Origin: Caldisericales bacterium | GTDB taxonomy: Bacteria > Caldisericota > Caldisericia > JAAYUI01 | Direction of reading: 5' to 3' | Assembly: GCA_022707885.1 (NCBI GenBank) | Contig: JAKIZT010000002.1 | Span: 34,458-98,457 of the forward strand | Length of the DNA stretch: 64,000 bases | Shown: in pieces, positions 1 through 64,000 of the stretch | Numbering within the stretch: position 1 is the stretch's first letter | Layout: every line of letters starts with the position of its first letter | Position numbers and translations under genes: made by a program | The notes under the pieces: generated by a model | Told to the model about the DNA's origin: nothing | The model's database searches: none | The model's input: the letters and a program-made list of their open reading frames with translations, nothing else

Positions 1-1652
1 GCATCGACAATTGGCCCGTTGGTTGTTCTATCAAGCACAAAACCTTCCAAAACACCAGAAGATTTCGTGACAACGAATTTCCCTATGTATTCTGATTCGA
101 GTCCGTCAAGATCTGTGAGTGTAACAGACCATGTGTGCTCGCCAACCGGAAGCGGGCCAATGGTAGGTGTCATGTAGTCTATGACCATCATTCCACCCAT
201 GGATACATCAACATGTTTGGCAAAATCAACATAAGTGCAAAGATTTTTGATTCCCCTGTCATCCTGGGCCCTCACCTGGAGCTGGAAACTCTGGTAGTTT
301 GAATATGGTGATTGCGGGTGCATAATGACTTGCAGGAAGCTTGGTGGTTGTTCCCTTCCCCATACTCTATACCAGATTTCTTTTGTTTCCTCGTAATATG
401 GCCAGGTCATCCTGAATTTAAGCCTGTGCCATCCAGGAGCATCTGTTGGAAGGGGCATCTTTTCCAGAATGATTGTTTCCGATGTTATCTGGAGCATCTG
501 CTCATAATCACGATATGGGAGGTCATCTATCATCCATACACCAACCACTTTGATGGTACCTTTTCCACCAACCCTGATTCCAAGTTCTGCAACAAGTGGT
601 GAGTTCTGGGTGACAGTCGTTCCATCACCCGGGTAGATTATGCCGGGCCATACCCATGCTTCCCCAACAATTCTGAAAGTTACAGCATTAGATAACAGTT
701 CTGCTGGAGAAACAAGTTTGAACTGGACAGTATGCGGACCCGCAGACTGGGCAGGTATGGTCATTTCGTAGATAAACTCACCAGGACCAACAACAATTTT
801 TTCAAGCTTGTCATACACTTTTCCATCAAGGAGGAGGTAACCAAGCAAGTTGAAAGAACCTGCCTGGGTAACGTTTATTTTAATTTTGACTTTTGTAGTG
901 CCATCAATTGAAACAGTCGCATCCTGAATAACAGGATCAAGTACAACCGCTATTGGTGTCTTTGAAGAAACTGTGTATTTAATTATTCCTGATTTGTATG
1001 CTGTCGGCAAATCAACTATCAGCTCAACGGTGTGATCACCAGGAACATTTGTTGGAAGTACCTGAGACACCTTTGCAACTGCCTGCCATGCAACCTGCAT
1101 TTTTTGCGTGAAAGGATGACTTGTTCCATCAACAATCCATTTGCCAAAAATCTCGTATGTTCCTTGGCCTTTTAGCGGTATTTCTGCTTTTGCCTCAAGA
1201 AAATCACCCTGGCTTACAACTTGACCATTTACTGGCGAGATGATTTTTACTCCAGAAATATCTTGTTTCGGTGGGTTGACGGTATAGGTGGTCGAGGAAG
1301 TTTTTAACTCATTCGGAGATATGAGCTCAAAATAGACCTCGTGACTGCCACCAAGAGATGTCGGCAGGAAGGTTTCAAAAACTATTGGTTCAGGTGATGG
1401 TGCCATTAGGGTCTTGAAGTAGGTTGGCCCCTCCTGGCCATCTACAATGAAACGTCCCCAAATAGCAGTTTTACCCTCTCCAGTGAGAACAAACCTCACC
1501 CTGCCAACTAAATTTCCCAATGCATCAATGGTGGGGTTCCCCACGGGTGCTTCCAGAGTGACTGTGCAATGTGGTGGCTCCACAGAAGATGCCGAGAATA
1601 CAGGAAAACTCAAAGAGAGTATAACCGCAAGTGCAAAGGCAATACGCTTCAT
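1..1652 (-). CDS. secreted repeat-domain surface protein; N-terminal part only, the gene runs off the window start
   Basis: Reverse-complement translation from ATG at 1650-1652 gives MKRIAFALAVILSLSFPVFSASSVEPPHCT..., a signal peptide. A GGAGGT RBS lies just upstream. The ORF track omits it, presumably because it has no stop inside the window. Frame continuity to position 1 was not fully verified. Confidence 0.5.
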   Translation of the reverse strand, partial: MKRIAFALAVILSLSFPVFSASSVEPPHCTVTLEAPVGNPTIDALGNLVGRVRFVLTGEGKTAIWGRFIVDGQEGPTYFKTLMAPSPEPIVFETFLPTSLGGSHEVYFELISPNELKTSSTTYTVNPPKQDISGVKIISPVNGQVVSQGDFLEAKAEIPLKGQGTYEIFGKWIVDGTSHPFTQKMQVAWQAVAKVSQVLPTNVPGDHTVELIVDLPTAYKSGIIKYTVSSKTPIAVVLDPVIQDATVSIDGTTKVKIKINVTQAGSFNLLGYLLLDGKVYDKLEKIVVGPGEFIYEMTIPAQSAGPHTVQFKLVSPAELLSNAVTFRIVGEAWVWPGIIYPGDGTTVTQNSPLVAELGIRVGGKGTIKVVGVWMIDDLPYRDYEQMLQITSETIILEKMPLPTDAPGWHRLKFRMTWPYYEETKEIWYRVWGREQPPSFLQVIMHPQSPYSNYQSFQLQVRAQDDRGIKNLCTYVDFAKHVDVSMGGMMVIDYMTPTIGPLPVGEHTWSVTLTDLDGLESEYIGKFVVTKSSGVLEGFVLDRTTNGPIVD

Positions 1653-1824
1653 CTAGACCTCCGAAAAACAATTTTATAGCAAGCCACCGCTCAATGCAAA
1701 TATTCAATGATGTTTCTAGCAGAAATAAAACCAAGTGACAAGCACAAAAATAATCTGTCGGTTTTAATCCGGTTGCCAGGAATCACATTTGAAAACATCA
1801 ATTATAATCTGTACGGGAGTCACA

Positions 1825-3555
1825 ATGAAAAAAAGGGTAATCATAAGAAAATTGGGAGTTGAGCTGGACTTTACACCACCAGAACCGCCAAAAAGACATG
1901 GGTTTGCTGAGAATTTAAAACACCTAAAAAGGGTCTTGCCTTACGCCAGACCATTGCTCAAACATTTTATTTTACTTTCGCTTTTTTCCGTAATTTCAGC
2001 TGCATTTGGGCTGATTCTGCCGTTTGCACCAAAGATAATCCTGGATAACGGGGTGGCAAAGGGTGATCTCGGCCTGATAGTCAATGTTTTGATGTTTACA
2101 TTCTGGGCAAATCTTTTTTCAATGCTTGTCGGATGGTTCAATGGCATCTACTCGGAATACCTTTCAAGCTACATAGCATTCAAGACCCAGGTAGATTTTT
2201 ACAGAAAACTCTCAAAACTTGATGAGGAATACTTCGATTCCCAAAGAAGCGGCGATCTCATAAGCAGATCAAGCGGACTTGCAAATGGAATTAGTTACAT
2301 CTCAAACTCGCTCAACACTGTATTCACACTTGTCGTAAGGATCCTGGCTATCCCAGCGGCAGTTGCAGTAATGGACTGGAGGGTTGCTGCATTCGGGTTC
2401 CCAACACTCATCTTCACTACAACAGCATGGTACTTTATCCAGAGACTGCTCCGGTCATATCAGAAGGTCAGAATGGACGCGTCAGGAAAACTAAGTTCAA
2501 CGCAATACGACCTCGTATCATCACTCTCGGATTTGAGAATGTCTGGCCAGACGCGAAGAGCTATGATGTCTTATATAAGGGAATACGTCTCGGTGTGGCG
2601 CATGGGTGTGGTCTCATCACTGGTCTCTTCAGGATCAGGGCTGGTTCAAAGCCTTGTGCTCGCTGTGGTATCACTCCTGATAAACATCTTTGGGTGGGGG
2701 CAGGTCACATCAGGTGCATGGACACTAGGTAAAGTATCTGCCATTACAATAGCATTTGGATATATAACATCGCCACTCCAAACCATGTTCTCTCTTTGGG
2801 AAGGGCTTGTTGGAACATCAATATCGATACAGCGTTTCTTTGAAGTCTATGATGCCAAGGAACTGCCAAAAACAGGCAAGGAAAAGATTCCGGATGGACC
2901 ATACACAATCGAGTGCAAACAAATTGTTTTCTCTTATGCCGAAAGCAAGGAAATATTGAAAGGGCTGGACATCCAGGCAAAACCTGGCGAGATAGTCGCA
3001 ATAACCGGTGATTCTGGAGCAGGAAAAACAACTCTATTAAAAATTATTGCAGGGCTCCTGAACCCAAAATCGGGGCATGTTGAAATAAACGGCACTGCAC
3101 TGGAGGAGCTGGATGGACAGGCCTGGAGAGGAAAGATAGGGTTTCTCAGCCAGCACCCATACTTTGGTCCCGGCAACCTGGTGGAAAATGTCACTTTCGG
3201 GCGCGAAACAAAAAATGACCCGATGGAAATGATAAAGCTCTGCAGGCTGTCAGGGGTGGCTGAACGGCTTGGTGACGGCCCGCTGGGGGAACGTGCAAGA
3301 AATATATCCGCTGGTGAGAAACAGAGGGTTGCACTGGCAAGAGTCATGCTGATGGACAGGGAGATACTCCTGCTGGATGAACCTCTGGCGCAGGTAGACA
3401 TTCCAACGGCCAAGGAGATATTTGCAGACATATCCCCAATACTGAGGAGAGGAACCACAATCATCATAACACACAACCCAGTGCTGATAAAAATGGCAGA
3501 CAAGGTGTACTTCATCTATGATGGCAAAGCATTTGAGGGAGGGTTAAATGTTTGA
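1825..3555 (+). CDS. ABC transporter, fused permease/ATP-binding exporter (MsbA-like)
   Basis: N-terminal polytopic TM region. Walker A GDSGAGKTT, ABC signature ISAGEKQRVALAR, Walker B ILLLDEP. Stops at TGA (…GGLNV*). Confidence 0.85.
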   Translation: MKKRVIIRKLGVELDFTPPEPPKRHGFAENLKHLKRVLPYARPLLKHFILLSLFSVISAAFGLILPFAPKIILDNGVAKGDLGLIVNVLMFTFWANLFSMLVGWFNGIYSEYLSSYIAFKTQVDFYRKLSKLDEEYFDSQRSGDLISRSSGLANGISYISNSLNTVFTLVVRILAIPAAVAVMDWRVAAFGFPTLIFTTTAWYFIQRLLRSYQKVRMDASGKLSSTQYDLVSSLSDLRMSGQTRRAMMSYIREYVSVWRMGVVSSLVSSGSGLVQSLVLAVVSLLINIFGWGQVTSGAWTLGKVSAITIAFGYITSPLQTMFSLWEGLVGTSISIQRFFEVYDAKELPKTGKEKIPDGPYTIECKQIVFSYAESKEILKGLDIQAKPGEIVAITGDSGAGKTTLLKIIAGLLNPKSGHVEINGTALEELDGQAWRGKIGFLSQHPYFGPGNLVENVTFGRETKNDPMEMIKLCRLSGVAERLGDGPLGERARNISAGEKQRVALARVMLMDREILLLDEPLAQVDIPTAKEIFADISPILRRGTTIIITHNPVLIKMADKVYFIYDGKAFEGGLNV

Positions 3556-3785
3556 ACAGAGATCTAAGATGCTCGATTTTTTCTTCAAGTTCTCGCTCGC
3601 CCTTTTGATCACGATAACACTAGCAATTGTCCTATGGATGGTAGCCCTTGGAGGAACTAAGTGGCTTTCGTATTGGATGTCGCAAATTCTTAAATAGCAA
3701 AACCAAAACCGCAGTCAAAACTTTGCTTGAAGTTTTGGGTCCAAAGTAATAACTTTGTTGTTACAAAGAAAATTCCGAGGTGGCA

Positions 3786-5159
3786 ATGAAAACACTTTTG
3801 ACCGGTTTGACAAAAAGAAATGACTGCGACTACCTTGAAATAAGGATTGAGGACACCGACCACACTGGTATTTCCTATCAAGGCCATGACCTTGACCAGG
3901 TCCAGAGGACAAAAGCCTTTGGTGGTGCAATCAGGGCACTCTACAAGGGTGGCTGGGGTTTTGCTTCCTTTAATTCAATTAATGAATTGGAATCCAAGGT
4001 TGAAGCAGCTGTGCAGATGGCGTGTACTATTGGCAACACTATCAATGAAAAAAGTATGCTTGCGCCTACAAAACCAATTGTTGATACAGTAAAGCTGGAC
4101 GTAAAAAATGATGTAAGAAATGTACCACTTGGAAAAAAAGTTGATCTGCTAAAAGGCTATACAGAATTGATGCTTTCTGTTTCACCACTGATCAGGAATA
4201 CGAGGGTTTATTACAAAGATGCGTATTCAAAGTTGTATTTTGCAAACTCAGAGGGCACTTATATCGAACAGGAAAAAATGGATCTGGGTGCCAACTTCAT
4301 CGCAATGTCTGCAAAAGACGGGGTATCACAAAATTACTTTACTGGCGTTGGTTCCAGTGATGATTTCAATGTTGTCCTTGGTCTTGACCAGGAAGTGCGT
4401 GAGGTCTCTGAGACAGCAGTCAAGCTGCTTGATTGTGAGCAAGTCAACAGCGGTGCCTACACTGTAATTCTTGACCCAATTCTTTCCGGTACATTCATCC
4501 ATGAAGCCTTCGGACACCTCTCCGAGGGTGACAATGTATACGAAAATCCCTCGCTCGCAGAGGTCATGACCATGGGCAGGCAATTCGGAAAACCAATTTT
4601 GAACGTCTACGACACCGGCCTGGACAAGGGAACAAGGGGATACCTCAAATATGACGACGAGGGAACCCCGACAGAGAAGACTTACCTTATCAAGGAAGGC
4701 AAACTTGTAGGAAGACTCCATAGCAGGGAAACGGCTGGAAAAATGGGTGAGAAAGCCACTGGTTCAGCAAGGGCAATAAATTACAAGTTCGCCCCAATCC
4801 CAAGGATGCGCAACACCTGTATTGAAATTGGCAACTCCTCGATGGATGAAATGCTCGGAGGGATAAAAAACGGACTGCTTTGCCAGGGCGTCTTCGGCGG
4901 CCAGACAAACGGTGAGATGTTCACCTTCTCGTCAATGGTCACATACAAGATCGAGAATGGAAAGATCGGGCAGATGTGTCAGGGAAGCGTGCTTCAGGGC
5001 AATGTCTTCGAGACACTTGGAGCAATCGACATGGTGGGCAAGGATTTCGTACAACCTGACAGCGCCGGTGGCTGTGGAAAAGGTGGCCAGATGCCTCTTC
5101 CAACCTCGCATGGTTCGCCATCAATCCGCATCCAGAAGATTGTTGTTTCGGGAAAGTAG
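3786..5159 (+). CDS. tldD: TldD family metalloprotease
   Basis: HEAFGHLSEGD (HExxxH) motif, size about 455 aa, followed by its usual partner pmbA. GAGGTG RBS 5 nt before the ATG. Confidence 0.85.
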   Translation: MKTLLTGLTKRNDCDYLEIRIEDTDHTGISYQGHDLDQVQRTKAFGGAIRALYKGGWGFASFNSINELESKVEAAVQMACTIGNTINEKSMLAPTKPIVDTVKLDVKNDVRNVPLGKKVDLLKGYTELMLSVSPLIRNTRVYYKDAYSKLYFANSEGTYIEQEKMDLGANFIAMSAKDGVSQNYFTGVGSSDDFNVVLGLDQEVREVSETAVKLLDCEQVNSGAYTVILDPILSGTFIHEAFGHLSEGDNVYENPSLAEVMTMGRQFGKPILNVYDTGLDKGTRGYLKYDDEGTPTEKTYLIKEGKLVGRLHSRETAGKMGEKATGSARAINYKFAPIPRMRNTCIEIGNSSMDEMLGGIKNGLLCQGVFGGQTNGEMFTFSSMVTYKIENGKIGQMCQGSVLQGNVFETLGAIDMVGKDFVQPDSAGGCGKGGQMPLPTSHGSPSIRIQKIVVSGK

Positions 5160-5167
5160 GTGCAAGC

Positions 5168-6505
5168 ATGATAGAAAAAATAATTGAGCAGGCGAAAAAA
5201 CACTTTCAGAGCGTAGAGGTCATCCACTACAACAGAACAACAACACCGGTCAGTTTTGAGTCCGGAAGGCTCAAAGAGATTTCAGAAACCCAGAGAGAGG
5301 GCTATGCAATGCGTGCCGTGAAAGATGGCAAACTGGCTTTCTCGACCACAACAAAACCAGATGATGTCGAAGGTCTGATAAATCAGGCACTTGAAACAAT
5401 ACAATACTCTCCGGTGATGGATTTTGAGTTTGCATCAAACACCAATTTCGCGTCCCCAATCATAACAAACAAAGAAACTAGGGAAATTACAATCCAGCAG
5501 ATGGTGGACATGGGCAAGGAAACCATTGGCGCGATATCTGGTCTTCACCCAAAAGCCAGGGCACACGCTGGTGTAACAAAAAGCCATTTCAAGACTGAAA
5601 TGGCAACAAGCAATGGTTTTAATGGCTCTTATGAAAAAGACACATTCTCATGGGGGTGTTACATAGACCTGACCGATGGCGACAACATGCTAGGCTGCGG
5701 TGAGGGTTTCGTAGGCGTCAAGGATGAAGCCAAAAAGAAGGAGCTGATTGAAAAAGCAATCCGGAATTTTAAATATGGACAGAAAAATGTAAAAGCTGAA
5801 TCCGGTAAATATCCAGTACTATTTACACCAAACGCGCTTCTTCACGCCATAAATATTCTTTTGGCATCCGTTGGTGGTAAAAGTGTTGAAAGAAAAATCA
5901 GCCCATGGACAGACAAGCTCGGGACAAAAGTGACCTCTGAAGTTTTTTCTCTCATCGATGACGGTAGAATGGACCTTAGAAACCATTCCTGTCCATATGA
6001 TGATGAAGGCACACCAACCCAACGCACTCCGATCATTGAAAACGGCGTATTAAAAAACTTCCTTCTAGACAAAAGAACTGCAAAAAAGTTGTCAATGACA
6101 TCGACTGGCAACGCATTCAAGAAAGGTGGCATCTTCAATCCTCCACCAGAAATTGACAATGCTCCGGTCATCACCCAATCCACAATAGTCATGCAGCCAG
6201 GTAACAAGCTTTCCAACGAAATCCTAAAAGGGATCAAAAAGGGCTTCTACTTTGATGGGCTCATCGGAACTATGATGGGCAACCCGCTAACAGGCCAGCT
6301 TGCTGGAAATGTCGACCTCGGGTTCCTGGTAGAAAATGGCGAGATCGTCGGCAGAATAAAAGATGCCATGGTATCAGTCAATCTCTTTGAAGCCTTAAAC
6401 AACAGCATAGCTGCAATAAGCTCGGATACTGAAATTTCAGGTTTTAATGGAGAGATGGTCCTCCCATATATTCTTCTTGACAACTGCACTGTAGCCATTG
6501 GATGA
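5168..6505 (+). CDS. pmbA: PmbA/TldE family protease partner
   Basis: 445-aa TldD/PmbA-fold protein immediately downstream of tldD. AGGTG RBS. Confidence 0.8.
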   Translation: MIEKIIEQAKKHFQSVEVIHYNRTTTPVSFESGRLKEISETQREGYAMRAVKDGKLAFSTTTKPDDVEGLINQALETIQYSPVMDFEFASNTNFASPIITNKETREITIQQMVDMGKETIGAISGLHPKARAHAGVTKSHFKTEMATSNGFNGSYEKDTFSWGCYIDLTDGDNMLGCGEGFVGVKDEAKKKELIEKAIRNFKYGQKNVKAESGKYPVLFTPNALLHAINILLASVGGKSVERKISPWTDKLGTKVTSEVFSLIDDGRMDLRNHSCPYDDEGTPTQRTPIIENGVLKNFLLDKRTAKKLSMTSTGNAFKKGGIFNPPPEIDNAPVITQSTIVMQPGNKLSNEILKGIKKGFYFDGLIGTMMGNPLTGQLAGNVDLGFLVENGEIVGRIKDAMVSVNLFEALNNSIAAISSDTEISGFNGEMVLPYILLDNCTVAIG

Positions 6506-6610
6506 TAGAATCTGACCAGGTCGGCTAAAGATATGGCCGACCTGGTTTTTTCTTTTTTAAGTGTTTTAATAAATTGTCTTGTTAAGGCCACGTAAGATAC
6601 GGGAGGTAGC

Positions 6611-7234
6611 GTGATTCAGATAACAAGCACGATTTACGGGAACATCAATGGCGTCCAGTTTCAAGGAGCTCACAGCGGCACATCAGATCCAAATAGTGGA
6701 ACATCGTCTTCAACAATACAGTACACTGCATTTCCTCTTGATTTCACTCCTCTTGGTTGTAGGTCATGGACATGCAAGCACCATCTTTCGGTTTGCATGG
6801 AAACTGAGGGTGCAATCAATCTTCTAAACTTTGCTGGAGGCAACTATGACACCTATGAAACCGTTTTGTATCCGGGTGGTGGACAGATCACAACGACAAG
6901 TCAGGTCAGACTTGTAAATCCCAATCTTGAAACGTGCCAACAGACATTCGATGGTAACATTCAGATCACAAAAGAAATTTCATCATTGGAACCTTTTACA
7001 GAAATCCTAATACCAAATGGACCAGGGAAAATAGCCAAACAAGGCTCAAGAAAAATCGTTTTTTCAGACAACTCATCAATTGTCCTAATATGGTCCGGGG
7101 TTATTCTTTTTGTTGACCAATCATTGGTATTTCCTTTTGCACAAGCAATCGATTACAATTACTCAAATGCTTCCTTTGATAGGCAAAATCTTCTGCTTGC
7201 AAAAGAGCTCATTGCTGTAACGAGGAGATTATGA
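6611..7234 (+). CDS. hypothetical protein (GTG start)
   Basis: GGGAGG RBS 5 nt upstream of GTG. Stop overlaps the next gene start (ATGA). No recognisable motif. Confidence 0.5.
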   Translation: MIQITSTIYGNINGVQFQGAHSGTSDPNSGTSSSTIQYTAFPLDFTPLGCRSWTCKHHLSVCMETEGAINLLNFAGGNYDTYETVLYPGGGQITTTSQVRLVNPNLETCQQTFDGNIQITKEISSLEPFTEILIPNGPGKIAKQGSRKIVFSDNSSIVLIWSGVILFVDQSLVFPFAQAIDYNYSNASFDRQNLLLAKELIAVTRRL

Positions 7235-7746
7235 CAGATGAAAATAAAGTAATCATCGAAATAGTGGATCCAGAAAAATTGGGTCGGGAAGAAAGAAAAA
7301 AGCTTGTTGATGAAATAATCTCTCTAAGTAGACAATACCAGAAAATCATGCGTTTGCATTTAGATGTTTCGAAAAACCATGTGGAAACTGGTGAAATGGA
7401 CAAATACTATTACGATGTGGCACTTGATGACTTAAACAATTTATTTATTGTAGCAAAAACTGAAGGGAACAGCCCAATCATAGGCTATACTTACAGTGAG
7501 ATCTGTCATAAACATGATGACCTGGTCTCGCCACCCTTTATAATTGTGAATGAGGTTGCCATAGATGATCATTACCGCAAAAATGAGTTGAAACAGGCAT
7601 TGATGGCCAAGATTGAGGAAATCGCAAAAATTAAAAAAATCAAGCAAATAGTCATCGATGTGCATGAATTCAATAAAGAATCTTTGGAAGTTTACGAAGC
7701 ATCTGGTTTTAAAACTCTTATCCGAAAAATGATCAAAACAATTTAA
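7231..7746 (+). CDS. GNAT-like N-acetyltransferase (tentative)
   Basis: C-terminal half resembles the acetyl-CoA binding core of GNATs (…IIVNEVAIDDHYRKNELKQALMAKIEE…YEASGFK). Translationally coupled to the upstream ORF. AT-rich. Confidence 0.4.
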   Translation: MTDENKVIIEIVDPEKLGREERKKLVDEIISLSRQYQKIMRLHLDVSKNHVETGEMDKYYYDVALDDLNNLFIVAKTEGNSPIIGYTYSEICHKHDDLVSPPFIIVNEVAIDDHYRKNELKQALMAKIEEIAKIKKIKQIVIDVHEFNKESLEVYEASGFKTLIRKMIKTI

Positions 7747-8016
7747 AAAATCCTTTTTAAAGTTCGCATCTTTCTCAAAATTGGCGTTAACTATTAAAAA
7801 ATAATCAAAATGACATTAATGTTTAGCAATATATTTACTGATAGTTTAAAATTTGGTAATACTACGAAAACGAGAAAAGTTCTCTCAAAAACTGCAAAAA
7901 TAGGGTATTTCAACCCATTGACTAATAGCACTTATCTCGTAAAATGATAGCGGCTGTTTATTCTGTAGAGGTGAAAAATGAAGCATAGATGATTAGCTAT
8001 TGTTTTGTCTGCTCTA

Positions 8017-11000
8017 ATGTTGCTGTCATCTTTTGTAGCAACACCTTTAATTAAAAATGTTGCAAGCGCCACTTTATGGGTAAATGTAAAAGATCAGGCC
8101 TACATTCCTGGTCCGCCAACAAATGCGAATGTCAGCGTAAATACCGGGACTTCTACAGAAGCCTCGCTTGCGATTGATTCACTTGGAAGACCACACATCG
8201 CCTGGACAGACAACACTGGCACAAGCCCGGTTGCCACAGACATATTCTATGCCTGGTGGGACGGAACAAACTGGGTTAACGCACAGGGCACAATCTACAA
8301 CGGTTCAAATGCCAACGTCTCAAAAACAAGACTTGCTTCAATCAATCCATCACTCCAGCTCGATTCTAATGACATGCCACACATCATTTGGGTGGATGAA
8401 ACATGGGGAAACAACTACGAGCCTGCATATATACATTGGGACCCAGTTGATGCTCGCTGGGAGCAGGACAATGACTCCTCATATGATGCAACCGGAAGCT
8501 GCAGGATAAGCCCTCCTGGCCAAATCAACTACTACAACCCATGTCTCAGGCTTGATTCCAATAATCTTCCACATGTTTCAATGACAATGGATGACAAGGG
8601 TGATAGAGAAATAATTTATGCCAGACTGACTGCTGCCGGAACAACAAACTGGGTGAGTCATAACGGTACTGCATGGTCTGGTGGTGGTGGCATGACCGCT
8701 GTCATCGTAAGTCAAACCCCGGGCAAAGATTCTGAATTCTCATCACTTGCCCTGGATACAAACAACAGGCCACATATCGCATGGCAGGACATGAACTGGG
8801 GAGTTGCATGGGAAATCGCTTATGTCCATTCAAATGGCACAAACTGGCTCAATGCACCTGGAAATATATGGACACCAAACAGCCCGAATGTCTCCAACAA
8901 TATCCCTATTTCTATTAGGCCATCACTCGAACTGGACACAAATAACAGACCACACGTTGCATGGTCAAACATGACAGCCAGCGGTAATTTTGATATTTTC
9001 TACGTCAGGTGGAATGGCTCTTCATGGGTCACCGTTATCAATGTTGCATATAATGGCACTAACGCAAACATCACCAATAACACTGGTGATTCAAACACTC
9101 CATCTCTCGAACTTGATTCAAACAACAACCCACACATATCATGGTCAGACAACACCTGGAACAGCAATTTCGAAATTTGCTACTTCTACTGGAACGGATC
9201 AAACTGGCTCTGCGGAAACAAACAGACATATTCCCCAATTGATGGAACAAATGTTGTTGTCAGCGCCAACTCCGGTGCTTCCCTCAAGCCATATCTCGTT
9301 ATCGATACAGCAGATATGCCACACATCTCATGGGAAGACAACACATACGATTCAAATTGGGAAATAATGTATGTGAGGCTTTTCTTCAACATGACAGGCA
9401 CTTTTGATCTGACAAAAGAAGTCGACGTAGACGGAGATCTTGATTTCACCGATGATACTGCTCCAGTAAGGGGCGGTGACACACTCACCTATAGGCTAAA
9501 TTGGTCCTTTGACAATCCAGACAGTGACCCACTCAGGGGTGCATATATTACAGATGCAATACCAAATGGAACGACATACATGGGTGGTTCTGCCAATCCA
9601 GCAATTGCATCTTACTCAACTGATGGCGGTTTCACATGGATCACTGGTGATGCACCAAATGGCTCGCCAGGTGGGACAATACTGCGCTGGGCAATAGCAA
9701 ACGACGAAGAAGATGACCTAGTATTCACTTTCCAGGTATTGGTTGATGCAACCGTTACTTCAAATATCTGCAACAGGGCAACTTTCAGGCACCGTTTTGA
9801 TAGAAACATCCCGCTCGTATCAAATGAAGTTTGCAATACATCAGGTGATATTGGTTTTATAAAAACATCACCAAAAATAGATTACTTTTCCGATGAAATA
9901 ATCATCTTCACACTTACTGTGAATTCAGCATTTAATGCCTCAACAAACGTCATTGTAAAAGACACTTTCCCGGTTGAGCTTATGTATCTTTCCTCATCCG
10001 AGCCAGTCACCGTCAACGGAAACACAATAATGTGGGGTGTTGGTGATATGGCAGTTGGTGAGATCAGGACATTGACCATCTCTTTCAGGGTCCTTCCAGA
10101 TTACAATTTTGGCAGTGAGCCACTTGCAGTAACAAACTATGCCATATGTACAGCCAGAGGTGTTGAGCCAGTCAATTCTCAAGCTACCGTCACAATCCAC
10201 ACACGTGGCGCTACACTGACAAAAACAGTCAATCAGCGCTATTTCAAGAAGAACGAAATAGTCCAGTTTACTCTTGTTGTGACAAACAATGGTACAGACC
10301 CGCTCACTGAAGTTACACTTGTTGATGAATTGCCAAATGTTCTTGCATATATCCCGGTTGAGCCACCACTTGGAGAAGTCAAAAACGGCATTTGGACTCT
10401 CTATATTGGCACTGTCATGCCGGGTGAGTCACTAACCTACGTTCTAAGCTTCAATATTGACGAGCACCAGATATTTGGTGAAGAAACCCTGGAATTTGTA
10501 AACAATGCAATACTTTTCACAAACGAACTCGATCCAATAACGGCCAAGGCTCCATTTGGAATCTACAGGCCAAAGACCCAGATTACAAAAACCGCAAAAG
10601 CAATGGTGCTGAGGCCAACAGACCTTATAGTCTTCACAGTAACCGTTTCGAATGTTGGTGGTGATGTCGCCAGCGAAGTATTCATGACAGACCTGTTCCC
10701 AAGGGAATTCGAGTTTGTCTCCTCGAGGCCTGCAAATCAGGGCGGTGCAACTTCCGTGAAATACGATATCGGGGACCTCCAGCCAGGGGAATCAAAGAGG
10801 TTCGTACTGACATTCAAAATCAAAAATCCGGATATGCTTCCAAGAACCAGCAACATGGTGCTTGTTAACACTGGAAAAGTATCAGCCCTTGGCCTTCCAG
10901 ATAAATATGCCTACGCAACAATCATTATCGTTCCAGACAATGCAAGAAGAGAACTAAGTGTTGTCGCTACATGGAAGGGAATAAACACAAAGACCTCCGA

Positions 11001-11238
11001 AGGCAAAACCGGCCAGGAAATGGAGCTTACAATAGTCTGCAAGGATGGTGCTTCACCATACGAAGTCACTGTCGATTTTGGAGATAATTCCAAGAAAGAG
11101 ATTTTCACCGCAATAAATGAAGAGCCACACACACTAACGCACACCTACATCTCAGCTGGCGATTACAAAGTGATTATCTCTGTTGACGACGCATTCGGCC
11201 TTAACAAAAAGGTTGAAAGAACCGTCCACATGAAGTAA
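8017..11238 (+). CDS. giant secreted surface protein: about 7 tandem LDxNNxPH(I/V)(A/S)W repeats (propeller-like), DUF11-type conserved-repeat domains, C-terminal PKD-like domain
   Basis: Signal peptide MLLSSFVATPLIKNVASA. Repeats AIDSLGRPHIAW, LDSNDMPHIIW, LDTNNRPHIAW, LDTNNRPHVAW, LDSNNNPHISW, IDTADMPHISW. DUF11-like TLTVxNxG blocks. PKD-like GDYKVIISVDD near the C-terminus. Confidence 0.7.
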   Translation: MLLSSFVATPLIKNVASATLWVNVKDQAYIPGPPTNANVSVNTGTSTEASLAIDSLGRPHIAWTDNTGTSPVATDIFYAWWDGTNWVNAQGTIYNGSNANVSKTRLASINPSLQLDSNDMPHIIWVDETWGNNYEPAYIHWDPVDARWEQDNDSSYDATGSCRISPPGQINYYNPCLRLDSNNLPHVSMTMDDKGDREIIYARLTAAGTTNWVSHNGTAWSGGGGMTAVIVSQTPGKDSEFSSLALDTNNRPHIAWQDMNWGVAWEIAYVHSNGTNWLNAPGNIWTPNSPNVSNNIPISIRPSLELDTNNRPHVAWSNMTASGNFDIFYVRWNGSSWVTVINVAYNGTNANITNNTGDSNTPSLELDSNNNPHISWSDNTWNSNFEICYFYWNGSNWLCGNKQTYSPIDGTNVVVSANSGASLKPYLVIDTADMPHISWEDNTYDSNWEIMYVRLFFNMTGTFDLTKEVDVDGDLDFTDDTAPVRGGDTLTYRLNWSFDNPDSDPLRGAYITDAIPNGTTYMGGSANPAIASYSTDGGFTWITGDAPNGSPGGTILRWAIANDEEDDLVFTFQVLVDATVTSNICNRATFRHRFDRNIPLVSNEVCNTSGDIGFIKTSPKIDYFSDEIIIFTLTVNSAFNASTNVIVKDTFPVELMYLSSSEPVTVNGNTIMWGVGDMAVGEIRTLTISFRVLPDYNFGSEPLAVTNYAICTARGVEPVNSQATVTIHTRGATLTKTVNQRYFKKNEIVQFTLVVTNNGTDPLTEVTLVDELPNVLAYIPVEPPLGEVKNGIWTLYIGTVMPGESLTYVLSFNIDEHQIFGEETLEFVNNAILFTNELDPITAKAPFGIYRPKTQITKTAKAMVLRPTDLIVFTVTVSNVGGDVASEVFMTDLFPREFEFVSSRPANQGGATSVKYDIGDLQPGESKRFVLTFKIKNPDMLPRTSNMVLVNTGKVSALGLPDKYAYATIIIVPDNARRELSVVATWKGINTKTSEGKTGQEMELTIVCKDGASPYEVTVDFGDNSKKEIFTAINEEPHTLTHTYISAGDYKVIISVDDAFGLNKKVERTVHMK

Positions 11239-11262
11239 GATCAAAACACGATCATTAAAAAA

Positions 11263-11290
11263 GGCCCTCTAAAAAAGAGGGCCTTTTTTA
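11263..11290. terminator. bidirectional rho-independent terminator hairpin (ggccctct-aaaaa-agagggcc plus T-run)
   Basis: Perfect 8-bp stem flanked by A-run and T-run between convergent genes. Confidence 0.5.
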
Positions 11291-11316
11291 ATTTCCAAAC
11301 AAAGAAACAATCCAGA

Positions 11317-12258
11317 TTATTTTGAATGCCTGTAATATCTCATCTCGGCATATCTGTTCACAAAACCTATCCTTTCATAGAGGCGCTGTGCGCCCTTATT
11401 GGCATACTCGACATGCAGAAAGATATCGCCTCCGGACTCCTCTATGGCCGTTTCTATGAGTTTTCTTCCAATGCCATGGCTCCTGTTGTTTTTGTCTACG
11501 CCAACAAAAAGAAGGCATTTGTCGGGGATATAGCCCTGCATTCTCGTTTCAAGCATCACCACGGCACCAAACACTTTTCTGTTCTGGACAGCAAGGACAA
11601 CAAAACCACCCTTCCTCGGATCACCACCTATGGCATCATATATACCCCTTAGCGTGTCCTCGAAAGTATCTTCGTAGGGGTGGAGAGCATCCATAATAAA
11701 ACGTGCAAGATCATCGGCTGTTGTAAAGAATTCTAGCGAATTCAGCGAATCGGTTCTATAGATTTCTACTTTCCCACAATCGCCATCAAATGTGCCAACA
11801 AGCACAGGGCCATCATCCTCTTTTTTAGCTAGTCCGTCTGTTTCAAGCGCTGATGCAAGCTTTGAGACCATTGGGCCAAAAATTTCCTTGTCCCAAGACC
11901 CAAGCGACCCAAGAGCATCTTCAAATCCCAAGGGTGGGAGAGCATCAAGTTTTTCTTCTCCCTTTTTGGTTATCGAAATGACGACAGATCGCCTGTCACG
12001 CTTTGACTGGTTTTTCTTCACCATTTTTTTCATTTCAAGCCTGTTTACCACACCAGTCAGGGTAGAAATGCTTATTGAAACAGAATTGGAGAGTTCACTT
12101 GCAGTCATGGGGCCCTCGCGTAGAAGCTCCTGCATGACAGAGAGTTGCGGCAGGGTAAGCCCTGACTTGCTTATCGCAAGCTTTGATTTTTTTGCAATCG
12201 CATGATTGATTTTCCTGATTGAGCCCAAGATGTCAGTTTCAGTATAAGTTTTTTCCAT
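11317..12258 (-). CDS. MarR-family HTH regulator fused to a C-terminal GNAT acetyltransferase domain
   Basis: N-terminal …LTLPQLSVMQELLREGPMTASELSNSVSISISTLTGVVNRLEMKKMVKK… is a MarR winged helix. C-terminal …GIGRKLIETAIEESGGDIFLHVEYANKGAQRLYERIGF is a GNAT core. AGAGGG RBS before the ATG at 12258. Confidence 0.7.
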   Translation of the reverse strand: MEKTYTETDILGSIRKINHAIAKKSKLAISKSGLTLPQLSVMQELLREGPMTASELSNSVSISISTLTGVVNRLEMKKMVKKNQSKRDRRSVVISITKKGEEKLDALPPLGFEDALGSLGSWDKEIFGPMVSKLASALETDGLAKKEDDGPVLVGTFDGDCGKVEIYRTDSLNSLEFFTTADDLARFIMDALHPYEDTFEDTLRGIYDAIGGDPRKGGFVVLAVQNRKVFGAVVMLETRMQGYIPDKCLLFVGVDKNNRSHGIGRKLIETAIEESGGDIFLHVEYANKGAQRLYERIGFVNRYAEMRYYRHSK

Positions 12259-12369
12259 AAATTGCCCTCTAATTTTTTTGATTAGGAACATTATACATAA
12301 AATGCTGTTTATTACAAAATTTAAATGAGCCATATTTAATTATGCAAATAACATAATTTTACACATTTT

Positions 12370-12385
12370 GGTTTCAGTTGAAACC
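12370..12385. promoter_or_regulatory. perfect 16-bp palindrome GGTTTCAGTTGAAACC in a divergent promoter region (candidate MarR operator)
   Basis: Read directly in the sequence. About 110 bp upstream of the MarR-GNAT start and about 60 bp upstream of the divergent membrane-protein gene. Confidence 0.35.
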
Positions 12386-12444
12386 ATCTCGCAGTAACTT
12401 GAAGAACAATCTTGCACAAGATATAATTAGTGTGGAGGTATAAC

Positions 12445-12852
12445 ATGGACAAAACCGAAGTTTCACAGATTAAAACATCAGGTATCATACTTGGAATTAC
12501 ATTTCTTTTCATACCGATAGTGGCACTCATCTATTCTCTGGCTACATTCAAGAAGAACGAGAAAATACTTCTTGCCAAGTGGGACAAGGTCTCTGCTGAA
12601 AACAAGGAAAAACTCAGGACAATGAGCTCTGCACTCCTTGCAACATGGCACGCGGCATTTGCACAACTTGGGCTTTCATTGATGATAGCGGCATTTTTAG
12701 GCTACATGTATGGATTCGATGCATTGAATAAAACTGCTTTCATAAACACATTTATGTTCTTCTTTATAGCTGCTGCAGTAATAGTTCAGATCTGGGCCGG
12801 AGCAAATGGATTTATTCTTTCCAGAAACACCTACTCCCAGGAGGCCAAATAA
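12445..12852 (+). CDS. small membrane protein (2-3 TM), unknown function
   Basis: GGAGGT RBS before the ATG. Hydrophobic helices GIILGITFLFIPIVALIYSL and LGLSLMIAAFLGY. Confidence 0.5.
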   Translation: MDKTEVSQIKTSGIILGITFLFIPIVALIYSLATFKKNEKILLAKWDKVSAENKEKLRTMSSALLATWHAAFAQLGLSLMIAAFLGYMYGFDALNKTAFINTFMFFFIAAAVIVQIWAGANGFILSRNTYSQEAK

Positions 12853-12857
12853 TAAAA

Positions 12858-13484
12858 TTACTTAAATTGATCGATTTTATCTTGTGTAATTAATATAGAA
12901 GATTCAACGATATCTACCTTAGGAGCAATACTGTAATTGTATTCTTTTAAATGTTTTATTAGTCCATCGAGCTCATTATTCAAAGCGCATATCGATTGAT
13001 CTAATCCAAGTAAACCACCATTAGTAATTTTCTTGTTTACATTTCTACTTTCAGGTTCATCCAGTGTGATTAAATAACATTTAGATTTTCTATGCACATA
13101 CTTTAGTGCCACAGCTTCAAGATCAGCTTGTTTGTATCTCTCTCTCAATGTTGTTTTCGCACTAATTGCTATAGGACCTAATTGAAGTGTATATAAGATG
13201 AAATCGTAATTAACATTAGGAACGAACGCAACTCTTGCTTGCATATAAAAAGGAAGCAAATTTTCTCTAATAAACAAAGTAGCAAGACAAAGTTCAAAAA
13301 TTTTGCCATTTATTGCAACATTATCTTTATTATACTTATTTTTATATATATTCCAATATTGAACTATATAATCAGAAGGCTGAGTGTATTCAACTTTCCT
13401 AAAATCACTTACTAAAGTTTCAAAAATGTTTTCAGTTTTTGAATCTTTTTTTTTTACAATACCTATATCAAATAATAGACTCAT
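12858..13484 (-). CDS. hypothetical protein, candidate restriction endonuclease partner of the adjacent methyltransferase
   Basis: Start overlaps the MTase stop. Shares the AT-rich composition of the MTase gene. No motif recognised with confidence. Confidence 0.35.
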   Translation of the reverse strand: MSLLFDIGIVKKKDSKTENIFETLVSDFRKVEYTQPSDYIVQYWNIYKNKYNKDNVAINGKIFELCLATLFIRENLLPFYMQARVAFVPNVNYDFILYTLQLGPIAISAKTTLRERYKQADLEAVALKYVHRKSKCYLITLDEPESRNVNKKITNGGLLGLDQSICALNNELDGLIKHLKEYNYSIAPKVDIVESSILITQDKIDQFK

Positions 13485-14287
13485 TAAATCCTCCGATTTG
13501 TTTTTTTAAATTCAAAAAGATTATTCATTGTACTCTCTTTCAACAATCTTTTAAGCGCAAGTTGACAATAAGAACTGTCTATTTCAATACCAACACATCT
13601 TCTTCGATTATTGTGAGAAGCAATCAGGGTACTACCACTTCCCATGAATGGATCTAAGATTGTATCTCCAACATAACTAAACATTTTTATACATCTTTTT
13701 GGTAATTCTATCGGAAATGGTGCGGGATGTCCAACTTTTTTTTTACTCTCACCATTAAATGTCCAAAGCCCGTTTGTCCATTCCAAAAATTCATCACGCG
13801 TGATATCTGATATTCTAGAACCACTAATTTTTTTCCATCTTTTTTTATAAAAAACAACTATCAATTCTACCGGTGCAATAACATAAGGGGCTGACGCTGA
13901 TAACCATGAGCCCCACGCTGTTCTTCTTGATATATTTCCTTCATTCCATACAATTGTTGAATGATATTGAAAACCAATTTGTTTTGCTAATATAGTTAAA
14001 TCAGCTCCAACGCTTTGTTGGCCCCCTTTGTTTTTATCTAAAGGAATATTTAAACAAAATCTTCCATCATCTTTAAGCCAATCAAAAACTTTTTTCATCC
14101 ATTTTTCTGAAAATTCACAATATTCTCTATATGTTAATTTATCATTATGTTGATTATATTTTATATCAACATTATACGGGGGTGATGTGATAACTAGATC
14201 TATCGAATTTCTTCGAATACGTCTAGTTGATAATAAATCATCACAAATTATTTTTAAATCATCATTTTCAAAGATAACTTTTTTCAT
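13484..14287 (-). CDS. DNA methyltransferase, beta-class (N4-cytosine or N6-adenine)
   Basis: Motif IV VITSPPY near the N-terminus and motif I DPFMGSGST near the C-terminus (beta-class order). SPPY favours N4-cytosine MTases. Markedly AT-rich compared with neighbours. Confidence 0.8.
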   Translation of the reverse strand: MKKVIFENDDLKIICDDLLSTRRIRRNSIDLVITSPPYNVDIKYNQHNDKLTYREYCEFSEKWMKKVFDWLKDDGRFCLNIPLDKNKGGQQSVGADLTILAKQIGFQYHSTIVWNEGNISRRTAWGSWLSASAPYVIAPVELIVVFYKKRWKKISGSRISDITRDEFLEWTNGLWTFNGESKKKVGHPAPFPIELPKRCIKMFSYVGDTILDPFMGSGSTLIASHNNRRRCVGIEIDSSYCQLALKRLLKESTMNNLFEFKKTNRRI

Positions 14288-14323
14288 TATAACAAGGTTA
14301 ATTTGAAATTTTGCATTGTCAAA

Positions 14324-15553
14324 TCATTCCCAGGAGGCCAAATAGTGGACCTGCTCTTCGGTTAGCTTGTCTATTACGATTCCTACCGATTCAAGTTTGA
14401 GCCTGGCAACGTCCAGATCTACTTTTTGCGGAACTGGGACTACATCTTTTGCCAGGCTCTTTCCATTTTCCAGACCATAGAGAAGTGAAAGTGCCTGCAA
14501 TGAGAACGAGAGATCCATTATCTCTGCAGGGTGGCCATCGGCACACACCAGATTGACAAGCCTCCCTTCACCAAGCACGTAGATTTTTTTCCCAGAAGGC
14601 AGTGTATATTCCTGGATATTGTTTCTGGCTTCCCTGTGCGAAACTGCATAACTTCTGAGTTGGACCATCGACACTTCCACATCAAAGTGCCCGGCATTGC
14701 AAAGGATCACCCCATCTTTCAACAGGTCAAAATGTCTTCTGTCGATTATATTTACATCGCCTGTTGCAGTCACAAAGATGTCGCCAATTCTTGCTGCGTC
14801 TTTCATCTCCATAACCTCACAGCCATCAAAATAGGCTTCCATTGCCCTGATCGGGTTTACTTCAGTTGCCACAACCCTGGCACCAAGGCCTTTTGCCCTC
14901 ATTGCTAACCCTCTGCCAACCCATCCATAGCCAGCTATAACAACTGTTTTCCCACACACTGTCAGGTTGGTTGTTCTAACTATTCCATCCCAGGATGACT
15001 GGCCTGTCCCGTATCTGTTGTCAAAAAGATACTTGCTTTGGGCATCATTTACGGCGATTACGGGGCACGGCAATTTGCCTTCACGGGCAAGCGCCCTCAT
15101 TCTGGTCAAACCAGAGGTTGTTTCTTCTGTTGCACAAAGAACTTTTATTGAAGGGTGTTTTCTAACCATTGTCACAACAAGATCAGCACCATCATCAAGC
15201 ACAAGGTCGGGACCAATTGCCAGCGTACTCTCAATGTTTTCCTCATGCTCGGTTTCGCTCTCGCCCCTTCTCGCAAAAACATTCACCCCAAGGGAAGCCA
15301 GGCCGGCAGAAACATCATCTTGTGCAGTAAGGGGATTTGACGAGCAAATGGCCACTTCGGCACCCGATGATTTGAGTACTTTTGCAAGATATGCGGTTTT
15401 GGCCTCAAGATGTATCGACATGGAGATTTTGATTCCATCAAATCTGCCCTTTAGGTATTCCGAGAGATTTGTAAGGACAGGCATTCTTTTTGAAACCCAG
15501 TCTATTTTCAAAAGACCTGCATCTTTTAGTTTTTCATCATAAACTCTGCTCAT
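14324..15553 (-). CDS. ahcY: S-adenosyl-L-homocysteine hydrolase
   Basis: Short-type SAHH with an NAD-binding GYGWVGRGLAMRAKGLGARVVATEVNP segment. AGGAGGAG RBS before the chosen ATG (MSRVYDEK…). Confidence 0.85.
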   Translation of the reverse strand: MSRVYDEKLKDAGLLKIDWVSKRMPVLTNLSEYLKGRFDGIKISMSIHLEAKTAYLAKVLKSSGAEVAICSSNPLTAQDDVSAGLASLGVNVFARRGESETEHEENIESTLAIGPDLVLDDGADLVVTMVRKHPSIKVLCATEETTSGLTRMRALAREGKLPCPVIAVNDAQSKYLFDNRYGTGQSSWDGIVRTTNLTVCGKTVVIAGYGWVGRGLAMRAKGLGARVVATEVNPIRAMEAYFDGCEVMEMKDAARIGDIFVTATGDVNIIDRRHFDLLKDGVILCNAGHFDVEVSMVQLRSYAVSHREARNNIQEYTLPSGKKIYVLGEGRLVNLVCADGHPAEIMDLSFSLQALSLLYGLENGKSLAKDVVPVPQKVDLDVARLKLESVGIVIDKLTEEQVHYLASWE

Positions 15554-15640
15554 TAATTCTCCTCCTTGTACGAACAACAAAATAGCAGATTTCTTTTCCA
15601 TTTAAAAGTTTGTATTGAAAAGGATAAAAGCCCTGCTAGA

Positions 15641-16453
15641 ATGCTTTGCATGGACAGGAAAACGATTGCCCTCATTGTTGCTGGTATTCTTGCCTTTACA
15701 TCGATCGTACTCGACCAGCTTGGCCTCATAGAAGGCCTGAAAAACGGTTTTTTCATATATATCCTAATTTCAATCCTTATTATTGCCATAGGAATCGCAA
15801 GCAAAAATAAGGGTATCCTTATGGCATCAATCGTTTTTGGGGTGGCACTTTCTGTTGGGAAAACTATTTCCATGGGATATATGCCACTTGAAAATTTGAG
15901 TGTTGAATACTTCAGTTTTATTAATATCGTACTGCCAGGAATAATTCTTGGCATAGCCATATGGCAAAAAAAGTGGACTCTTGCATATTGTTTTTCAATG
16001 CTCTTTGCGTCATTCTTTGTTTCATCACTTGTCAAATCAGGCCTTGCTTCTCCAGTATGGTCGTGGGTTTCGCTTGGCCTCTCTTTTGTTGGGGCCCTGT
16101 GGATCATTCTATGGTCATCCAATTTTGAAGTAGTCAATACAAAAAGCAAATATTTGGCAGTGATTGGGCCCGTTTTTGCCGTTTTCCTCGCTACAGCTAT
16201 CCCAATTGAGGGGCCCTTTACAACAACTGCTCTCATCTTGTCAATTCTTACCTCATCCCTGTCATGTTTCTTCCTCGTCCAATCCAAGGGTGGGATTTTG
16301 GCCGTTTCAGCAATGCTACTGGCAATCTCATGGCCAATCATGCCTTCAAACTACTGGTTTGGCTGGCTCCCATTCATATTTGAAGTATCGGCATTCCTTT
16401 GCATCGGGATATATCTTGCCCAGACAAGGCCCCAAAAAGAGCTTATAGAATGA
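15641..16453 (+). CDS. polytopic membrane protein, unknown function
   Basis: Series of coherent TM helices. Divergent from ahcY. Start uncertain (ATG at 15641 or 15650). Confidence 0.5.
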   Translation: MLCMDRKTIALIVAGILAFTSIVLDQLGLIEGLKNGFFIYILISILIIAIGIASKNKGILMASIVFGVALSVGKTISMGYMPLENLSVEYFSFINIVLPGIILGIAIWQKKWTLAYCFSMLFASFFVSSLVKSGLASPVWSWVSLGLSFVGALWIILWSSNFEVVNTKSKYLAVIGPVFAVFLATAIPIEGPFTTTALILSILTSSLSCFFLVQSKGGILAVSAMLLAISWPIMPSNYWFGWLPFIFEVSAFLCIGIYLAQTRPQKELIE

Positions 16454-16655
16454 TTTTGCGCGGTAGTTGTAATATTTTTGCACACTAATTTATAGCTGCC
16501 ATTAAACATATTCTTAAACCCAACCAAATATCTGATACGGAATTAAATTCTGCAGGCGCTTTCTTTTAGTTATGTCCAAAACATTATCATCTTCCATTCT
16601 TAGCGTTGACAAGAATAGCAGCACTTTTAGAATCCAAAAAGAGGATAAAAACAAC

Positions 16656-17102
16656 ATGAATATTTGCCCAAAATGCAAAACGATATGTGACGAAGCCGAT
16701 GAAATTTGTCCAAATTGCGGTGAAGATTTTTCTGATTACGACGAAGAAGAACTCGAATCAGGATTTGAACCAGAAATTCTCTACATGGCCGACAACCTGG
16801 CAGAGGCTCAGGCCATAGTAGAATTTTTGAGAGAGAATGACATTGCTGCAACTTACATTGATCAATCTTCGCCAACAAGGTTCATGACCGCGATGAGACC
16901 TTCTTCAGCCAACTCAGTTCCAATTTTAGTTTCAGATGAGTCAATTGAGGAGGCGCAAGAGATGCTGGAGGAATATATGGCGGCAGTTCCAGATCTTGCC
17001 AGTGAGTTTCAGGATGACGAAGAAGATGATTTTGATGATGAAGATTTTGACGATGAAGACGATGATGAGGAAGAGGAGTACAAGGGTTCTCAAATTTGCT
17101 GA
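16656..17102 (+). CDS. zinc-ribbon plus DUF2007-like (putative signal-transducing) domain protein with a polyacidic C-terminal tail
   Basis: CPKCKTICDEADEICPNCGE zinc ribbon. …EILYMADNLAEAQAIVEFLRENDIAATYIDQ…VPILVSDESIEEAQEMLEEY resembles DUF2007. Tail DDEEDDFDDEDFDDEDDDEEEEY. AAAGAGGA RBS. Confidence 0.6.
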   Translation: MNICPKCKTICDEADEICPNCGEDFSDYDEEELESGFEPEILYMADNLAEAQAIVEFLRENDIAATYIDQSSPTRFMTAMRPSSANSVPILVSDESIEEAQEMLEEYMAAVPDLASEFQDDEEDDFDDEDFDDEDDDEEEEYKGSQIC

Positions 17103-17123
17103 TTTACTAGTCATCGGATAATA

Positions 17124-17158
17124 AAAAAAGCTGGTTTTTTCAAAACCAGCTTTTTTTA
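17124..17158. terminator. rho-independent terminator (aaagctggtttt / aaaaccagcttt hairpin, bidirectional)
   Basis: Perfect inverted repeat flanked by A-run and T-run, read in the sequence. Confidence 0.6.
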
Positions 17159-17210
17159 TTATCCAAAGGAACTATAGAAACTTATATTTGTGTATTTGTG
17201 CCAAAAAACA

Positions 17211-17243
17211 AAAAAAGGCCAACTTAAAAGTTGGCCTTTTTTT
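17211..17243. terminator. rho-independent terminator (ggccaactt-aaa-agttggcc plus T-run)
   Basis: Perfect hairpin flanked by A-run and T-run between convergent genes. Confidence 0.55.
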
Positions 17244-17263
17244 GTGGAAATTCTAGATTTGAA

Positions 17264-17797
17264 CTATTCTCTTCCAGTTCCTGGTGAAACAATGTTGATT
17301 GTGACCGGACGCTTGCGATATCTGACATCAAGGTTTGGATTGACTGTGCGTTCTGTCCTGCCTGCTTTGTCGGTTGCTCTTGTCAAAAGCTGGTAGGTTG
17401 AGCCCTGAATTGATGTGTTGAGCTCATAGGACCACTCATTTGTCTTGGTGTTCAGATTTGCCTTGAACCATGTTGAACCGCCATCAAGCGAGATTTCGAT
17501 GTTGTTGACTGGGGCTTGACCCTTGCACTCGCCCATTAGATTGAATGGAAGTCTGATTGTGTCATTCTCAAGAACATTGCTGCACCAGCTCTTTGGCGTC
17601 GGATCCGATGCCAAATCGGTATCAGCTGACCCACCGGTAGTTGCACCTGCGGGTGGTGGTGGAGGCGCACCGCCTCCTCCAGAAGGACATCAGCCATATG
17701 GTCTGAAAGCCGTTGAACCGTTGGTTCCGTAGGTCACCGGCATCATCAAACCACAGGCTAAGGCAAACAGTACTGAAACAACTAGTAGTTTTTTCAT
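17264..17797 (-). CDS. small secreted protein gene interrupted by an in-frame TGA at 17690-17692 (selenoprotein/readthrough candidate or pseudogene)
   Basis: AAAGGAG RBS 7 nt before ATG (17797). Signal peptide MKKLLVVSVLFALACGLMMPVTYGTNGSTAFRPYG, then TGA, then a same-frame continuation CPSGGGGAPPPPPAGATTGGSADTDLASDPTPKSWCSN… for about 140 more codons. The ORF track lists this as 17264..17614. Confidence 0.45.
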
Positions 17798-18011
17798 ATG
17801 TTTGGCTCCTTTCGCCTGAATTTATGTTAGTATTCAATCACAATTCAATCTTAAATGCAATGGTCCATTTTGGCGATATTTACACCAGATTTGTACTAGA
17901 TTCACAAATCACCACGCAAATGCTGTATTTTCTTACAAATAACGATTTTATATTTTCGCTTATTTTTCGGTAATATATCATCATATCATAAAAAAATCCA
18001 AAATTTACCAG

Positions 18012-18039
18012 GTTGAATGATAGTGTGATAACATTCAAC
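18012..18039. promoter_or_regulatory. inverted repeat GTTGAATG-N12-CATTCAAC in a 390-bp AT-rich leader upstream of deoB (candidate operator)
   Basis: 8-bp perfect arms read in the sequence. TTGAAT half-sites recur nearby. Confidence 0.3.
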
Positions 18040-18230
18040 AATAATTTCACATTTTGAATCTTGTTGACCTGTTATCAAATCAAATCAGAACTAAGCTATA
18101 TAAAATCAAAATTTCACAAATTTAAAAGTGAAGGTGATTTTAAGAAAACAATGGTAAAAAGCGAAATATCTGGAAGTGGTTTATTCTTATTTAACCAGAA
18201 TAATCAATTTAGACACTAATATAATTCTAT

Positions 18231-19424
18231 ATGAACGGAAAAAGCGCTGTTCTGTTGGTCATTGATGGTCTAGGAGTTGGGTGTCTCCCTGATGCTGCAC
18301 AGTATGAGGATACAGGCACATCAACTCTCTCCCACGCAACCGAAAATGGCAAGTTAAGTCTACCATATCTCACAAAATTTGGCCTGTACAAATTTTGTGG
18401 CAGGAATGGACCAAGTCAGGCATCAACAGGTCGCATGGTTCCTAAGTCATCAGGCAAATCAACAGTGGAAGGCCACTGGGAGATGATGGGTCAGCCAAAA
18501 ACTAATCCTTTCAACGTTTTCCCAGATGGGTTTTCTTCAGAGATTATGGATACTATATCCAAGCTCATAGGGAGAGGTCTCCTTGGTGGCCAACCAGCTT
18601 CAGGAACAAAAATTATCGAACAGCTTGGGGAGCGCCACCAAAAAACTGGTATGCCAATAATTTATACTTCTGCTGACTCCGTCCTTCAGGTTGCAGCCCA
18701 TGAGAATACGATACCAGCAAACGAACTTTACGAGATTTGCAAAACAATAAGGAACAATTTTAATCAACCAGATAGCTTTGCGAGGGTAATTGCCAGGCCA
18801 TTTGCTGGTGAACCAGGAAATTATTACAGAACCTCCAGGAGAAGAGATTTTACACTCAAAATCCCGGAACCAAATGTCCTTTCAGAGCTCAAGAAGCGCA
18901 ATATAAACATATCCGGGGTGGGGCGCATAGCCGACCTTTTCCCAGAATATCTTGATACTTTTGATAATCCGCCCGGCAATATTGAATGTCTCGAGCGAAC
19001 AAAAATGTATAGGCAGATGTATCATGGTTTCGTCTTTGCCAATCTTGAAGACCTGGATATGCTCTATGGCCACAGACGCGACAAGCAGGGATATGCAAAA
19101 TCACTTGCAGAGCTTGATGAGGCATGGCCAAAATTCCTCATGTCTCTCGCCAATGACGATCTTCTAATAGTAGCATCTGATCATGGCTGTGACCCAACAC
19201 ATGAGAAACACACCGATCATACAAGAGAATACACCATGTTGATGTGCTACATGAAAGGTTATGAGGGCGTCGATCTTGGGACAAGACAATCACTTTGCGA
19301 TGTTGGGGCGACAATCCTGGACTTCTTTGGGATAAATCCTTCGTGCGGTGAATCTGTACTAAAAGATGTGACCAGCTGTAAAAAGAAAACCAAGACCTCA
19401 ACAAATTTCTACAACAACAATTAA
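18231..19424 (+). CDS. deoB: phosphopentomutase
   Basis: N-terminus LLVIDGLGVGCLPDAAQYEDTGTSTLSHATE matches the DeoB pattern (VLDSxGIG..PDA..YGD.GS.TL.H). 397 aa. Confidence 0.8.
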   Translation: MNGKSAVLLVIDGLGVGCLPDAAQYEDTGTSTLSHATENGKLSLPYLTKFGLYKFCGRNGPSQASTGRMVPKSSGKSTVEGHWEMMGQPKTNPFNVFPDGFSSEIMDTISKLIGRGLLGGQPASGTKIIEQLGERHQKTGMPIIYTSADSVLQVAAHENTIPANELYEICKTIRNNFNQPDSFARVIARPFAGEPGNYYRTSRRRDFTLKIPEPNVLSELKKRNINISGVGRIADLFPEYLDTFDNPPGNIECLERTKMYRQMYHGFVFANLEDLDMLYGHRRDKQGYAKSLAELDEAWPKFLMSLANDDLLIVASDHGCDPTHEKHTDHTREYTMLMCYMKGYEGVDLGTRQSLCDVGATILDFFGINPSCGESVLKDVTSCKKKTKTSTNFYNNN

Positions 19425-20125
19425 CCCCTTCTATATATCCAATTGACTCTTGGTTTCTCTTCCCAAGGGTATTTTATAAAAAGTTGCAATGGAAGCATCG
19501 GAGCTGGAAGATCATCTTGAGTAATATCTTTCAGATATTCGTGTGAAACGGCCACAAATTTTATTGGAAGTTCCATTTCTTTTGAGGCTTGCTTCACTAT
19601 TTCCAGGCCCTCAAGAAAGTCTTTTCTCGTACTCTTTTCCTTAAGGTGCGGGTTCGCAACAATGTGCGTGAATCTAGTGTGCGCTCCAAAAGCAACCTCA
19701 CCTGCAATTGTTTTTATCTGATCCACAGTTTTGGAAAATGGTCTAAAAGGATTTACTACCAATATAAACTCGTATCCATCAGCTTCAATTCTTGGCATCA
19801 CTTGCGCAAGTGCCGTTGAGCCCTGCTTATCACCACCGACATCTACAACGAGTTTTCTGGACTTGTCCGCCACCCACGCATACAAGTGCGTTGGAATTAT
19901 TGGCATATCAGCAAAGGCAATTGATCCTTCTGGCATCAGGACTTCAAGTCCTGCCTGTCTCAAAATGTCCGCTTTGTCCCTGATTCGAATATATGGCTTG
20001 ACAACATCAAAATCCAAGAGGGCAACTTTTTCATCGTTTTGGTGAAGATAGAGGGCATAATTTATGGCAACCTCTGTCTTGCCGGTACCAGTGGTGCCGG
20101 CAAAAATAAATATTCTTGCTTCCAT
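19421..20125 (-). CDS. P-loop NTPase (ParA/MinD/CooC-like superfamily), unknown role
   Basis: Walker A FAGTTGTGKTEVAINYALYL. Start is 1 nt after the stop of the upstream Buk-like gene (TGATATG). Confidence 0.55.
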   Translation of the reverse strand: MEARIFIFAGTTGTGKTEVAINYALYLHQNDEKVALLDFDVVKPYIRIRDKADILRQAGLEVLMPEGSIAFADMPIIPTHLYAWVADKSRKLVVDVGGDKQGSTALAQVMPRIEADGYEFILVVNPFRPFSKTVDQIKTIAGEVAFGAHTRFTHIVANPHLKEKSTRKDFLEGLEIVKQASKEMELPIKFVAVSHEYLKDITQDDLPAPMLPLQLFIKYPWEEKPRVNWIYRRG

Positions 20126-20126
20126 A

Positions 20127-21119
20127 TCAGTTTTCCTTGTGTGCGATAGCCATTTCCATGAGTGCAGATGAAGGGTCAACCACAAGAGGAACTGGATTTT
20201 TGATATAATCAACATAATTCTTCAGCTCTGCAACCAATTCCCCATCGGTAGACAGTGATCCAATTAATCCAATACCATCAACTTTCCCTTTAAGGCTTGC
20301 GGCCATTTTTCCAATTGATTTTGCTACTCCATAGACAAAAGCTTTATAAACATTTTCTGCTTTCTTATTGCCAGATTTTACCATTTTTCTGACTTCATTC
20401 AGATCAGATGTCCCAAGATGACCTAGAATGCCCGATTTTCCTCTTACTTTTTCAAGCATCTGCTCTTTGGTATATTTGCCAGAAAAGGCCATTTTATAAA
20501 CACATCTCTGACCAAAGAACCCTGATCTGGTTGGCGTCATAGCGCCTTCGCCATCGTAGGAATCTTCAATATCTAATATCCCACCTTTTTCATGGGCACA
20601 TGCAGATATCTCGTCACTACTCAAATAAATTGAGATAACATTGGATTGCTCATATTCCTTACCAGTTATTCTGCACAACTCTTTTGCTCCAAGAAGGTGT
20701 TCAAATGTTCTTGCAACTATCCTGCGCTGGATTTGAGGTACGCCAGAAAATACAGCAACAGGCGGTAATTCACCATAAGTAAGCGGACATGCAAGCATGG
20801 CCTTTTTTGGGGCAAGCGACAAAAGTATCTGTGGACAGATATTGGTTTTCTCGTGGCCAAAAGCATCACATGCAATTTTTGAAGAAAGCTCATTGTCCAA
20901 TATCGTGATTTTATTACATGTTTGAGGTGTCATGGAATAGCAGGTAATTCCTACGTCAGCTGACATGCCACCCATTTGCAAGGCGATTTTTTCCGCAATC
21001 GAGCCTGTTTCACATGAGCATTCCGGATAAGCAAAATTCGCGCTTGATATTTTGCTCTTGCCATCAAAAACAGAGGCTTCAATTGTGTTCTCGGCTGGAA
21101 ATAGGGTCAATACCTTCAT
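20127..21119 (-). CDS. butyrate kinase-like ASKHA-fold paralogue with a divergent N-terminus
   Basis: C-terminal half is clearly homologous to the bona fide buk in this window (GILGHLGTSDLNEV vs GIYAYLGTNDVREV; LKGKVD both). It lacks the N-terminal INPGSTSTK motif. Confidence 0.65.
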   Translation of the reverse strand: MKVLTLFPAENTIEASVFDGKSKISSANFAYPECSCETGSIAEKIALQMGGMSADVGITCYSMTPQTCNKITILDNELSSKIACDAFGHEKTNICPQILLSLAPKKAMLACPLTYGELPPVAVFSGVPQIQRRIVARTFEHLLGAKELCRITGKEYEQSNVISIYLSSDEISACAHEKGGILDIEDSYDGEGAMTPTRSGFFGQRCVYKMAFSGKYTKEQMLEKVRGKSGILGHLGTSDLNEVRKMVKSGNKKAENVYKAFVYGVAKSIGKMAASLKGKVDGIGLIGSLSTDGELVAELKNYVDYIKNPVPLVVDPSSALMEMAIAHKEN

Positions 21120-21745
21120 TTGCCACCTTCCATGTGTTTGTTTTTAGAAAAAAAATCTTTGTCGGTAACTCTAAGAGTTCCAGCAATTTTTCTAAACTCT
21201 TCCTTTACATCCTCGTCGCCCATCGGTGCCCAAGCTCTTATCTCTATGTAACCCTTGTCGATTGGCAGATCCACAATCAAATTAAAGACCTTGCTGTTGC
21301 TGGATGTTACGGTTACTTCGTACTCATACCATCTTGCGTCAAGATTGCCAAGTACAATATTGTCTTTCCTCAAAAGTTTTACATTATTGGACACTGGAAG
21401 TTCCATGAGCTTTCTAAAATCTCCAAGAGATACATTGTTGTCGTTATATGATGCACAAACAAGTGCATATTCATAATTCTCTTCATCATCCCATTTGGAA
21501 ATCTTGATTGGGGCTTTATGGAATATAGTATAGCTATAGGCTCCAGTTTCCTTTCTAAGTTCCCCGAAATACCTGAATGATTCCCAGGATTTGCCCGTTT
21601 CAAGTGTATAAAAAGGTCCTGTATAAGCTGAAGAGGGGCCTGGACCTCCCCCGGAAGATTTGCAGGAATAAAAAATAATTACCAAAATCGCTATTGCTAG
21701 AAAAGCAACAGCAAAACTAATGGTTTTCCTGGAAGTATTTTTCAT
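21116..21745 (-). CDS. small secreted/membrane-anchored protein, GPFF-motif family
   Basis: N-terminal hydrophobic anchor then SCKSSGGGPG. Motif YTGPFYTLETGKSWESFRY. Confidence 0.5.
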   Translation of the reverse strand: MKNTSRKTISFAVAFLAIAILVIIFYSCKSSGGGPGPSSAYTGPFYTLETGKSWESFRYFGELRKETGAYSYTIFHKAPIKISKWDDEENYEYALVCASYNDNNVSLGDFRKLMELPVSNNVKLLRKDNIVLGNLDARWYEYEVTVTSSNSKVFNLIVDLPIDKGYIEIRAWAPMGDEDVKEEFRKIAGTLRVTDKDFFSKNKHMEGGK

Positions 21746-22169
21746 TTGTTACCTTTAATGATCTTGCAGCTTCAAGTATTGGTTCCTTGGAAGTTATCAC
21801 AGTCCCAAAACCCATTATGAAACCACCGTCTATCTGAAGTTTGAAATAAATTTTCTCTCTTTGTCCATTCTTGGCACCCGTAAATTCCATTGTTTTGCCA
21901 TCAACAGTTTCTTGCCATGTTGAAATGATTTCATCCCCTTCCATCTCGCTGGCTTCCACAGATTCCCTCCAGACCATCCCGTCAGGCCACCATTTTATCT
22001 GAACCCTGCATTCCGGACCCTGGAACGCCAATCTCTGGGGGGAATTCTCTATTGCGAAACGCTCTGGGACAACCATTGTAAAAAATGGGCCTTTCACCAG
22101 AACACCACTTGCACAAGCGCAGAGGGTAACAGCCAGCAAAATAGCCAAGGCAAATTTGGTCATTTTCAT
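21717..22169 (-). CDS. small lipoprotein, GPFF-motif family
   Basis: MKMTKFALAILLAVTLCACASG lipoprotein signal. VKGPFFTMVVPERF motif. GGGAG RBS. Confidence 0.5.
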   Translation of the reverse strand: MKMTKFALAILLAVTLCACASGVLVKGPFFTMVVPERFAIENSPQRLAFQGPECRVQIKWWPDGMVWRESVEASEMEGDEIISTWQETVDGKTMEFTGAKNGQREKIYFKLQIDGGFIMGFGTVITSKEPILEAARSLKVTNEKYFQENH

Positions 22170-22200
22170 ATTTACAATTCTCCCTTCTGAAGGACAAGTT

Positions 22201-22737
22201 TCAAGGAGCAAAAGATGGATTTGTAAACTCAATTTTTTGTATCAATTTTTTAATTTCCTCAAGATCCACCGATGATCCTGGTTGCACTGAAGCAATTATT
22301 TCCAAGCACCACCCATCAAAAGGAAACACCGCTCTAAAAATGGACCTGATCACCTGGGTGCCACTTTGATCCTTTTGATTAATCTGCTCGGTAAATACAG
22401 TCATATTCCCAGCCTTGGCCTCGCTACTCACAATAGTTTCTGCATAAGGCGGAAGTGTGCCTGTTTCAAGTCCCTTTACAACACCTTTTTTAAATACCCC
22501 TTTAAACCACTTAAATGAGCAAAAAGCAGTTTTTCCAGTCATGTCATTGATGCTTTCTATTTTTTCCCTGTCCGGCATCAATACAATCTGATAAGAAAAG
22601 CCATCGGGAACTTCAACTTGATACATTCCCCTTGGAATCTCCATTTCAAAAAATGGCCCTTTTATAGTATTGCTACCACATCCGGCCAGAAAACAAAAAG
22701 TTAGCCCAAAAATTGCCACTGCCAGCATTTTCTTCAT
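22201..22737 (-). CDS. small lipoprotein, GPFF-motif family
   Basis: MKKMLAVAIFGLTFCFLAGCGSN lipobox. IKGPFFEMEIPRGMYQVEVPDGF motif. Confidence 0.55.
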   Translation of the reverse strand: MKKMLAVAIFGLTFCFLAGCGSNTIKGPFFEMEIPRGMYQVEVPDGFSYQIVLMPDREKIESINDMTGKTAFCSFKWFKGVFKKGVVKGLETGTLPPYAETIVSSEAKAGNMTVFTEQINQKDQSGTQVIRSIFRAVFPFDGWCLEIIASVQPGSSVDLEEIKKLIQKIEFTNPSFAP

Positions 22738-22752
22738 TAAAACACCTCTTTT

Positions 22753-22780
22753 AAAAAAGGGGCGACCAAAAGGTCGCCCC
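22753..22780. terminator. rho-independent terminator downstream of gdhA (ggggcgacc-aaaa-ggtcgcccc)
   Basis: Perfect 9-bp GC-rich stem. On the minus strand it is followed by a T-run. Confidence 0.55.
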
Positions 22781-22804
22781 AGTTTCTACTTTCCACCAGC
22801 TTGA

Positions 22805-24151
22805 TCAGACTATGCCCTGAGCTATCATTGCATCAGCGACTTTTCTGAAACCAGCAATGTTTGCACCAAGAACATAATTATGTCTTTGTCCAAATTCTTC
22901 AGCCGCGTTATAGGCTGAATCATGAATTTCTTTCATTATTCTTTGCAAATGTTTATCAACTTCATCTCTTGTCCATGCCATGTGAAGGGCATTCTGTGTC
23001 ATTTCAAGTCCCGAAACGGCGACTCCACCTGCATTGGCAGCTTTTCCAAGGCCATACAGTATGCCATTGTTAAGGAATATCTTCACTGCACCTGGAGTTG
23101 AAGGCATATTCGCACCCTCAGAAACGGCAACACAGCCACCTTTAACAAGTGCTTCTGCAGATACCTCATCAAGCTCGTTTTGTGTTGCGCAAGGCATGGC
23201 CACATGATAATTGTGGGCTTTCCAGATTCCCTGGGCACCATCGAAGTACTTTGCGTTATATTTCTCTGCGTATTCCTTGATTCTGCCTCTCTTGACGTTT
23301 TTGAGCCACATGATGAAGTGCAGCTTTTCTTTATCGATTCCAGCTTCATCAATTATATAGCCATCAGAATCGGAACAGGTTATAACCCTGCCACCAAACT
23401 CGGTTACTTTTTCAATGGCATACTGTGAAACATTTCCGGAACCTGAAATTGCTACAAGTTTGCCTTTCAAATCCAGGCCCTTGGTGGCAAGCATATTCAT
23501 GAGGAAATATGTCGCACCATAACCTGTGGCCTCTGGACGTATGAGCGAACCTCCAAATGTGATTCCCTTTCCAGTAAATACACCAGAGAATTCGTTCATG
23601 AGTTTCTTGTACTGGCCAAACAGGTAGCCTATTTCCCTGCCCCCAACGCCTATGTCTCCGGCAGGAACATCGGTATTTGGGCCAAGATGACGGAAAAGCT
23701 CATTCATGAAGCTTTGGCAAAATCTCATTACTTCATTATCAGACTTGTTTTTGGGGTCAAAATCCGCCCCGCCTTTTCCTCCACCCATTGGAAGGGTTGT
23801 GAGGGCATTTTTGAGAATCTGTTCGAAACCGAGGAACTTCAGGATTGATATATTTACACTTGGATGGAACCTTATACCACCTTTGTATGGTCCAATTGCA
23901 CTATTGAATTCTACCCTGAACCCCCTGTTTACAATGATGTCCCCTGCATCACTGACCCATGGTACGCGGAACATTACTACCCTCTCGGGTTCAATGATGC
24001 GCTCAACGATACGCAGTTTCCTGTAGACCGGATTGCGCTCTATGAGCGGCTCCAGGCTTTCCACAACCTCGTGGACTGCCTGGTGGAATTCCGGCGAAGC
24101 CGGGTCCCTTTGTTTAACAATAGACATAATCTCGTCAATAAAATTTGACAC
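22805..24151 (-). CDS. gdhA: glutamate dehydrogenase
   Basis: GPYKGGIRFHPSVN and PMGGGKGG signature motifs. 448 aa. Confidence 0.9.
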   Translation of the reverse strand: MSNFIDEIMSIVKQRDPASPEFHQAVHEVVESLEPLIERNPVYRKLRIVERIIEPERVVMFRVPWVSDAGDIIVNRGFRVEFNSAIGPYKGGIRFHPSVNISILKFLGFEQILKNALTTLPMGGGKGGADFDPKNKSDNEVMRFCQSFMNELFRHLGPNTDVPAGDIGVGGREIGYLFGQYKKLMNEFSGVFTGKGITFGGSLIRPEATGYGATYFLMNMLATKGLDLKGKLVAISGSGNVSQYAIEKVTEFGGRVITCSDSDGYIIDEAGIDKEKLHFIMWLKNVKRGRIKEYAEKYNAKYFDGAQGIWKAHNYHVAMPCATQNELDEVSAEALVKGGCVAVSEGANMPSTPGAVKIFLNNGILYGLGKAANAGGVAVSGLEMTQNALHMAWTRDEVDKHLQRIMKEIHDSAYNAAEEFGQRHNYVLGANIAGFRKVADAMIAQGIV

Positions 24152-24224
24152 CCTACACTCTCCTTTTCTTTACGCACAGGCATCTCTTTTGCGCCGCCTG
24201 CAAAGCGCGAGTCAATTAGAAGTC

Positions 24225-25133
24225 CTAGATTCCAGCAATCAGGACGGATGCTGCAATTGCATTCAATTTCGACTCTGCTGTATCAGACCTTGAAGGCACT
24301 ATTACCGGAACCTTGGCGCCAAGGACGATTCCGGCCGTCTCGGCGTTGCAGTTGCCCAGGTAAACCAGGGCCTTGTAGAATATATTGCCTGATTCAATAT
24401 TTGGCATAAGTAGTACATCGGCGTCTCCGGCGACTTCCGATATGATACCCTTGTGCTCTGCGGCATGCTTATTGACGGCATTATCCATTGCGAGGGGGCC
24501 TTCAATAATTACGTCTTTTCCAAATTGCTTCCTGTCTCCCATCTTTGCGAGTATGGCTGCATCCATTGTCGAAACAACCTTGTTTGAAACAGTCTCAACA
24601 GATGAACAGACTGCCACCTTTATAGGGCTGACACCAAGCGCCCTGGCAACAATAATTGCATTTTTAAGTATTTCTATCTTTTCATCGAGGGTTGGTGCTG
24701 GAACCATTCCGCCATCAGTCATGATCATAAGCTTTCTGTAAGTACTGGTTCCAATAAGACCGACATGTGAAAGCACCTTGCTTTTTGCAAGACCCTTTTC
24801 CTTGTCCAGAACGGCCTTGAGAAGTATCGGTGTACCAACAAGACCTTTCATGATTATTTCAGCTTTTCCATTTCTGATTTCCTCAACTGCCACCTTTGGG
24901 GAAACTGTTGGATCTGGCTGGTGAATTATCGGCCATGGGACTTCCATGTTAAGCTGTGATGCAATTTTTTTGATTTCAGGTTCATTGCCAACAAGAACCG
25001 GCTCGATAATTTTTTGATCAACCGCCATTTTGACTGCTTCGAGGACAACATCGTCCTCTGCTGCAGCAACAATAAGCTTTCTCGGACCCTTCTTCTTTGC
25101 AACTTCAACAAGCTGTGTAAAATTCTCAATCAT
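24225..25133 (-). CDS. ptb: phosphate butyryltransferase
   Basis: 302-aa Pta/Ptb-fold protein in an operon with buk. Confidence 0.8.
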   Translation of the reverse strand: MIENFTQLVEVAKKKGPRKLIVAAAEDDVVLEAVKMAVDQKIIEPVLVGNEPEIKKIASQLNMEVPWPIIHQPDPTVSPKVAVEEIRNGKAEIIMKGLVGTPILLKAVLDKEKGLAKSKVLSHVGLIGTSTYRKLMIMTDGGMVPAPTLDEKIEILKNAIIVARALGVSPIKVAVCSSVETVSNKVVSTMDAAILAKMGDRKQFGKDVIIEGPLAMDNAVNKHAAEHKGIISEVAGDADVLLMPNIESGNIFYKALVYLGNCNAETAGIVLGAKVPVIVPSRSDTAESKLNAIAASVLIAGI

Positions 25134-25150
25134 TATATGTTTCTCCTTGA

Positions 25151-26023
25151 TTATTGGAAAATTGAACCCTGGACAATTTTTTGCGCAGGCATCGATATGA
25201 GATCCCTGCTTGTAGACTCTTTGTGTTTTGAAAGATAGCCCTTTACAATCTGGTATCCAACCGCAAAACCTGCGCAGAAGGGGAGATCAGATCCATAACC
25301 ACCATAGAGGAAGGGTCTATGCCTGTCCATGCCAACAAGTTTCAGGTTATCTTTGTATTTTGGCCACAGGGCTTTTACTTGATCGATTGAAAGGCCGGCC
25401 GCTATTTCGGAGACAGACTGTTGCCCGTATTGCTCTTCAACAAAAACTTCTGCAAGACCTTCATTGACAATGGCGGAGGCGAGATCAAAATGCGGGCCGC
25501 CAATAGGGAATAGGGTCGCCCTCATCTGGTGGTGATATTCCCTGGCAACAGAAGCTTTCAAATGCACAAGCGAGTAAGTTGTTGGCCAGATTGAAAAGAT
25601 TATATAAGGTGGAACGCTGCCAAAACCTGTATAACCCTTAAAACGTTCTACAACATCGGGTTTTGTTCTATCAGCAATAAGCAGTGCCCATATTGCGGCT
25701 GGCCCACCAAAATATTTGCGTGACATTCTAAGAGTTTCTTCCACTTTTTCCCAAGCCTGGAAAGCAACAAGAGCATCGTAAGCTGCTCTTACCTCCCTGA
25801 GATCATCATCAGGATCAAATAGCATCCCCAACCTGAGAAGCTGGTAGCCTGAAAAACCGGACATGCCCTGGCTCATCAGGTCCCATAATGCTTGAAGTGG
25901 GTCTGCCAGCATTTTTCGCTGTAATTTGACCCTTTCCCTGCCCTCGACCCTTGGACCCTCTTCCAGGAATTTTAGCAGTAGGTCCTTGGTCGGCACCTGT
26001 ATAAAATCCTGGAGTGTCGCCAT
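25151..26023 (-). CDS. hypothetical protein inserted between buk and ptb (possible metalloprotease-like; REYHH motif)
   Basis: Well-formed 290-aa ORF with tight spacing to both neighbours. No confident motif. Confidence 0.5.
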   Translation of the reverse strand: MATLQDFIQVPTKDLLLKFLEEGPRVEGRERVKLQRKMLADPLQALWDLMSQGMSGFSGYQLLRLGMLFDPDDDLREVRAAYDALVAFQAWEKVEETLRMSRKYFGGPAAIWALLIADRTKPDVVERFKGYTGFGSVPPYIIFSIWPTTYSLVHLKASVAREYHHQMRATLFPIGGPHFDLASAIVNEGLAEVFVEEQYGQQSVSEIAAGLSIDQVKALWPKYKDNLKLVGMDRHRPFLYGGYGSDLPFCAGFAVGYQIVKGYLSKHKESTSRDLISMPAQKIVQGSIFQ

Positions 26024-26026
26024 TTT

Positions 26027-27088
26027 TTAGTACTCCTTCGCTTTCTCGACGCCCCTTAGGACTCTGAGTCCTCCTTGGGCGAGCGCCTCCATCTCCATCT
26101 GACCTCCATAAACAACCACTTTGGCAATGTAGCCAACATAATCAGTGATTCTCGAAACAACATAATCAGAATACGCGATGGAGCCGGTAAGAATAATCGC
26201 ATCAACCTTGCCTTTTAGGGCGGTTGCCATGATGCCTATTTCCTGGGATATTTGATAGATCATTGCATCAAGGACCATTTTGGCCTTCATGTCTCCATTT
26301 TTTATCCTATCGAGCACTTCACGTACGTCATTTGTGCCAAGGTAGGCATAAATACCACCTTTTTTTGAAGTCATGGTAGCAATATCATCTTCTGTATATT
26401 TTCCAGAAAAACACAGCTCAATGAGCGAGACCAGCGGGAGCCAGCCAGAACGTTCTGGTTGAATTGGACCAGCCTCTTTTGCATTGTCGTAATCAGCTAT
26501 TCTTCCCACCTCAACAGGTACAATCGAAATGCCGCCACCCATATGAGCAACAACAAATCTGGATGTTCCAGGTGTAATACCGAGTTCTTTGACTGCCCTT
26601 CTGCAAGCAGCTCTAATGTTGAGAGCATGGCCCAGTGATACCCTTTCGCATTCCGGGAAACCAGCTACCCTTACAAAATCTTCGAACTCATCAACCGACA
26701 CAGGATCAACAATATAAGCTGGAATACCTCTTTCTTTCCTTATCATATCGGCAATGATTCCGCCAAGAGTGGATGGATGGTCTGCTCTCTTTGATTCAAT
26801 GAGATCAACAAGCATCGCATCATTGATAATATAAGTGCCTGCTGGAATTGGTTTGAGCGGCCCGCCCCTGCCAACAACGCATTCAATGCTTTCTTCTGGG
26901 ATAGAATGCCTGGACAGGAAATCTTTTATGGCTTTAAGTCTGAATGGTGCCTGGTCCGATGTTTTTGGAAAGCTAGCGAGTTCCTCATTGCCGTGTGTAA
27001 TGTTTTCCTGCGCTATCTCTTTTTCGTCGTCGAAGACTGCCACCTTGGTTGAGGTGGAGCCTGGGTTAATGACTAGTACCCTTGCCAT
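26027..27088 (-). CDS. buk: butyrate kinase
   Basis: RVLVINPGSTSTK N-terminal motif and HMGGGISI. 353 aa. Confidence 0.9.
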   Translation of the reverse strand: MARVLVINPGSTSTKVAVFDDEKEIAQENITHGNEELASFPKTSDQAPFRLKAIKDFLSRHSIPEESIECVVGRGGPLKPIPAGTYIINDAMLVDLIESKRADHPSTLGGIIADMIRKERGIPAYIVDPVSVDEFEDFVRVAGFPECERVSLGHALNIRAACRRAVKELGITPGTSRFVVAHMGGGISIVPVEVGRIADYDNAKEAGPIQPERSGWLPLVSLIELCFSGKYTEDDIATMTSKKGGIYAYLGTNDVREVLDRIKNGDMKAKMVLDAMIYQISQEIGIMATALKGKVDAIILTGSIAYSDYVVSRITDYVGYIAKVVVYGGQMEMEALAQGGLRVLRGVEKAKEY

Positions 27089-27186
27089 AGGCTCCTTTCA
27101 GGTTGCGGTTTACTTGCTTATTTTATCCTTTTTAGCCAGTCGGTCAATGAAGCAACGCACCGCAACTGCAATAATCTTTTACTGTT

Positions 27187-28212
27187 CTATCTCAGCCCGT
27201 TCTTGAGGTATTTTGCGACCTTCTGATTATGTTCTGCGATGGTCTCAGAGAAGTCGTTGTAGCCTTTACCAGTGGCAACAAAAAAGAAATAATTTGTCTT
27301 GGCTGGCCAGAGTGCCGCCTCTATGGCTGACAGCCCCGGGTTACATACCGGCCCGGGAGGCAACCCGGGATATTTGTAGGTGTTGTAGGGTGAATCAACT
27401 GCAAGCTCTTTCAATGTAAGTATCACCGAAGGCTTCTCGAGAACATAACCAACAGTCACGCAAGATTCCAGCTTCCAGCCTGCTTTCAACCTGTTCCAGA
27501 AAACCGATGAAACATTCTTCATTTCCTCAGTAGTTCCAGATTCCCTCTCGATTATCGAAGCAAGCGTGACCAGCTCGTGGACACTCAGCCCAAGTTCCTT
27601 ACATCTCTTTTCAAATTTGCTGGTAAATATTTGTTCAAATTCTTTCAGCTGACACCTTACAAGACCTTCTGCAGAGACATCATCAAGGAGATATGTATCA
27701 GGGTAAAGATAACCCTCAAGCGATTTGCCTTTTATAGTTTTTGAAAATTTGAACTGGAAACTGTCTTTTGAGTTTAGGGCAAGCTCCCTGTATTTTTCAC
27801 CATCAAAACCGCGCAGGTATGAGAGCAACATTCCAATCTCCCTGGCCGTTCTTCCCTCTGGAACGAGAACTTTTGTGGGTGGGAGTCTGCCTTCTGTCAT
27901 AAGCTTTTTTATGACCTGAGGCATTGAAAGCGGCTCTCCAAAGGTGAAAATACCAGCTTGGAGTTTCGGGCCAGCCTCTTCCCTGCGGACTTCATAAAGA
28001 AAAACCCATTCAGAGCTTATGAGTCCTTTATCGGCAAGTAATTTTGCTATCTGGGAAGGTGAGGAACCAGCTTTGACTTCAAATGTGACAGGGTATTCAG
28101 CATTGCCATAAGGTGTAGCAACAGCATTTTGTATCCATAGATAAAAACCACCCACTGCAAGCAACAAAACAAGAATGAAGACACCTGCCCATAAGAGGAT
28201 TCTATTCATCAT
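27187..28212 (-). CDS. mltG: endolytic murein transglycosylase MltG/YceG family
   Basis: N-terminal TM anchor then a YceG-like domain. Overlaps the rlmN stop. Confidence 0.8.
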   Translation of the reverse strand: MMNRILLWAGVFILVLLLAVGGFYLWIQNAVATPYGNAEYPVTFEVKAGSSPSQIAKLLADKGLISSEWVFLYEVRREEAGPKLQAGIFTFGEPLSMPQVIKKLMTEGRLPPTKVLVPEGRTAREIGMLLSYLRGFDGEKYRELALNSKDSFQFKFSKTIKGKSLEGYLYPDTYLLDDVSAEGLVRCQLKEFEQIFTSKFEKRCKELGLSVHELVTLASIIERESGTTEEMKNVSSVFWNRLKAGWKLESCVTVGYVLEKPSVILTLKELAVDSPYNTYKYPGLPPGPVCNPGLSAIEAALWPAKTNYFFFVATGKGYNDFSETIAEHNQKVAKYLKNGLR

Positions 28213-29215
28213 CGCTCCTTCTTGCGCGGAGCTGGCCACACGCAGAATCAACTCCAAGCCCAAGGCTTTTTCTTACAGTTGCATCTCTCCCCTGTGATCT
28301 CAACCTTTCAAGGAAAAATCTTATTTTTACTGGGTTTGATGGTCTGTAGGATGCACAATCCGTCGGATTGTAAGGGATCAGGTTTATAAGAGATGCCATA
28401 CCATCCGTGATGTCCGTCAACGCATCTGCATTGTCCAGTCCATCATTGACACCATCAAGCATCACGTATTCAAAAGTAACCCTGTTGCCTGTCATTCCCT
28501 GATATAGCTTTATCTCTTCAATAAGCTTTCGTATCTGCATTACTTTTGCAGCTTTTGGCATAATCCTTTCTCTGAGTCTTTGGGTTGGGGCGTGCAGGGA
28601 TATGGCCAGATTGACTCTCGGAAGTTCCTGCGCGAGTCTTGTTATCATGCCAGGTATGCCTACAGTTGAAACAGTCATATGTCTCTGTGACATACCAGCT
28701 TCATCCTGGAGCCTCAACACGGATTCCTTGAAGTTCACCCAATTGAGCATTGGTTCCCCGACACCCATGAAAACAATATTTCTTGGTTTGGGTCTAGCGA
28801 GTGCCACCTGATAGATGATTTCTGATGCTTCAAGATTTCTTTCCAAACCCGTGCTTCCCGACTGGCAAAATGTGCAAGACAATGGACAACCAACTTGCGT
28901 CGAAACACAAATCGTCACATGTCCTGCCGTTCTCATAAGAACAGACTCAATAGCATTCCCGTCTTCCAGCCTCACAAGCAACTTGACAGAACGATCACGC
29001 GATACTGCAGTCTTTTCAACATAAGGCCCCTTTGAAAAATTTTCCTTCATTATTTTTCTCAGGTTTTCTGGCAAATCAGTCATTTTTTCAGGATCAAGGA
29101 CACTTTTCTCCCAAATCCACCTGATGATTTGATTTGTTCTGAAAGGCTTTTCCCCAAGACCTTCAAACCATTTCGACAGCCCTTCCCTGGAAAGCTCAAG
29201 AATGTTCACAGACAA
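28202..29215 (-). CDS. rlmN: 23S rRNA (adenine2503-C2)-methyltransferase, radical SAM
   Basis: CVSTQVGCPLSCTFCQSG radical-SAM motif in the RlmN/Cfr context, N-terminal …KPFRTNQIIRWIW. Confidence 0.85.
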   Translation of the reverse strand: MSVNILELSREGLSKWFEGLGEKPFRTNQIIRWIWEKSVLDPEKMTDLPENLRKIMKENFSKGPYVEKTAVSRDRSVKLLVRLEDGNAIESVLMRTAGHVTICVSTQVGCPLSCTFCQSGSTGLERNLEASEIIYQVALARPKPRNIVFMGVGEPMLNWVNFKESVLRLQDEAGMSQRHMTVSTVGIPGMITRLAQELPRVNLAISLHAPTQRLRERIMPKAAKVMQIRKLIEEIKLYQGMTGNRVTFEYVMLDGVNDGLDNADALTDITDGMASLINLIPYNPTDCASYRPSNPVKIRFFLERLRSQGRDATVRKSLGLGVDSACGQLRARRSDDE

Positions 29216-29308
29216 ATCTTACAAATAGATTGGGGGGCTTACAAGGATTCAACAAAAACAAAACATCAGGCCATTTACAGAGCAAAACCAACAAAATAAA
29301 ATCACATT

Positions 29309-29872
29309 ATGAGGAAATTCGTTTTGCCATTATTGATTGGAGTTCTTTGTGCTACATGCCTGGCAACGATTGGCTGTGGAGTGGAAAGCGAGACATCTTT
29401 AGAGGTTAATGGGGGAACAATGAAAATATCAAGTCCTGCTTTTGAAAATGGCGGTATGATACCCAAAAAATATACCTGCGATGGGGAGAATATTAATCCA
29501 CCGCTTTCTTTCTCAAATCTTCCAGACAATACAAAAAGTGCCATCCTCGTCTGCGATGATCCCGATGCACCAAGCGGGCATTTCACGCATTGGCTTATTT
29601 ATGACATCCATCCACTTGCCCTTTCCATAGGCGAAAATGAACTAAAAACAAGGATTATGACTAACGGCTCAAGACAGGGGCAAAATGATTTTGGAGAGAT
29701 TGGCTGGGGTGGGCCATGTCCCCCTTCTGGCACACACAGATATGTGTTCAAGCTTTATGCACTGGACAAAATGCTCAATCTTGACTTGGGCGCAAAGAGG
29801 AAGACCGTTGAAGTGACCATGCAAGGTCACATTATCGCTGAAGCAGAACTTACTGGCACTTACGGAAGGTAG
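29309..29872 (+). CDS. YbhB/YbcL family PEBP (Raf kinase inhibitor-like) protein, secreted
   Basis: Signal peptide plus CDDPDAPSG…HW and GTHRYVFKLYALD PEBP motifs. Confidence 0.8.
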   Translation: MRKFVLPLLIGVLCATCLATIGCGVESETSLEVNGGTMKISSPAFENGGMIPKKYTCDGENINPPLSFSNLPDNTKSAILVCDDPDAPSGHFTHWLIYDIHPLALSIGENELKTRIMTNGSRQGQNDFGEIGWGGPCPPSGTHRYVFKLYALDKMLNLDLGAKRKTVEVTMQGHIIAEAELTGTYGR

Positions 29873-29875
29873 GTT

Positions 29876-30340
29876 TCAATCAGAATCAGGGTCAATATCG
29901 GCCATTCTCTGGGAAAAGGTCTCCAGATACCTCATGAGAATGAGCTGGGCCTCGATAGCATCCTTTTTTCCCCTCATCTGCCTGTCCGTTTTACCCATAT
30001 CATGGCCAAGGTTTCTTGCTTCAATAGAGGTTAGGCTCTCATTCACAAGGGCAATATCAATACCAATGGCCTCTTTAAGTTTGCCGGCAAAGCCTCTTAC
30101 AAATTTTGCCCATTCTGATTCGATATCGCTTGCTGGATAGCCAACGACAAGCAGATTGGCATTTTTTTCCAGAACAACTTTTCTTATGGCTTCAATGTCT
30201 GATGGGAGATCGCTCCGCTTGATTGAGGATAAGGGGAAAGAAAACACACCATCCGGGGAATAGGCAACTCCAATGTTTTTTGTGCCAAGATCAAGCGCAA
30301 CTATCGACACTAGATAACCCTGAGGCAGTGGAGCGGACAT
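29876..30340 (-). CDS. ruvX: Holliday junction resolvase-like RuvX/YqgF
   Basis: VALDLGTKNIGVAYS N-terminal motif. An alternative GTG start at 30310 overlaps the upstream gene stop by 1 nt (TAGTG). Confidence 0.75.
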   Translation of the reverse strand: MSAPLPQGYLVSIVALDLGTKNIGVAYSPDGVFSFPLSSIKRSDLPSDIEAIRKVVLEKNANLLVVGYPASDIESEWAKFVRGFAGKLKEAIGIDIALVNESLTSIEARNLGHDMGKTDRQMRGKKDAIEAQLILMRYLETFSQRMADIDPDSD

Positions 30341-31245
30341 TGACCAGTGCAGTAAGTGCAAACAACACACTTGTCATGATCAATAACTGCCTTGTTTTCA
30401 GAAAGGCTGATAGCTTCTTGTGGACAGAATTTGACACAAGTTCCACAACCGATGCACCAGAATGATACAAGCATTTTTCTTGGAATGGCTTTAAGTGGAG
30501 GTGGGTCTTTACCTTCAAAAAGCTCAAGATTCCAGTCCACCTCGCTTGGGTGCTTCATTCCAATTGCAACAGAGTGTGCATATGGGAAATCAATACAATA
30601 TTTTATGGCCCTTTTTGCATCATGGAGGAGTTTTCCACCAGCCAAGGCTTTCATCAAATATGTCCCTTTACTAGTTTTATAGTCCCACTCAAGCTCCTTT
30701 TCCATGTCTTCTATTGAGCCATCCTTGATTCCCCACCCTTCAACATTGAACATCGAGAAGACACACTCAAGCTCAGGTATTTGCCTTACTATTTTTGTTA
30801 CTTCAACAGTATGTGTTGAAACACCAACCACCCTTATGAGACCTTTATTTTTATACTCAAGAAGCACATCCAAAGCCCCTCTATGACCCTTTAAGGTGAG
30901 CGCAGTTTCCTGCTCGTGGAGGAGGTATATGGGGATAACATCAAGTTTCATCTCACGAAGAGATTTCTCAACAGATTGCTTCATTTTTTCGGGAGTTTCA
31001 GCATATGATTTGGTTGCTATGACAGCATTGTGCCTGATGCTTGGCGGGAGCATTCCAATCTGGCTTTGACTCTCATAAAGCTCGGCGGTGTCAAAGAAAT
31101 TGATTCCCCTCTCCCAGGCATAGGACATGACCATGACCGCATCCTGCATGGAGAGGTTGGCCTGAAGCTGGCCTATTGTGAGCGTTCCAAAACAAAGTCT
31201 TGAAACATCAAGACCGGTATTTCCAAAAGGTACTTTTTCAATCAT
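30310..31245 (-). CDS. aldo/keto reductase fused to a C-terminal 2x[4Fe-4S] ferredoxin domain
   Basis: AKR N-terminus (…GLDVSRLCFGT…). C-terminal CIGCGTCVKFCP and CVVCTYCTGQCP clusters. Confidence 0.8.
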   Translation of the reverse strand: MIEKVPFGNTGLDVSRLCFGTLTIGQLQANLSMQDAVMVMSYAWERGINFFDTAELYESQSQIGMLPPSIRHNAVIATKSYAETPEKMKQSVEKSLREMKLDVIPIYLLHEQETALTLKGHRGALDVLLEYKNKGLIRVVGVSTHTVEVTKIVRQIPELECVFSMFNVEGWGIKDGSIEDMEKELEWDYKTSKGTYLMKALAGGKLLHDAKRAIKYCIDFPYAHSVAIGMKHPSEVDWNLELFEGKDPPPLKAIPRKMLVSFWCIGCGTCVKFCPQEAISLSENKAVIDHDKCVVCTYCTGQCPLHCLRVI

Positions 31246-33845
31246 TTCACTAATATTTGATGCAATTCAGTTTCCAGGGTTGATGTCAGCTGACCAAATT
31301 TTGAAGACTCAATACCACCAGCCTGGCCAAGATCCGGCCTTCCACCACCCTTGAAACCAACTATGCTTGCCACTTTCGTTACAAGTTTGCCGCAGTGAAG
31401 TGTTGTTACAGGGATACCCTTGCTTATCACACCCAACACAAAAGTGTTGCCATTCTTTGAGATAATCGCAGCAACCCCATGGTCAAATGGCTCCAGTGCA
31501 AAATCAGCAACCATTCTGACGCCATCCATATCAAATCCGTCAGACCTGGCGATGATGACCTGTGTTACACCCATATTTTTTGCCTGGGTTGTCACTTTTT
31601 CAGCTTCAGCTTTGGCCATCTGGGCAACCATTGCCCTGTTTTTCTTTTGCAGATCATTCAAGTTATCCAAGACCTGCTCTATTTTGCCCTTTATTTGTTT
31701 CTGCCCGCATGCAAGTAATTCACCAACATCAAAGAGTCTGGCTTCTTGCTCCTGGACATACAATAATGCTTTCATGCCAACTTTTGCTTCTATTCTTCTC
31801 AAGTTGGCGCCTATGGAAGACTCAGAGATTATCTTGAAGAAACTTATCTGGCCGGTTGAGACTACATGGCACCCGCCACAAAGCTCCTTTGATATCTCCG
31901 GGATAGTCACAACCCTGACGATATCGCCATATTTCTCTCCAAAAAGTGCAACCGCGCCGATTTTTTTGGCCTCTGCTATTGGCATTTCTGCAGTATTTAA
32001 CGGGATATTTTCAAATATTCTTTCATTCACCCAACGCTCAATTGAGAGCAGGTCATCCCTGGAGATTTCACCCATTTGGGTAAAATCAAACCTGAGTTCT
32101 TCCTCTCCAACCCAGGAGCCAGCCTGTGCAGCATGCTCGCCAAGGAATTTGCGAAGTCCAGCATGCAGAAGGTGGGTTGCGGTATGGGACTTAACTATTT
32201 TTGATCTTCGTTCAGAATTGATTTCCAGTTTGATACTCTGACCAACTTTAAGTGTTCCCTTGGTGATGCGGGCTTTATGGAGAATAAGCCCCTCAACAGG
32301 GGACGTGGTATCAATTATCTCGAGCTGGCAAGTCTCAGTTGAAGCCTTGCCTGTATCGCCAATCTGACCACCCTTTTCAGGGTAAAACGGGGTTTCTTTG
32401 ACTGTGAACTGAGCATTCTGGCCCTCTGTGGCCGCATTTTCCGAACCCTGTTTTGTAAGAATCCCCAGAACTTCTGAAGTACCACTGAAATTGTCATATC
32501 CTGTAAAACGGCACCAGCCAGTTTCATCCCTGAAAGCTATAAGCGCTGTTGCCATTTCAAATTCTTTTTGACCGGTAAACGCCATTCTGCCACGCATTCT
32601 CTGTGCTTCAAGTTCGGCGTTAAAACCTTCAATGTCTACGTCGCTTCCCTCTTCCTGGGCAATTTCCTGTGTGAGATCGAGCGGGAATCCATAGGTATCA
32701 TAAAGTTTGAATGCCACCTTGCCTGGTATCTTGCCTTTTTTCCCTTTGATTGCCGCAATTTCATCGGAGAGCATTTGGAGCCCAACAGCAAGTGTTGATC
32801 TGAATTGAGCCTCTTCATTTGTAAGTATCTTCACTACTGCTTCTTTGCGTTCATTGAGGAATGGATATGCCTTAGAGTAGTTTTCAACAACAGGCATTGC
32901 GAGTTCTCCAAGGAACGACTCTGAGATGCCTATCTTTTTGCCGGCAAGAGCAGCCCTTCTAATGAGTCTTTTGAGGACATAACCTCTACCATCATTTGAT
33001 GGAAAAACACCATCAGAAACAAGGAAAACGCAAGCTCTTATATGATCCGCAATAAGGTTTCTTCTCTGAATATCGGTATTGTCGGGTGCAATTTTTGATA
33101 TTGCTGAAATTATTGGAGTAAAAAGATCAGTTTCGAGGCTTGACCTGACACCCTGTGATGCCGCGGATATTCTTTCAAGCCCTGCACCAGTGTCAATATT
33201 TTTTGCAGGCAATGGTTCTCTGAGACCGCCAGGCTTTGCATCATATTGTGTAAAAACAATGTTCCATAGTTCGGTAAAACGTTTATTGTCAGAATCAAAC
33301 TCTTTCCCAACAAATGGTACCGGCTCTCCAGCTTCCCAGTCGTAGTATATTTCCGAGTCAGGACCGCATGGGCCAACTTCACCCATCATCCAGAAGTTGT
33401 CCGATTTGTTTTGTATCCTGTCTTCCTTTACCCCAACTGACTTCCAGATTTCTCTACTTTCATCATCCTCAGGATAGACGGTGACTAGGAGTTTTTCTGG
33501 GTCAAGACCCACAATCTTGGTCAAAAATTCCCATGCCCAAGGGATAGCATCCTGCTTGAAATAATCACCAATAGAAAAATTGCCAAGCATTTCAAAAAAG
33601 GTGTGGTGAAATGGTGATTTACCTACATTTTCAATATCATTGGTCCTCAAACACCTTTGGCAACTGACCAACCTTCTGGAGATCGGCTTGCGCTCACCTG
33701 TAAAATAGGGTTTTAGTGGTACCATGCCCGCAAGAGTAAACATGACAGTTGGATCTGACGGAATTAACGAGGCACCCTCGAGCCTGTAATGGCCCCTTTC
33801 AGCAAAAAAGGAGAGAAAACTCTCCCTGATATCTTCTGATTTCAT
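31242..33845 (-). CDS. alaS: alanine--tRNA ligase
   Basis: 867 aa with an N-terminal class II core (…FTLAGMVPLKPYF…), editing domain and C-terminal DHHA1-like region. Confidence 0.9.
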   Translation of the reverse strand: MKSEDIRESFLSFFAERGHYRLEGASLIPSDPTVMFTLAGMVPLKPYFTGERKPISRRLVSCQRCLRTNDIENVGKSPFHHTFFEMLGNFSIGDYFKQDAIPWAWEFLTKIVGLDPEKLLVTVYPEDDESREIWKSVGVKEDRIQNKSDNFWMMGEVGPCGPDSEIYYDWEAGEPVPFVGKEFDSDNKRFTELWNIVFTQYDAKPGGLREPLPAKNIDTGAGLERISAASQGVRSSLETDLFTPIISAISKIAPDNTDIQRRNLIADHIRACVFLVSDGVFPSNDGRGYVLKRLIRRAALAGKKIGISESFLGELAMPVVENYSKAYPFLNERKEAVVKILTNEEAQFRSTLAVGLQMLSDEIAAIKGKKGKIPGKVAFKLYDTYGFPLDLTQEIAQEEGSDVDIEGFNAELEAQRMRGRMAFTGQKEFEMATALIAFRDETGWCRFTGYDNFSGTSEVLGILTKQGSENAATEGQNAQFTVKETPFYPEKGGQIGDTGKASTETCQLEIIDTTSPVEGLILHKARITKGTLKVGQSIKLEINSERRSKIVKSHTATHLLHAGLRKFLGEHAAQAGSWVGEEELRFDFTQMGEISRDDLLSIERWVNERIFENIPLNTAEMPIAEAKKIGAVALFGEKYGDIVRVVTIPEISKELCGGCHVVSTGQISFFKIISESSIGANLRRIEAKVGMKALLYVQEQEARLFDVGELLACGQKQIKGKIEQVLDNLNDLQKKNRAMVAQMAKAEAEKVTTQAKNMGVTQVIIARSDGFDMDGVRMVADFALEPFDHGVAAIISKNGNTFVLGVISKGIPVTTLHCGKLVTKVASIVGFKGGGRPDLGQAGGIESSKFGQLTSTLETELHQILVK

Positions 33846-33864
33846 TGTCGCAATCGCTCTGGAT

Positions 33865-34302
33865 TTAGTCTATATCGTCAAGTGCCCCTGACCTAGAGCC
33901 CTCCTCCCAGTTCCTCAAGCGCTCCGATGCAACGGCAACGTTGGAAGTTGCAAATAAAAAGACGTTTTTTCCAATCTTCTCAACAACGCCGTCCAGAGCG
34001 TAGCAGGCTCCTGAGACAAAATCAATAAAGCGCCTTGCAACTTCCTTATCGGTGTCCTCGAAATTGGCCATGATGGGTTTGCCATGTTTCAGCGAATCAA
34101 CGGCCTTCCTGGCCTCATCAAATGAGGCTGGCGTTATAACAACGACCGTTAATTTCTTGAGTACGCTGGCAAGTTGTGATGCTTGGGAGGATTTCTTAGG
34201 CAAGGGGTCCACAGTTGCTGGAACTGCGGCCTCAAGTATCGGCTCATCGTCTTCCTCTTCTGACAATCCGAGTATGTTTTTAAACCAATCGCCAAAGCCC
34301 AT
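33865..34302 (-). CDS. sepF: cell division protein SepF
   Basis: 145 aa with an acidic linker and a C-terminal SepF core (…VVVITPASFDEARKAVDSLKHGKPIMANFEDTD…). Confidence 0.8.
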   Translation of the reverse strand: MGFGDWFKNILGLSEEEDDEPILEAAVPATVDPLPKKSSQASQLASVLKKLTVVVITPASFDEARKAVDSLKHGKPIMANFEDTDKEVARRFIDFVSGACYALDGVVEKIGKNVFLFATSNVAVASERLRNWEEGSRSGALDDID

Positions 34303-34970
34303 TATTCACCTCCAAACAGCGCCCTGCCAAGCCTTATCATGGTTGACCCATGCTTAACTGCCAGCTCGTAATCGTCGCTCATTCCGTATGAGCGCTCGAT
34401 CTTCGTCGACAGCCGGTCTTCCAGTTTTTCGGCCAGACCATCCGCTTTATCAAAAATATGTTCCCTGAAAATGTCCGGCGCGTCAACAGGGGTCATTGTA
34501 AAGATGCCGGAGAGGACCAAAGACTTACAGTTATTTATAATAAAATCGCAAAGCTGGTCAAATTCCTGGAGAAGACAACCTGATTTCTGCTTTTCTCCGG
34601 ATATGTTCACTTCCACCATGATGGGTAGCGGTCTCAGGGTCGCTTTGTTAAGATTCTGAGCGAGTCTTGTCGAGTCTACCGTATCTACGGTGTCAAAAAT
34701 TGCACACGCTTTTGCAGCCTTGTTTGTTTGCAAGTGGCCTATCATGTGCAAAGAAAAATCTTTCCTTAAGGGATGATTTTCCCATCTCAGGGCAGTCTGC
34801 AACCTGTTCTCACCAATTATCCTCAATCCATCTTCAAATAAAATATTCACCCTATCTATGGTCGTATATTTGACTGCAGCAAGTATCTTAATAGAAAAAG
34901 GGTCCCGACCTGCTGCAATCGCAGCCCGTCTGACCCTGCCCTTTATAGATTCGTAGTTTTGCGAGAGCAC
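34302..34970 (-). CDS. yggS: YggS family pyridoxal-phosphate homeostasis protein
   Basis: Alanine-racemase N-terminal-like fold (…KILAAVKYT…IGENRLQ…) sitting between ftsZ and sepF, as ylmE does in Gram-positives. Confidence 0.8.
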   Translation of the reverse strand: MLSQNYESIKGRVRRAAIAAGRDPFSIKILAAVKYTTIDRVNILFEDGLRIIGENRLQTALRWENHPLRKDFSLHMIGHLQTNKAAKACAIFDTVDTVDSTRLAQNLNKATLRPLPIMVEVNISGEKQKSGCLLQEFDQLCDFIINNCKSLVLSGIFTMTPVDAPDIFREHIFDKADGLAEKLEDRLSTKIERSYGMSDDYELAVKHGSTMIRLGRALFGGE

Positions 34971-36043
34971 TATTGTTGTTTTTTGCGTAAAAATGGTGGT
35001 ATGTCAAGTTCTCTTTTGTTGCTGACAAGATTTTTGAGGTCCCCCTCTTTTATTGTTGGTGTCTTGATGGTCAGGTTCTGTGGTTGTGTTGAAAATCCGG
35101 TTGCAATGACAATGACTTTCAGCTGATCTTCCATCTTCGGATCAATGACAGCACCCCAAACAATATTGGCCTTTGAGTCAATATTCTTGGTGATGTAGCG
35201 CGCAACGTCATTTGCTTCCGAGATCTTGAAATCTTTCCCACCTATAGTGTTGCAAAGTAGACCTTTTGCTCCCTCAAGCGAGTGGTCGAGCAGTGGTGAG
35301 CTGATGGCCATTTTTGCTGCTTCTTCGGCCCTGCTCTCACCCTTGGCTGTACCGATACCCATCCAGGCAGTACCAGCATCTTTCATGATTGTGCGAACAT
35401 CAGCAAAATCAACGTTTACAAGGCCAGGTACCGTTATGATGGTTGTAATACCTTCCACTGCCTGACGAAGCACTTCATCTACCATGAGGAAAGCCTCTGT
35501 AAGGCTTGTGTTGCGGTCGGTTGCATCAAAGAGCCTGTCGTTGTTGATACATATCATCGCATCAACCTTGTCCTTGAGTTTTTCGATGCCACCTTCTGCG
35601 ACATTCATGCGCCTCTCACCTTCAAAACTGAATGGTTTTGTAACAATGGCAATTGTGAGCGCACCAAGGTCGCGGGCAATCTGTGCAACTACAGGTATTG
35701 CACCTGTACCGGTGCCTCCACCCATGCCTGCGGTTACAAATATGAGGTGGGCGCCGGAAAGCATTTCTGCAATTATATCCTTACTCTCCTCTGCAGACTT
35801 CTCCCCAAGGTCAGGTATGCTGCCAGCACCAAGTCCCCTCGTAACCTTTGGACCAATCTGTATTTTTGACGGTGCCTGTGACATTCTAAGAGTCTGGGTA
35901 TCAGTGTTTATGGAAATAAATTCAACCCCTTCGAGGCCACATTCAATCATCCTGTTGACTGCGTTGTTGCCTCCGCCACCAATTCCAACCACTTTTATAA
36001 GGGCGTTTGAACCTTCCCAAACATCAAATGCATTTGATGACAT
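34970..36043 (-). CDS. ftsZ: cell division GTPase FtsZ
   Basis: IKVVGIGGGGNNAV and GGTGTG tubulin motifs. AAGGAAGG RBS. Confidence 0.9.
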   Translation of the reverse strand: MSSNAFDVWEGSNALIKVVGIGGGGNNAVNRMIECGLEGVEFISINTDTQTLRMSQAPSKIQIGPKVTRGLGAGSIPDLGEKSAEESKDIIAEMLSGAHLIFVTAGMGGGTGTGAIPVVAQIARDLGALTIAIVTKPFSFEGERRMNVAEGGIEKLKDKVDAMICINNDRLFDATDRNTSLTEAFLMVDEVLRQAVEGITTIITVPGLVNVDFADVRTIMKDAGTAWMGIGTAKGESRAEEAAKMAISSPLLDHSLEGAKGLLCNTIGGKDFKISEANDVARYITKNIDSKANIVWGAVIDPKMEDQLKVIVIATGFSTQPQNLTIKTPTIKEGDLKNLVSNKRELDIPPFLRKKQQ

Positions 36044-36124
36044 AGATGCGCCTTCCTTTTCTAGCAAAAAACTTCGAAAATTATAGTTTCTTGCCAACAA
36101 ATTTCAACTTTTCCAACATGATCC

Positions 36125-36976
36125 TCAATAGGGGCATGTTGTGACTTGATAAGGAACATCAAGTTTTATAATGGCTGGGAGCTGGCTGCTATTTCCAAGG
36201 GACTTGAGGTAATGAGAAAGAGCCCCAAACCTAACATCCATAAATTCATCTGCCAAGCCAAATACAATCAAGGTACCCTGGGAGGTTTCAGCATAAAAAC
36301 CCTGCATGTTCTCCAGGTACGCCCTCTTGTATTTCCCATTAAACATCGCTTTTGCAATGCCATCCGGGTAGCTTACAGGGGCGAGAAAAACACCACCCCT
36401 TGATCCGGATGATGCAACATATTCTGATTTATTGTAGAACAAAGTTTTGATTTTTACAGGCAACAATTTCTTATATTTAAGAATCTGCGCAACCACTGGG
36501 GCCATCTTGTCATTATAGAAACTTGCATCAAGCATTCCATAGCCACCTGGTTGCAGATATGCTACTTCCATCTCGACAGGTGCATCCTCGGAAACTCTTA
36601 TGGAATCGACTATTCTTCCTTCGACATCAACAGCTACCTTGCCCGCATTCATCTTCAAATTGTAAGTTTCCTTCTTCTCTTTGATTGTCACTGTAGCAGA
36701 GAAGAAAAAATGCCTTTTTATAGTTATGTCTTCAAGAAGCGGGCCAAGGGTATCTTTCGCGTCATCAAATATTGAATTTGTTGTTGGGACAAGCCCCATT
36801 ACAAGTTTTGTTTCCAGATAATCAATTACTTTTGGTATTGGTATTCTTTCGGTTTTGTCAATATTAACTCTTGAGATCGGCACCAAAGGAGGGAAGAACG
36901 ATAGGAAAATCATTATCACTAGTAAAATCCCCACAGCCAAGAAAACAACTCTAAGAGCTCTCGGGACCGATTTCAT
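36125..36976 (-). CDS. FtsQ/DivIB-like cell division protein (POTRA-type), tentative
   Basis: Single N-terminal TM and a periplasmic domain. It sits directly upstream of ftsZ, in the ftsQ position. Confidence 0.5.
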   Translation of the reverse strand: MKSVPRALRVVFLAVGILLVIMIFLSFFPPLVPISRVNIDKTERIPIPKVIDYLETKLVMGLVPTTNSIFDDAKDTLGPLLEDITIKRHFFFSATVTIKEKKETYNLKMNAGKVAVDVEGRIVDSIRVSEDAPVEMEVAYLQPGGYGMLDASFYNDKMAPVVAQILKYKKLLPVKIKTLFYNKSEYVASSGSRGGVFLAPVSYPDGIAKAMFNGKYKRAYLENMQGFYAETSQGTLIVFGLADEFMDVRFGALSHYLKSLGNSSQLPAIIKLDVPYQVTTCPY

Positions 36977-37203
36977 GGTTCATTAATATACACAATTCAT
37001 TCCATTTGTCAATTAGTCTGACTTCGGATTGGCTTGACTTTTTAGGATCAAGTCAGGCAAACCCCGTGGGGAAGGACAAAAAAACGGCATGATAAAATAC
37101 TGCATAAATCAATATTAAGTCTACATTGCAAAAAAGAAATCGGCAGGTTCGATGTCACTGTTTTAACTTCCACCTCCGATAGATTACCAAATCACGAAAA
37201 ATA

Positions 37204-37248
37204 AAAATGCCGGTATAACCTATATCTTATTGGCAAACCGGCATTTTT
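37204..37248. terminator. hairpin (atgccggt…accggcat) with flanking T/A runs downstream of ftcD
   Basis: 8-bp stem with a long loop. Weaker than the other terminators. Confidence 0.35.
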
Positions 37249-37282
37249 TGGCGAGCGTAGATACAAAATGTTAGTTTTTTGG

Positions 37283-38818
37283 TTACATTTGCTTTATTTT
37301 TTCGAGCACAAATTTGTGGATCTCATCACACTGGGGGATTGCTTCTTTTTCAATACCATCAGCTTCTGCCATCATTTTTGATGCCGTTTCTTTGTCCTCA
37401 AGGGATGGCAGATTGATCATGACATTCATGTGTGCACCATAAATTGCAGTTTTAATAGACAAGGCAGCAACACCAGCATCAGAAACAGAATTTGGATTTC
37501 CCTTCTGCGCAATCGTCTTAATAAGAGGGATTGCCATTGCAGCGATTCTCATTGTGTTGAGAGGGACAAGGCTCGCTTTTGCAATTGCTTCCTGCATTTT
37601 TTTCTGTCTGAAGGCGTCTGACTCAGGAGTCCCGGATGGAAGCTTCCTGCACGCAAGCATTTCATTGAATGCATCTGAATCTTCCTGGATGAGCGACAGG
37701 AGTTTTTCGGTTATCTCGTCTGCCTTTGCGGCAACTTTCTCCATCTCTTCCTTTACTTCGGCATACTTCTTGCCCTGCGACAACTTGGCAACCATTGCAG
37801 AAAGCCCGGCACCAAGCGCACCGGCAGAAGCGGCAACAGAGCCGCCACCAGGGGCTGGTGATTTGCTTGCAACCTCCCTGATGAAGTTCTTTGGTATCCA
37901 GGAAACCTCCCCGGAGTCCGAAGCGCCGACCCTGAGGTCAATTATCTGTGCCTTCTTGAAGTCCCATACATTCATGTATGAAACGCCAACATCAACAAGT
38001 GCATCAAGCGGAAGAAGTCCGACTATTTCGGCACCTATTGGGAGTACGCCCAGCCTTTCGGCCTCTCTTTTGACGAATTCATAGGCTGTCCTTATTGAGG
38101 TCTTCTTGTAGTTTGTAAGGTTCATTGAAACCTGGACAAAACCCCTCTCTCTAATCGAGAAACCAAGGGCTTTGACAAACCTTAACCCGCCGCTCCTGAA
38201 CCTGATGAGCTTTGCAATCTCTTTTGCCACTTCGATATTTTGGGAACCAAGGTTCACATTGAAAGCAACAAGGGGCATCCTGGCACCAACAACAACTGCT
38301 CCGGCTGTCGGATGCATTGCGGGTTCACCTATGTCAGGGTTTCTTTCAGGTTTCTCGCCCATTTCCTCCTTTATGCCTTCATACTCACCCTGCCTGATAT
38401 TCGACAGGTCCTGGCGCTCTGGAGTTCTTGCGGCATCTTCGTAGAGGTAGACCGGGATCTTCAGTTCTTTCCATATTCTCTCGCCAAGCGACACCGCCAG
38501 TTTGACCGCCTCTTCAGTAGTGACTTCAGAAATTGGAACAAATGGAATAACATCTGTTGCGCCAAGGCGCGGGTGTTCGCCCTTGTGTGTGTTCATATCA
38601 ATCAGCTCTGATGCAACCTTGCACATTCCGAATGCTGCCTCGGCAGCCGCCTCCGGTTCCCCGACGAATGTCACGACACACCTGTTGTGATCAGCATCCA
38701 TCTGTACATCAAGCAGTTTGACGTTCGGGGTGTCCTTTGCAACTTGAGCTATTCTGTCTACAACATCTTTTCTTCTGCCTTCAGAGAAATTTGGTACGCA
38801 TTCAACTAGTCTGGCCAT
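37283..38818 (-). CDS. ftcD: bifunctional glutamate formimidoyltransferase / formimidoyltetrahydrofolate cyclodeaminase
   Basis: N-terminus MARLVECVPNFSEGRRKDVVDRI matches the formiminotransferase signature. 511 aa accommodates both the FT and CD domains. Confidence 0.85.
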   Translation of the reverse strand: MARLVECVPNFSEGRRKDVVDRIAQVAKDTPNVKLLDVQMDADHNRCVVTFVGEPEAAAEAAFGMCKVASELIDMNTHKGEHPRLGATDVIPFVPISEVTTEEAVKLAVSLGERIWKELKIPVYLYEDAARTPERQDLSNIRQGEYEGIKEEMGEKPERNPDIGEPAMHPTAGAVVVGARMPLVAFNVNLGSQNIEVAKEIAKLIRFRSGGLRFVKALGFSIRERGFVQVSMNLTNYKKTSIRTAYEFVKREAERLGVLPIGAEIVGLLPLDALVDVGVSYMNVWDFKKAQIIDLRVGASDSGEVSWIPKNFIREVASKSPAPGGGSVAASAGALGAGLSAMVAKLSQGKKYAEVKEEMEKVAAKADEITEKLLSLIQEDSDAFNEMLACRKLPSGTPESDAFRQKKMQEAIAKASLVPLNTMRIAAMAIPLIKTIAQKGNPNSVSDAGVAALSIKTAIYGAHMNVMINLPSLEDKETASKMMAEADGIEKEAIPQCDEIHKFVLEKIKQM

Positions 38819-40032
38819 GATGCCTCCTTGCCTTTGATGAATGTCATTTTTGCGTGGTCCACGCCAAGTTCATAGGGTATCATTCTGTAAGATTCAACAT
38901 CATAAATGACAAAATCAGCCCTCTTGCCTTTTTCTATAGAGCCGACCCTGTCGTGTGACCTGATGGAGTATGCAGCATTGATTGTGGCAGCAGATATAGC
39001 CTGCGCCGGCGTCATGCCCAGCTTCAAGCATGCCAGCCCGACAATAAATGGCATTGACTGGATCGTGCAGGAACCTGGATTTCTATCAGAAGCAATGGCG
39101 ACAACACAACCTGATTCAATAGCTTTTTTAGCCCTTGCAAAAGGTTTGCCCAAAAAGAAAGATGTCCCAGGAAGAAAAGTCGCAACAGTTCCCGATCTGG
39201 CCATGTCCTCAAATCCTTTGTCCGAAGCGCCGATCAGGTGGTCCGCAGAGACAGCACCCAATTTTGCGGCAAGGGAAGCGCCACCAGTATCAGCAAGCTC
39301 GTCTGCGTGAAGTCTCACCGGCAAGCCAGAATCTTTTACAATCTCCTCTGTTTCCTCGTTTGTGAATGCCCCCTTATCGCAGAACACATCGATAAAATCA
39401 GCATAGGGCTTGCATACATAGAGCATCTCTCCTTTGATAAGGGAAACAAAATCATTCCTGTCAATATTTTTGGGTATGGCATGGGCACCCATGAAGGTTG
39501 TTTTGGCCTCAACACCGAAATCATGGATGAGTTTTTTTGCAACCATGAGCATTTTCATCTCTGCATTGGCCTCAAGCCCATAGCCTGACTTCATCTCAAA
39601 AGCTGTCGTTCCGGTTTTGATCATTGCCTTCAGGCGTTCTGCCGACTGGGTATAAAGCTCTTCATAAGAGGCCAATCTGGTGGCGTTGACAGTGTTGAGT
39701 ATGCCACCACCCTTTGCCATTATCTCCTCGTAGGTCGCGCCCTGGAGTCTCATTTCAAACTCGGCCGACCTGTCACCAGCAAAGACAATGTGAGCGTGGG
39801 AATCCACAAAACCAGGAAGGACACAACACCCATTGGCATCAATGATGGTTTCGGGTTCGTAATTTGAGACAATCTCGCTTTCTGTTCCAACAGCAACAAA
39901 AATACCATTTTTGACAGCAAAAGAGCCGTTTTTAATGATGGCCAGATCGTCCATCTGGCTGCCCTTTCGCGGACACGGGCCAGTCAGGGTCAAAAGTTCC
40001 GAGCAGTTGCGAAGTATCAGATCGGCTTTCAT
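38806..40032 (-). CDS. hutI: imidazolonepropionase
   Basis: Amidohydrolase with VDSHAHIVFAG metal-binding motif. 408 aa. Overlaps ftcD. Confidence 0.85.
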   Translation of the reverse strand: MKADLILRNCSELLTLTGPCPRKGSQMDDLAIIKNGSFAVKNGIFVAVGTESEIVSNYEPETIIDANGCCVLPGFVDSHAHIVFAGDRSAEFEMRLQGATYEEIMAKGGGILNTVNATRLASYEELYTQSAERLKAMIKTGTTAFEMKSGYGLEANAEMKMLMVAKKLIHDFGVEAKTTFMGAHAIPKNIDRNDFVSLIKGEMLYVCKPYADFIDVFCDKGAFTNEETEEIVKDSGLPVRLHADELADTGGASLAAKLGAVSADHLIGASDKGFEDMARSGTVATFLPGTSFFLGKPFARAKKAIESGCVVAIASDRNPGSCTIQSMPFIVGLACLKLGMTPAQAISAATINAAYSIRSHDRVGSIEKGKRADFVIYDVESYRMIPYELGVDHAKMTFIKGKEASWPD

Positions 40033-40664
40033 GGTGTTTTTATTGAAAGAATCATTTTTTCTATTGCTTTTTTCTCTTCATCGCCAGAGTAAGACCCATT
40101 GAAGAAAATCATTGCACCCTTTGACTTTACGGTGGCCATGGGCCAACCCTCCTCAAAAGTGTATGATCCTTCTTTTACCCCTGGAATTTTTTCACCTTTC
40201 TGGAAGATTTCCTCGGTCATATACTTCTTTGGATCGTTAACACCACCAATATAACCAAAAAATTTGTTGTAATGATCTTTGTCTCCAACCCATTCTTTCA
40301 AAAAGACCGCGCAGGTGAGAACATCGCCAGTAAAATTCTTCATTTGATCATCCATATTCTGGCCTTTGGGATAGAAAACGAAGGAATAGCTTGCATGACC
40401 AAGCGAGCTGTCAAATTTGACAACATCAGCACCCTTATAATATATCCAGCCTTCCGGCAGCTCCATCTCGAAAAGACCATTTGGATCGCTAAACAAATTA
40501 TCTTTTTTAGGGACAGGTCTTGTTAGGAAAAATATTGCTGTACCCACTGCGGCAAGAACAATAATTACAAGAAGACTATAAAGTAGGTTTTTTATAAATT
40601 TCTTCTGTTTACCTTCTACACGCCTGTGCATCCTTACTTTTGATAAACGGTTTTTGTTAGACAT
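40029..40664 (-). CDS. membrane-anchored secreted protein, GPFF-motif family paralogue
   Basis: TM anchor LLYSLLVIIVLAAVGTAIFFL then NGLFEMELPEGWIYY, resembling the three tandem lipoproteins at 21.1-22.7 kb. Confidence 0.5.
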   Translation of the reverse strand: MSNKNRLSKVRMHRRVEGKQKKFIKNLLYSLLVIIVLAAVGTAIFFLTRPVPKKDNLFSDPNGLFEMELPEGWIYYKGADVVKFDSSLGHASYSFVFYPKGQNMDDQMKNFTGDVLTCAVFLKEWVGDKDHYNKFFGYIGGVNDPKKYMTEEIFQKGEKIPGVKEGSYTFEEGWPMATVKSKGAMIFFNGSYSGDEEKKAIEKMILSIKTP

Positions 40665-40670
40665 CCTTTT

Positions 40671-42113
40671 TTACCCCTTCACAACACCAAGTGGTCTCAT
40701 TTTTGCGATTTTTATGGCAATTCCAGCATCATCCAGGACATCAACCACCATGGCAACATCCTTGTAGGCCTCAGGGGCTTCTTCGCTGACAGTTTCAGAA
40801 TTTGCCGCTTTTAGGTATGTCCCGTTCTGCCTCAGTTTCTCAATGACCTGTCCGGGTCTGTAATTTTTGATTGCCTGCGTTCTGGAAAGCACCCTTCCCG
40901 CACCATGACAGCAAGATGCAAAAACTTCTTCAGCGCCTTTCTTTTTACCAACCATGACAAAAGAGTATCGCCCCATATCACCTGGAACAAGTACTGGATG
41001 GCCAGTCTCCCTGTATGCTTCAGGAAGCCCAGGGAAACCTGCAGGAAAGGCCCTTGTGGCACCCTTGCGATGAACAACCACTTTTCTACCAAGGTGCGTT
41101 TCCCTCTTCGCAATGTTATGGGCAATATCATATACAATTCCCAAACCGAGTTTTTCCTGGTTCATTCCAAGGGACCTTTCAAAGCTCTCCCTTATCCAAT
41201 GAGTTATCATCTGTCTGTTTGCCCAGGCATAGTTTGCCGATGCAGCCATGGCACCAAAATAGCGCTGGCCTTCGGGAGACATGAATGGCGCGCATGCAAG
41301 CTGCTTGTCTGGAAGTTCGATTCCATACATTTTTGCAGCACTTTGCATGACATCTATGTAATCAGTTGCTACCTGGTGCCCGAGACCCCTTGACCCAGTG
41401 TGTATTAGCACGACCATCTGGCCAATAAAAAGCCCAAATGTTTTTGCTGTTTCCTCATCATAAATCTCGGTGACTTCCTGAATTTCAAGAAAATGGTTGC
41501 CTGCGCCAAGAGTCCCAAGCTGTGGTGAACCCCTCTTTACTGCTTCTTTTGAAACAGCATCAGGGTTTGCTCCAGCCATTTGCCCGCCATCTTCAATGAA
41601 TTGCAGGTCTTCCTGACAGCCATAACCTTTTTTGACCGCCCAGGCAGAACCTTCAACCAGCACCTTTTGGAGCTCCTGGCGTTCCAGCCTTATTTTTCCT
41701 TCGGAGCCCACGCCAGATGGAACATTGCCATAAATCGAGCCAACTATTTTTTCGATGTGCTTTATAATATCGCTAGCCACCAGATTGGAGCGAAGGAGCC
41801 TGACTCCGCAATTGATATCGTATCCGACACCGCCAGGGGAGATGATTCCCTCTTTTTCATCAAATGCTGCCACGCCACCAATCGGGAAACCATAGCCCCA
41901 ATGGATGTCAGGCATGGCAAATGATGCCCTGATTATGCCAGGCAAAGAAGCAACATTGGAGACTTGTTCTAGCGCATTGTCTGCAAAAAGACCCTGTTCC
42001 ATGGGAACAGAACAAAAGACAATCCCCGGCACCCTCATAAAAGCTTTGTGAGTGACGGGGATTTCAAGCCGGTTTTGGTCCAGCCTGTTTGTTTTACCTT
42101 GCCAAACAGCCAT
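40671..42113 (-). CDS. rtcB: RNA-splicing ligase RtcB
   Basis: 480 aa with conserved His/Cys metal-ligand blocks typical of RtcB (…GYDINCGVR…, …NHAGAGR-like CHGAGR). Confidence 0.85.
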   Translation of the reverse strand: MAVWQGKTNRLDQNRLEIPVTHKAFMRVPGIVFCSVPMEQGLFADNALEQVSNVASLPGIIRASFAMPDIHWGYGFPIGGVAAFDEKEGIISPGGVGYDINCGVRLLRSNLVASDIIKHIEKIVGSIYGNVPSGVGSEGKIRLERQELQKVLVEGSAWAVKKGYGCQEDLQFIEDGGQMAGANPDAVSKEAVKRGSPQLGTLGAGNHFLEIQEVTEIYDEETAKTFGLFIGQMVVLIHTGSRGLGHQVATDYIDVMQSAAKMYGIELPDKQLACAPFMSPEGQRYFGAMAASANYAWANRQMITHWIRESFERSLGMNQEKLGLGIVYDIAHNIAKRETHLGRKVVVHRKGATRAFPAGFPGLPEAYRETGHPVLVPGDMGRYSFVMVGKKKGAEEVFASCCHGAGRVLSRTQAIKNYRPGQVIEKLRQNGTYLKAANSETVSEEAPEAYKDVAMVVDVLDDAGIAIKIAKMRPLGVVKG

Positions 42114-42115
42114 TG

Positions 42116-42490
42116 TTACTGCTGTTTTGCCAGTGTCTTAAGGTTTGTTTTCGACCTGCCAGAGAATGTTACATTTTCCTCAATCCTGAAACGGGATGTT
42201 TCAAGATTGACATCGCCGAGCAATTTTGAGCCCTCAAGAAGTTCAATTACGTCTGTGCAGAAGAGGTTGCCTTCTATGGTGCCAAGATTGGTCACGGATT
42301 TCATTCTGATGTCACCCTTGATGTGTGCAGTACGGCCAACAATGAGGTGGCCTTCGCCTTCAACATTGCCTTCAAGCGTGCCGTCTATTCTTAAAATGCC
42401 ATTACAATAAATTGTGCCTGTAATTTTCAGCGTTGAGGATATATAGGACTCGGAACGGTCCCTCACCTCTGATGTTGGTTTTCCAAACAT
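42116..42490 (-). CDS. bactofilin family cytoskeletal protein
   Basis: Beta-helical repeats (…ITGTIYCNGILRIDGTLEGNVEGEGHLIVGRTAHIKGDI…). Confidence 0.75.
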   Translation of the reverse strand: MFGKPTSEVRDRSESYISSTLKITGTIYCNGILRIDGTLEGNVEGEGHLIVGRTAHIKGDIRMKSVTNLGTIEGNLFCTDVIELLEGSKLLGDVNLETSRFRIEENVTFSGRSKTNLKTLAKQQ

Positions 42491-42503
42491 GTTTTTGTTG
42501 CTC

Positions 42504-43436
42504 CTAGAACGGGAACTTCATCGGATCTACCGATTTGTCGTTGATTCTTATTTCGTAATGGCAATGCGGTATATCAGAATTGCCGGTTGAACCTGTCAGC
42601 GCAATGACCTGGCCAATTTTTATGCCATCACCCTTCTTGATCAATATTTTGTCGCAATGACCATAGCGGGTGACAATGCCATCGCGGTGGAGGATATCAA
42701 CACAAAGGCCATAGCCAGAGAACCACTCGGCTCTTATTACAGTTCCTGAAGCAGTGGCATGGAGTGGTGTTCCAAGCGGGGCAACGATGTCTATCCCTTC
42801 ATGGAAACTACCAGTCCACTCTCTCCAGCCAAAGAAAGAGGTCAATCTTCCCTGGAGTGGCCATCCAGTTGGTGTACGGTCTCTCAGGTCTTTGTATTCC
42901 TGGGCATAGGCATTCATTACAGAAAGGGCCCTTGTTCTTTCATCGCTCTCTTTAATGATGTGTTCTGAGGTTTTCTGTAGGTTGTCATAAGTGACAGGCA
43001 AATAAGCGGCAGGCTTCGGAACAGACTCCTGCTTGAGGCTGTTTTCTGCAATCACCTGCTCGAGAGTGTTGTTTGGGGTTACAACCGCTACGGAAGCCTT
43101 TACTTCTTTGTTAAGATTTGAAAGATAATTAAGATATTCCTCAACAACTGCAAACTTGTTCTGGATGTTGTTGAGTCTGTTCGAGTAATCGTAAAGCATT
43201 TCCCTCTGAAGATCAACCAGTCTGCGGCTTGAACCCTGGCGCAACGTTTCTATATTGGCCTGCATCTGGTTGTACCTGAATACCAGCTGTCCCAACATGG
43301 TTGAAGCCATCACGACAACCACCAGGATAGTGTAGAGTGCCGCGAACGGCAGTCTAATTATTCTGACTGGTGAGTCATAGTGTGGCATGAACATCATGGT
43401 GAGAGAGTTTGTTTTTGTTTTGTGCCTTAAAAGCAT
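42504..43436 (-). CDS. M23 family metallopeptidase (LytM-like)
   Basis: HEGIDIVAPLGTPL…GNSDIPHCHYEI motifs. N-terminal TM and coiled coil. Confidence 0.8.
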   Translation of the reverse strand: MLLRHKTKTNSLTMMFMPHYDSPVRIIRLPFAALYTILVVVVMASTMLGQLVFRYNQMQANIETLRQGSSRRLVDLQREMLYDYSNRLNNIQNKFAVVEEYLNYLSNLNKEVKASVAVVTPNNTLEQVIAENSLKQESVPKPAAYLPVTYDNLQKTSEHIIKESDERTRALSVMNAYAQEYKDLRDRTPTGWPLQGRLTSFFGWREWTGSFHEGIDIVAPLGTPLHATASGTVIRAEWFSGYGLCVDILHRDGIVTRYGHCDKILIKKGDGIKIGQVIALTGSTGNSDIPHCHYEIRINDKSVDPMKFPF

Positions 43437-43753
43437 TTAACACCTCCGAGGGTTCTGGCGCCTGGGGCCAATAAATCGACGTTTAATAAATCAACGCCCA
43501 TGGCACCTCGCTTTGGGGTTTCTACTACAAAAAACATCATTGCCATAGATTTTGTTGAGATTGCTTGTTCCCTGACAATTCTTTCAATTTCAGCCTGCTT
43601 TCTTTCGGCGGCCATTCTGTTTGTTACAACAAAAGCTGTGATTACAGAGCAAAGTAAAATAAAAAATACCAAAATGATTGAAAACTTGAAACCAAAACCC
43701 CTGTTTATACTTCCCTTCCTACTCATCAACATACTAACCCCTTTTCCCCCCAC
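43427..43753 (-). CDS. small TM plus coiled-coil protein (FtsB/DivIC-like septum protein, tentative)
   Basis: TM helix FSIILVFFILLCSVITAFVV followed by AAERKQAEIERIVREQ. Lies between two M23 peptidase genes. Confidence 0.35.
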   Translation of the reverse strand: MGGKGVSMLMSRKGSINRGFGFKFSIILVFFILLCSVITAFVVTNRMAAERKQAEIERIVREQAISTKSMAMMFFVVETPKRGAMGVDLLNVDLLAPGARTLGGVKCF

Positions 43754-43805
43754 TGGAAAAGATTTTCATAGAAAACCCCGTTTTGAACAACTTTTATCCA
43801 GGATG

Positions 43806-44870
43806 TCATTTCCCACCATCCTGTTTTTTTTGCTGAGCCGGAACTTCTTTTTTGAGGTATTTCTGGCTTATGTTTACATTGCGGATATATTCATCTGGGT
43901 CCGTTGGCCTGTTGTCTATCGTTATTTCAAAATGGATGTGCGGGCCTGTCGAGGTTCCTGTTGAACCCACATAGCCTATCAGGTCACCTCTCTTGACCAT
44001 GTCGCCTTCTTTTACAACAATCTCGTCGCAATGGCCATACCTGGATACAATTCCATTCTCGTCCTTGCGATGGAGAATATCTATGCAAAGACCATAGCCA
44101 CCGTACAACTTTGCTCTGGTAACAACACCATCGGCAACCGCATAAATCGGTTCACCAAGTTTGCCTTCAATGTCGATCCCTGTGTGGTTATCGAATGTTC
44201 CCCAAATTGGGTGGATCCTGTACCCAAAACCAGGATTGTGGTCCCTTGTTTCACCGTCTGGAACCGGGTAGCAGTTTGGCGTGTGCGTCCTGAGCCAGTA
44301 AAGATTGTCGGTTATACGCTCTGCCTGGGCGAAAATGTGGGTTGTGCTGTCAATTTTTTGGAGTATTGTTGCCGCTTTGGCAGAAATAACTGAACCCTGA
44401 TCTGAAAGTTGAGGATTGGTGGCAAGCTCGCGATATGGTTTTGAATTGAATATCTCCTTGAGGGTTTTGTATTGCGGGGCTATTTCGTCTTTTTCCCTGA
44501 TTGTTTTATCTTTGGATTCAAGCTGTTTTGTGGCCTCAAGAAGTTGGGTTGCTGACTCTGAATATATCATTTCTTCTGATTTGACATAAGCAATCTGCTC
44601 TGAAAGCAAATAAGAAAGCCTGCCCGTGCCGGTGGACATCAACATACTGAATTCATGAGCTCTGGTTGGATAGGAAACGGTTACAAAGTTGACAAGCATG
44701 CACGAAAGAACGGAGAGTATTATAGTTCCTGCATAAATACTCGCCCATTTCAAGCTAAACGAGAAAGCCCTCTCGTGGCCCGGCAACAAAATCACCGATA
44801 ACCGTTTCGTTTGTTTCTGATTCACACCTAACCTCATCAATGGAATAGTAAAACACAACAAAAAATTCAT
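43806..44870 (-). CDS. M23 family metallopeptidase
   Basis: HTGIDIEGKLGEPI…GSTGTSTGPHIHFEI motifs. Confidence 0.8.
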   Translation of the reverse strand: MNFLLCFTIPLMRLGVNQKQTKRLSVILLPGHERAFSFSLKWASIYAGTIILSVLSCMLVNFVTVSYPTRAHEFSMLMSTGTGRLSYLLSEQIAYVKSEEMIYSESATQLLEATKQLESKDKTIREKDEIAPQYKTLKEIFNSKPYRELATNPQLSDQGSVISAKAATILQKIDSTTHIFAQAERITDNLYWLRTHTPNCYPVPDGETRDHNPGFGYRIHPIWGTFDNHTGIDIEGKLGEPIYAVADGVVTRAKLYGGYGLCIDILHRKDENGIVSRYGHCDEIVVKEGDMVKRGDLIGYVGSTGTSTGPHIHFEITIDNRPTDPDEYIRNVNISQKYLKKEVPAQQKKQDGGK

Positions 44871-45466
44871 TGTTTGGTAATATTTGAGGCAAACAATGAA
44901 CTTCTCAAACGGGTGTTATTGTATTTGCCTCATTTTGTGTGTCAAGCGAAACATGGACTTGCAATATTGTGGAGTGTTTCAAAATGATGAATTTGGTACG
45001 TAAAGAGATTGGGGTGTGCAATAATGGGAACAGTCAGCACACGGTTATTTTCGGGATATTATAGCACACTTAGTTAATAAAATAATTATCTAGACTGCAT
45101 CAAATGCCTCTAAGCATTTTCGGTATCAATTTTATATCCTTATAGTCTTCTAACTATAATAATTTTCAATACTTCAAAAAAACTCAGACTATTCCAATAA
45201 CAAAACCGTTTTTTTACATTCAGGATTAAATCTCAAAAACACCAATTACGATCCATTCTCACAAAAGAAAGTTACACGCAAAAAATTCACCTTTATCTTG
45301 TGCAAATCAATACTCATCAGTTTCATACGCAAACTCATGAGCAACACTTCTTATAAGGGATTTGAGGAATTTATGATCAATACTGATCATGTGGCTATTA
45401 CCAATCTCGCAAAAGGATGGACGTACCACGGCAACCAGCCTTTTTATGCTGAATTTTAAGTGAGGC

Positions 45467-45799
45467 TTATTGCCCCTTTTCTTTCTCCATCTCTCTTTGA
45501 ACCACAAAATCTATGAAATCCTGGATTTGTTTTTTGCCATCCTCTGATAACTCGCTCAACAGGCTTACATTGACTTTGAGACCTTCAAGGTCACCCTCTC
45601 CCAAAAGATAGGCAACGCTGACTCCTAAGAATTTGGCAATTTTAAACAGTGTCTGGATAGTTGGCACAAGCTTGCCATTTTCAAACTCCGAAAGGTTTGA
45701 TTGGGGAATACCGGTGGCCTTCTCAACCTGAATCTGGGTATAGTTGAGCTTTTGTCTTAAAACCCTTATTCTTTGTCCAATGCCCTCAGAATCACCCAT
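45467..45799 (-). CDS. XRE-family HTH transcriptional regulator
   Basis: …IGQRIRVLRQKLNYTQIQVEKATGIPQSNLSEFENGKLVPTIQTLFKIAKFLGVSVAYLL is a Cro/C1-type HTH. Start chosen at MGDSEG. Confidence 0.7.
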   Translation of the reverse strand: MGDSEGIGQRIRVLRQKLNYTQIQVEKATGIPQSNLSEFENGKLVPTIQTLFKIAKFLGVSVAYLLGEGDLEGLKVNVSLLSELSEDGKKQIQDFIDFVVQREMEKEKGQ

Positions 45800-46934
45800 A
45801 ATTACAAATCTATTCCACAATCCAAACTTATCAATAGCCGATTTGCATCTCCACGGCAAATATGCCATATCCTGCTCAAGAACAACAACACCAGCTGATA
45901 TTTTGGAAATGTCTGCCAGAAAAGGTGTGAACCTAATTGGAACAGGCGACATCCTCTATCCGCCATGGGAAATGGAATGGAGAGACTTTCTCTCAAAACC
46001 TCCAAAAAACATTGGGGTTGTCCCTACAACCGAAGTTTCGGTGCATTTTCCTTTTGGTGGCGCCAAAAAAGCATTTCACTTCATACTGGTTTTTTCAAAT
46101 TTTGAGGTCATCGATAACATCAGGGAAAAGCTCTCAAGATATGGAAGGATAAGCGATTTTGCCAGGCCTGACCTCTACATGGAACCGGCACTTCTTGAGG
46201 AGGAAATCTATTCTTCCGATTCTGGATCAACAATCATCCCGGCACACATATTCACACCATACTTTTCAATACTGGGTCGAAGAGGTGTTGAAAAATTCGA
46301 GGATTTAGGAATTTCAAAATCACCCTGCGAAACAGGCATCTCTGCAGACCCGGCCATGTGTGCCAGACTCAAAACGCTTGAGGGGATACCAATTGTCAGT
46401 TTCTCGGATGCACACAGCCCGGCAACAATAGGCAGGGAAGCAACGATCATCGAAAATGGCATTCCGCTGAAAAAATCACTCATGACACCACTCATGACAA
46501 TAGAGTGCTGTCCGGAGTTTGGAAAATACCATGTAACCGGTCACAAACCTTGTGGTGTTGGACTCAGGGAAGATGAAGATTTCGAGGTGTGCCCCAAATG
46601 CGGCAAAAAGATGACTCTGGGAGTGGCGCAAAGGATTGGCAGGCTTGAAAAAAGTGCAGATCCAAAAACACAACCATTCAAAAAGATCATTCCCTTAAAA
46701 GATTTGCTCGTTTTTTCACTTGGACTTTTATCTCCAACCGCAAAATCAAAAAAACTGGCAGAAAAGGCAATCGAAACAATTGGTCCCGAGCTTTACATCC
46801 TTCTGGAAGCTGGTGAGAGCGAGCTTGAAAAAATATTGCCCGAGAAAACCACCGAGATGATATTGAAGGCAAGATCGGGGAACATAAGAATCAGGCCGGG
46901 TTTTGACGGAGAATATGGGGTTGTTGTTTCCTAG
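45780..46934 (+). CDS. PHP-domain protein with C-terminal zinc finger, endonuclease Q-like (TIGR00375-type), tentative
   Basis: N-terminal DLHLHGKY PHP motif. C-terminal cysteine cluster ECCPEF…KPCGVG…CPKCG. Start uncertain (TTG 45744 or ATG 45780); either overlaps the divergent HTH gene 5' end. Confidence 0.5.
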   Translation: MPSESPIITNLFHNPNLSIADLHLHGKYAISCSRTTTPADILEMSARKGVNLIGTGDILYPPWEMEWRDFLSKPPKNIGVVPTTEVSVHFPFGGAKKAFHFILVFSNFEVIDNIREKLSRYGRISDFARPDLYMEPALLEEEIYSSDSGSTIIPAHIFTPYFSILGRRGVEKFEDLGISKSPCETGISADPAMCARLKTLEGIPIVSFSDAHSPATIGREATIIENGIPLKKSLMTPLMTIECCPEFGKYHVTGHKPCGVGLREDEDFEVCPKCGKKMTLGVAQRIGRLEKSADPKTQPFKKIIPLKDLLVFSLGLLSPTAKSKKLAEKAIETIGPELYILLEAGESELEKILPEKTTEMILKARSGNIRIRPGFDGEYGVVVS

Positions 46935-47932
46935 CAGATTCTTGGCAGGAGTTCTCCGGCTGGAGGGTCAAGCACCCTTGTGCCACCAATCCTGGTTTTG
47001 AGGTGCACCAGCTGGGAGCGGGTTTCTGAAACAGAGCCAATAATGCAGGCACCAGCTCCTTGTTCGCTGCCCTTCAGGATTTCCAGCGCCTTTTGTTCAA
47101 ACCCTTTTTTGACTGAAAGAAGCGCCCTGCCCTCACAAGCAAGAGTCAATGGATCAAGCCCCAGCGCTCCGCACATGCCAGACACATCAGGATCAACTGG
47201 CAATAACGCTTCGTCAATATCGATACCAACGCGGGAAGATTGGGCAAATTCGTTGACTATCGCAGAAAATCCTCCCCTTGTGATGTCCCGGCAGGCATGG
47301 ATATTTTCACCAAGCTTGACAAAAAGCTTTTCCAGTATGGGCCATAGTGGGGCAACGTCAGAGTGTATCTGGCCAAAAAATCCAAGTTCGTCTCTGCAAG
47401 CCATTATGCAGGCCCCGTGCCTTCCAAGAGAGCCAGTAACAATCAATATATCACTTGGCTCAAGGCTGGAGCCGCTTGGATGGCAACCATCCATCTGGAG
47501 GCCGATGCCTGAAGTTGTCATGAATATCCCGTCAACAGAACCTTTTTCTACAACCTTTGTGTCGCCGCAAACCACTTTTGTTCCACCCAGATCGGTCTTG
47601 AAGCTCTCCATAATTTGCATCAGTTTTTCTAGCGGAAATCCCTCTTCAATCACAAGTGAAAGTGAAACGGCAACAGGTCTGGCAGCCATCACAGCCAGGT
47701 CATTCAGCGTTCCACATGCCGCAAGCCTTCCGATATTGCCACCAGGGAAAAAGATTGGTTTGACAACAAATCCGTCGGTCGTGAAAGCGAGCCTCCCCTT
47801 TTCCACCCCAAAAACGCCTGCATCATCAAATGGTGCAAGCACATCATTGCCAATAAATGATGCAATCATGTCAACAAGTTTCTTTGATTCGGTGCCACCA
47901 CCGCCCTGCGCAAGTGTTACAAAATTTTTCAT
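46931..47932 (-). CDS. hypE: hydrogenase maturation protein HypE
   Basis: AIR-synthase-related fold. C-terminus …PRIC is the conserved HypE terminal Cys motif. Confidence 0.85.
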   Translation of the reverse strand: MKNFVTLAQGGGGTESKKLVDMIASFIGNDVLAPFDDAGVFGVEKGRLAFTTDGFVVKPIFFPGGNIGRLAACGTLNDLAVMAARPVAVSLSLVIEEGFPLEKLMQIMESFKTDLGGTKVVCGDTKVVEKGSVDGIFMTTSGIGLQMDGCHPSGSSLEPSDILIVTGSLGRHGACIMACRDELGFFGQIHSDVAPLWPILEKLFVKLGENIHACRDITRGGFSAIVNEFAQSSRVGIDIDEALLPVDPDVSGMCGALGLDPLTLACEGRALLSVKKGFEQKALEILKGSEQGAGACIIGSVSETRSQLVHLKTRIGGTRVLDPPAGELLPRIC

Positions 47933-47935
47933 CCG

Positions 47936-49090
47936 CTATTCTCCAAAAACCATGGTTGAACCATCTGAGGTAATGATTACTCCATCCTCATCGGCCCAGA
48001 CAAGACTGGCATCCTTGTTTGTTTTTACTGACCAGATAGCACTGCCAGAGGATGGATCAAGGCAATAAAAACCATCACCCTTCTTCTCAATCAGCTGACC
48101 ATTTGTTATCTGAAAGGTGGAATTTCTTTCAGCAAATTCAATAGTTTTCCCGCTGTTTGGATCAAATGAAACGACCTCTGTCATCGTAAGTGAATTGTCA
48201 TACCATGAGGTGCAAATGACATTTCCCAGAACATCAAGCCTGGCTCCAAAATTGCCCTTCTTCGGATTTGTCAGTTTCAGACCAGTTTCTTTTATTACTG
48301 CGCCTGCCTGTGGATCGAACTCTGCAATCGTATCATCTTGTGCCAACAACCACAATTTTCCACTGAACCCGGTGATGGCGATATAGTTCTTCTCCAGCAA
48401 AATCGAAACCACCGCACCAGTTGCCGGATCAATCCTGCATAACGTTGTTTTTCCAGACACCCCTGAAACAAGGCAGTATATCTTCCCGTCAAGAGTGGCA
48501 AATGGTCCGCAGGGCCCGTCAGAAATCGCAAGCCTCCAGATTGTATCGCCGGTTTGAGTGTGTAATCTTGCAAAAGAACCATCCGGGGAATTAAAAACAA
48601 CAAGCTTGCCTCCACACTCAAAAATATCGGTACAAAGGATCTGCTTGCTCCACCTGGAAAAACCGTTCTTCATGTCCCAGCAGGAAGCCCCATATTCTGC
48701 TTCCATAGCATAGAAATTCTCTCCAGACGAGAAACCATCAAGAGACAATGATTGTATGAAGTCAGAGGGTTTTATCCCATCATTTGCATATATTACAATT
48801 CGCCCCTGAAAGCTGTCTGTAAGCCATTTCTTCTCGCCAAGTGGAACAACGGGCATCCTTTCGAAAAGCTGAAATTTTGACTCAAACCTCATTTTCAGTT
48901 TCCCAGTTCCGGCAAAGCGTTCATAATTAACTGTTTTTATATCAATATCACCATTGTCCGGGATGCCTCTTGTGAAACTGGAGCCGGAAAATGCTTTCCA
49001 GTTAGTGTCTTTTGACGATTGGGAATTGCCACTTCCGCAACCTGAAACCAAAAGAATCAGAGCAAAAACCAAGAGCAAAAATCTCTTCAT
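47936..49090 (-). CDS. PQQ-like beta-propeller lipoprotein inserted in the hyp operon
   Basis: MKRFLLLVFALILLVSGCGSG lipobox. Repeated …DG.I….D..TG….W… blades. ATGA overlap with the hypD stop. Confidence 0.55.
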   Translation of the reverse strand: MKRFLLLVFALILLVSGCGSGNSQSSKDTNWKAFSGSSFTRGIPDNGDIDIKTVNYERFAGTGKLKMRFESKFQLFERMPVVPLGEKKWLTDSFQGRIVIYANDGIKPSDFIQSLSLDGFSSGENFYAMEAEYGASCWDMKNGFSRWSKQILCTDIFECGGKLVVFNSPDGSFARLHTQTGDTIWRLAISDGPCGPFATLDGKIYCLVSGVSGKTTLCRIDPATGAVVSILLEKNYIAITGFSGKLWLLAQDDTIAEFDPQAGAVIKETGLKLTNPKKGNFGARLDVLGNVICTSWYDNSLTMTEVVSFDPNSGKTIEFAERNSTFQITNGQLIEKKGDGFYCLDPSSGSAIWSVKTNKDASLVWADEDGVIITSDGSTMVFGE

Positions 49091-50166
49091 CTGAGGCCCT
49101 TTCTGAATTTGAAATATGCCGAACATGTGCCTTCCCCCGAAACCATACAGGGGCCGACCGGGTCCGACGGAGTGCATGAAACACCAAACAATGGACATCC
49201 CTCCGGAGTGACTGCGCCGGTAATCACCTTGCCGCAAAGACACCCTTTTGGCTCCTCGTCAGGAAAGTTGGGCATTTCAAACCGCTTTGCCGCATCAAAG
49301 CCAGCATACTCGCCTGACAAGGCAAGCCCTGAACCATCGATTGTCCCAATGCCCCTCCAGACTGCAGGCGATTTGTCAAAAATTTCACCCATAAGAGACA
49401 TTGCCGTTGGATTGCCGTCTGGCCTGACAGACCTCGTGTAAGTATTGACTATTGCAGGTCTTTTCTCTGCAATCATCTTTACAAGAACTGCCAGTCCGGA
49501 AAGAATGTCAAAACCTTCAAAACCAGTCACAACCCCGGGGACACCAAACTCTTTTGCAAGAAATTCATAAGGCCCAAACCCAATGATTGCCGAAACATGG
49601 CCTGGCAAAATCAGTCCGTCCAGCTTCACCTCGCCTGACTGGGCAAGGGCCCTGAGAGCTTCAGGGACGGTCTTGTTGAGGGAAAGCATGGACAGGTTCT
49701 TTATTCCAATTGACTTTGACTGTTTTATGGTTGCAGCAAAACCAGGAGTGGTCGTCTCAAAACCAACGCCAACAAGAACAAACTCTTTTCCTTTTTCCTG
49801 TCTGGCCCATTCAATCACGTCAAAGGGGGAATACATGACCCTTATATCAGAACCCATTGATCTAGCAACTGCAAGGGAACCACCTTTTCCAGGCACTTTT
49901 ATCATGTCTCCAAAGGTGCAGATTACAACATTTTTTTGCGAGGCAAGCCATATCATTCTGTCCACATCAGACTGGGACGTCACGCAGACAGGGCAACCAG
50001 GCCCGGATATGATCTTTATCGTTTTGGGAAGGAGCGCCCTGATGCCATTTGCAAATATTGCATGGGTGTGTGTCCCACACACCTCCATAAGGGTCATGGG
50101 GGAAGTGGCCAGCCCTTCGATCATTCCACGAAGTTTGGAGGTAACATCAGACTGGGACGTCACCAA
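49087..50166 (-). CDS. hypD: hydrogenase maturation protein HypD
   Basis: CGTHTHAI and GPGCPVCV motifs. Confidence 0.85.
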   Translation of the reverse strand: MVTSQSDVTSKLRGMIEGLATSPMTLMEVCGTHTHAIFANGIRALLPKTIKIISGPGCPVCVTSQSDVDRMIWLASQKNVVICTFGDMIKVPGKGGSLAVARSMGSDIRVMYSPFDVIEWARQEKGKEFVLVGVGFETTTPGFAATIKQSKSIGIKNLSMLSLNKTVPEALRALAQSGEVKLDGLILPGHVSAIIGFGPYEFLAKEFGVPGVVTGFEGFDILSGLAVLVKMIAEKRPAIVNTYTRSVRPDGNPTAMSLMGEIFDKSPAVWRGIGTIDGSGLALSGEYAGFDAAKRFEMPNFPDEEPKGCLCGKVITGAVTPEGCPLFGVSCTPSDPVGPCMVSGEGTCSAYFKFRKGLR

Positions 50167-50371
50167 ACACCTCCTGAATGGTTTTGAGTATGTTCTCTGC
50201 CTCTTCCTTGTTTACTTTTTCTATTGCAAAGCCTGTGTGCAAAAGCACAAACTCACCAACCTCGGCGTCCGGCAAAAGATCAAGTCTCACCTGCCTTTTT
50301 ATTCCTCCAAACTCGACAACGGCATCAAGCCCGTTTTTTTCACATATTTTTGCTGGTACGGCTAAACACAT
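50147..50371 (-). CDS. hypC: hydrogenase maturation protein HypC
   Basis: MCLAVPAKI N-terminal motif. About 75 aa. Confidence 0.75.
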   Translation of the reverse strand: MCLAVPAKICEKNGLDAVVEFGGIKRQVRLDLLPDAEVGEFVLLHTGFAIEKVNKEEAENILKTIQEVFGDVPV

Positions 50372-52560
50372 CACACACCTCCAACCCTTGAAAGGGCAAC
50401 AACAGCCTGGCCAAAACTGACGCAACCGTCGCCAGGCGGCAAACTGATGTTTGTATACACCTCAAAACCTTCGCTTGAAAGGGCGTCAAAAACAAGCTCC
50501 AGCAAGACAAAGTTCAGAAAACAGCCCCCACTGAGACAAACTTTTTTAAGGCCGGTCTTTTGTCTGGCAAGTAAACACCCTTTTACGATGGCTTCACTTA
50601 TTCCCTTGTGAAATCCCCCAGATATTGAGGGTGGATCATCAATCCCCTGTTTCAGGGCAACAGCCCAGTCAACCTCGAAATGGTCCCCAAAATCCCTTAC
50701 AGGAAAATCAAAAGGTCTTGCGCCTGGATCATAAGCCGACTCAAGCGCCACAGCCAGTTCTGCCTCGTATGTGGCCTTCTGTCCCAATCCCGCAAGAACC
50801 GCAAAACCGTCAAACAGTCTGCCAAGGCTCGAGGTAATTGGGGTATTTACGCCCCTGTCAATCATTACACCCCAAAGTTCCCTTTCTTGAGGATCAATGT
50901 CCAGATCAATTTTGGACTCCGTTTGCCTGGCGAGGGAAAAAAGTATCTTTCTGCAATCTTTTATCGCAACCTCGCCGCCAGGCAACGGGAAAGTTCTCAG
51001 GTGGCCAATCCTCTGGAATTCTGATCTTGCAGCAACAAGAAACTCGAACCCCCATATTGTCCCATCCGTTCCAAAACCGGTCCCGTCGGCTGCAACACCT
51101 ATAACCCTGCCATCAAGCCCGTGCTCGCCCATCACCGACGCAATATGGGCATGATGGTGAAATACAGGAATGAATTTGTCAGAGCTGGAGAGCTTCTCGC
51201 GGTGAACCGTTGTCGTGTAGGAAGGGTGAGCATCGTGGGCACAATACTCCTCCTTGAAACCAAATAACTCTCTGAAAAGGCAAAGACTCTCGCTAAACCT
51301 TGCAAATGTTGCCGCGTTGCCCATCTCGCCGATATGGTGTGATATCATCGCTTTCCCATCATAGGCAAAGGTAAAGGTATTCTTCATCTGGCCACCAAGA
51401 GCAAGTATGCTTGGCCCCTTTGGAACTGGAAGTGTCTCCGGAACAAATCCCCTTGCTCTTCTGAAAAGCTGCTGCCTGCCCTTGAAGCATCTTGTAACCG
51501 AATCATCAATGGGAACCACAATTTCACGGTCATTGTCCAAAATCTTCGTGACCATGAGATTTTTTTTGCCATCGGCAATTATCGGCTCTTCATGGAGGTT
51601 TGCCGAGGTGAGGACAACCGGTGGAAGACCATCAAGCAGAAGAACATGCAGCGGTGTGTAAGGCAAAAAAATGCCAATCTTGTTGGTACCTGGCGCAACC
51701 GATGGGGCAAGACTGTAGTTATCTGATTTTTTGCAAAGCACAACGGGCTTTCTCCAGGAAGAGAGCGACTGTTCCTCGCATGGGCCAATTTCTGCCTGTC
51801 CTCTCGCCTGGGCAATGTCAAAACACATGACGGCCATTGGCTCTTTGCCCCTGTTCTTGAGCTTCCTTAAGGCGTTGACCGAGGTTTCATTGGTGGCAAT
51901 GCAGGCAAGATGAAAACCACCAGTTCCCTTGATAGCGACAATCTCCCCGGCAAGAAGACTCCTTCTTGCTTCCAGGATTGCCTCATGCCCCTTCAGCTCT
52001 CCCATAAAAACAATCGGGCCACAATCAGGGCATGCGATGGTCTGGGCGTGATAGCGCCTGTCTAGTGGGTTTGCATATTCGCTCCTGCACCTGTCGCAAA
52101 GGTCAAAATCGCCCTGCGAAATAGTGTGCCTGTCATAGGGTAAACTTCTTATTATCGAAAGCCTCGGCCCACAATTCGTGCAAGATATGAAAGGATGAAG
52201 ATGTCTTGGATCTTTCGGGTCCAGAAGTTCACTTCGGCAATCATCACAAATGCCTATATCAGGTGGCACAAGCACTGACGACGGTGCTCCCTTGGGTGTT
52301 TCGAGGATCTTAAGGTCTTTGTAATCCCCTTCAAAATCGGTAATTTCAACTGACTCAATGATTGCCTGGGGTGGCGGAGAAGTTTTTATCACTTCAATTG
52401 CGTTCTGGATGGCAGATGGTTCACCGCAAAAAACAGCCTCTACGCCATTGCCAATGTTTCTGACGAAACCCTTGAGACCGAAAGAATCAGCCACTCTCCA
52501 GACAAACGGCCTGAAACCAACACCCTGGACTGTCCCCCTGAAAACAATTCTCTTTGCCAT
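50371..52560 (-). CDS. hypF: carbamoyltransferase HypF
   Basis: N-terminal acylphosphatase (GTVQGVGFRPFV), two CxxC zinc-finger pairs, YrdC and Kae1-like domains. 729 aa. Confidence 0.85.
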   Translation of the reverse strand: MAKRIVFRGTVQGVGFRPFVWRVADSFGLKGFVRNIGNGVEAVFCGEPSAIQNAIEVIKTSPPPQAIIESVEITDFEGDYKDLKILETPKGAPSSVLVPPDIGICDDCRSELLDPKDPRHLHPFISCTNCGPRLSIIRSLPYDRHTISQGDFDLCDRCRSEYANPLDRRYHAQTIACPDCGPIVFMGELKGHEAILEARRSLLAGEIVAIKGTGGFHLACIATNETSVNALRKLKNRGKEPMAVMCFDIAQARGQAEIGPCEEQSLSSWRKPVVLCKKSDNYSLAPSVAPGTNKIGIFLPYTPLHVLLLDGLPPVVLTSANLHEEPIIADGKKNLMVTKILDNDREIVVPIDDSVTRCFKGRQQLFRRARGFVPETLPVPKGPSILALGGQMKNTFTFAYDGKAMISHHIGEMGNAATFARFSESLCLFRELFGFKEEYCAHDAHPSYTTTVHREKLSSSDKFIPVFHHHAHIASVMGEHGLDGRVIGVAADGTGFGTDGTIWGFEFLVAARSEFQRIGHLRTFPLPGGEVAIKDCRKILFSLARQTESKIDLDIDPQERELWGVMIDRGVNTPITSSLGRLFDGFAVLAGLGQKATYEAELAVALESAYDPGARPFDFPVRDFGDHFEVDWAVALKQGIDDPPSISGGFHKGISEAIVKGCLLARQKTGLKKVCLSGGCFLNFVLLELVFDALSSEGFEVYTNISLPPGDGCVSFGQAVVALSRVGGV

Positions 52561-54737
52561 CAGGGACTGTATGTTATCGTAACTGTTTTTGTTTTTTGCT
52601 CCCAGGCAACCGACGCGCCAAGAATATCGGAAACAGCACGCAAGGGAATAAAGGTCTTGCCCGACCTGATTTCGGGGGGTGAATCGATTGTCGTTGTCTT
52701 GACCTCGCCTATTCCAATAATCTCAACTTTTTTGCTCCCAACGGTGAATCTCGACTGGCTAGTGCAATTTGTGATTGTGATGCTCCTGTCAGATGGATCC
52801 CACGACACCCTTGCGGAAAAGGCCTCTGCAATTATTCGCAATGGTACCATTGTTCTTGATCCAGAAACATAAGAGGGTGGAATGACATCAACCTTTTTCC
52901 CATTTATACTGGCTTTCTTTGAGCCAATAGGAATCGAAACAACGGTGGGCAAAACCATGTCATAAATCCTGCAGGTAACGGTAAGAGGAATAACACTTTG
53001 TTCGGTATTGCTTTGAATTTCAATTACACCCGTCTTTTGGCAATCATCGCCAGGCTCGATCGTAAAGCCATAAGCTGCAACTTCCACTGTAATAGTTTTT
53101 GTCTCATCCGGCATCAGGGAGAATGTTGACTGGTTGTCAACAACTCTCAACCAGCCTTCAAGCGATTGCGCGTTCAGGGAGAAAACGAGTTTTCCTTTTC
53201 CGCAATTTTTTATTGCAAAACTGGCTTTCTTTGTTTGGCCAAGCGTTACTGCTCCAACATCCACAGATTCCTTTTCAACACATATTTTTGGCGGGAATGG
53301 ATCTATGTACTTCAAGGTCACCGGAACTATGACGACTGTTTCCGGCTCCTCTCCCGGGAGGGCTTCATTTACCCCGTAGAGGTATCTGACATAAAGCTTC
53401 CCATCATGGACGCCAACCTTGTTGAGTTCATCAAGTTTTATGTTGATGATGAACTTCTTGCTCTGACCCGTTCTCAGTTTGAAGACTTTGTCTTCAAGCA
53501 CCATCCAGGGGTCATCGGTCGTGACATCTCCAATAAGCATTGAAGGCCAACGGTCTTCTCTATTGTTTTTTACTGAGAGCTCAAATGAGGGGCGTTCGTC
53601 AGTGGTCATGACCTCTAGGTCAACCTTGTCACTGGAGAGCTCGAAACCTGGTCCAGCTTTGAGACAATATATCCGCCCTCCATTAGTGCCAACCAAAAGT
53701 TTGTCACCCGATATTGAAAGTGAAGTGGGTTGTTCTTTGGCAAATTCAAAATACCAGGTCTCAATCCTTTTTGAAACAGAAAAAGCCACTATTCGACGAT
53801 TTGAACCAATATAAATGTAATCACCAGACACAACAGGCTCGGTTTTTGTCGGCTCATGGGGGAAATGCCAGATGGTCTCGCCACTTTTTGAATCAAAACA
53901 CCACAAGGTGCTGAGTTTTGATCTTACAAAAATCTCGTTTCCGACTGCAACCGGATGTGCACCTATCCAGCCATCAACTTTTTTTGACCAGATCGTCTTG
54001 CCATCACTTGCAGAAACTGCATACACCCTGTTGTCGTAACTGCCAAAGTATATTGCATCTTCATGGTAGAGCATTCCGCCTATTACATCTGATGTTGTGA
54101 CATCACTTTTCCAGATAAAGGCACCATTACCTGCATTCAGGCAATAAAGTTTCCCGGCATCGCAGCAAACAAAAATCTTGTCATCTGCAATACAAGGTGG
54201 AACAGAGATCGGACACAATATGTTTACTTTAAAATTCACCTGTCCAGTTTTTATGTCAACACTCAAGAGGTCGCCCTTCTCATTTCCAAAAATGCAGGAT
54301 TCTTTATAGGAACCAATGCCTCTTTGAACCTTACCTATCTGCATCTTCCATCTCTGGGTTTTTGCTTCAGTGTCGATGGCTGTTATAAAACCATCTTGAG
54401 AAGCAAAAATAACGGTGTCGAAGGTTGAAAATGGTGTAGTGGTTATCTCAGATGGAACGTCAAGTGACCATAGAAGATTATCTGTCTCCCTGTCTTTGTC
54501 AAAACAATAGAGCTTTTTAGAGCCCACATAAACTCTTGGACCAGAAGTTACCGCCTCTGTGGACAATTCACCGCCGACCAGATATGACCACGATTGAACA
54601 AGTGGGGGTGATAACGGGACATCAGAAGCCCCGGAATGTGAGTGATCATGCCTATACGACGGCCATCCCAGAGGGAAAGCCTGAACAGGACTGGTTACAA
54701 TCCAAAAAACAACTATTGCAATTGCAAGTTTGCGCAT
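52560..54737 (-). CDS. large secreted protein: PQQ-like beta-propeller, Ig/CARDB-like middle, C-terminal copper-amine-oxidase-N-terminal-like domain
   Basis: Signal peptide MRKLAIAIVVFWIVTSPVQA. Repeated W/propeller blades. C-terminal …RVSWDPSDRSITI…FIPLRAVSDILGASVAWEQKTKTVTI resembles CuAO-N domains. Confidence 0.6.
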   Translation of the reverse strand: MRKLAIAIVVFWIVTSPVQAFPLGWPSYRHDHSHSGASDVPLSPPLVQSWSYLVGGELSTEAVTSGPRVYVGSKKLYCFDKDRETDNLLWSLDVPSEITTTPFSTFDTVIFASQDGFITAIDTEAKTQRWKMQIGKVQRGIGSYKESCIFGNEKGDLLSVDIKTGQVNFKVNILCPISVPPCIADDKIFVCCDAGKLYCLNAGNGAFIWKSDVTTSDVIGGMLYHEDAIYFGSYDNRVYAVSASDGKTIWSKKVDGWIGAHPVAVGNEIFVRSKLSTLWCFDSKSGETIWHFPHEPTKTEPVVSGDYIYIGSNRRIVAFSVSKRIETWYFEFAKEQPTSLSISGDKLLVGTNGGRIYCLKAGPGFELSSDKVDLEVMTTDERPSFELSVKNNREDRWPSMLIGDVTTDDPWMVLEDKVFKLRTGQSKKFIINIKLDELNKVGVHDGKLYVRYLYGVNEALPGEEPETVVIVPVTLKYIDPFPPKICVEKESVDVGAVTLGQTKKASFAIKNCGKGKLVFSLNAQSLEGWLRVVDNQSTFSLMPDETKTITVEVAAYGFTIEPGDDCQKTGVIEIQSNTEQSVIPLTVTCRIYDMVLPTVVSIPIGSKKASINGKKVDVIPPSYVSGSRTMVPLRIIAEAFSARVSWDPSDRSITITNCTSQSRFTVGSKKVEIIGIGEVKTTTIDSPPEIRSGKTFIPLRAVSDILGASVAWEQKTKTVTITYSP

Positions 54738-54786
54738 TGCTCTTTGGGATTACAGATATGTGTTTTTTGGCAAAAGTAAATAGCCC

Positions 54787-55020
54787 CTAATCTTTTTTTG
54801 GCTCGTTTACCGCTTTGTTCAGAGCTTCAATGAGTTTTTCAACTTCTACACCATGGGCAGCAGCGCCATCCTTGATGGACTCATAGGCGCTTATATGGCA
54901 ACCAATGCAATGTAGTCCAAACTGAAAAAATACCGGTATCACCTGAGGATATTTCTGTATCACTTCACCAAAGGTCTCGTCTCCGGTTATAATGTTTGCA
55001 TTTTTATTATTTTCGGTCAT
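54787..55020 (-). CDS. DUF1858-like small redox protein
   Basis: 77 aa with …LHCIGCHISAYESI… resembling the DUF1858 / ScdA N-terminal region. Overlaps the mrp stop. Confidence 0.45.
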   Translation of the reverse strand: MTENNKNANIITGDETFGEVIQKYPQVIPVFFQFGLHCIGCHISAYESIKDGAAAHGVEVEKLIEALNKAVNEPKKD

Positions 55021-56081
55021 TTTTCCCCCAATATGGTTTTAAGGGTGTCCTCAACTGCCTGAGGCATCACTGCGTCTTCAATTGCGCCCTCATCTGCTAT
55101 TCTCGCATACGAAGGGTCTATTGGCATGCCGCCAAGATACGGGACGCCCTGTTCCTTGCACCTCTCCTGCACCCTTGATTTGCCGAACACTTCTACTTTC
55201 TCGCCATCCTTGCAAACAAAGTAGGTCATGTTTTCTACAACGCCAACCAATGGAATGCTCATTTCAGCAGCCATCTTGAGGGCCTTGGTGACAACAAGGT
55301 TCGCTAATTCCTGAGGACTTGTCACAACAACCATCCCGTCAATCGGGAATATCTGGAAAACTGTCAGCGGAACATCGGCAGTTCCTGGCGGGAGGTCCAC
55401 AAAGAGCAGGTCAAGATTGCCCCAGTTGACGTCCGTATAGAATTGTCTCAAAACACCAGCCAGAACTGGGCCTCTCCAGATTACAGGAGTCGTCGGGTCA
55501 GGAATGAGAAGATTCATTGAAACCATCTCGATCCCTTTTTTGGTTTTTCTGGGTTCGACACCCTTTTCTCCAGCAACAAGAAGACCTTTTTGTCCAAAAA
55601 TGGTTGGTATCGAAGGGCCGGTTATGTCGGCATCAATAACGCCAACCTTGAAGCCTTTTCTACTGGCGGCAACTGCAAGCAATGAAGTCACAAGCGACTT
55701 GCCAACGCCACCCTTGCCGGAGCCAACTGCAATAATCCTTTTTATGGGCTGGCCGGAAAGCTTTTTGAGCGGGTCCTCGGTTTGCTGTGTCTGGCCCTTG
55801 CCACCTGCTTTTTGGAAGGTGTTTTCACGTTCGGCCTCGGTCATGCTTCCAAAAAGAACTTCCACCTTGGAAACGCCCTGCAACTTTTTCAGCTCTTCTT
55901 CGATGTCTTTTCCAATTTTATTCTTGAGCGGACAGCCCGGTGCTGTTAAAGCAACCATTACAGATACAGTATCTCCCTGCATCTTTACGTCTCTTATCAT
56001 CCCGAGGGTGACCAGGTCAACGCCCAGTTCAGGATCCATGACGTTGCCAAGTGCCTTCATGATATCATTTCTATCTGTCAT
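55017..56081 (-). CDS. apbC: Mrp/NBP35 family Fe-S cluster carrier ATPase with N-terminal DUF59 (MIP18) domain
   Basis: DUF59-like N-terminus (…MDPELGVDLVTLGMI…), Walker A AVGSGKGGVGKS, CxxC near the C-terminus. Confidence 0.85.
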   Translation of the reverse strand: MTDRNDIMKALGNVMDPELGVDLVTLGMIRDVKMQGDTVSVMVALTAPGCPLKNKIGKDIEEELKKLQGVSKVEVLFGSMTEAERENTFQKAGGKGQTQQTEDPLKKLSGQPIKRIIAVGSGKGGVGKSLVTSLLAVAASRKGFKVGVIDADITGPSIPTIFGQKGLLVAGEKGVEPRKTKKGIEMVSMNLLIPDPTTPVIWRGPVLAGVLRQFYTDVNWGNLDLLFVDLPPGTADVPLTVFQIFPIDGMVVVTSPQELANLVVTKALKMAAEMSIPLVGVVENMTYFVCKDGEKVEVFGKSRVQERCKEQGVPYLGGMPIDPSYARIADEGAIEDAVMPQAVEDTLKTILGEK

Positions 56082-56238
56082 CTGGTCTCCTTTGCAAACC
56101 TGACCACATTCTATTTCAACTTGACAAAAATTCTATTAAATGAGAAAAACTGCCCATGAAGCTTACATTAAAAGCAACCCACCAACAAGCCCAAACTGTG
56201 AGAATTGCGACAAGAATTAAACCATCGGTATAAAACGA

Positions 56239-56266
56239 AAAGACCCCCTTTTGGCAAGGGGGTCTT
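56239..56266. terminator. rho-independent terminator (aagaccccc-ttttggca-agggggtctt)
   Basis: Perfect 9-bp stem just downstream of the minus-strand gene ending at 56290. Confidence 0.55.
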
Positions 56267-56289
56267 GATTGATATTCATATGGAAATTG

Positions 56290-57120
56290 CTATTTTCCAG
56301 CACACTCTCCGATAATTTTCCTTATCTCCTCAACATGCGCAAATCCTACCTGGGTAGCAATATCCAGTCCAGTCTTATTCAGATCGGCTTCTTTTATCTT
56401 GAGCTTTCCGGCAACACAATCTACCGGAACTGCATTTGTCCTGCAATACTCAAGAACATTGTCGGTGCCCTTAAGGAATGGCAGTTGCCCTACTGATGGT
56501 TGACTTCCGTTTCCATCATCCGGTGCAGGTTGTTGGTCTTTTGGTGGAAGTCCCTTGCAATCCTGAACCATTTTTGGAAGATCCTCTGGCATTACCTTTA
56601 GCATATCAGCAACCTGTTTACCCTCTGCATCGAGCTGCATCATGGGAATACCAAGCTTTGAAGCAACACAATCGGTTGAGTAACCATTGTTCTCAAGCCA
56701 GTCCAGGAAATTCATGTAGCCCTTGAATTCAGGAACCATCTGACCTTCATCTTTCTCTACTTCATCTTTTTCTTTTGCAGAAAGGCAATCTGTGTACTTT
56801 TCCGGTAACTGATAGGTTTCCAGACCAAACTTCTCGGCAACAGTTCTTGCCTCTGCGTTGAGGTCAGATTCGGCAATACCAAGCTTTTGCGCTACACACT
56901 CTGGGGAAATACCATTCTCCTTTAAGTACTCAAGCAAATTCATATATCCATGGAGCTCTGGAAGAGTTGTTGTTTCTCCATGCTCTTCACCCAATTCTTC
57001 AGTGCCTGTTTCACCAATTCCAGCCGGGTTCCACTTTCCGATTGCCATTCCAACGACAATGGCAAGCAGAAAAACACCAATGAAAAGAAATCCTGCAAGG
57101 GCATATGGTCTCAGTTTCAT
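56290..57120 (-). CDS. membrane-anchored protein with three roughly 45-aa Cys-containing tandem repeats, unknown function
   Basis: TM anchor ALAGFLFIGVFLLAIVVGMAIG. Repeats LHGYMNLLEYLKENGISPECVAQKLGI…, FKGYMNFLDWLENNGYSTDCVASKLGI…, LKGTDNVLEYCRTNAVPVDCVAGKLKI…. ATGA overlap with the upstream polyferredoxin gene. Confidence 0.5.
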   Translation of the reverse strand: MKLRPYALAGFLFIGVFLLAIVVGMAIGKWNPAGIGETGTEELGEEHGETTTLPELHGYMNLLEYLKENGISPECVAQKLGIAESDLNAEARTVAEKFGLETYQLPEKYTDCLSAKEKDEVEKDEGQMVPEFKGYMNFLDWLENNGYSTDCVASKLGIPMMQLDAEGKQVADMLKVMPEDLPKMVQDCKGLPPKDQQPAPDDGNGSQPSVGQLPFLKGTDNVLEYCRTNAVPVDCVAGKLKIKEADLNKTGLDIATQVGFAHVEEIRKIIGECAGK

Positions 57121-57944
57121 TTTCCACCTCCATACCCAATAGTGAACTCGAGCGAGCCGGGTACAGGACATTCTTCAACACAGTTCATGCATTCGATGCA
57201 TGAACCCCTGTCTATTTTTATCTGTTTGCTCACCGGTATCCTGTAAGGGCAAACCTTGTCACATATTCCGCAATTGATGCAAATGTCCTCGTATCTTCTG
57301 ATTCCGGTGGCAGAAGCTTTTGCAAACGGATGAATCAATCCGCCAAGCGGACACAGGTAAAGACAGAAAAACCTCTCCACAAAAAGTGACCCGAGAAGCA
57401 AAACCACAAGAATTATTATCCCGACAATGTCTGCGGCATGCCCCCATGTGAATAGAATGCTGTATGGATCGTAAGCCTTGAACCACAGATCAGCCTTGAT
57501 TATTGTCATTGCTAAAATGAGCGCCAGAACAACATACCTGAGCCATCTAAGTACATTGTGAAGTTTTCTTGGGAGTTCAATGCGTTTTTTAAACAGTTTC
57601 AATCTGAGCCTGTAAAGCCATTCAAATACTCCGCCAAGAGGACAGGCCCACCCGCAAAAAGCACCACCAAAAACCAGAACGGCGATAACGAGGCCGATCA
57701 GCAAGACAATGTTTGAATCACTTGTACGTCTGACAAATTCCCCGGTCATTGCAAGTTTTGGGAGTGCCACAAATCCGCCAAAAGGACAGTAAGTGTCGAT
57801 CGGGCCGGCCATTTTTGTCGCAAAGGCAAGATGCCTCCACGAGAGAAAAACCACCGAGCCAGCAAATATAGCCTGAGAAAGATACCTTAAATATCTCCAC
57901 TTGAAAAAAGATTTTGGCTTTCTGGGAATATTTTTTTCCTGCAC
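57117..57944 (-). CDS. NapH/MauN-like membrane-bound polyferredoxin (4Fe-4S)
   Basis: CPFGG and CPLGG motifs in TM segments plus a C-terminal CINCGICDKVCP…CIECMNCVEECP. Confidence 0.7.
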   Translation of the reverse strand: MQEKNIPRKPKSFFKWRYLRYLSQAIFAGSVVFLSWRHLAFATKMAGPIDTYCPFGGFVALPKLAMTGEFVRRTSDSNIVLLIGLVIAVLVFGGAFCGWACPLGGVFEWLYRLRLKLFKKRIELPRKLHNVLRWLRYVVLALILAMTIIKADLWFKAYDPYSILFTWGHAADIVGIIILVVLLLGSLFVERFFCLYLCPLGGLIHPFAKASATGIRRYEDICINCGICDKVCPYRIPVSKQIKIDRGSCIECMNCVEECPVPGSLEFTIGYGGGK

Positions 57945-58050
57945 ATTTTCCTCCTTTATTAATTAATGGTAAAATTATAGCAAAGTGAAACTAAATATAC
58001 CATCATTTTTATGAAGGATAAAATACTACATACTATAGTAAAATATCAAG

Positions 58051-58069
58051 TATACCCTTATAGGGTATA
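58051..58069. promoter_or_regulatory. palindrome TATACCC-TTATA-GGGTATA upstream of the polyferredoxin operon
   Basis: Read directly. About 105 bp upstream of the start at 57944. Confidence 0.3.
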
Positions 58070-58160
58070 TAAATTTATCTTTTATGGAAGTCATTTTGAA
58101 TTGTCAAACATTGCTTTTTTGGAATCTCTGTTTCAAACCTAACTGTCCCCCAATAAAAGA

Positions 58161-58195
58161 TTTGCCAGTGCACTCACGATGAGTGCACTGGCAAA
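58161..58195. terminator. rho-independent terminator (gccagtgcactc-acgat-gagtgcactggc)
   Basis: Perfect 12-bp stem downstream of the radical SAM gene. Confidence 0.55.
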
Positions 58196-58230
58196 TGAGA
58201 TCACTCAAACAACTTGTTCAAGGTCAGGAT

Positions 58231-59352
58231 TTATTTTGATACAGCAACTTTCTCTTTTTTATTACAGGGTTCTTTATTACACGCCCCAAGCTCTCTCTCA
58301 AGCCATGCTCTCTGGTTGAACAGCGTACAGCCTCCACTTTCATCGAGCATTCCATGCGACTCCCTGATTTTCCTGAGAAACTCCGAGCGAAGGGCATTTT
58401 TCAGGCTCATGTCCTGCAATGACGAATCCGAGAAAGGGGCAAACGGGCAAGGCTCGACTTCGCCCCTTGCGCTTATGTGCACAAAACCTTTTCCTGCGGC
58501 AAGGCAGCCCGTTGATTCATTTTCTTCTCCAGGAAAGGCTATAAAAAGTCCCGGGAAATGCTTTCTGAATGATTTTACGCTCTCGACAAGCTGGACCCTC
58601 TGGGCATCATCTGGAACACTATTTTGCGTGCCTGCCTCAAAAGGAACATATTCCACATAAAAGAAAACCCTTGAGCCAAGGTGCAGGAGTCCTTCCACAA
58701 AAGCACCGAATGTGACAAGATCAGCATTCTCTGATGTAACCGTTATTGAATTGCCATAGAATACCCCTGCTCTCTTGAGCTTGCGCATCACTTCGTGAAC
58801 TTTTCCAAAAGTTCCTTCACCCCTTCTTCTGTCAGTTTCTTCCTTGCCACCTTCGATACTTATTATTGGAACAAGGTTTGGGGTGCGCTTGAGAAGAGCA
58901 ATTGCATCGTCATCAAACAGCAAACCGTTTGTAAAAACGGCAAACACCATGTTCTTGTGGGACTGGGCAAGCTTGAACAGGTCGTTTCTGGTGAAAGGTT
59001 CCCCTCCAACAATAACAGCGATCCTCATGCCAATATCATCAGCCTGGGAGATTACATCAAACAGCTTTTCGCTCGTGAGTCCCTCCCCGCCTATCCTGTC
59101 CTGTGCATGTGCATAACATCCCTTGCAGTGAAGATTACACTGCCTGGTAACACTAATTATGGAAAGCGGCGGCACCCTCAGGTTTTCTTCCCTGAGCAGC
59201 TTCTCGCGCACTTTTGAAGCTCGAAGCTGTGCCATGAGCATTTTTCCGAAGAAAATTGCACGGCGTGGCGATGAAAGCGTTATTCTTGCGGCGTCCTTGA
59301 ACAGCCCAGAAATCGAGCCATCAAAAACTTTTATGTAGTCAGTGTTTTCCAT
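58231..59352 (-). CDS. radical SAM enzyme with C-terminal SPASM/twitch-type auxiliary cluster domain
   Basis: CNLHCKGC (Cx3Cx2C), GGEPF glycine-rich motif. C-terminal CLAAGKGFVHISARGEVEPC (Cx13Gx4C hallmark) plus …GGC…GACNKEPC. GAGGAAAGGA RBS before the ATG at 59352. Confidence 0.7.
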   Translation of the reverse strand: MENTDYIKVFDGSISGLFKDAARITLSSPRRAIFFGKMLMAQLRASKVREKLLREENLRVPPLSIISVTRQCNLHCKGCYAHAQDRIGGEGLTSEKLFDVISQADDIGMRIAVIVGGEPFTRNDLFKLAQSHKNMVFAVFTNGLLFDDDAIALLKRTPNLVPIISIEGGKEETDRRRGEGTFGKVHEVMRKLKRAGVFYGNSITVTSENADLVTFGAFVEGLLHLGSRVFFYVEYVPFEAGTQNSVPDDAQRVQLVESVKSFRKHFPGLFIAFPGEENESTGCLAAGKGFVHISARGEVEPCPFAPFSDSSLQDMSLKNALRSEFLRKIRESHGMLDESGGCTLFNQRAWLERELGACNKEPCNKKEKVAVSK

Positions 59353-59559
59353 TTCAAATCCTTTCCTCATATCCAACAAGACATTAGACATGTTTGCAAG
59401 ATTTTTATTTGGGAGGCCACATTAAAACACTTAAGAAATCAAAGAAATACGTCAAAAACTCAAATCCTTTCTGTCGCATGGAACCAAAAACCAATACAAC
59501 GACCAAAAAATGAGCCAATAGACACTTGAATATTATGTGCATATGTTCATAATATAACT

Positions 59560-60210
59560 ATGTCCAGGCCAAAAAATTGCCGGTTTGTTGATCAAAGTTT
59601 TATAAGGACACGCTTTCTTCCAGACTCAACTCCAAATGGCGACATCGTTCTGACTGCCGACGAGGTGGAAGCGCTCAAACTTTCTGGAGAAGACCTTCTC
59701 CAGATAAAAGCGTGCAGAATGATGGGAGTATCAAGAACCACCTACGCCAGAATACTCACCAATGCATGCAAAAAAGTTGCAGACGCCCTGATCAACCAAA
59801 AGGCAATCACATTAACCGAAGGGCACCACAACATAAGGAAGATTCAGGAGACAGAAAAAATGACAAAAATTATTGCAGTACCAGTTGAGCAGGACACAGC
59901 AAATCCAACCGTGTCAGGGCATTTTGGCAAATCACCGTTTTTTGCAGTGCTCGATCTCGAGAACGGGAAAAAGGAGTTTCACTCATTTGACCATGGTGGT
60001 TGCGGAGATATAGCTTTTTCTCTTGAAAAACTCGGCGTAAAAGCGGTATTGGTCAAGGGGATAGGGCAAAAACCAAAATCTGTTCTTGACCAGCTCGGAA
60101 TATCCGTCCTTCTGGCACAGGGAGAGGATCTTGAGCAGGTGGTAGAAAGTTTCAAAAAAGGCTCAAGTGTAAATTTTGAGGGCAGCTGTAACCACGACCA
60201 CGGGAACTAG
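59560..60210 (+). CDS. DUF134 (UPF0251, predicted DNA-binding) fused to a NifX/NafY-like dinitrogenase FeMo-cofactor-binding domain
   Basis: N-terminal …LSGEDLLQIKACRMMGVSRTTYARIL… is an HTH. C-terminal …KIIAVPVEQD…GHFGKSPFFAVLDLENG…GCGDIAF…VKAVLVKGIGQKP matches the NifB/NifX-type fold. Confidence 0.6.
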   Translation: MSRPKNCRFVDQSFIRTRFLPDSTPNGDIVLTADEVEALKLSGEDLLQIKACRMMGVSRTTYARILTNACKKVADALINQKAITLTEGHHNIRKIQETEKMTKIIAVPVEQDTANPTVSGHFGKSPFFAVLDLENGKKEFHSFDHGGCGDIAFSLEKLGVKAVLVKGIGQKPKSVLDQLGISVLLAQGEDLEQVVESFKKGSSVNFEGSCNHDHGN

Positions 60211-60219
60211 CTTCCAGGT

Positions 60220-60819
60220 TCAGTACCCGTAGCGCTCCTCTTTCCATGGGTCGCCGTGTTCATGATAGCCATAGGATTCCCAGAAACCCAGTTTGTTTCG
60301 CGGAATAAACTCCAGGCCGGTGACCCATTTGGCCGATTTCCAGAAATACAGCCTCGGAACAACCAGGCGAACAGGAAAGCCGTGTTCCAGCGAGATTGGC
60401 TCACCATTAAACTTCAGCGCAAAAACCACATCATCCTGAAAAAAATCATGGAGTGGAATGTTTGTTGTAAAATCATTATGGCCATGGATCATGACAAATT
60501 TGGCCTCTGGCCTTATTTTCACAAGGTCGCGTATCACCAGAGCAGATATACCCTCAAAAACATTGTCCAGTCTTGACCAGCCTGTAACGCAATGGATGTC
60601 GCACCTGACCTCGGTCATTGGCAGTCCGGAAAACTCCTCGTAAGAAAATGATTTTTCCTCCTCCACCAGCCCAAAAATCGAGAATCTCCATTTTTCAATA
60701 TCAACTACCGGTGTCTGGCCATAATGCAAAACCGGAAACGAAGTAGTCTCGCTTTGCCCTGGGGGAATTCTTTTGTCTCTCTTTGTGTCCGGGCTTACAA
60801 CCACCTTTTTTTGCTCCAT
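60220..60819 (-). CDS. molybdopterin-dependent oxidoreductase, sulfite-oxidase/YedY(MsrP)-like catalytic subunit
   Basis: …VRCDIHCVTGWSRLDNVFEG… and …GFPVRLVVPRLYFWKSAKWV… resemble the Moco-binding core. Confidence 0.65.
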   Translation of the reverse strand: MEQKKVVVSPDTKRDKRIPPGQSETTSFPVLHYGQTPVVDIEKWRFSIFGLVEEEKSFSYEEFSGLPMTEVRCDIHCVTGWSRLDNVFEGISALVIRDLVKIRPEAKFVMIHGHNDFTTNIPLHDFFQDDVVFALKFNGEPISLEHGFPVRLVVPRLYFWKSAKWVTGLEFIPRNKLGFWESYGYHEHGDPWKEERYGY

Positions 60820-61039
60820 GGACGGGCATGATATTACCCCAGAAGCCTCTGGTCAACGGGGTTGGTAAAGATATTAGCAACAAATGATTTACAAATCATC
60901 CTCACCACTCACAGCCGATGTTTCACCTTCAGAGATGTTTTTTGTCAATCTTATTAAGATCTGTATTCAAAGCTGCCCATACTTTGAAGACGGTGACGCT
61001 TTGTATATGTTGGTCTGTCCAAACAGGCGATGTTTTTTC

Positions 61040-61068
61040 TTGACTTGGAGCAACGGCAATAATAGGAT
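61040..61068. promoter_or_regulatory. sigma70-like promoter for tRNA-Thr (TTGACT-17-TAGGAT)
   Basis: Hexamers read in the sequence about 11 nt upstream of the tRNA 5' end. Confidence 0.3.
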
Positions 61069-61079
61069 ATCAATCCGAC

Positions 61080-61155
61080 GCCGGCGTAGCTCAGTTGGTA
61101 GAGCAGCTGACTTGTAATCAGCAGGTCGACCGTTCGAATCGGTTCGCCGGCTCCA
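61080..61155 (+). tRNA. tRNA-Thr (anticodon TGT), CCA encoded
   Basis: Cloverleaf folded by hand: acceptor GCCGGCG/CGCCGGC, D-arm UAGCUCAGUUGGUAGAGCA, anticodon stem GCUGA/UCAGC with loop CUUGUAA, T-arm GGUUCGAAUC, 3' UCCA. Confidence 0.85.
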
Positions 61156-61271
61156 GTCTTTTCAAGACCACCTGTCAAGACACCCGCAAATATTGACTAT
61201 TAAAAAAACAAACAATATTATTTGCTAGCAAAGATATTGCCTGGCAAAAAGCACGGGCAAAAGGCGGGGCC

Positions 61272-61817
61272 ATGCCGGACGAAAAGAAGCTAACCGAAGA
61301 AACAATCGAATCTGAAAAGATGCTTTTTGACATAATCCTGAAGCTCGTCGACACAACAGACAAAACCATTCTCGACCTGGACTCAAAGCTAAACCAGATC
61401 TTCATTTTCTACGCCACCACAATGGGCATCCTGATCGGCGTTGTAAACAAAGACTACCTTACCTTCATCTTCACCGAAGCTGCCGACTACACGATAGTTT
61501 TTGCCGTTTTTGCACTCTGCTTCATAGCCACTCTTGCCCTGCTGATAAACGGCCTCTGGCCAAGAAAATTCGTTGAATTGCCCGATCTGGCATGGATGGA
61601 GAAACTGTCCGATTACCTAAAGGACCACCCGAAGTACACCCTCGCCGAGTTGGTCACACACGACCTGGAGATAACAAAAAAGTGCATATTCAAGGCAATC
61701 CACGCAAGCGAAAGGGCCGCAGACCTGAAAGGGTTCTGCTACAAAGCCGCGCTGGTGACGATCGTCCTCTCCCTCGTGGCGTTTTTTACTTCACTTGTGA
61801 TGTATTATGTGCCGTAA
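61272..61817 (+). CDS. three-TM membrane protein of unknown function adjacent to tRNA-Thr
   Basis: Cytoplasmic N-terminus, helices IFIFYATTMGILIGVV, IVFAVFALCFIATLALLINGLW, ALVTIVLSLVAFFTSLVMYYV. Confidence 0.5.
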   Translation: MPDEKKLTEETIESEKMLFDIILKLVDTTDKTILDLDSKLNQIFIFYATTMGILIGVVNKDYLTFIFTEAADYTIVFAVFALCFIATLALLINGLWPRKFVELPDLAWMEKLSDYLKDHPKYTLAELVTHDLEITKKCIFKAIHASERAADLKGFCYKAALVTIVLSLVAFFTSLVMYYVP

Positions 61818-61891
61818 GATTGATTTTTTATTTACATTATTAACTCATTCATGAGGTACTTTTTTTGTTTCTTAGGTCATATAATTGAAAT

Positions 61892-63685
61892 ATGGAAAAC
61901 TCAATTGAATCAATAGAAATGAATTTGAATAGTCTATTTCATGATTTTTATAGAGTCCCCCAATACCAAAGAGAATATGTTTGGGAGTACGAACAAGTAC
62001 AAAATTTACTGGAAGACGCAGAAGAAGAATTTGGAACTACAACTTCAACTAATAATTATTTTATTGGAACAATGATAACAATCCTTAATAATAAAAAGTA
62101 TGATATAATTGATGGCCAACAAAGACTTACTACTATATTTATATTCTTATGTGTTGTTAGGGATTTACTAATAATGGAGAAAGGCAAAAAGATCAATGAT
62201 CTTCAATCTCTTTTATGTAAGATAGCCAATTTTACAGATGATCCATCAGGTGAAATAGGCTCTGTAAAAGAATTTAAAGTTCATTTACTTTATAAAGATA
62301 GCCAAGATATCCTTGAAGAAATCGGTAAGAACCCAGAAGAAAGAGGTAGTATCGAAGATATTGATAAAAAGATTACAAATAAAACAAAATCTGTAAAAAG
62401 AATAATAAACACCTATAGAACTATTTGGTCTTATATGTATAGTTGGTCTGAGGATCAAATATGGAATTTTTATTTGAATTTCCTTAACAATGTAAGAGTT
62501 GTTAGAATAGTTACACCAAGTGAGTCTGGAGCTTTGCAAATTTTTGAAAGAATAAACTCAAGAGGTTTGGGGTTAGATAATCTGAGCCTGATAAAAAATC
62601 TCTTATTTATAAATGTTAGAAACAATAATGAGATGGAGGATATAAATATAACTTGGAAAGATATCACAAATAACTTAGAAAGTTGCAATGAAGACCCTGA
62701 TAGATTTTTAAGATACTTTATTTTTAGTAATTATGAATCAGATATTATTAAAAAAAGAGAGGCTTATAGCTGGTTTAAAAAAGATTTTAATAAACAAATT
62801 ATTGAAAAAAATCCTATTGATTTTATTAAAAAACTACATAAACAAAGTTTATTTCATAATAAGCTAATAAAAGAAAAGAGGAATTTTGATAACACCAGTA
62901 ACCCCTATTTAGAGAACTTATTTTATTTAAACACATCAGCGAGACAACCATTAATTTTGCTTCTGGCAGCCAGAGACCTACCAAAAGATTTATTCCAATA
63001 CTTATCACAGTGGGTAGAAAATTATTATGCTGTAAACCTTTTATCTGGTGGGAGGACTAATGAATTGGAAGGCAATTTCCAAAAATGGGCGCAAATATTT
63101 CTAAAAGAAAAGCCTAACAACAAAGAGCAACTAGATATTTTTATAAATAAAACGCTAAAGGAAAAAATTTTAGAAAAAAAAGATAAGTTTTATAATGAAT
63201 TTATAAATATGAGTTTGACAACAATCAAAACCTTATCGAAATTAAAATATATTCTTGCCAAAATAGAGGGTTACTTATACGCAAAAGCAAATAATGTGTC
63301 TAATTTAAGTATTGGAAATTACTTAAATAAAAATATTACGATTGAACATATTTTACCAGAAACAGAAGGGATATGGAGGAATAAGTTTGATAAGCCCCAT
63401 AAAGAGTATTATCAAAGATTAGGAAATCTGACATTACTTGAAGATTCAATAAACTCTTCTTTAAGCAACAGGGAATTTGAAAATAAGAAAAAAGGGTATT
63501 TTGACTCTAATATTATTTTAACAAAATCAATCGCTAGGAAACCAAGTGGTACTAAAGATACAAAAATAGATAAAATCTATAAAAATTGTTTAATCCAATT
63601 TGAAAAATGGGATTCAGTTTCAATAGAAAAAAGACAAGAAATGCTTGCAAATGTTGCACTAAAAACGTGGGGTATTATAGAGTAA
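61892..63685 (+). CDS. DUF262-DUF1524 fusion: GmrSD-family type IV (modification-dependent) restriction endonuclease
   Basis: N-terminal …FYRVPQYQREYVW… and DIIDGQQRLTT (the DGQQR ParB/Srx-like motif of DUF262). C-terminal …IEHILPE…LGNLTLLEDSIN (HNH/His-Me-like DUF1524). Very AT-rich. Confidence 0.75.
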   Translation: MENSIESIEMNLNSLFHDFYRVPQYQREYVWEYEQVQNLLEDAEEEFGTTTSTNNYFIGTMITILNNKKYDIIDGQQRLTTIFIFLCVVRDLLIMEKGKKINDLQSLLCKIANFTDDPSGEIGSVKEFKVHLLYKDSQDILEEIGKNPEERGSIEDIDKKITNKTKSVKRIINTYRTIWSYMYSWSEDQIWNFYLNFLNNVRVVRIVTPSESGALQIFERINSRGLGLDNLSLIKNLLFINVRNNNEMEDINITWKDITNNLESCNEDPDRFLRYFIFSNYESDIIKKREAYSWFKKDFNKQIIEKNPIDFIKKLHKQSLFHNKLIKEKRNFDNTSNPYLENLFYLNTSARQPLILLLAARDLPKDLFQYLSQWVENYYAVNLLSGGRTNELEGNFQKWAQIFLKEKPNNKEQLDIFINKTLKEKILEKKDKFYNEFINMSLTTIKTLSKLKYILAKIEGYLYAKANNVSNLSIGNYLNKNITIEHILPETEGIWRNKFDKPHKEYYQRLGNLTLLEDSINSSLSNREFENKKKGYFDSNIILTKSIARKPSGTKDTKIDKIYKNCLIQFEKWDSVSIEKRQEMLANVALKTWGIIE

Positions 63686-63724
63686 TTATTCCCGTAAACT
63701 TTCACAAACCCAATAAAAATCCAA

Positions 63725-63752
63725 AAGCCAGGGCACAAAAACCCTGGCTTTT
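63725..63752. terminator. rho-independent terminator (gccaggg-cacaaaaa-ccctggc plus T-run) after the GmrSD gene
   Basis: Perfect 7-bp stem, read in the sequence. Confidence 0.5.
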
Positions 63753-63792
63753 GGTTAATAACAAAACTTGTCGCCCTTAAAAGGGCATAAAA

Positions 63793-64000
63793 TCAACCAA
63801 ACTTGTGCTGGACGCCGTAGCCGCCCCTTGGGAAGTTCCAGGTGATGTTGAAATACGGGCACCCTATCCTGCAGGAGCCGCACTCGAGGCAACCTTCATA
63901 GACCACCCTGATGTGGTCTTCGTCCCAGATGTAGACTTTTGCCGGGCAGAAGATTGTGCAGGGCTTGCCTTCGCACTTCCTGCAAACTTCCATGTCGGCG
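63793..64000 (-). CDS. fixX: FixX-like ferredoxin (ETF-associated), C-terminal part; the gene probably continues beyond the window end
   Basis: …CEGKPCTIFCPAKVY…EGCLECGSCRIGCPYFNITWNFPRGGYGV matches the FixX ferredoxin-like pattern. The expected N-terminal roughly 30 aa are missing. Confidence 0.55.
   Translation of the reverse strand, partial: ADMEVCRKCEGKPCTIFCPAKVYIWDEDHIRVVYEGCLECGSCRIGCPYFNITWNFPRGGYGVQHKFG

Follow-up and report, generated by a model that had tools for sequence, protein, structure and literature searches.

[quoted passage not shown] One branch of the family consists of dimeric, base-flipping type IIP enzymes, namely Ecl18kI and SsoII (CCNGG) and PspGI and EcoRII-C (CCWGG); these enzymes have 258–305 residues, compared with approximately 208 in the protein described here, which is comparable in size to EcoRII-C taken as a separate domain (222 residues). 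The enzymes that cut hexa- or octanucleotides with a CCGG core, such as NgoMIV, Cfr10I, Bse634I, SgrAI, BsaWI, AgeI, and Kpn2I, have additional elements for reading the outer base pairs, and a large share of them act as tetramers or filaments (PMC6344858). The methylase partner can be exchanged within one nuclease family, as in PspGI, which is paired with an N4-cytosine (N4C) methyltransferase (MTase), and EcoRII, which is paired with an m5C MTase (PMC2532716). Plain CCGG is the target of the HpaII system, in which the C5 MTase M.HpaII accompanies R.HpaII (PF09561, ~359 aa) and often a Vsr protein; R.HpaII belongs to a protein family unrelated to the nuclease described below. Furthermore, the insertion of restriction-modification (R-M) units with duplication of the target has already been described by Nobusato, Furuta, and Kobayashi (PMC2853133), who delimited such units by their R and M content, a length of <20 kb, a duplication of >30 bp, and a related genome with a single repeat copy at the empty site; these long-target-duplication units are bare pairs of R and M genes without a transposase or integrase, flanked by duplicated host sequence.

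The locus described here lies in a 64-kb stretch of DNA from a Caldisericales bacterium (the whole stretch analysed, hereafter "the window"). The segment at positions 12852–14327 is very likely a horizontally acquired type IIP R-M unit composed of a CCGG-family nuclease and a β-class SPPY MTase. Its features and those of its flanks are as follows:

12430–12852, plus strand: convergent gene for a predicted 140-aa membrane protein, a host gene on the flank that overlaps the duplicated target at its 3′ end
12831–12834, minus strand: relic of the pre-insertion ahcY end (G + TAG), which would complete the Glu codon and stop without the insert and one repeat
12835–12851, direct repeat: right copy, 17 nt, last codons of the membrane-protein gene (plus strand, ..SQEAK*)
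12858–13484, minus strand: 208-aa nuclease gene, with putative catalytic residues E64, D94, K110, and E123 and a putative CC:GG reader, R114-E115-R116
13482–13494, minus strand: junction coupling the MTase and nuclease genes, with a GGAGGA Shine-Dalgarno sequence (13494–13489) and TAATG
13484–14287, minus strand: MTase gene, 267 aa, motifs SPPY (residue 35) and DPFMGSGST (residue 212), PF01555
14288–14327, minus strand: left insert junction, comprising the last base of the final Glu codon of ahcY and a new TGA (14327–14324), followed by a 36-nt spacer
14324–15553, minus strand: ahcY (S-adenosylhomocysteine hydrolase), a flanking host gene, Pfam PF05221/PF00670, GC 0.465
14328–14344, direct repeat: left copy, 17 nt, minus strand TATTTGGCCTCCTGGGA, last ahcY codons (..YLASW + GA of Glu)

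The two open reading frames, the longer of which contains VITSPPY and DPFMGSGST, were found on the minus strand where the initial annotation had placed them. Its description of the pair as AT-rich relative to the flanks also agreed with the windowed GC counts: the GC content of the cassette was 0.24–0.35 in 300-nt windows compared with 0.45–0.49 in ahcY and the MarR-GNAT gene, and the 1,476-bp segment between the repeats had a GC content of 0.293, against a mean of 0.437 (sd 0.038) for 1,476-nt windows across the 64 kb. The GC content at third codon positions was 0.18 in both the MTase and nuclease genes and 0.43–0.45 in the neighbouring genes. The only other equally AT-rich part of the window is at approximately 61.5–64 kb, and it likewise contains a restriction gene.

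The M and R genes are separate, adjacent, and intact, and they are coupled by the Shine-Dalgarno sequence and by a 1-nt overlap in TAATG, in which the MTase stop codon (13486–13484) shares a base with the nuclease start codon (13484–13482); this is the gene organization of a type IIP R-M system. The dN/dS ratios relative to the related locus L086 were 0.10 for the MTase and 0.16 for the nuclease, and, as judged from this comparison, both genes are functional and under purifying selection. Scans for promoter-like and terminator-like sites stayed at the level of shuffled sequences (17 promoter-like sites vs 11.2 ± 3.4, and two terminator-like sites vs 2.3).

The initial annotation had proposed an insertion directly downstream of ahcY, and this event is visible as the 17-nt target duplication. 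The two copies of the repeat (family D3) are 100% identical, are spaced 1493 nt apart, and lie exactly at both borders of the insert; the chance expectation of such a perfect 17-nt repeat in the region is about 1.4e−4. The 36-nt spacer, when the sequence was read directly, opened with TTGACA and reached the ATG of the MTase. When the insert and one repeat were removed in silico, the resulting AhcY had 409 aa and ended in ..HYLASWE*, with its length and C-terminus unchanged. The insertion was targeted to the 3′ end of ahcY, a host gene that lies outside the R-M system. Within the 1,476 bp of the insert there are R and M alone, and no mobility gene. The R and M content and a length of less than 20 kb are as in the units of PMC2853133, whereas the duplication, at 17 bp, is shorter than the >30 bp of those units and longer than the <10 bp typical of transposons. 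Repeats of 26–55 nt flank the cassettes of three m5C-type relatives in the nuclease family (L026, L042, and L059). The empty site is predicted to be a single TATTTGGC(C/T)TCCTGGGA followed by GTAG. Among 80 metagenome loci of close AhcY relatives, none was found that kept the downstream synteny and lacked the cassette; the close relatives (L085–L088) all carry the insert, and the nearest cassette-less AhcY relatives, with 72% and 67% identity, also lack the downstream synteny. Taken with the deviant GC content and the predicted nuclease fold described below, the duplication bears out the reading of the initial annotation, a horizontally acquired type II pair of a β-class SPPY MTase and a diverged endonuclease.

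The MTase matched Pfam PF01555 (N6_N4_Mtase) over its full length (1.8e−48) and PADLOC MTase_II (5e−95), and its relatives in the PDB included 2zie and the N4C MTases 8s9n/8s9m and 1boo (M.PvuII). Motif IV (SPPY, residue 35) is N-terminal to motif I (DPFMGSGST, residue 212), which is the β order, in line with the class given in the initial annotation. Motif IV is SPPY, rather than the D/NPPY of N6A enzymes, in the window MTase and in every ortholog, and SPPY is described as the signature of N4C MTases (PMC2532716 and PMC10406627). The MTase is therefore predicted to be specific for N4-cytosine, with m4C as its product. When the specificity of the β-MTase was sought in annotated plasmid records, nearly all matches were named just "site-specific DNA-methyltransferase"; one distant match, with 28.5% identity, was named "Modification methylase PvuII."

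The 208-aa protein was placed by profile and structure methods, and direct sequence searches failed. A phmmer search of the PDB gave no match at E ≤ 10, and neither NCBIfam nor PADLOC gave a match. The Pfam model PF18643 (RE_BsaWI) aligned to residues 106–151 only, with 21.6 bits (E = 2.3e−4), below its gathering threshold of 26.2 bits; a homolog from a P. megaterium plasmid scored 18.1 bits against the same model, and another homolog (P0082) has a precomputed match to it. The structural check that the initial annotation had proposed for a PD-(D/E)XK fold was positive: the AF2 model had a pLDDT of 89 and a pTM of 0.84, and the best Foldseek match was PspGI (E = 6e−6), with PspGI, EcoRII-C, and Ecl18kI as the closest structural relatives. 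From this model, the protein is confidently predicted to have a PD-(D/E)XK nuclease fold that is most similar to those of the CCGG family.

In a profile alignment with Ecl18kI, E64 corresponded to E125, K110 to K182, R114/E115/R116 to R186/E187/R188, and E123 to E195, and the segment ISAKTTLRER was identical in the two proteins; the Ecl18kI residue numbers come from a PDB-numbered alignment and agree with the R116-R117 numbering in PMC6344858. Residues E64, D94, K110, R114, E115, R116, and E123 were invariant in 30 homologs with 49–87% identity across phyla. In the model, E64 lies in helix 56–73, D94 in strand 88–99, K110 at the end of strand 103–110, and E123 in helix 116–130, giving the permuted PD...K...D/E active site with a conserved Glu on the N-terminal helix that characterizes the CCGG family. 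The R114-E115-R116 segment, an R-(D/E)R motif, is at the start of helix 116–130, 4–6 residues past K110. D94 was not aligned with Ecl18kI D160 by hhalign, and the hairpin between Asp and Lys is six residues shorter in the 208-aa protein; the two Asp residues are presumably equivalent. A catalytic role is assigned to D94 putatively because it is invariant and is located in strand 88–99. The initial annotation had placed no motif in the partner and considered it possibly a novel or highly diverged endonuclease. It is indeed diverged, but it is neither motif-less nor a new kind of nuclease: it has the complete active-site and recognition motifs of the CCGG family and therefore represents, within this known family, a subfamily that lacks annotation. 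The reader motif of the NgoMIV-type cutters is R-x-(D/E)-R, whereas R-E-R is contiguous in the 208-aa protein, which, in contrast to these cutters, also has no room for elements that contact outer base pairs.

The family of ~207-aa proteins to which the nuclease belongs comprised >1,700 clusters at 90% identity and occurred in 325 of ~185,600 species genomes; its members are annotated as "hypothetical protein" throughout, with no Pfam or NCBIfam model. Linkage of M and R genes recurred across the family. In 68 of the 80 genome loci, a C5-MTase gene (PF00145) directly preceded the nuclease gene, its stop codon overlapping the start codon of the latter, and five further loci were of the N4 type. 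The minority clade that includes the window protein (P0002, P0003, P0060, and L036) was paired with orthologous SPPY β-MTases that shared 63–92% identity. The m5C partners were 72–76% identical to MTases of Acinetobacter plasmids whose sole partner is an HpaII-family endonuclease; they are probably also close to the Swiss-Prot entry M.HpaII, a likeness that was excluded from the evidence. An R.HpaII-family gene occurred in the same operon in at least eight loci, and a Vsr gene was found beside some family members or fused to the MTase. The usual MTase of the family thus falls in the orthogroup that serves HpaII-family endonucleases, and the target is probably the same as that of the HpaII system; unlike that system, the window cassette has an amino-MTase of the N4C type in place of a C5 MTase, and no Vsr.

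Plain CCGG is the probable recognition site. A CCGG core is supported indirectly by the cytosine-MTase partners, the co-occurrence with the HpaII family, and a jumbo phage (LR756504.1) that encodes a homolog with 49% identity and no detected MTase: 200 kb of its 636-kb genome contained no CCGG, where approximately 57 were expected. The absence of CCGG from such a phage could also reflect avoidance of HpaII-type systems of its hosts, independently of its own nuclease. By k-mer avoidance, the window gave no target-site signal (observed/expected, 1.16 for CCGG and 0.85 for CCWGG), and its CCGG value is uninformative because no depletion is expected in a methylated host; the pooled flanks of the host loci were ambiguous (CCGG, 0.71; CCWGG, 0.64), and both sets of counts were excluded from the evidence on specificity. 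Counting against plain CCGG, PspGI, EcoRII-C, and Ecl18kI all cut the 5-bp sites CCWGG or CCNGG, and a contiguous R-E-R is of the Ecl18kI/PspGI type. The nuclease of the same R-M system might instead read an interrupted CCNGG or CCWGG and flip its central base pair in the manner of Ecl18kI, PspGI, and EcoRII, which we consider unlikely on several grounds. The alignment segment containing W44/W61 scored −0.4 bits and was not significant, and N55 occupies the position of the invariant base-displacing Arg (Ecl18kI R116; PMC6344858). The orthogroup of the m5C partners lies much nearer to the MTases serving HpaII-family enzymes and shares operons with those enzymes, and a CCNGG or CCWGG methylase would leave CCGG sites unprotected. 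In the homolog-carrying phage, moreover, CCWGG was at 0.85 of expectation and CCGG was nil. Compared with the Ecl18kI/PspGI branch, the 208-aa protein, with its shorter hairpin and its Asn for Arg, is probably specific for uninterrupted CCGG, and it falls below every curated family-model threshold.

It is very improbable that the module is decaying or serves a purpose other than restriction, with an effectively orphan MTase and with the 208-aa protein acting as a regulator or a Vsr-like repair nuclease or persisting as a remnant without activity. The protein is unnamed in family libraries and databases, a second restriction enzyme looks redundant where relatives stand alongside an HpaII-family endonuclease, and the nuclease evolves somewhat faster than its surroundings (86.5% amino acid identity compared with 92–94% for the neighbours), all of which would fit such a module; against it, the catalytic and recognition residues are all invariant across phyla, the dN/dS of the nuclease is low, and in most loci this protein is the sole nuclease beside the MTase, with stop and start codons overlapping. 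As for mismatch repair, bona fide Vsr genes co-occur with the family or are fused to its MTases and so have not been replaced by it, and an N4C partner produces no T:G mismatch to be repaired. The initial annotation had also hinted at a functional tie to ahcY, whose product removes the MTase inhibitor S-adenosylhomocysteine. With such a coupling, the cassette would have been placed or kept beside ahcY because the hydrolase frees the MTase from inhibition by its product. The cassette is co-directional with ahcY and only 36 nt downstream, the scan found no terminator-like site in the gap, and the arrangement is kept in related Caldisericia contigs. However, this adjacency arose through an insertion that can still be recognized by its scar, and the relatives bear this scar at an identical position and therefore inherited one insertion event. 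The adjacency was seen in close Caldisericia relatives only, and the same MTase/nuclease pair occurs in unrelated contexts: beside DUF4340 and radical-SAM genes (L081), between transposases (L089), in a Chloroflexota MAG (L036), and on a Calditerrivibrio plasmid, in each case without an ahcY neighbour. Clustering of recurrent neighbours recovered no ahcY neighbour for any of the 80 genome loci. The linkage to ahcY is positional, not functional, and we give the proposed coupling hardly any credence.

The gene structure, the fold, the conserved motifs, purifying selection on both genes, the statistics of the partners, and the scar of the insertion were shown here, and the following mechanism is proposed for the type IIP R-M unit. 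The 1.48-kb unit entered where the 3′ ends of the convergent ahcY and membrane-protein genes overlap, duplicating 17 bp of the target and thereby leaving both host genes intact. Its first gene encodes a β-class SPPY amino-MTase that is predicted to form m4C, and the second, translationally coupled to it, a CCGG-family endonuclease with a PD-(D/E)XK fold, which would work as a homodimer like Ecl18kI, PspGI, and NgoMIV. By analogy with these enzymes, E64, D94, K110, and E123 would form a permuted, metal-dependent PD...K...E active site, and R114-E115-R116, at the N-terminus of helix 116–130, would reach into the major groove to read the CC:GG half-sites. The cut is expected to fall before the first C (/CCGG) and to leave 4-nt 5′ overhangs, and m4C within the CCGG site would protect the host. 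The unit may serve in defence against unmethylated incoming DNA, or in addiction relative to it.

The cassette is an ordinary type II R-M pair with a nuclease of the known CCGG family, and it leaves the understanding of R-M systems unchanged. The replacement of a C5 by an N4 methylase on one nuclease scaffold repeats the pattern known from PspGI and EcoRII, and the clean 17-bp scar is a further example of an R-M unit that moves without a mobility gene. For the widespread "hypothetical" ~207-aa family, a function can now be proposed, and at ~207 residues its members would be the smallest CCGG-family enzymes. More speculatively, the family is possibly a minimal CCGG-family nuclease, consisting of the core and R-E-R, and the first cutter of plain 4-bp CCGG in that family, forming a portable module that has been joined to cytosine methylases of no fewer than three types (HpaII-type C5, SPPY β-class N4, and a DCD/EVE-fused amino-MTase) and that the CCGG-purged jumbo phage may use methylase-free against host DNA. 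The enzyme is a candidate compact isoschizomer of HpaII/MspI and could serve as a minimal model of CC:GG reading by an R-(D/E)R helix that has no accessory elements to assist it.

The cassette comprises two minus-strand genes inserted at the 3′ end of ahcY, the SAH hydrolase gene, and both ORFs were confirmed at the positions first proposed for them:

12430–12852, plus strand: TM140, convergent gene for a 140-aa membrane protein
12858–13484, minus strand: nuclease ORF, 208 aa
13484–14287, minus strand: methyltransferase (MTase) ORF, 267 aa
14324–15553, minus strand: ahcY

The sequence showed that the two ORFs overlap by 1 nt (TAATG), with a GGAGGA Shine–Dalgarno sequence 6 nt upstream of the 208-aa ORF start, an arrangement typical of a translationally coupled pair. 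The AT-rich composition claimed by the initial annotation was borne out by computation: windowed GC was 0.24–0.35 across the pair versus 0.45–0.49 in ahcY and MarR-GNAT, and GC3 was 0.18 for both cassette genes versus 0.43–0.45 for the neighbours. The segment between the flanking repeats had a GC of 0.293, against a mean of 0.437 (sd 0.038) for 1,476-nt windows over the 64 kb. Relative to L086, a contig of a close Caldisericia relative, the nuclease had a dN/dS of 0.16 and the MTase one of 0.10 (comparison genes: ahcY, 0.05; MarR-GNAT, 0.13), indicating purifying selection on both cassette genes. The cassette is thus genuine: a type IIP R-M unit that is intact and was inserted horizontally. 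A perfect TTGACA hexamer is located at 14318–14323 (minus strand), 1 nt past the ahcY stop codon and within the inserted DNA, and a TATAAT that overlaps the MTase ATG lies 25 nt from the hexamer, beyond standard sigma-70 spacing.

The 208-aa nuclease belongs to the CCGG family of type IIP restriction endonucleases, a well-studied family of which it is an unannotated and unusually small representative. A phmmer search against PDB returned zero matches, NCBIfam and PADLOC searches gave no match, and the Pfam RE_BsaWI match (residues 106–151) was sub-threshold, at 21.6 bits versus a cut-off of 26.2. The exact sequence is also recorded from a Caldisericia MAG, and the homologs form more than 1,700 clusters of approximately 207 aa, every one named “hypothetical protein.” In an alignment of 30 homologs (49–87% identity), the invariant residues included E64, P89, N90, D94, K110, R114, E115, R116, and E123. 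The CCGG family is characterized by a permuted PD...K...D/E active site, an N-terminal helix with a conserved Glu, and an R-(D/E)R at the N-terminus of the major-groove helix, which reads CC:GG (PMC6344858). When the family profile was searched against PDB, Ecl18kI was weakly picked up (E-value 0.056), with its I179-SAKTTLRER-W189 opposite ISAKTTLRERY of the window and its GKEFE125S opposite GKIFE64L. An hhalign comparison with the full Ecl18kI gene of plasmid pECL18 (89% probability, E-value 2e−6, 32% identity over 108 columns) paired K110 with K182, R114/E115/R116 with R186/E187/R188, and E123 with E195. In the structure model, E64 lies within helix 56–73, D94 lies within strand 88–99, K110 ends strand 103–110, and R114–R116 open helix 116–130, which also holds E123. 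The weak point is D94, which hhalign did not pair with Ecl18kI D160 because the Asp–Lys hairpin is six residues shorter in the 208-aa protein; its putative catalytic role is based on its invariance and strand position. Thus, the partner in which no motif could initially be placed has invariant residues (E64, D94, K110, R114-E115-R116, and E123) that match the CCGG-family motifs. The suggestion of a novel or highly diverged endonuclease holds in that the protein is only weakly visible to sequence searches, but it belongs to a known family. All full-length solved family members compared are longer (258–395 residues), and its length is close to that of EcoRII-C as an isolated domain (222 residues).

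Comparison values for CCGG-family enzymes versus the 208-aa protein
PspGI: 13.9
EcoRII-C: 13.1
Ecl18kI: 11.2
Bse634I: 10.4
PfoI: 9.8
Cfr10I: 9.7
SgrAI: 9.6
Kpn2I: 9.4
NgoMIV: 9.4
AgeI: 8.5
BsaWI: 6.9

The other gene was read from the outset as a β-class MTase with SPPY and DPFMGSGST, and the motif order (SPPY, motif IV, at residue 35; DPFMGSGST, motif I, at residue 212) and a full-length match to Pfam N6_N4_Mtase (1.8e−48) agree with this; it also matched the PADLOC type II MTase model (5e−95). Its solved relatives include TTHA0409, which likewise has SPPY, M.PvuII, and two entries named “DNA cytosine-N4 methyltransferase.” SPPY has been described as the N4-cytosine signature, whereas N6-adenine enzymes such as CcrM have DPPY (PMC2532716; PMC10406627). 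The MTase is therefore probably N4-cytosine specific, judging from its motifs, and this assignment is reinforced by the fact that the usual partner of the nuclease family is a cytosine methylase. Its closest plasmid relative (64% identity, SPPY) is encoded by pCALNI01 of the hot-spring bacterium Calditerrivibrio nitroreducens. There (L176, 3399–4865), a 194-aa HNH endonuclease comes after the MTase in place of a CCGG-family nuclease, with an IS256-like transposase adjoining; the same methylase seems to work with a different nuclease.

A perfect 17-nt direct repeat, TCCCAGGAGGCCAAATA (plus strand), exactly flanks the cassette at 12835–12851 and 14328–14344; the chance expectation of exact 17-mers in this 2.2-kb region is approximately 1.4e−4. 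The repeat encodes the final ahcY codons on the minus strand and the final TM140 codons on the plus strand. When 12852–14327 and one repeat copy were deleted in silico, the result was a 409-aa AhcY whose C-terminus (..HYLASWE*) is unchanged, its end using GAG-TAG beyond the right-hand repeat; the present GAA-TGA comes from the insert. Because the repeat encodes both gene ends and the reconstruction is intact, the unit must have entered where the 3′ ends of the convergent genes ahcY and TM140 overlap, with the duplication keeping both genes intact. No transposase or integrase was found in the insert. R-M units are known for “insertion with long target duplication” (PMC2853133); the present unit is likewise bracketed by a duplication, but of 17 bp, whereas the criterion in that study was 30 bp. 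Flanking repeats of 26–55 nt occurred at 3 of 25 C5-type cassettes examined. No empty site was found: the contigs of close relatives (L085–L088) have this insert at the identical position, and the next-nearest AhcY relatives have no insert but no downstream synteny either.

Between lineages (L085/L086 and the window), the repeat differs by one base (GGCCTCC versus GGCTTCC). Both copies agree within each lineage, and neither host gene has its protein sequence altered by this synonymous change, which could have arisen by gene conversion, by re-insertion, or through independent insertions. L085 is a mosaic, in which the outer flanks are 97–100% protein-identical to the window and the ahcY–MTase–nuclease–TM140 patch (L085 3933–7040 versus window 12430–15553) is 86–94% identical, its MTase and nuclease matching the window at the same identity as those of L086. 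This pattern suggests replacement of the R-M-bearing segment of L085 by homologous recombination.

The insertion, together with its inheritance within the lineage, accounts for the adjacency to ahcY. Orthologous MTase/nuclease pairs elsewhere have unrelated neighbours, and the functional tie to ahcY hinted at in the initial annotation was not upheld, with no sign of functional selection for the linkage. A scan between ahcY and the MTase gene detected no terminator-like site, which leaves room for read-through transcription.

When one genome per species was scanned, relatives of the nuclease turned up in 325 genomes, mostly Bacteroidota but also Proteobacteria, Chloroflexota, Cyanobacteria, Patescibacteria, Firmicutes, and others. 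A C5-cytosine MTase gene (PF00145, ~420 aa) lay directly upstream and co-directional at 68 of the 80 fetched loci, its stop codon usually overlapping the nuclease start, and a β-class MTase resembling that of the window occurred only at L036, from a Chloroflexota MAG (64% identity). The nucleases of the window's nearest homologs formed one clade in a neighbour-joining tree. Three homologs (P0002, P0003, and P0060) are paired with SPPY β-MTases orthologous to that of the window (63–92% identity), and the partner of a fourth, P0011, is a distinct N6_N4 MTase that carries a fused DCD/EVE-like domain. Because this clade pairs with N4-type MTases and the family mostly with C5 MTases, the window holds a less usual form of a widespread system, with an N4-type methylase in place of the C5 methylase. 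There is a precedent within the family: PspGI, from a hyperthermophile, has an N4C MTase and EcoRII, from a mesophile, a C5 MTase, the usual rationale for N4C at high temperature being the ready deamination of 5-methylcytosine (PMC2532716).

Several loci carry further genes. Many of the 80 have an added Vsr gene, free-standing or MTase-fused; Vsr is fused to the C5 MTase N-terminus (546–579 aa) in L014, L024, L025, L055, and L056, and Pfam confirmed the L014 fusion (PF03852 + PF00145). At least 8 of the 80 have an operon that combines an R.HpaII-family gene (PF09561) with a 207-aa family member (L029, L032, L055, L063, L064, L068, L073, and L076). Wherever such an operon is fully visible (L068 is truncated upstream), there is one C5 MTase, usually with Vsr, and the two nucleases, which are unrelated to each other, apparently share this single methylase. 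An HNH_2 protein (PF13391, ~255 aa) is encoded near the nuclease at seven loci (L010, L020, L046, L047, L061, L071, and L044), several of which have a shorter (~296-aa) C5 MTase ORF upstream and a ~670-nt gap ahead of the nuclease. PUA-like modified-base-reader domains adjoin the nuclease in L004, the one locus of 80 with an added EVE-domain protein (358 aa, separate, between C5 MTase and nuclease; 2921–3997), and in L082/L083 (2734–3990), where in L082 a DCD-domain N-terminus is fused to a distinct N6_N4 MTase beside the nuclease.

The recognition site of the nuclease is probably plain CCGG. The C5 partners with and without a neighbouring R.HpaII gene are 67–88% identical over their full length, variable region included, and the C5 partners share 72–76% identity with Acinetobacter plasmid MTases partnered solely by an HpaII-family endonuclease, but only 46% with MTases of pECL18/SsoII-type plasmids and 37–40% with Dcm. 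Furthermore, the uncultured 636-kb jumbo phage LR756504.1 encodes a nuclease homolog (328861–329460; 49% identical, all key residues), with no C5 or β-class MTase homolog found in the sampled 200 kb. CCGG was absent from those 200 kb, against approximately 57 expected under a maximal-order Markov model and 62 from base composition, whereas CCWGG occurred at 0.85 of expectation. GATC and CTAG were also depleted there (~0.33). A CCNGG or CCWGG site is unlikely, although base-flipping enzymes are the closest structural relatives of the nuclease, its contiguous R-E-R is of the type found in them, and its invariant W44 bears a loose resemblance to the pocket residue Trp61 of Ecl18kI; in the alignment, Asn stands where the flipping enzymes have their base-displacing Arg. 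Some other site is slightly less likely still. The k-mer statistics of the window were uninformative on this point.

Elsewhere in the window, a second AT-rich island (61272–63685; low-GC region ~61.5–64 kb; GC minimum 0.27) encodes a 597-aa GmrSD-type type IV restriction enzyme (PF03235 + PF07510) and, ahead of it, a 181-aa protein without a Pfam match; the GmrSD-type gene looks like another acquired defence gene. A short intergenic stretch at 17750–18200 is also AT-rich (GC 0.26–0.31).

The R-M system itself is unsurprising in principle; its nuclease is of use in annotation and offers a minimal model for CC:GG recognition.

What the first reader, a model, noticed from the sequence alone, without database searches (positions are those of the whole stretch)
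17264..17797. Secreted-protein gene with an in-frame TGA followed by a GC-rich hairpin: selenocysteine/readthrough candidate or fresh pseudogene
A canonical start (AAAGGAG RBS plus ATG at 17797) and signal peptide (MKKLLVVSVLFALACGLMMPVTYG…) run into TGA at 17690-17692. The same frame continues uninterrupted for about 140 codons (CPSGGGGAPPPPPAGATTGG…WCSN…GECKGQ…) to a proper stop at 17264. Thirteen nucleotides downstream of the UGA the mRNA forms a perfect 7-bp hairpin GGAGGCG-GUG-CGCCUCC (forward coordinates 17661-17677), a spacing comparable to bacterial SECIS elements. TGA is an ordinary stop elsewhere (ABC transporter ends …GGLNV-TGA), so global reassignment is unlikely.
Basis: seen in the sequence. 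Interest (0 to 1): 0.6.

Follow-up and report, generated by a model that had tools for sequence, protein, structure and literature searches.

The report
Candidate secreted selenoprotein in Caldisericota
A small secreted-protein gene of uncultured Caldisericota bacteria carries an in-frame UGA "stop" that is kept, with an RNA hairpin just after it, in all eleven lineages found, so it is almost certainly read through, most likely as selenocysteine, and public databases list it only as fragments.

Summary
The minus-strand gene 17797-17264 has RBS + ATG, a signal peptide, TGA at 17692-17690, 141 further in-frame codons and a 7-bp hairpin at 17677-17661. It is not a sequencing error or a fresh pseudogene. 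The TGA is present in every assembly checked and in 11 diverged lineages (down to about 40 % identity), all Caldisericota. Both halves are under purifying selection in one frame (pN/pS 0.24, 0.11, 0.06). No orthologue has a sense codon; the two database entries with Trp there are table-4 gene-calling artefacts. TGA is the commonest ordinary stop in the window (21/51), so the code is not reassigned. Three lineages have no restart codon before the conserved downstream motif, so the UGA must be decoded. Every lineage has a stem-loop compatible with the published bacterial SECIS consensus (12/12 haplotypes; one only with its lower stem), built from different sequences. Its folding energy is no evidence, because Gly-run/Pro-run codons pair inevitably. 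The best reading is a new, phylum-restricted selenoprotein family: Sec near the N-terminus, a Gly/Pro tether, then an Ig-like domain. Two weaknesses remain. No Cys homologues exist, and selA/B/C/D could not be checked; one paper places Sec utilisation outside the Caldiserica core.

The parts
17806..17812 (-). Ribosome-binding site AAAGGAG, 8 nt upstream of the start codon
   Evidence: GAAAGGAG/GAAAGGAA is conserved 6-8 nt before the signal-peptide ATG in 10 of 11 lineages.
17795..17797 (-). ATG start codon of the full-length gene
17726..17797 (-). Signal peptide (residues 1-24, MKKLLVVSVLFALACGLMMPVTYG). Cleavage after ..TYG is inferred from the -3/-1 rule, not predicted with a tool.
   Evidence: All 11 lineages keep M-[KR]-K, a hydrophobic core and a small-residue end although the sequence diverges. 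pN/pS is 0.24 upstream of the TGA.
17693..17707 (-). Conserved pre-UGA motif FRPYG (subfamily A: [FW]RPYG)
17690..17692 (-). In-frame TGA: the recoded codon, proposed to encode selenocysteine (residue 36)
   Evidence: Present in 27/27 assemblies and all 11 lineages. No sense-codon orthologue was found.
17687..17689 (-). Cys codon directly after the UGA (U-C pair). In subfamily B the Cys lies 6 residues downstream (U-GGGGG-C).
   Evidence: TGT->TGC is synonymous between lineages.
17657..17681 (-). SECIS-like stem-loop UGG.GGAGGCG-GUG-CGCCUCC.CCA: 7-bp upper stem at 17677-17661, loop GUG at 17670-17668, 19 nt between the UGA and the loop
   Evidence: -15.5 kcal/mol; passes the consensus quoted. 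The core is invariant between lineages 1 and 2. Analogous hairpins with different sequences occur in all other lineages.
17606..17689 (-). Gly/Pro/Ala-rich flexible linker (residues 37-64), predicted disordered; it also encodes the hairpin
   Evidence: pLDDT < 50 for model residues 1-39. pN/pS 0.11.
17267..17605 (-). Ig-like beta-sandwich domain starting at the conserved DPTPKSW motif (residues 65-177)
   Evidence: Pfam Big_13, E 6e-5, below cut-off. HMMER hits to repeats of giant surface proteins. AF2 model is all-beta. Weak Foldseek hits to Ig-like domains. pN/pS 0.06.
17264..17266 (-). TAG stop codon of the full-length gene
17208..17245 (-). Intrinsic terminator (GGCCAAC-TTTTAA-GTTGGCC + T-run)
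   Evidence: Both arms change together between haplotypes (GGCCAAC/GTTGGCC, GACCAGC/GCTGGTC, GGCCAGC/GCTGGCC).

Best explanation
Window 17797-17264 (minus strand) is one intact gene for a 177-residue secreted protein whose codon 36, UGA, is decoded rather than terminating. The most likely mechanism is canonical bacterial selenocysteine insertion. Translation starts at ATG 17797. When UGA 17692-17690 reaches the A site, the stem-loop 12 nt downstream (17681-17657, apical loop GUG) is bound by SelB.GTP.Sec-tRNA(Sec) at the mRNA entrance. Sec is inserted and translation continues to TAG 17264. The precursor is exported and its signal peptide removed. The mature protein of about 150 residues carries a Sec-Cys pair near its N-terminus, on a disordered Gly/Pro tether attached to one Ig-like domain. 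In subfamily B, Sec may be the first mature residue. SHOWN: the gene structure; conservation of the UGA in 11 lineages; purifying selection across the UGA in one frame; no alternative start codon in 3 lineages; a consensus-compatible hairpin in every lineage; ordinary use of TGA as a stop elsewhere. INFERRED: that the inserted residue is Sec, that SelB reads this hairpin, the cleavage site, and any function. The function I favour, with low confidence, is a reactive selenol/thiol on a flexible arm at the cell surface, serving redox chemistry or metal(loid)/chalcogen binding.
For: (1) The TGA is in 27/27 independent assemblies from NCBI, ENA, JGI and Logan and in all 11 lineages. These span about 40-96 % identity. 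(2) NG86 pN/pS between lineages 1 and 2 in this frame is 0.24 upstream, 0.11 in the linker and 0.06 in the domain. The other frames give >=0.5, mostly >1, or have no synonymous changes, and flanking non-coding DNA differs by 24 %. Right after the TGA the changes are TGT->TGC, CCT->CCC, CCA->CCT (all synonymous) and a whole-codon deletion. (3) L034, L038 and L042 have no in-frame ATG/GTG/TTG between the TGA and the conserved DPTP.SW motif. The only RBS + start is upstream of the signal peptide. (4) TGA ends 21/51 long genes in the window, so decoding must be site-specific. (5) All 12 haplotypes have a stem-loop compatible with the published bSECIS consensus: loop 3-9 nt, G in the first two loop positions, 16-37 nt from the UGA, <= -7.5 kcal/mol (criteria; 'loop G ~20 nt downstream, 6-8 bp stem'). 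Ten pass in their 57-nt MFE fold; L047 shares L034's hairpin and also passes; L038 passes only with its lower stem. Spacing is 16-19 nt in 11 haplotypes and 27 nt in one. The loops are GUG, GUU, GGC, CGUGU and GGAGGA, on at least five different stems. In L052 an 8-codon insertion displaces the ancestral hairpin and a new one made of Ser/Ala codons occupies the usual position. Only 1-4 % of codon-order permutations give this. The background pass rate for TGA triplets in the window is 4.2 %, and 0.9 % at spacing <= 20 nt. (6) In subfamily B, wobble-position differences inside the stem are all pair-preserving (GGC/GGU opposite G; GCC/GCU opposite G), while all flanking Gly and Pro codons of L038 differ from L030.
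Against: (1) Sec machinery is not demonstrated. No selA/B/D or tRNA-Sec is in the ~400 kb of (largely redundant) Caldisericota DNA held, which covers only a small part of a genome. Nobu et al. 2022 list Sec-utilisation functions as absent from the Caldiserica core. Caldisericum is not among the Sec users tabulated by Peng et al. 2016. (2) No Cys-containing homologue exists, whereas 'almost all selenoproteins' have them. (3) The hairpin's stability carries no information: z = 0.34 against shuffles, and native codons fold slightly worse than random synonymous recodings, because GGN runs pair with CCN runs. 13 % of TGAs in GC-rich contexts pass the same consensus. (4) There are no Rfam SECIS hits. 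(5) Sec would sit in a disordered segment rather than in a recognisable redox fold, and the Sec-Cys spacing is not conserved (U-C versus U-G5-C).
Confidence: 0.63

Rival explanations
1. SelB-independent programmed readthrough. The UGA is decoded at some frequency by a near-cognate or dedicated suppressor tRNA (inserting Trp, Cys, Arg or Gly), stimulated by the downstream hairpin. This would give low or conditional expression of the secreted protein in a lineage without Sec machinery.
For: The recoding evidence does not say which residue is inserted. Sec utilisation is reported outside the Caldiserica core. No Cys homologues exist, which is atypical for selenoproteins.
Against: No sense codon has replaced the UGA in 11 lineages, although a single A->G change would give Trp. 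That argues the stop codon itself, or Sec, is required. TGA is the most used stop in the genome, so a general suppressor is unlikely. From general knowledge, conserved hairpin-stimulated readthrough is not an established bacterial mechanism, whereas the hairpin geometry here matches SelB-type elements.
Confidence: 0.2
2. The UGA is a true stop. A 35-residue leader peptide is made, and the downstream part is expressed separately by reinitiation at an internal start, or serves only as a regulatory or untranslated region.
For: Gene callers annotate it that way, giving products of 35, 90, 116 and 134 aa. Several lineages have an in-frame TTG or ATG about 25 codons after the TGA.
Against: L034, L038 and L042 have no in-frame start before the conserved DPTP.SW motif. 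The linker right after the TGA is under purifying selection in the same frame (4 synonymous: 1 non-synonymous), and its peptide GGGGGCVAAPPPP is conserved. A reinitiated product would lack the signal peptide. A bare signal peptide has no plausible function.
Confidence: 0.07
3. Fresh pseudogene (nonsense mutation) or a sequencing/assembly error at this base.
For: A single interrupting stop in an otherwise intact ORF is what a recent nonsense mutation looks like; from one sequence it cannot be excluded.
Against: The same TGA is in 27/27 assemblies from independent samples and sequencing centres and in 11 lineages with saturated synonymous divergence. pN/pS is 0.06-0.24 on both sides. No intact orthologue exists anywhere.
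Confidence: 0.01
4. Alternative genetic code (table 4 or 25: UGA = Trp or Gly) in this organism, as suggested by database entries that show Trp at the position.
For: P0006 and P0288 are deposited as full-length proteins with W at the site.
Against: Their DNA has TGA, and the look-up flags 'translates_to_query: no' under table 11. Both occur only on contigs under 1.4 kb, consistent with a gene caller switching to table 4 (my inference). In the window TGA terminates 21/51 long genes and no other long gene contains one.
Confidence: 0.01
5. Ribosomal hopping (bypassing) over the UGA from a take-off Gly codon to a matching landing codon.
For: In some subfamily-B genes the UGA is flanked by identical Gly codons (GGT TGA GGT in L038 and L060), and a hairpin follows.
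Against: It is not general. Subfamily A has GGC/GGT TGA TGY with no matching landing codon nearby, and L030 has GCT TGA GGC.
Confidence: 0.02

Closest known systems
Bacterial selenoprotein genes with an in-ORF SECIS (archetype E. coli fdhF; bSECIS consensus model of Zhang & Gladyshev as summarised in PMC13188914)
   Same: A conserved in-frame UGA. A small-loop stem-loop directly downstream with G in the first two loop positions (mostly first, followed by U or G). UGA-to-loop distance of 16-27 nt, and a stem of 4-7 contiguous pairs plus extensions. Ordinary TGA stops elsewhere in the genome.
   Different: There are no Cys-containing homologues at all. Sec lies in a disordered N-terminal segment of a secreted Ig-like protein, not in a thioredoxin-like or other redox fold. 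The hairpin is spelled by Gly/Ala/Pro (or Ser/Ala) linker codons. The host phylum has no documented Sec use, and the machinery was not shown here.
Candidate or 'hypothetical' selenoprotein families found by conserved TGA (for example OS_HP1-3 and the bSECISearch candidates without Cys homologues; PMC1976440)
   Same: Small proteins of unknown function, defined only by a TGA conserved among homologues plus a SECIS-like hairpin.
   Different: Those come from selenoprotein-rich Deltaproteobacteria with proven machinery. This family is confined to Caldisericota, has a signal peptide, and was missed because standard pipelines require Sec/Cys pairs.
Bacterial Ig-like (Big_13/BIg/PKD-type) repeat domains of giant surface adhesins
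   Same: The C-terminal domain is homologous to these repeats: phmmer E down to 6e-105 summed over up to 34 repeats; Pfam Big_13 E 6e-5; Foldseek hits to SiiE BIg and PKD domains.
   Different: This is a single domain in a 177-residue protein, preceded by a recoded UGA and a Gly/Pro tether. The Pfam score is below the gathering threshold.
SoxY-type carrier proteins (Ig-like fold with a reactive Cys in a Gly-rich swinging arm, GGCGG). Recalled from memory; a lead, not a test.
   Same: The concept is similar: an Ig-like body with a reactive chalcogen residue in a glycine-rich flexible arm (U-GGGGG-C / U-C-P-S-GGGG). The best structural matches are the Ig-like domains of sulfite dehydrogenases and SoxC, though weakly (Pfam Mo-co_dimer E 0.005).
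   Different: The arm is N-terminal, not C-terminal. No sequence homology to SoxY was detected, there are no sox genes nearby, and TM-scores are only 0.3-0.4 on a model with pLDDT 60.

Membership tests
Bacterial selenoprotein gene (Sec-UGA + bSECIS) | In-frame UGA conserved among orthologues, with coding conservation on both sides | tested here: met
   11/11 lineages. pN/pS 0.24 / 0.11 / 0.06 in one frame.
Bacterial selenoprotein gene (Sec-UGA + bSECIS) | Stem-loop after the UGA meeting the bSECIS consensus: loop 3-9 nt, upper stem 4-16 bp, G in the first two loop positions, 16-37 nt spacing, MFE <= -7.5 kcal/mol | tested here: met
   Criteria. All 12 haplotypes have a compatible stem-loop: ten pass in the 57-nt MFE fold, L047 shares L034's hairpin and passes, and L038 passes only with its lower stem. 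Caveat: energy is not better than shuffles or synonymous recodings. 13 % of GC-rich TGA contexts also pass.
Bacterial selenoprotein gene (Sec-UGA + bSECIS) | Cys-containing homologues with Cys aligned to the Sec position | tested here: not met
   None found in the 1.84-billion-representative HMMER search, two word-indexed searches of 5.8 billion clusters, cluster listings, or the genome, metagenome and viral scans. The two 'W' entries are TGA in the DNA. This feature is usual but not obligatory for the class.
Bacterial selenoprotein gene (Sec-UGA + bSECIS) | selA, selB, selD and tRNA-Sec (selC) present in the same genome | not testable with these tools
Held DNA (window plus loci, ~400 kb, redundant) has none. 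The SelA database search lists only enterobacteria. Literature: not in the Caldiserica core; Caldisericum is not listed among Sec users.
Bacterial selenoprotein gene (Sec-UGA + bSECIS) | Selenium actually incorporated (75Se labelling or mass spectrometry) | not testable with these tools
   Requires an experiment.
Pseudogene / sequencing error | Stop absent from orthologues or other assemblies; relaxed selection downstream | tested here: not met
Stop-codon reassignment (genetic code 4 or 25) | TGA frequent inside conserved genes and not used as a terminator | tested here: not met
   TGA terminates 21/51 long ORFs; there are no internal TGAs in other long genes.
Pfam Big_13 (PF19077) bacterial Ig-like domain | Score at or above the Pfam gathering threshold (27 bits) | tested here: inconclusive
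   23.8 bits, E 6.4e-5, residues 96-152. Homology to Ig-like repeats is supported, and the all-beta model.
Sec-type secreted protein / lipoprotein | N-terminal signal peptide (n-, h- and c-regions); for lipoproteins, a lipobox Cys | tested here: inconclusive
   n/h/c organisation is visible and conserved in 11 lineages. No signal-peptide predictor was available. LFALAC15 in the window loosely fits a lipobox pattern but is absent from most other lineages.

The most novel reading that the evidence does not exclude
The Caldisericota that carry this family truly lack selA/selB/selC/selD, as the 'not in the Caldiserica core' report hints. The strictly conserved UGA plus hairpin would then be decoded by a SelB-independent, site-specific recoding mechanism: a hairpin-dependent readthrough or a dedicated non-canonical tRNA or factor. 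No such mechanism is known in bacteria. The complete absence of Cys or any sense-codon homologues would then reflect a requirement for the recoding event itself.
Probability: 0.15. Interest if true: 0.9.

Novelty: new member of a known kind. Interest (0 to 1): 0.62.

Why it matters
If confirmed, this adds a selenoprotein family with several unusual properties. It is secreted, with Sec at or near the mature N-terminus on a disordered Gly/Pro tether rather than in a redox fold. It has no Cys counterparts, and its SECIS is spelled by linker codons. It would also extend Sec decoding to Caldisericota, a deep-branching phylum that is abundant in anaerobic digesters; the gene is indexed in several hundred blocks of public assemblies. 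It exposes a systematic annotation failure: every public record calls the gene as a 35-, 53-, 86-, 90-, 91-, 104-, 116-, 119-, 134-, 137- or 140-residue fragment, or as a Trp-containing protein through a spurious table-4 call. It also shows a blind spot in selenoprotein pipelines that require Sec/Cys pairs. One copy sits in a phage lysis-module context, which hints that the gene is mobile. If the machinery proves absent, the locus becomes a clean, comparative-genomics-defined test case for a new bacterial recoding mechanism.

Tried and rejected
- Rfam, gathering threshold on the whole window and E<=10 on 17200-17900: no SECIS or tRNA-Sec; only terminator-like noise at 17205-17300.
- Hairpin energy against dinucleotide shuffles and against synonymous recodings: not significant, so dropped as evidence.
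- My first strict contiguous-stem SECIS scorer missed bulged or extended stems and was replaced.
- Sec machinery:
  - tblastn of E. coli SelA/SelB/SelD and ARAGORN on all held Caldisericota DNA: nothing.
  - SelA search of the large protein database: only enterobacteria in the 120 rows listed.
  - Contig walks beyond both window ends: no sel genes.
  - Literature: nothing decisive.
- Suspected NiFeSe-type TGA at 22751-24169: an ordinary glutamate dehydrogenase stop.
- Scan of all held DNA for other TGA-spanning ORFs with a SECIS-like hairpin: only this family.
- IMG/VR scan for phage copies: none.
- Alternative frames, including the 53-aa 'MADVLL..' ORF overlapping the TGA: substitutions that are synonymous in the main frame are non-synonymous there, and pN/pS is >1 downstream of the TGA.
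- Hopping: not general.
- One look-up failed because the TTG-start ORF 1789-3555 is not on record as such.
- One paper, Liu et al. 1998 on the minimal SECIS, is not held.

Full report
OBSERVATION. On the minus strand of the window a strong RBS (AAAGGAG, 17812-17806) precedes ATG 17797. The ORF encodes MKKLLVVSVLFALACGLMMPVTYGTNGSTAFRPYG and then meets TGA at 17692-17690. The same frame stays open for 141 more codons (CPSGGGGAPPPPPAG...VSPGTGRE) to TAG 17266-17264. An intrinsic terminator follows at 17245-17208. The hairpin GGAGGCG-GTG-CGCCTCC lies at 17677-17661, 12 nt after the TGA, and extends to 10 bp with one A.A mismatch. TGA is an ordinary terminator in this genome: 21 of 51 long ORFs end in it and no other long ORF contains one. 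Glutamate dehydrogenase, for example, ends ...AQGIV-TGA. Codes 4 and 25 are excluded.

ORGANISM AND ANNOTATION STATE. The only close relatives in 5.8 billion protein clusters are 'hypothetical proteins' of Caldisericia/Caldisericales MAGs, mostly from anaerobic-digester metagenomes. They are annotated as fragments of 90, 116, 134 or 140 residues. One member, P0006, is full length with Trp at the TGA position. The DNA of all eight contigs carrying it nevertheless reads GGC TGA TGT. These contigs are under 1.4 kb, so I infer that the gene caller used translation table 4. A second such entry (P0288) is the same artefact.

NOT AN ERROR, NOT A PSEUDOGENE. The TGA is present in 27 of 27 independent assemblies from NCBI, ENA, JGI and Logan, which give 13 haplotypes in two lineages. 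Lineage 2 (for example GCA_012517765.1) differs from the window by 24 % in the upstream non-coding DNA. The other two frames give values from about 0.5 to >10, or have no synonymous changes at all. Directly after the TGA the differences are TGT->TGC, CCT->CCC and CCA->CCT, all synonymous, plus loss of one whole GGA codon.

DEEP CONSERVATION. An exhaustive HMMER search of 1.84 billion representatives showed that the C-terminal part is a widespread Ig-like repeat of giant surface proteins. It also turned up a few small diverged orthologues, all called from internal Met or Leu codons. I fetched their DNA and ran pattern/tblastn scans of GTDB genomes and JGI metagenomes. Together these gave 11 lineages, all Caldisericota, and every one has signal peptide - TGA - Gly/Pro linker - domain.
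- Subfamily A: [FW]RPYG-TGA-C[PG].G..APPPPP. Members are the window, L018, L034, L047, L052 and L059. L034 and L052 are shown to be syntenic with the window, next to a divergently transcribed metalloenzyme-superfamily gene.
- Subfamily B: G.F[AG]-TGA-G[GS]GGGCV[AS]APPPP. Members are L030, L053, L060, L042 and L038, in other genomic contexts.
Ten of the 11 lineages have GAAAGGAG/GAAAGGAA 6-8 nt before the signal-peptide ATG. No orthologue with Cys or any other sense codon was found by any search.

THE UGA MUST BE DECODED. In L034, L038 and L042 there is no in-frame ATG, GTG or TTG between the TGA and the conserved DPTP[KSR]SW..NV motif that opens the domain. The conserved protein therefore cannot be made by reinitiation, and such a product would lack the export signal anyway. 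Because TGA terminates about 40 % of genes, decoding has to be site-specific.

THE HAIRPIN. Stability alone is uninformative. The native segment folds no better than dinucleotide shuffles (z = 0.34). With the peptide held fixed, native codons fold slightly worse than random synonymous choices (z about +1 in five of six lineages). A GGN run followed by a CCN run pairs whatever the codons. What is informative is form and position. The published bacterial SECIS consensus requires a 3-9-nt apical loop on a 4-16-bp upper stem, G in the first two loop positions (usually followed by G or U), 16-37 nt between the UGA and the loop, and MFE <= -7.5 kcal/mol (PMC13188914). PMC4605307 adds that stems are generally 6-8 bp, with the conserved loop G about 20 nt after the UGA. 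All 12 haplotypes have a compatible stem-loop; L038 qualifies only when its lower stem is included, and L047 shares L034's hairpin. Spacing is 16-19 nt in 11 haplotypes and 27 nt in L059. The hairpins are:
- window and L018: GGAGGCG-GUG-CGCCUCC
- L034 and L047: GGAGCGGC-GGC-GCCG(C)CUCC
- subfamily B: GG[CU]UGC-GUU-GCAGC[CU]
- L060: GGCUG-CGUGU-CAGCC
- L059: GGGAGC-GGC-GCUCCC
- L052: GCAGC-GGAGGA-GCUGC
L052 is a natural experiment. An 8-codon insertion moves the ancestral GGCG-GUG-CGCC hairpin to +36 nt, and a new hairpin built from Ser and Ala codons sits at the usual place. In subfamily B the wobble-position differences inside the stem are all pair-preserving, while every flanking Gly and Pro codon of L038 differs from L030. 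Permuting codon order within the linker gives a passing hairpin at 16-20 nt in only 1-4 % of trials per lineage. Of all TGA triplets in the window, 4.2 % pass (0.9 % at <= 20 nt); 13 % pass in GC-rich contexts. Rfam has no matching family.

THE PROTEIN. AlphaFold (shallow alignment, mean pLDDT 60) gives a disordered N-terminal stretch of about 39 residues after the Sec position, followed by an all-beta sandwich. Foldseek finds only weak matches (TM 0.3-0.4). They are to the Ig-like dimerisation domain of sulfite oxidases/dehydrogenases (SorT, SorA) and the sulfane dehydrogenase SoxCD, and to adhesin BIg and PKD domains. This agrees with sub-threshold Pfam hits to Big_13 and Mo-co_dimer. By the -3/-1 rule (inference), the signal peptide of subfamily A ends at ..[FY]G about 10 residues before Sec. 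In subfamily B the equivalent ..TF[GA] lies directly before it, so Sec could be the first residue of the mature protein. A Cys follows Sec immediately in A and after five Gly (GSGGG in L060) in B. Function is unknown. My low-confidence proposal is a reactive selenol/thiol on a flexible arm at the cell surface. ArsR- and MerR-type regulators lie near two subfamily-B copies, and one copy lies directly after a phage M23-endolysin/holin cassette.

WHAT REMAINS OPEN. The decisive test is whether selA, selB, selC and selD are present in these genomes, and I could not run it. The held DNA (the 64-kb window, about 15 kb beyond its ends, and the orthologue loci) has none, but that is a small fraction of a genome. 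A SelA search of the protein database lists only enterobacteria in its top rows. In the literature, Sec-utilisation functions were reported as unique to Ca. Lithacetigenota or shared only with Coprothermobacterota when compared with the Caldiserica core (PMC9751293). Caldisericum appears neither in the complete list of Sec users nor in the held part of the genome table of Peng et al. 2016. This is not proof of absence in the digester lineages. NiFe-hydrogenase maturation is described in the same way, yet this window encodes HypF. The TGA family itself was found in only six species-representative MAGs in the GTDB genome scan. [quoted passage not shown] It also explains why Sec/Cys-based pipelines would have missed the family.

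VERDICT.
- That the UGA is a conserved, functional, decoded codon: about 0.9.
- That it encodes selenocysteine through a SelB-type mechanism: about 0.63.
- SelB-independent readthrough: about 0.2.
- True stop with separate products: about 0.07.
- Pseudogene, sequencing error, code change or hopping: a few per cent together.
I class it as a new member of a known kind, namely a new and unusual selenoprotein family in a phylum with no documented Sec use. There is a non-negligible chance (about 0.15) that it is something mechanistically new.

Noticed in passing
L001-L008 (P0006) and L059 (P0288): Public protein collections hold full-length versions of this protein with Trp at the UGA position. The underlying DNA has TGA. 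Both occur only on contigs under 1.4 kb, which suggests that metagenomic gene callers switched to translation table 4. All long-contig and NCBI annotations instead give truncated fragments.
   Followed up: yes
L038 2340-3261 (also L039-L041, L054, L055): A subfamily-B copy of the TGA gene lies directly downstream of a phage lysis cassette: an M23 peptidase/endolysin and a holin (PHROG E 1e-17 to 1e-18), with a minor-head/tail-needle-like protein upstream. This looks like a moron-type position in a (pro)phage. No relative was found in IMG/VR.
   Followed up: partly
L030/L048 (4163-4519) and L042 (1-18, 1556-2329): ArsR-family (HTH_5) and MerR-family regulators lie within 1-2 kb of two subfamily-B copies. 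In L048 two paralogous 126-131-aa proteins with weak SpoIIAA-like/VipB hits lie in between. This may hint at a metal(loid)-related role; it was not tested.
   Followed up: partly
window 17208-17245 and the homologous positions in L001-L027: The gene's terminator stem changes on both arms together between haplotypes (GGCCAAC/GTTGGCC, GACCAGC/GCTGGTC, GGCCAGC/GCTGGCC). This is textbook compensatory variation.
   Followed up: partly
L042 (about 2870-3162): In this single Logan contig the orthologue has the conserved TGA but also a frameshift inside the Ig-like domain. It could be an assembly error or a genuinely decaying copy.
   Followed up: no
L047 (contig start) and L049 (contig end), both from MAG JAGNLA01: The gene is split across two contig ends of the same MAG, with overlapping and nearly identical sequence (one residue differs). 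This is an assembly break inside the gene, possibly from strain variation.
   Followed up: no
window 15553-16341 (-) versus 15566-16453 (+): Two long ORFs overlap almost completely on opposite strands. Gene callers disagree between assemblies about which strand is coding (262 aa versus 267-270 aa). The plus-strand product looks like a multi-pass membrane protein.
   Followed up: no
window 12858-14287 (-): An N6/N4 DNA methyltransferase (PF01555, E 2e-48) is translationally coupled (ATGA overlap at 13484) to a 208-aa protein with a weak BsaWI-type restriction-endonuclease hit. This is a probable type II R-M pair next to the adenosylhomocysteinase gene. Some related assemblies have a different gene at that position.
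   Followed up: no
window 50371-52560 (-) and 60220-60819 (-): HypF, a NiFe-hydrogenase maturation protein, and a stand-alone 199-aa Oxidored_molyb domain protein are encoded in the window. HypF matters because NiFe-hydrogenase maturation, like Sec utilisation, was reported as outside the Caldiserica core.
   Followed up: partly

Follow-up and report, generated by a model that had tools for sequence, protein, structure and literature searches.

Defence hotspots that lie between conserved core genes and lack an integrase have been described in E. coli and Pseudomonas. Among defence enzymes, the GmrSD family is recognised by motifs in both of its domains. In the N-domain these are a QR pair, (I/V)(I/V)DGQQRLTT and FxxxN, and in the C-domain the His-Me motifs (I/L/V)(E/D)H(I/L/V)xP, L(G/A)NLxLLxxxN, NxxFxxKK and W...W (Machnicka et al. 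2015, PMC4619093). The role of DGQQR is described in the same study, and the available part of a preprint on HEC-06 (Hma-embedded candidate 6; Payne et al., bioRxiv 2024.01.29.577857) reports its mutational testing. According to that part, HEC-06 defends on its own and loses defence in DGQQR and E-H mutants; it contains no statement on whether HEC-06 needs modified DNA. DndI acts in the opposite way to type IV restriction: self DNA marked with phosphorothioate (PT) is spared and unmarked DNA is cut, and the PT-sensing aromatic residue in the hydrophobic cavity of the N-domain is Y25 in DndI and Y30 in SspE (PMC11662687). In a different kind of system, Pycsar, the canonical operon order is PycTM followed by PycC (PMC13069673).

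The locus described here lies at the right-hand end of a window of 64,000 nucleotides (the whole stretch of DNA that was analysed) from a Caldisericales bacterium. It probably represents an intact, stand-alone GmrSD-family defence enzyme in a defence hotspot, beside a membrane gene with a separate history and with no tRNA-targeted element, and we hold this explanation as a whole with good confidence. Its features, some of them defined by comparison with the strain contigs L094 and L096, are:

61080-61155, forward strand: tRNA-Thr(TGT) with encoded CCA, the sole tRNA found by ARAGORN in the window; a conserved backbone gene adjoining the Oxidored_molyb gene.
61193-61221, forward strand: sigma-70-like promoter match TTGACT-17-TATTAT (10/12, consensus scan only), upstream of the membrane gene.
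61266-61269, forward strand: G4 homopolymer just upstream of ATG 61272.
61272-61817, forward strand: gene for a membrane protein with three hydrophobic segments, very divergent and PycTM-like; 181 aa, or 165 aa from Met17.
61818-63683: swappable cassette of 1866 bp, GC 0.274, made up of the GmrSD gene and a 74-bp upstream spacer (blastn against L094 and L096).
61892-63685, forward strand: predicted NTPase-nuclease gene of the GmrSD family (HEC-06/DndI-like), 597 aa (Pfam, PADLOC, AF2/Foldseek).
62111-62125, forward strand: DGQQR motif (D74-R78) of the DUF262/ParB-Srx-like NTPase domain, invariant in 50 homologues.
63341-63361, forward strand: IEHILPE (I484-E490), which supplies the E-H pair of the His-Me finger nuclease; LGNLTLLEDSIN and NREFENKK come after it.
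63721-63754, reverse strand: perfect hairpin of 13-14 bp followed by a T-run, the fixX terminator, conserved in L094 and L096.
63793-64000, reverse strand: 3′ end of fixX, the ferredoxin-like part of the ETF-QO/FixABCX cluster (Pfam Fer4_ETF_QO), running off the window.

Membership of the GmrSD family was judged by the presence of both Pfam domains on one polypeptide, each above its gathering threshold. The 597-aa protein matches PF03235 (GmrSD_N) at 3.4e-37 over residues 18-239 (128.9 bits against a cut-off of 33.2) and PF07510 (GmrSD_C) at 6.4e-24 over residues 429-587 (84.9 bits against 23). The top PADLOC profiles are Orf5 (1.7e-88) and then HEC-06 (1.3e-78), both over the full length. The individual HEC-06 profiles score 1.3e-78 (PDLC04157, residues 5-555), 1.8e-67 (PDLC04155, residues 1-594) and 1.8e-61 (PDLC04154); SspE models also match, up to 4.7e-22, and mREase_IV matches the N-terminal part only (4e-13). 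All six of the published family motifs are present. The N-domain carries YQR (25-27), IIDGQQRLTT (72-81) and FERIN (218-222), in which Q26, R27, D74-R78, F218 and N222 do not vary across 50 homologues. The C-domain carries IEHILPE (484-490), NREFENKK (526-533) and W573...W593, as well as LGNLTLLEDSIN, whose final N stands one residue beyond its place in the 2015 consensus; in the same homologues E485, H486 and N512 are invariant, and N521 and N526 are at least 90% conserved. The first-pass annotation had placed a tRNA-Thr(TGT), a three-TM ORF and a 597-aa DUF262-DUF1524 ORF at these positions and had described the last as a single-chain GmrSD-like fusion with DGQQR, to be checked by HMM and PADLOC searches. 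ARAGORN, the ORFs and Pfam agree with it, the profile matches bear it out and the motifs are intact.

The AF2 model of the protein (pLDDT 90) has a ParB/Srx-like N-domain and a beta-beta-alpha-metal nuclease fold, and its Foldseek matches are DndI, SspE and BrxU, with Cas9 HNH domains matching weakly. The best fold match in the PDB is DndI (9jfl; TM 0.64-0.66 over about 590 residues, E 6.5e-17), which is also the best profile-to-PDB match of the family profile (7.8e-34, full length). No explanation of the PADLOC label Orf5 was found in the literature; from the structural match to DndI, it may denote the dnd-cluster ORF later named DndI. The nearest non-self homologue in a search of 5.8 billion proteins is 39% identical, and three of the nearest homologues have Hma-like or type I R-M systems around them. 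The label of GmrSD-like type IV restriction enzyme given at first stands as regards the GmrSD family, while its type IV part is putative; the closest relatives are of the HEC-06 and DndI kinds, not of the classical GmrSD or BrxU kind.

In the proposed mode of action the N-terminal DUF262/ParB-Srx-like domain would be an NTPase, by virtue of DGQQR, joined through a helical linker to the C-terminal DUF1524 domain, a His-Me (HNH-type) nuclease. Homology suggests that the enzyme would use NTP hydrolysis to regulate its nuclease, so that DNA entering from phages or plasmids is nicked or cut and host DNA is spared. By analogy with type IV restriction, the discriminating cue would most probably be a modification of the phage DNA. 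Type IV enzymes by definition cut modified DNA alone, for example hmC or glc-hmC DNA, and do without a cognate methyltransferase; that no methyltransferase gene adjoins the GmrSD gene is compatible with this and is no proof of it. The protein could instead be a restriction partner of the DndI/SspE type, for which host PT marks would signify self and unmarked foreign DNA would be cut, and which would need a dnd or ssp module elsewhere. DndI is its closest solved structure and best profile-to-PDB match, the SspE models match it, and its Y25 aligns with the PT-sensing aromatic residue of DndI and SspE. An aromatic at position 25 is, however, the family norm (consensus F in 50 homologues) and hence undiagnostic for PT sensing, and identity to DndI is just 16-17%. 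None of the window's 53 other ORFs matches a Dnd, Ssp or other PT-modification protein more strongly than about 1e-14, nor is there a PT-modification module in the 10 kb to the right, and the contexts of the three nearest homologues are Hma-like or type I R-M, not dnd clusters. Exchange of a single cassette between strains would also be expected to be harmful if the enzyme attacked non-PT DNA in a PT-less host. Such a PT-dependent role is decidedly improbable.

The GmrSD gene is compositionally foreign. Its GC is 0.276 and its GC3 0.226, against a window GC of 0.436 and values of 0.455-0.55 in neighbouring genes; the lowest-GC 1.8-kb stretch of the window starts at 61801 and lies about 4.7 sd below the mean (0.272 against 0.437, sd 0.035). 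The family is frequent on plasmids (805 records, 520 of them conjugative). Since composition deviates so far, the nearest homologue is only 39% identical and relatives are common on plasmids, the gene appears to have been acquired horizontally. Both the strong AT bias and the horizontal acquisition had been proposed from the first reading of the sequence, and the windowed GC profile confirms the former.

Comparison with syntenic relatives reveals a hotspot in which the same flanks enclose different predicted defence cargo. In L094 homology to the window (blastn) stops at 61817, the stop codon of the membrane gene, and resumes at 63684; in L096 it stops at 61825 and resumes at 63684, and the L097 contig is identical to the window. 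L094 carries an ApeA-type HEPN gene in the slot and L096 a PifA-like KAP NTPase gene, both AT-rich and both oriented opposite to the membrane gene. The borders match to the base in the three alleles, which are the only strain-level alleles recovered, and each allele consists of one gene of about 1.5-1.9 kb. A scan of metagenome DNA with the right-flank hairpin as query returned two contigs, one of which is the third allele. All slot cargo is AT-rich (GC 0.25-0.34), against 0.43-0.47 for host DNA. The fixX terminator hairpin lies outside the cassette, in the conserved right flank, and may also stop transcription of the GmrSD gene.

tRNA genes are classic integration sites, and the first-pass annotation had proposed an insertion at a tRNA hotspot. 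In its strongest form this would make the membrane gene and the GmrSD gene a two-gene islet that went into the 3′ end of tRNA-Thr in a single integrase-type event, the traces of which have since decayed. The interval from tRNA to fixX (61157-63796) is indeed without homology in the sister species L088, where the genes in this interval differ (DUF1761, DUF4917, a YbjQ-like gene and a 61-aa ORF). The two genes are, however, sharply apart in composition (GC 0.478 against 0.276, GC3 0.65 against 0.23), and the membrane gene is kept at 93% nucleotide identity in strains in which the GmrSD gene is replaced. A tRNA island would be expected to carry an integrase and to have the tRNA 3′ end repeated, in direct orientation, at its far border. 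No integrase ORF is present in the window or in the 10 kb to its right, the tRNA 3′ end has no second copy in the window even when up to 3 mismatches are allowed, and no significant direct repeat flanks the region, in line with the earlier remark that no integrase or attR repeat was visible. The variable unit is the one-gene cassette 61818-63683, which starts 660 bp from tRNA-Thr. The tRNA itself is 96% identical in L088 and is also present in L094. The alleles L094 and L096 largely refute a two-gene tRNA islet, and we consider it very unlikely; the alternative raised at the outset, that the two genes are independent, is the one that prevails.

The hotspot appears instead to be tied to the 3′ end of fixX, its right-hand anchor. 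The synteny comparison was built from FixC homologues and their contigs. The Oxidored_molyb protein, used as an anchor in the genome collection, belongs to a widespread family and found no close relative, its best matches being 59-63% identical and in unrelated phyla. The full fixX and the fixC-etfA-etfB genes are visible in the L001 contig. In L089-L091 and L095, AT-rich defence-type genes lie beside fixCX with no tRNA in the recovered contig DNA, and since the cargo of relatives sits beside fixX, sometimes with no tRNA nearby, fixX rather than the tRNA marks the site. AT-rich DUF4917 (PDC-S21) genes adjoin fixX in L088, L095 and L091. Their proteins share 29-33% identity with one another while FixC shares 70-78%, so these genes were acquired independently; vertical inheritance of DUF4917 beside fixX is rejected on the same figures. 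The GmrSD gene is the present occupant of a slot that is bounded on the left by the conserved, PycTM-like membrane gene and on the right by the terminator of fixX. The pattern of alleles suggests that horizontal transfer, together with homologous recombination in the conserved flanks, is the most likely means by which cargo is replaced. A search for shared end motifs, inverted repeats and attC-like sites across the three alleles gave chance short matches only, and the 6-nt CCGTAA present at both borders of the window allele was rejected as an exchange signal, not being conserved in L094. No empty slot was observed among the recovered relatives, and nothing was found that would explain how the original insertions came about.

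The left border of the slot is formed by the membrane gene, whose product has hydrophobic segments at residues 40-58, 65-97 and 152-181. The coordinates first given for this ORF hold, while its start at 61272 is uncertain: that ATG is not conserved in L094, whereas Met17 (ATG 61320) is conserved and aligns with the first residue of the sole homologue. The G4 at 61266-61269 is G5 in P0001, L094 and L096, which brings a TTG further upstream into frame and yields a form of 198 aa. Sigma-70-like sites are no more numerous in the region than in shuffles, and the promoter match at 61193-61221 is a weak lead. The gene has a GC of 0.478 and a GC3 of 0.65, is present in both L094 and L096, and has a dN/dS of 0.056 against L094. 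These values indicate a real gene under strong purifying selection that is part of the conserved backbone of the species group. It would be an older, host-adapted and selectively maintained gene, with a history separate from that of the slot cargo.

Scans of the membrane protein with Pfam, PADLOC and NCBIfam gave no match even at E up to 10, PycTM and 2TM-effector profiles included, and a word-index homology search returned its own cluster only. Homology to the DUF1761 protein at the equivalent position in L088 was rejected (E 1.8). The AF2 model is of low confidence (pLDDT 62), and Foldseek against the PDB finds generic helical bundles at E of 0.19 or above. Among 1.84 billion cluster representatives the protein has a sole relative, P0242 (E 2.1e-4, 31% identity, collinear), and in a block-shuffle test of the pair z is 7.8, and none of the 1000 shuffles scored as high as the real pair. 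P0242 matches PycTM (PF18967 1.3e-11, PADLOC 8.9e-35), and its gene adjoins a PycC cyclase gene (3.2e-78). The alignments thus indicate a distant relationship of the membrane protein to PycTM, the link being transitive and through P0242 only. A phmmer search with a PycC sequence found nothing in the 74 kb made up of the window and L001, and a PADLOC scan of the window ORFs detected no PycC. The protein would be an orphan resembling Pycsar effectors, these 74 kb having yielded no cyclase. The first-pass guess of an abortive-infection-like protein is borne out to the extent of this distant kinship to an effector family; the accompanying idea of a GmrSD partner fares less well.

In such a partnership the two genes would form one system, with a PycTM-like, membrane-disrupting abortive-infection effector and the slot gene as its sensor or activator. 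They are neighbours on one strand, the gap of 74 bp holds no terminator, and neither a Shine-Dalgarno sequence nor a clear promoter of its own was found for the GmrSD ORF. The membrane protein is related to a genuine Pycsar effector (P0242), its gene is under strong purifying selection although no cyclase is detected nearby, and the slot opens exactly at its stop codon, the position of PycC in the canonical PycTM-PycC operon (PMC13069673). Against this, the same membrane gene is kept equally where its neighbour is an ApeA-HEPN or a KAP/PifA-like gene pointing towards it, and the nearest GmrSD homologues lie in Hma-like or type I R-M settings with no PycTM-like neighbour. ApeA reportedly defends as a single gene, and the same is said of PifA of the F plasmid. 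HEC-06, too, is described as a single-gene defence in the available part of the preprint (bioRxiv 2024.01.29.577857). Because the membrane gene is kept whatever fills the slot and no cyclase is found here, a GmrSD-specific partnership appears unlikely, and a two-gene system of this kind has little to recommend it. We give similarly little credence to the idea that the PycTM-like gene defines or cooperates with the slot, either as a common effector or scaffold or because an undescribed site-specific cassette exchange replaced the PycC of a Pycsar operon. In the common-effector version the protein would be a signal-independent membrane effector or scaffold serving any module directly after its stop codon.

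On the preferred explanation of a stand-alone enzyme in a hotspot, at least four unrelated single-gene defence families would rotate through the slot (GmrSD/HEC-06-like, ApeA-HEPN, KAP/PifA-like and DUF4917/PDC-S21). This makes it a clean and well-delimited case of turnover among defence genes, in a lineage that is anaerobic and uncultivated, and metagenomes of the clade could be probed at this slot for new defence genes on the principle of 'guilt by location'. The GmrSD protein, at most 39% identical to any other in the search of 5.8 billion proteins, would be a divergent test case for recognition of the HEC-06/DndI type, and the orphan PycTM-like gene raises the question of whether Pycsar-type membrane effectors can work without a neighbouring cyclase.

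Compared with known systems, the membrane protein shares with the PycTM P0242 three hydrophobic segments, D-x-K before TM1 and P-R after TM2. It falls below the PycTM profiles and has no adjacent cyclase, so that it is not Pycsar as defined. Classical GmrSD, Eco94GmrSD and BrxU, type IV enzymes directed against glc-hmC/hmC DNA, belong to the same Pfam families as the window protein and share the single-chain fusion and the DGQQR and D/E-H-N-N motifs. The likeness to them is much weaker than that to HEC-06 and DndI in both sequence and fold, with BrxU (7p9k) giving a TM of 0.35 and a profile match of 5e-5 over 34 residues. DndI (PDB 9jfl; IscS-DndBCDE-DndI; PMC11662687) shares size, DGQQR, the HNH motif and the aromatic at position 25, but at 16-17% identity, and no dndBCDE or dndFGH lies near the window gene. 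DndI depends on host PT marks, whereas nothing at the window locus indicates PT modification. HEC-06, as described in the available part of the preprint (bioRxiv 2024.01.29.577857), has the same DUF262-helical linker-DUF1524 build of about 560-600 aa. DGQQR is common to both, the E-H motif of the nuclease is EHICP in HEC-06 and EHILP here, and the likeness was scored through PADLOC profiles. The closest homologues of the window protein, like HEC-06, occur inside Hma-like or type I R-M systems, whereas the window gene stands alone in a single-gene slot, outside any Hma, BREX, DISARM or type I R-M system. Although the family came to light through its embedded members, embedding is no functional requirement, because HEC-06 defends when cloned alone. 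The integrase-less hotspots likewise have conserved flanks, cargo that varies among close strains, low-GC defence genes and no mobility genes; the alleles described here differ in being single-gene, with borders exact to the base, one of which is the stop codon of a PycTM-like gene. Neither the slot nor its genes overturn current understanding, and the GmrSD gene and its slot are a further example of kinds already known.

The GmrSD gene, a compositionally foreign gene for a 597-aa protein, occupies a single-gene slot that other defence genes fill in sister strains. ARAGORN and ORF calling place the features of the locus where the first-pass annotation had put them:

61080-61155, + strand: tRNA-Thr(tgt), the sole tRNA of the 64-kb window (ARAGORN)
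61272-61817, + strand: membrane protein ORF, 181 aa (ORF calling)
61892-63685, + strand: GmrSD ORF, 597 aa (ORF calling)

The GC profile drops from 0.43-0.50 to 0.25-0.30 at about 61800 to 63800, and the lowest-GC 1.8-kb stretch of the window begins at 61801 (0.272, against a mean of 0.437 with a standard deviation of 0.035). GC and GC3 are 0.276 and 0.226 in the GmrSD ORF, which confirms its suspected AT-richness against the window mean of 0.437, and 0.478 and 0.65 in the membrane ORF. The tRNA/GmrSD region carries no integrase gene and is bracketed by no significant direct repeats, and even with up to 3 mismatches allowed the window contains no second copy of the tRNA 3′ end, in keeping with the initial reading that no integrase or attR repeat was visible. 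The GmrSD ORF has a TATAAT 6 nt ahead of its ATG and lacks a Shine-Dalgarno sequence (61880-61891), an arrangement that hints at a leaderless transcript, read-through expression or a donor lineage with few such sequences.

Same-species contigs that encode the identical proteins always show the gene arrangement of the window, and beyond its right edge they continue through fixX-fixC-etfA-etfB and uvrB. FixC homologues yielded a graded series of relatives; the names on the 73% and 68% FixC matches suggest a Caldisericia-like host. In strain L094 (FixC 98% identical) homology on the left (60133-61817, 91%) ends exactly at the membrane-gene stop codon, and on the right it resumes at 63684, in the GmrSD stop codon, at 96%. 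The cargo between these borders is a 453-aa ApeA-type HEPN gene (GC 0.26) in the opposite orientation, which, unlike the GmrSD ORF, has a canonical AGGAGG. Strain L096 has the same borders around a 452-aa KAP-family NTPase (Pfam 5.5e-40; PADLOC PifA 1.3e-54), and L097 is identical to the window. No end motifs are common to the cassettes of the window, L094 and L096. The foreign composition supports horizontal acquisition of the GmrSD gene, as first proposed. For the turnover of cargo, the simplest account would be transfer and then recombination within the conserved flanks. The membrane gene is kept in L094 and L096, where the GmrSD gene is replaced; the two genes thus have separate histories, one of the options originally raised, and the other, that the membrane protein is a specific partner of the GmrSD enzyme, is not upheld.

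What consistently marks the hotspot is the fixX 3′ end rather than the tRNA. The sister species L088 (FixC 85% identical) retains Oxidored_molyb along with tRNA-Thr (96% identical); its interval from the tRNA to fixX contains DUF1761, an AT-rich gene of the DUF4917 family, a YbjQ-like gene and a 61-aa ORF. Its DUF4917 gene matches PADLOC PDC-S21 (1.1e-51). AT-rich DUF4917/PDC-S21 genes also directly adjoin fixCX in the related contigs L095 and L089-L091, with no tRNA near fixCX in the sequence stretches examined. The following DUF4917/SIR2-like genes (PDC-S21 candidates), from three related species, lie beside fixX:

L088, 13127-14284: AT-rich
L095, 3029-3997: AT-rich
L091, 11640-12725: AT-rich

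Their GC ranges from 0.25 to 0.32. Identity among the DUF4917 proteins is just 29-33%, compared with 70-78% for FixC of the same relatives; they are therefore separate acquisitions, the same family having been gained repeatedly at one place. The locus had been read as an islet of two genes acquired at a tRNA hotspot, a view that gives way here, since the membrane gene persists with other cargo and the fixX end is constant while the tRNA is not. L088 also contains, within its variable region, a 94-bp second copy of the fixX 3′ end (13018-13111, 82% identical), which abuts the DUF4917 gene 1.45 kb from the real fixX. This copy has the look of a trace left when the YbjQ-like and 61-aa genes were inserted later at the end of fixX.

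Between the window and L094 the membrane gene differs by 7 non-synonymous and 31 synonymous changes, and the resulting dN/dS of 0.056 indicates that the gene is real. A G4 homopolymer precedes its ATG (61266-61269) and is G5 in the sequence P0001, L094 and L096; the G5 form puts a TTG 17 codons upstream in frame, giving a 198-aa version. L094 further has ATA in place of this ATG. Because of these differences only Met17 (ATG 61320) is conserved and the start is uncertain. The G4/G5 difference may reflect genuine variation in length or an assembly error in the homopolymer. The membrane protein has no match in Pfam, PADLOC or NCBIfam and no relative in a word-indexed protein search. HMMER run exhaustively against 1.84 billion cluster representatives recovers one relative, P0242 (E 2.1e-4, 31% identity), in a collinear alignment starting at Met17. 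The pair scores 134, compared with 48 ± 11 for block-5 shuffles (0/1000 as high), so the similarity goes beyond the hydropathy profile alone. P0242 is a PycTM protein (PF18967 1.3e-11; PADLOC 8.9e-35) with a PycC cyclase (3.2e-78) directly downstream, the usual Pycsar gene order (PMC13069673). No cyclase is detected in the window or the extended locus. The membrane gene is best described as a very divergent orphan PycTM-like gene, kept whatever fills the slot. The remaining curiosity is a selectively maintained PycTM-like gene without its cyclase, whose stop codon is one border of the slot.

The slot here encodes an intact DUF262/DUF1524 protein in which both the NTPase and the His-Me nuclease motifs are complete. 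Its GmrSD-family identity, correctly recognised at the outset, is established by Pfam matches to both domains (GmrSD_N PF03235 3.4e-37; GmrSD_C PF07510 6.4e-24) and by all motifs of the set defined for the family by Machnicka et al. (PMC4619093):

residues 25-27: YQR
residues 72-81: IIDGQQRLTT
residues 218-222: FERIN
residues 484-490: IEHILPE
in the 597-aa protein: LGNLTLLEDSIN
residues 526-533: NREFENKK
W573 and W593: W...W

Catalytic positions do not vary in an alignment with 49 homologues. The top full-length PADLOC matches are 'Orf5' (1.7e-88) and HEC-06, a GmrSD-like Hma-embedded candidate (1.3e-78); the SspE and classical type IV models match far more weakly, with partial coverage only. 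The AlphaFold2 model, built from a 50-sequence alignment, is confident (pTM 0.82, pLDDT 90.1), and its best solved-structure match is DndI 9jfl (TM 0.64-0.66, E 6.5e-17), with SspE and BrxU behind. The subfamily profile gives a full-length match to DndI (7.8e-34) and a marginal one to BrxU. Among 5.8 billion proteins the closest non-self homologues are just 34-39% identical. Members of the family are carried by 805 plasmids and a few phages, none close to this protein. The gene is an HEC-06/DndI-like GmrSD-family defence gene of a known kind, within a defence hotspot.

By analogy with HEC-06, DndI, SspE, BrxU and Eco94GmrSD, NTP hydrolysis in the N-domain would control whether the C-domain nicks or cleaves DNA, and the nuclease would restrict incoming phage DNA. 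The most likely cue for a copy that stands alone, with no modification genes nearby, would be modified phage DNA. A DndI-like enzyme could instead read phosphorothioate-marked self DNA. This is the less favoured reading, as the 74 kb searched yielded neither dnd nor ssp genes and the nearest homologues show no dnd linkage.

Other features of the window are as follows:

1789-3555, + strand: 588-aa ORF with partial PADLOC matches to AriA and, over the C-terminal 80 residues, to mad3 (5e-26); its product is probably an ABC/AAA-type ATPase of a generic kind and not a defence protein
8005-11238, + strand: 1077-aa ORF repeating the motif D(S/T)NNxPH(I/V)(A/S)W many times; its sequence is reminiscent of repeat-rich surface proteins or beta-propeller-like proteins
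12858-14287, - strand: second low-GC patch (about 0.32) with a type II R-M-like pair, probably a further acquired defence module

The pair comprises a 267-aa N6_N4 DNA methyltransferase (PF01555 1.8e-48, SPPY motif; PADLOC MTase_II 5.4e-95) and a 208-aa ORF with a weak RE_BsaWI match (2.3e-4) and nothing else.

HEC-06 protects E. coli when cloned by itself, and mutating its DGQQR or E-H motifs abolishes defence (bioRxiv 2024.01.29.577857). Three of the nearest homologues of the 597-aa protein belong to larger systems, which are either type I R-M or Hma-like (helicase, methylase, ATPase) clusters:

L100, 1-17830: Hma-like, with ResIII helicase, large N6_N4 methylase and AAA ATPase
L103, 4986-14658: Hma-like, with ResIII helicase and large N6_N4 methylase
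L102, 3320-13042: between hsdS and hsdR (type I R-M), adjoining a DUF4268 gene

The AAA ATPase neighbour is confined to L100 and absent from the L103 set. In L100 the homologue is accompanied by co-embedded TIR_2 and 8xMP genes, in L103 by DUF7380/EMARD_N. HEC-06 was likewise discovered in an Hma-like or type I R-M embedding, as seen for these nearest homologues.
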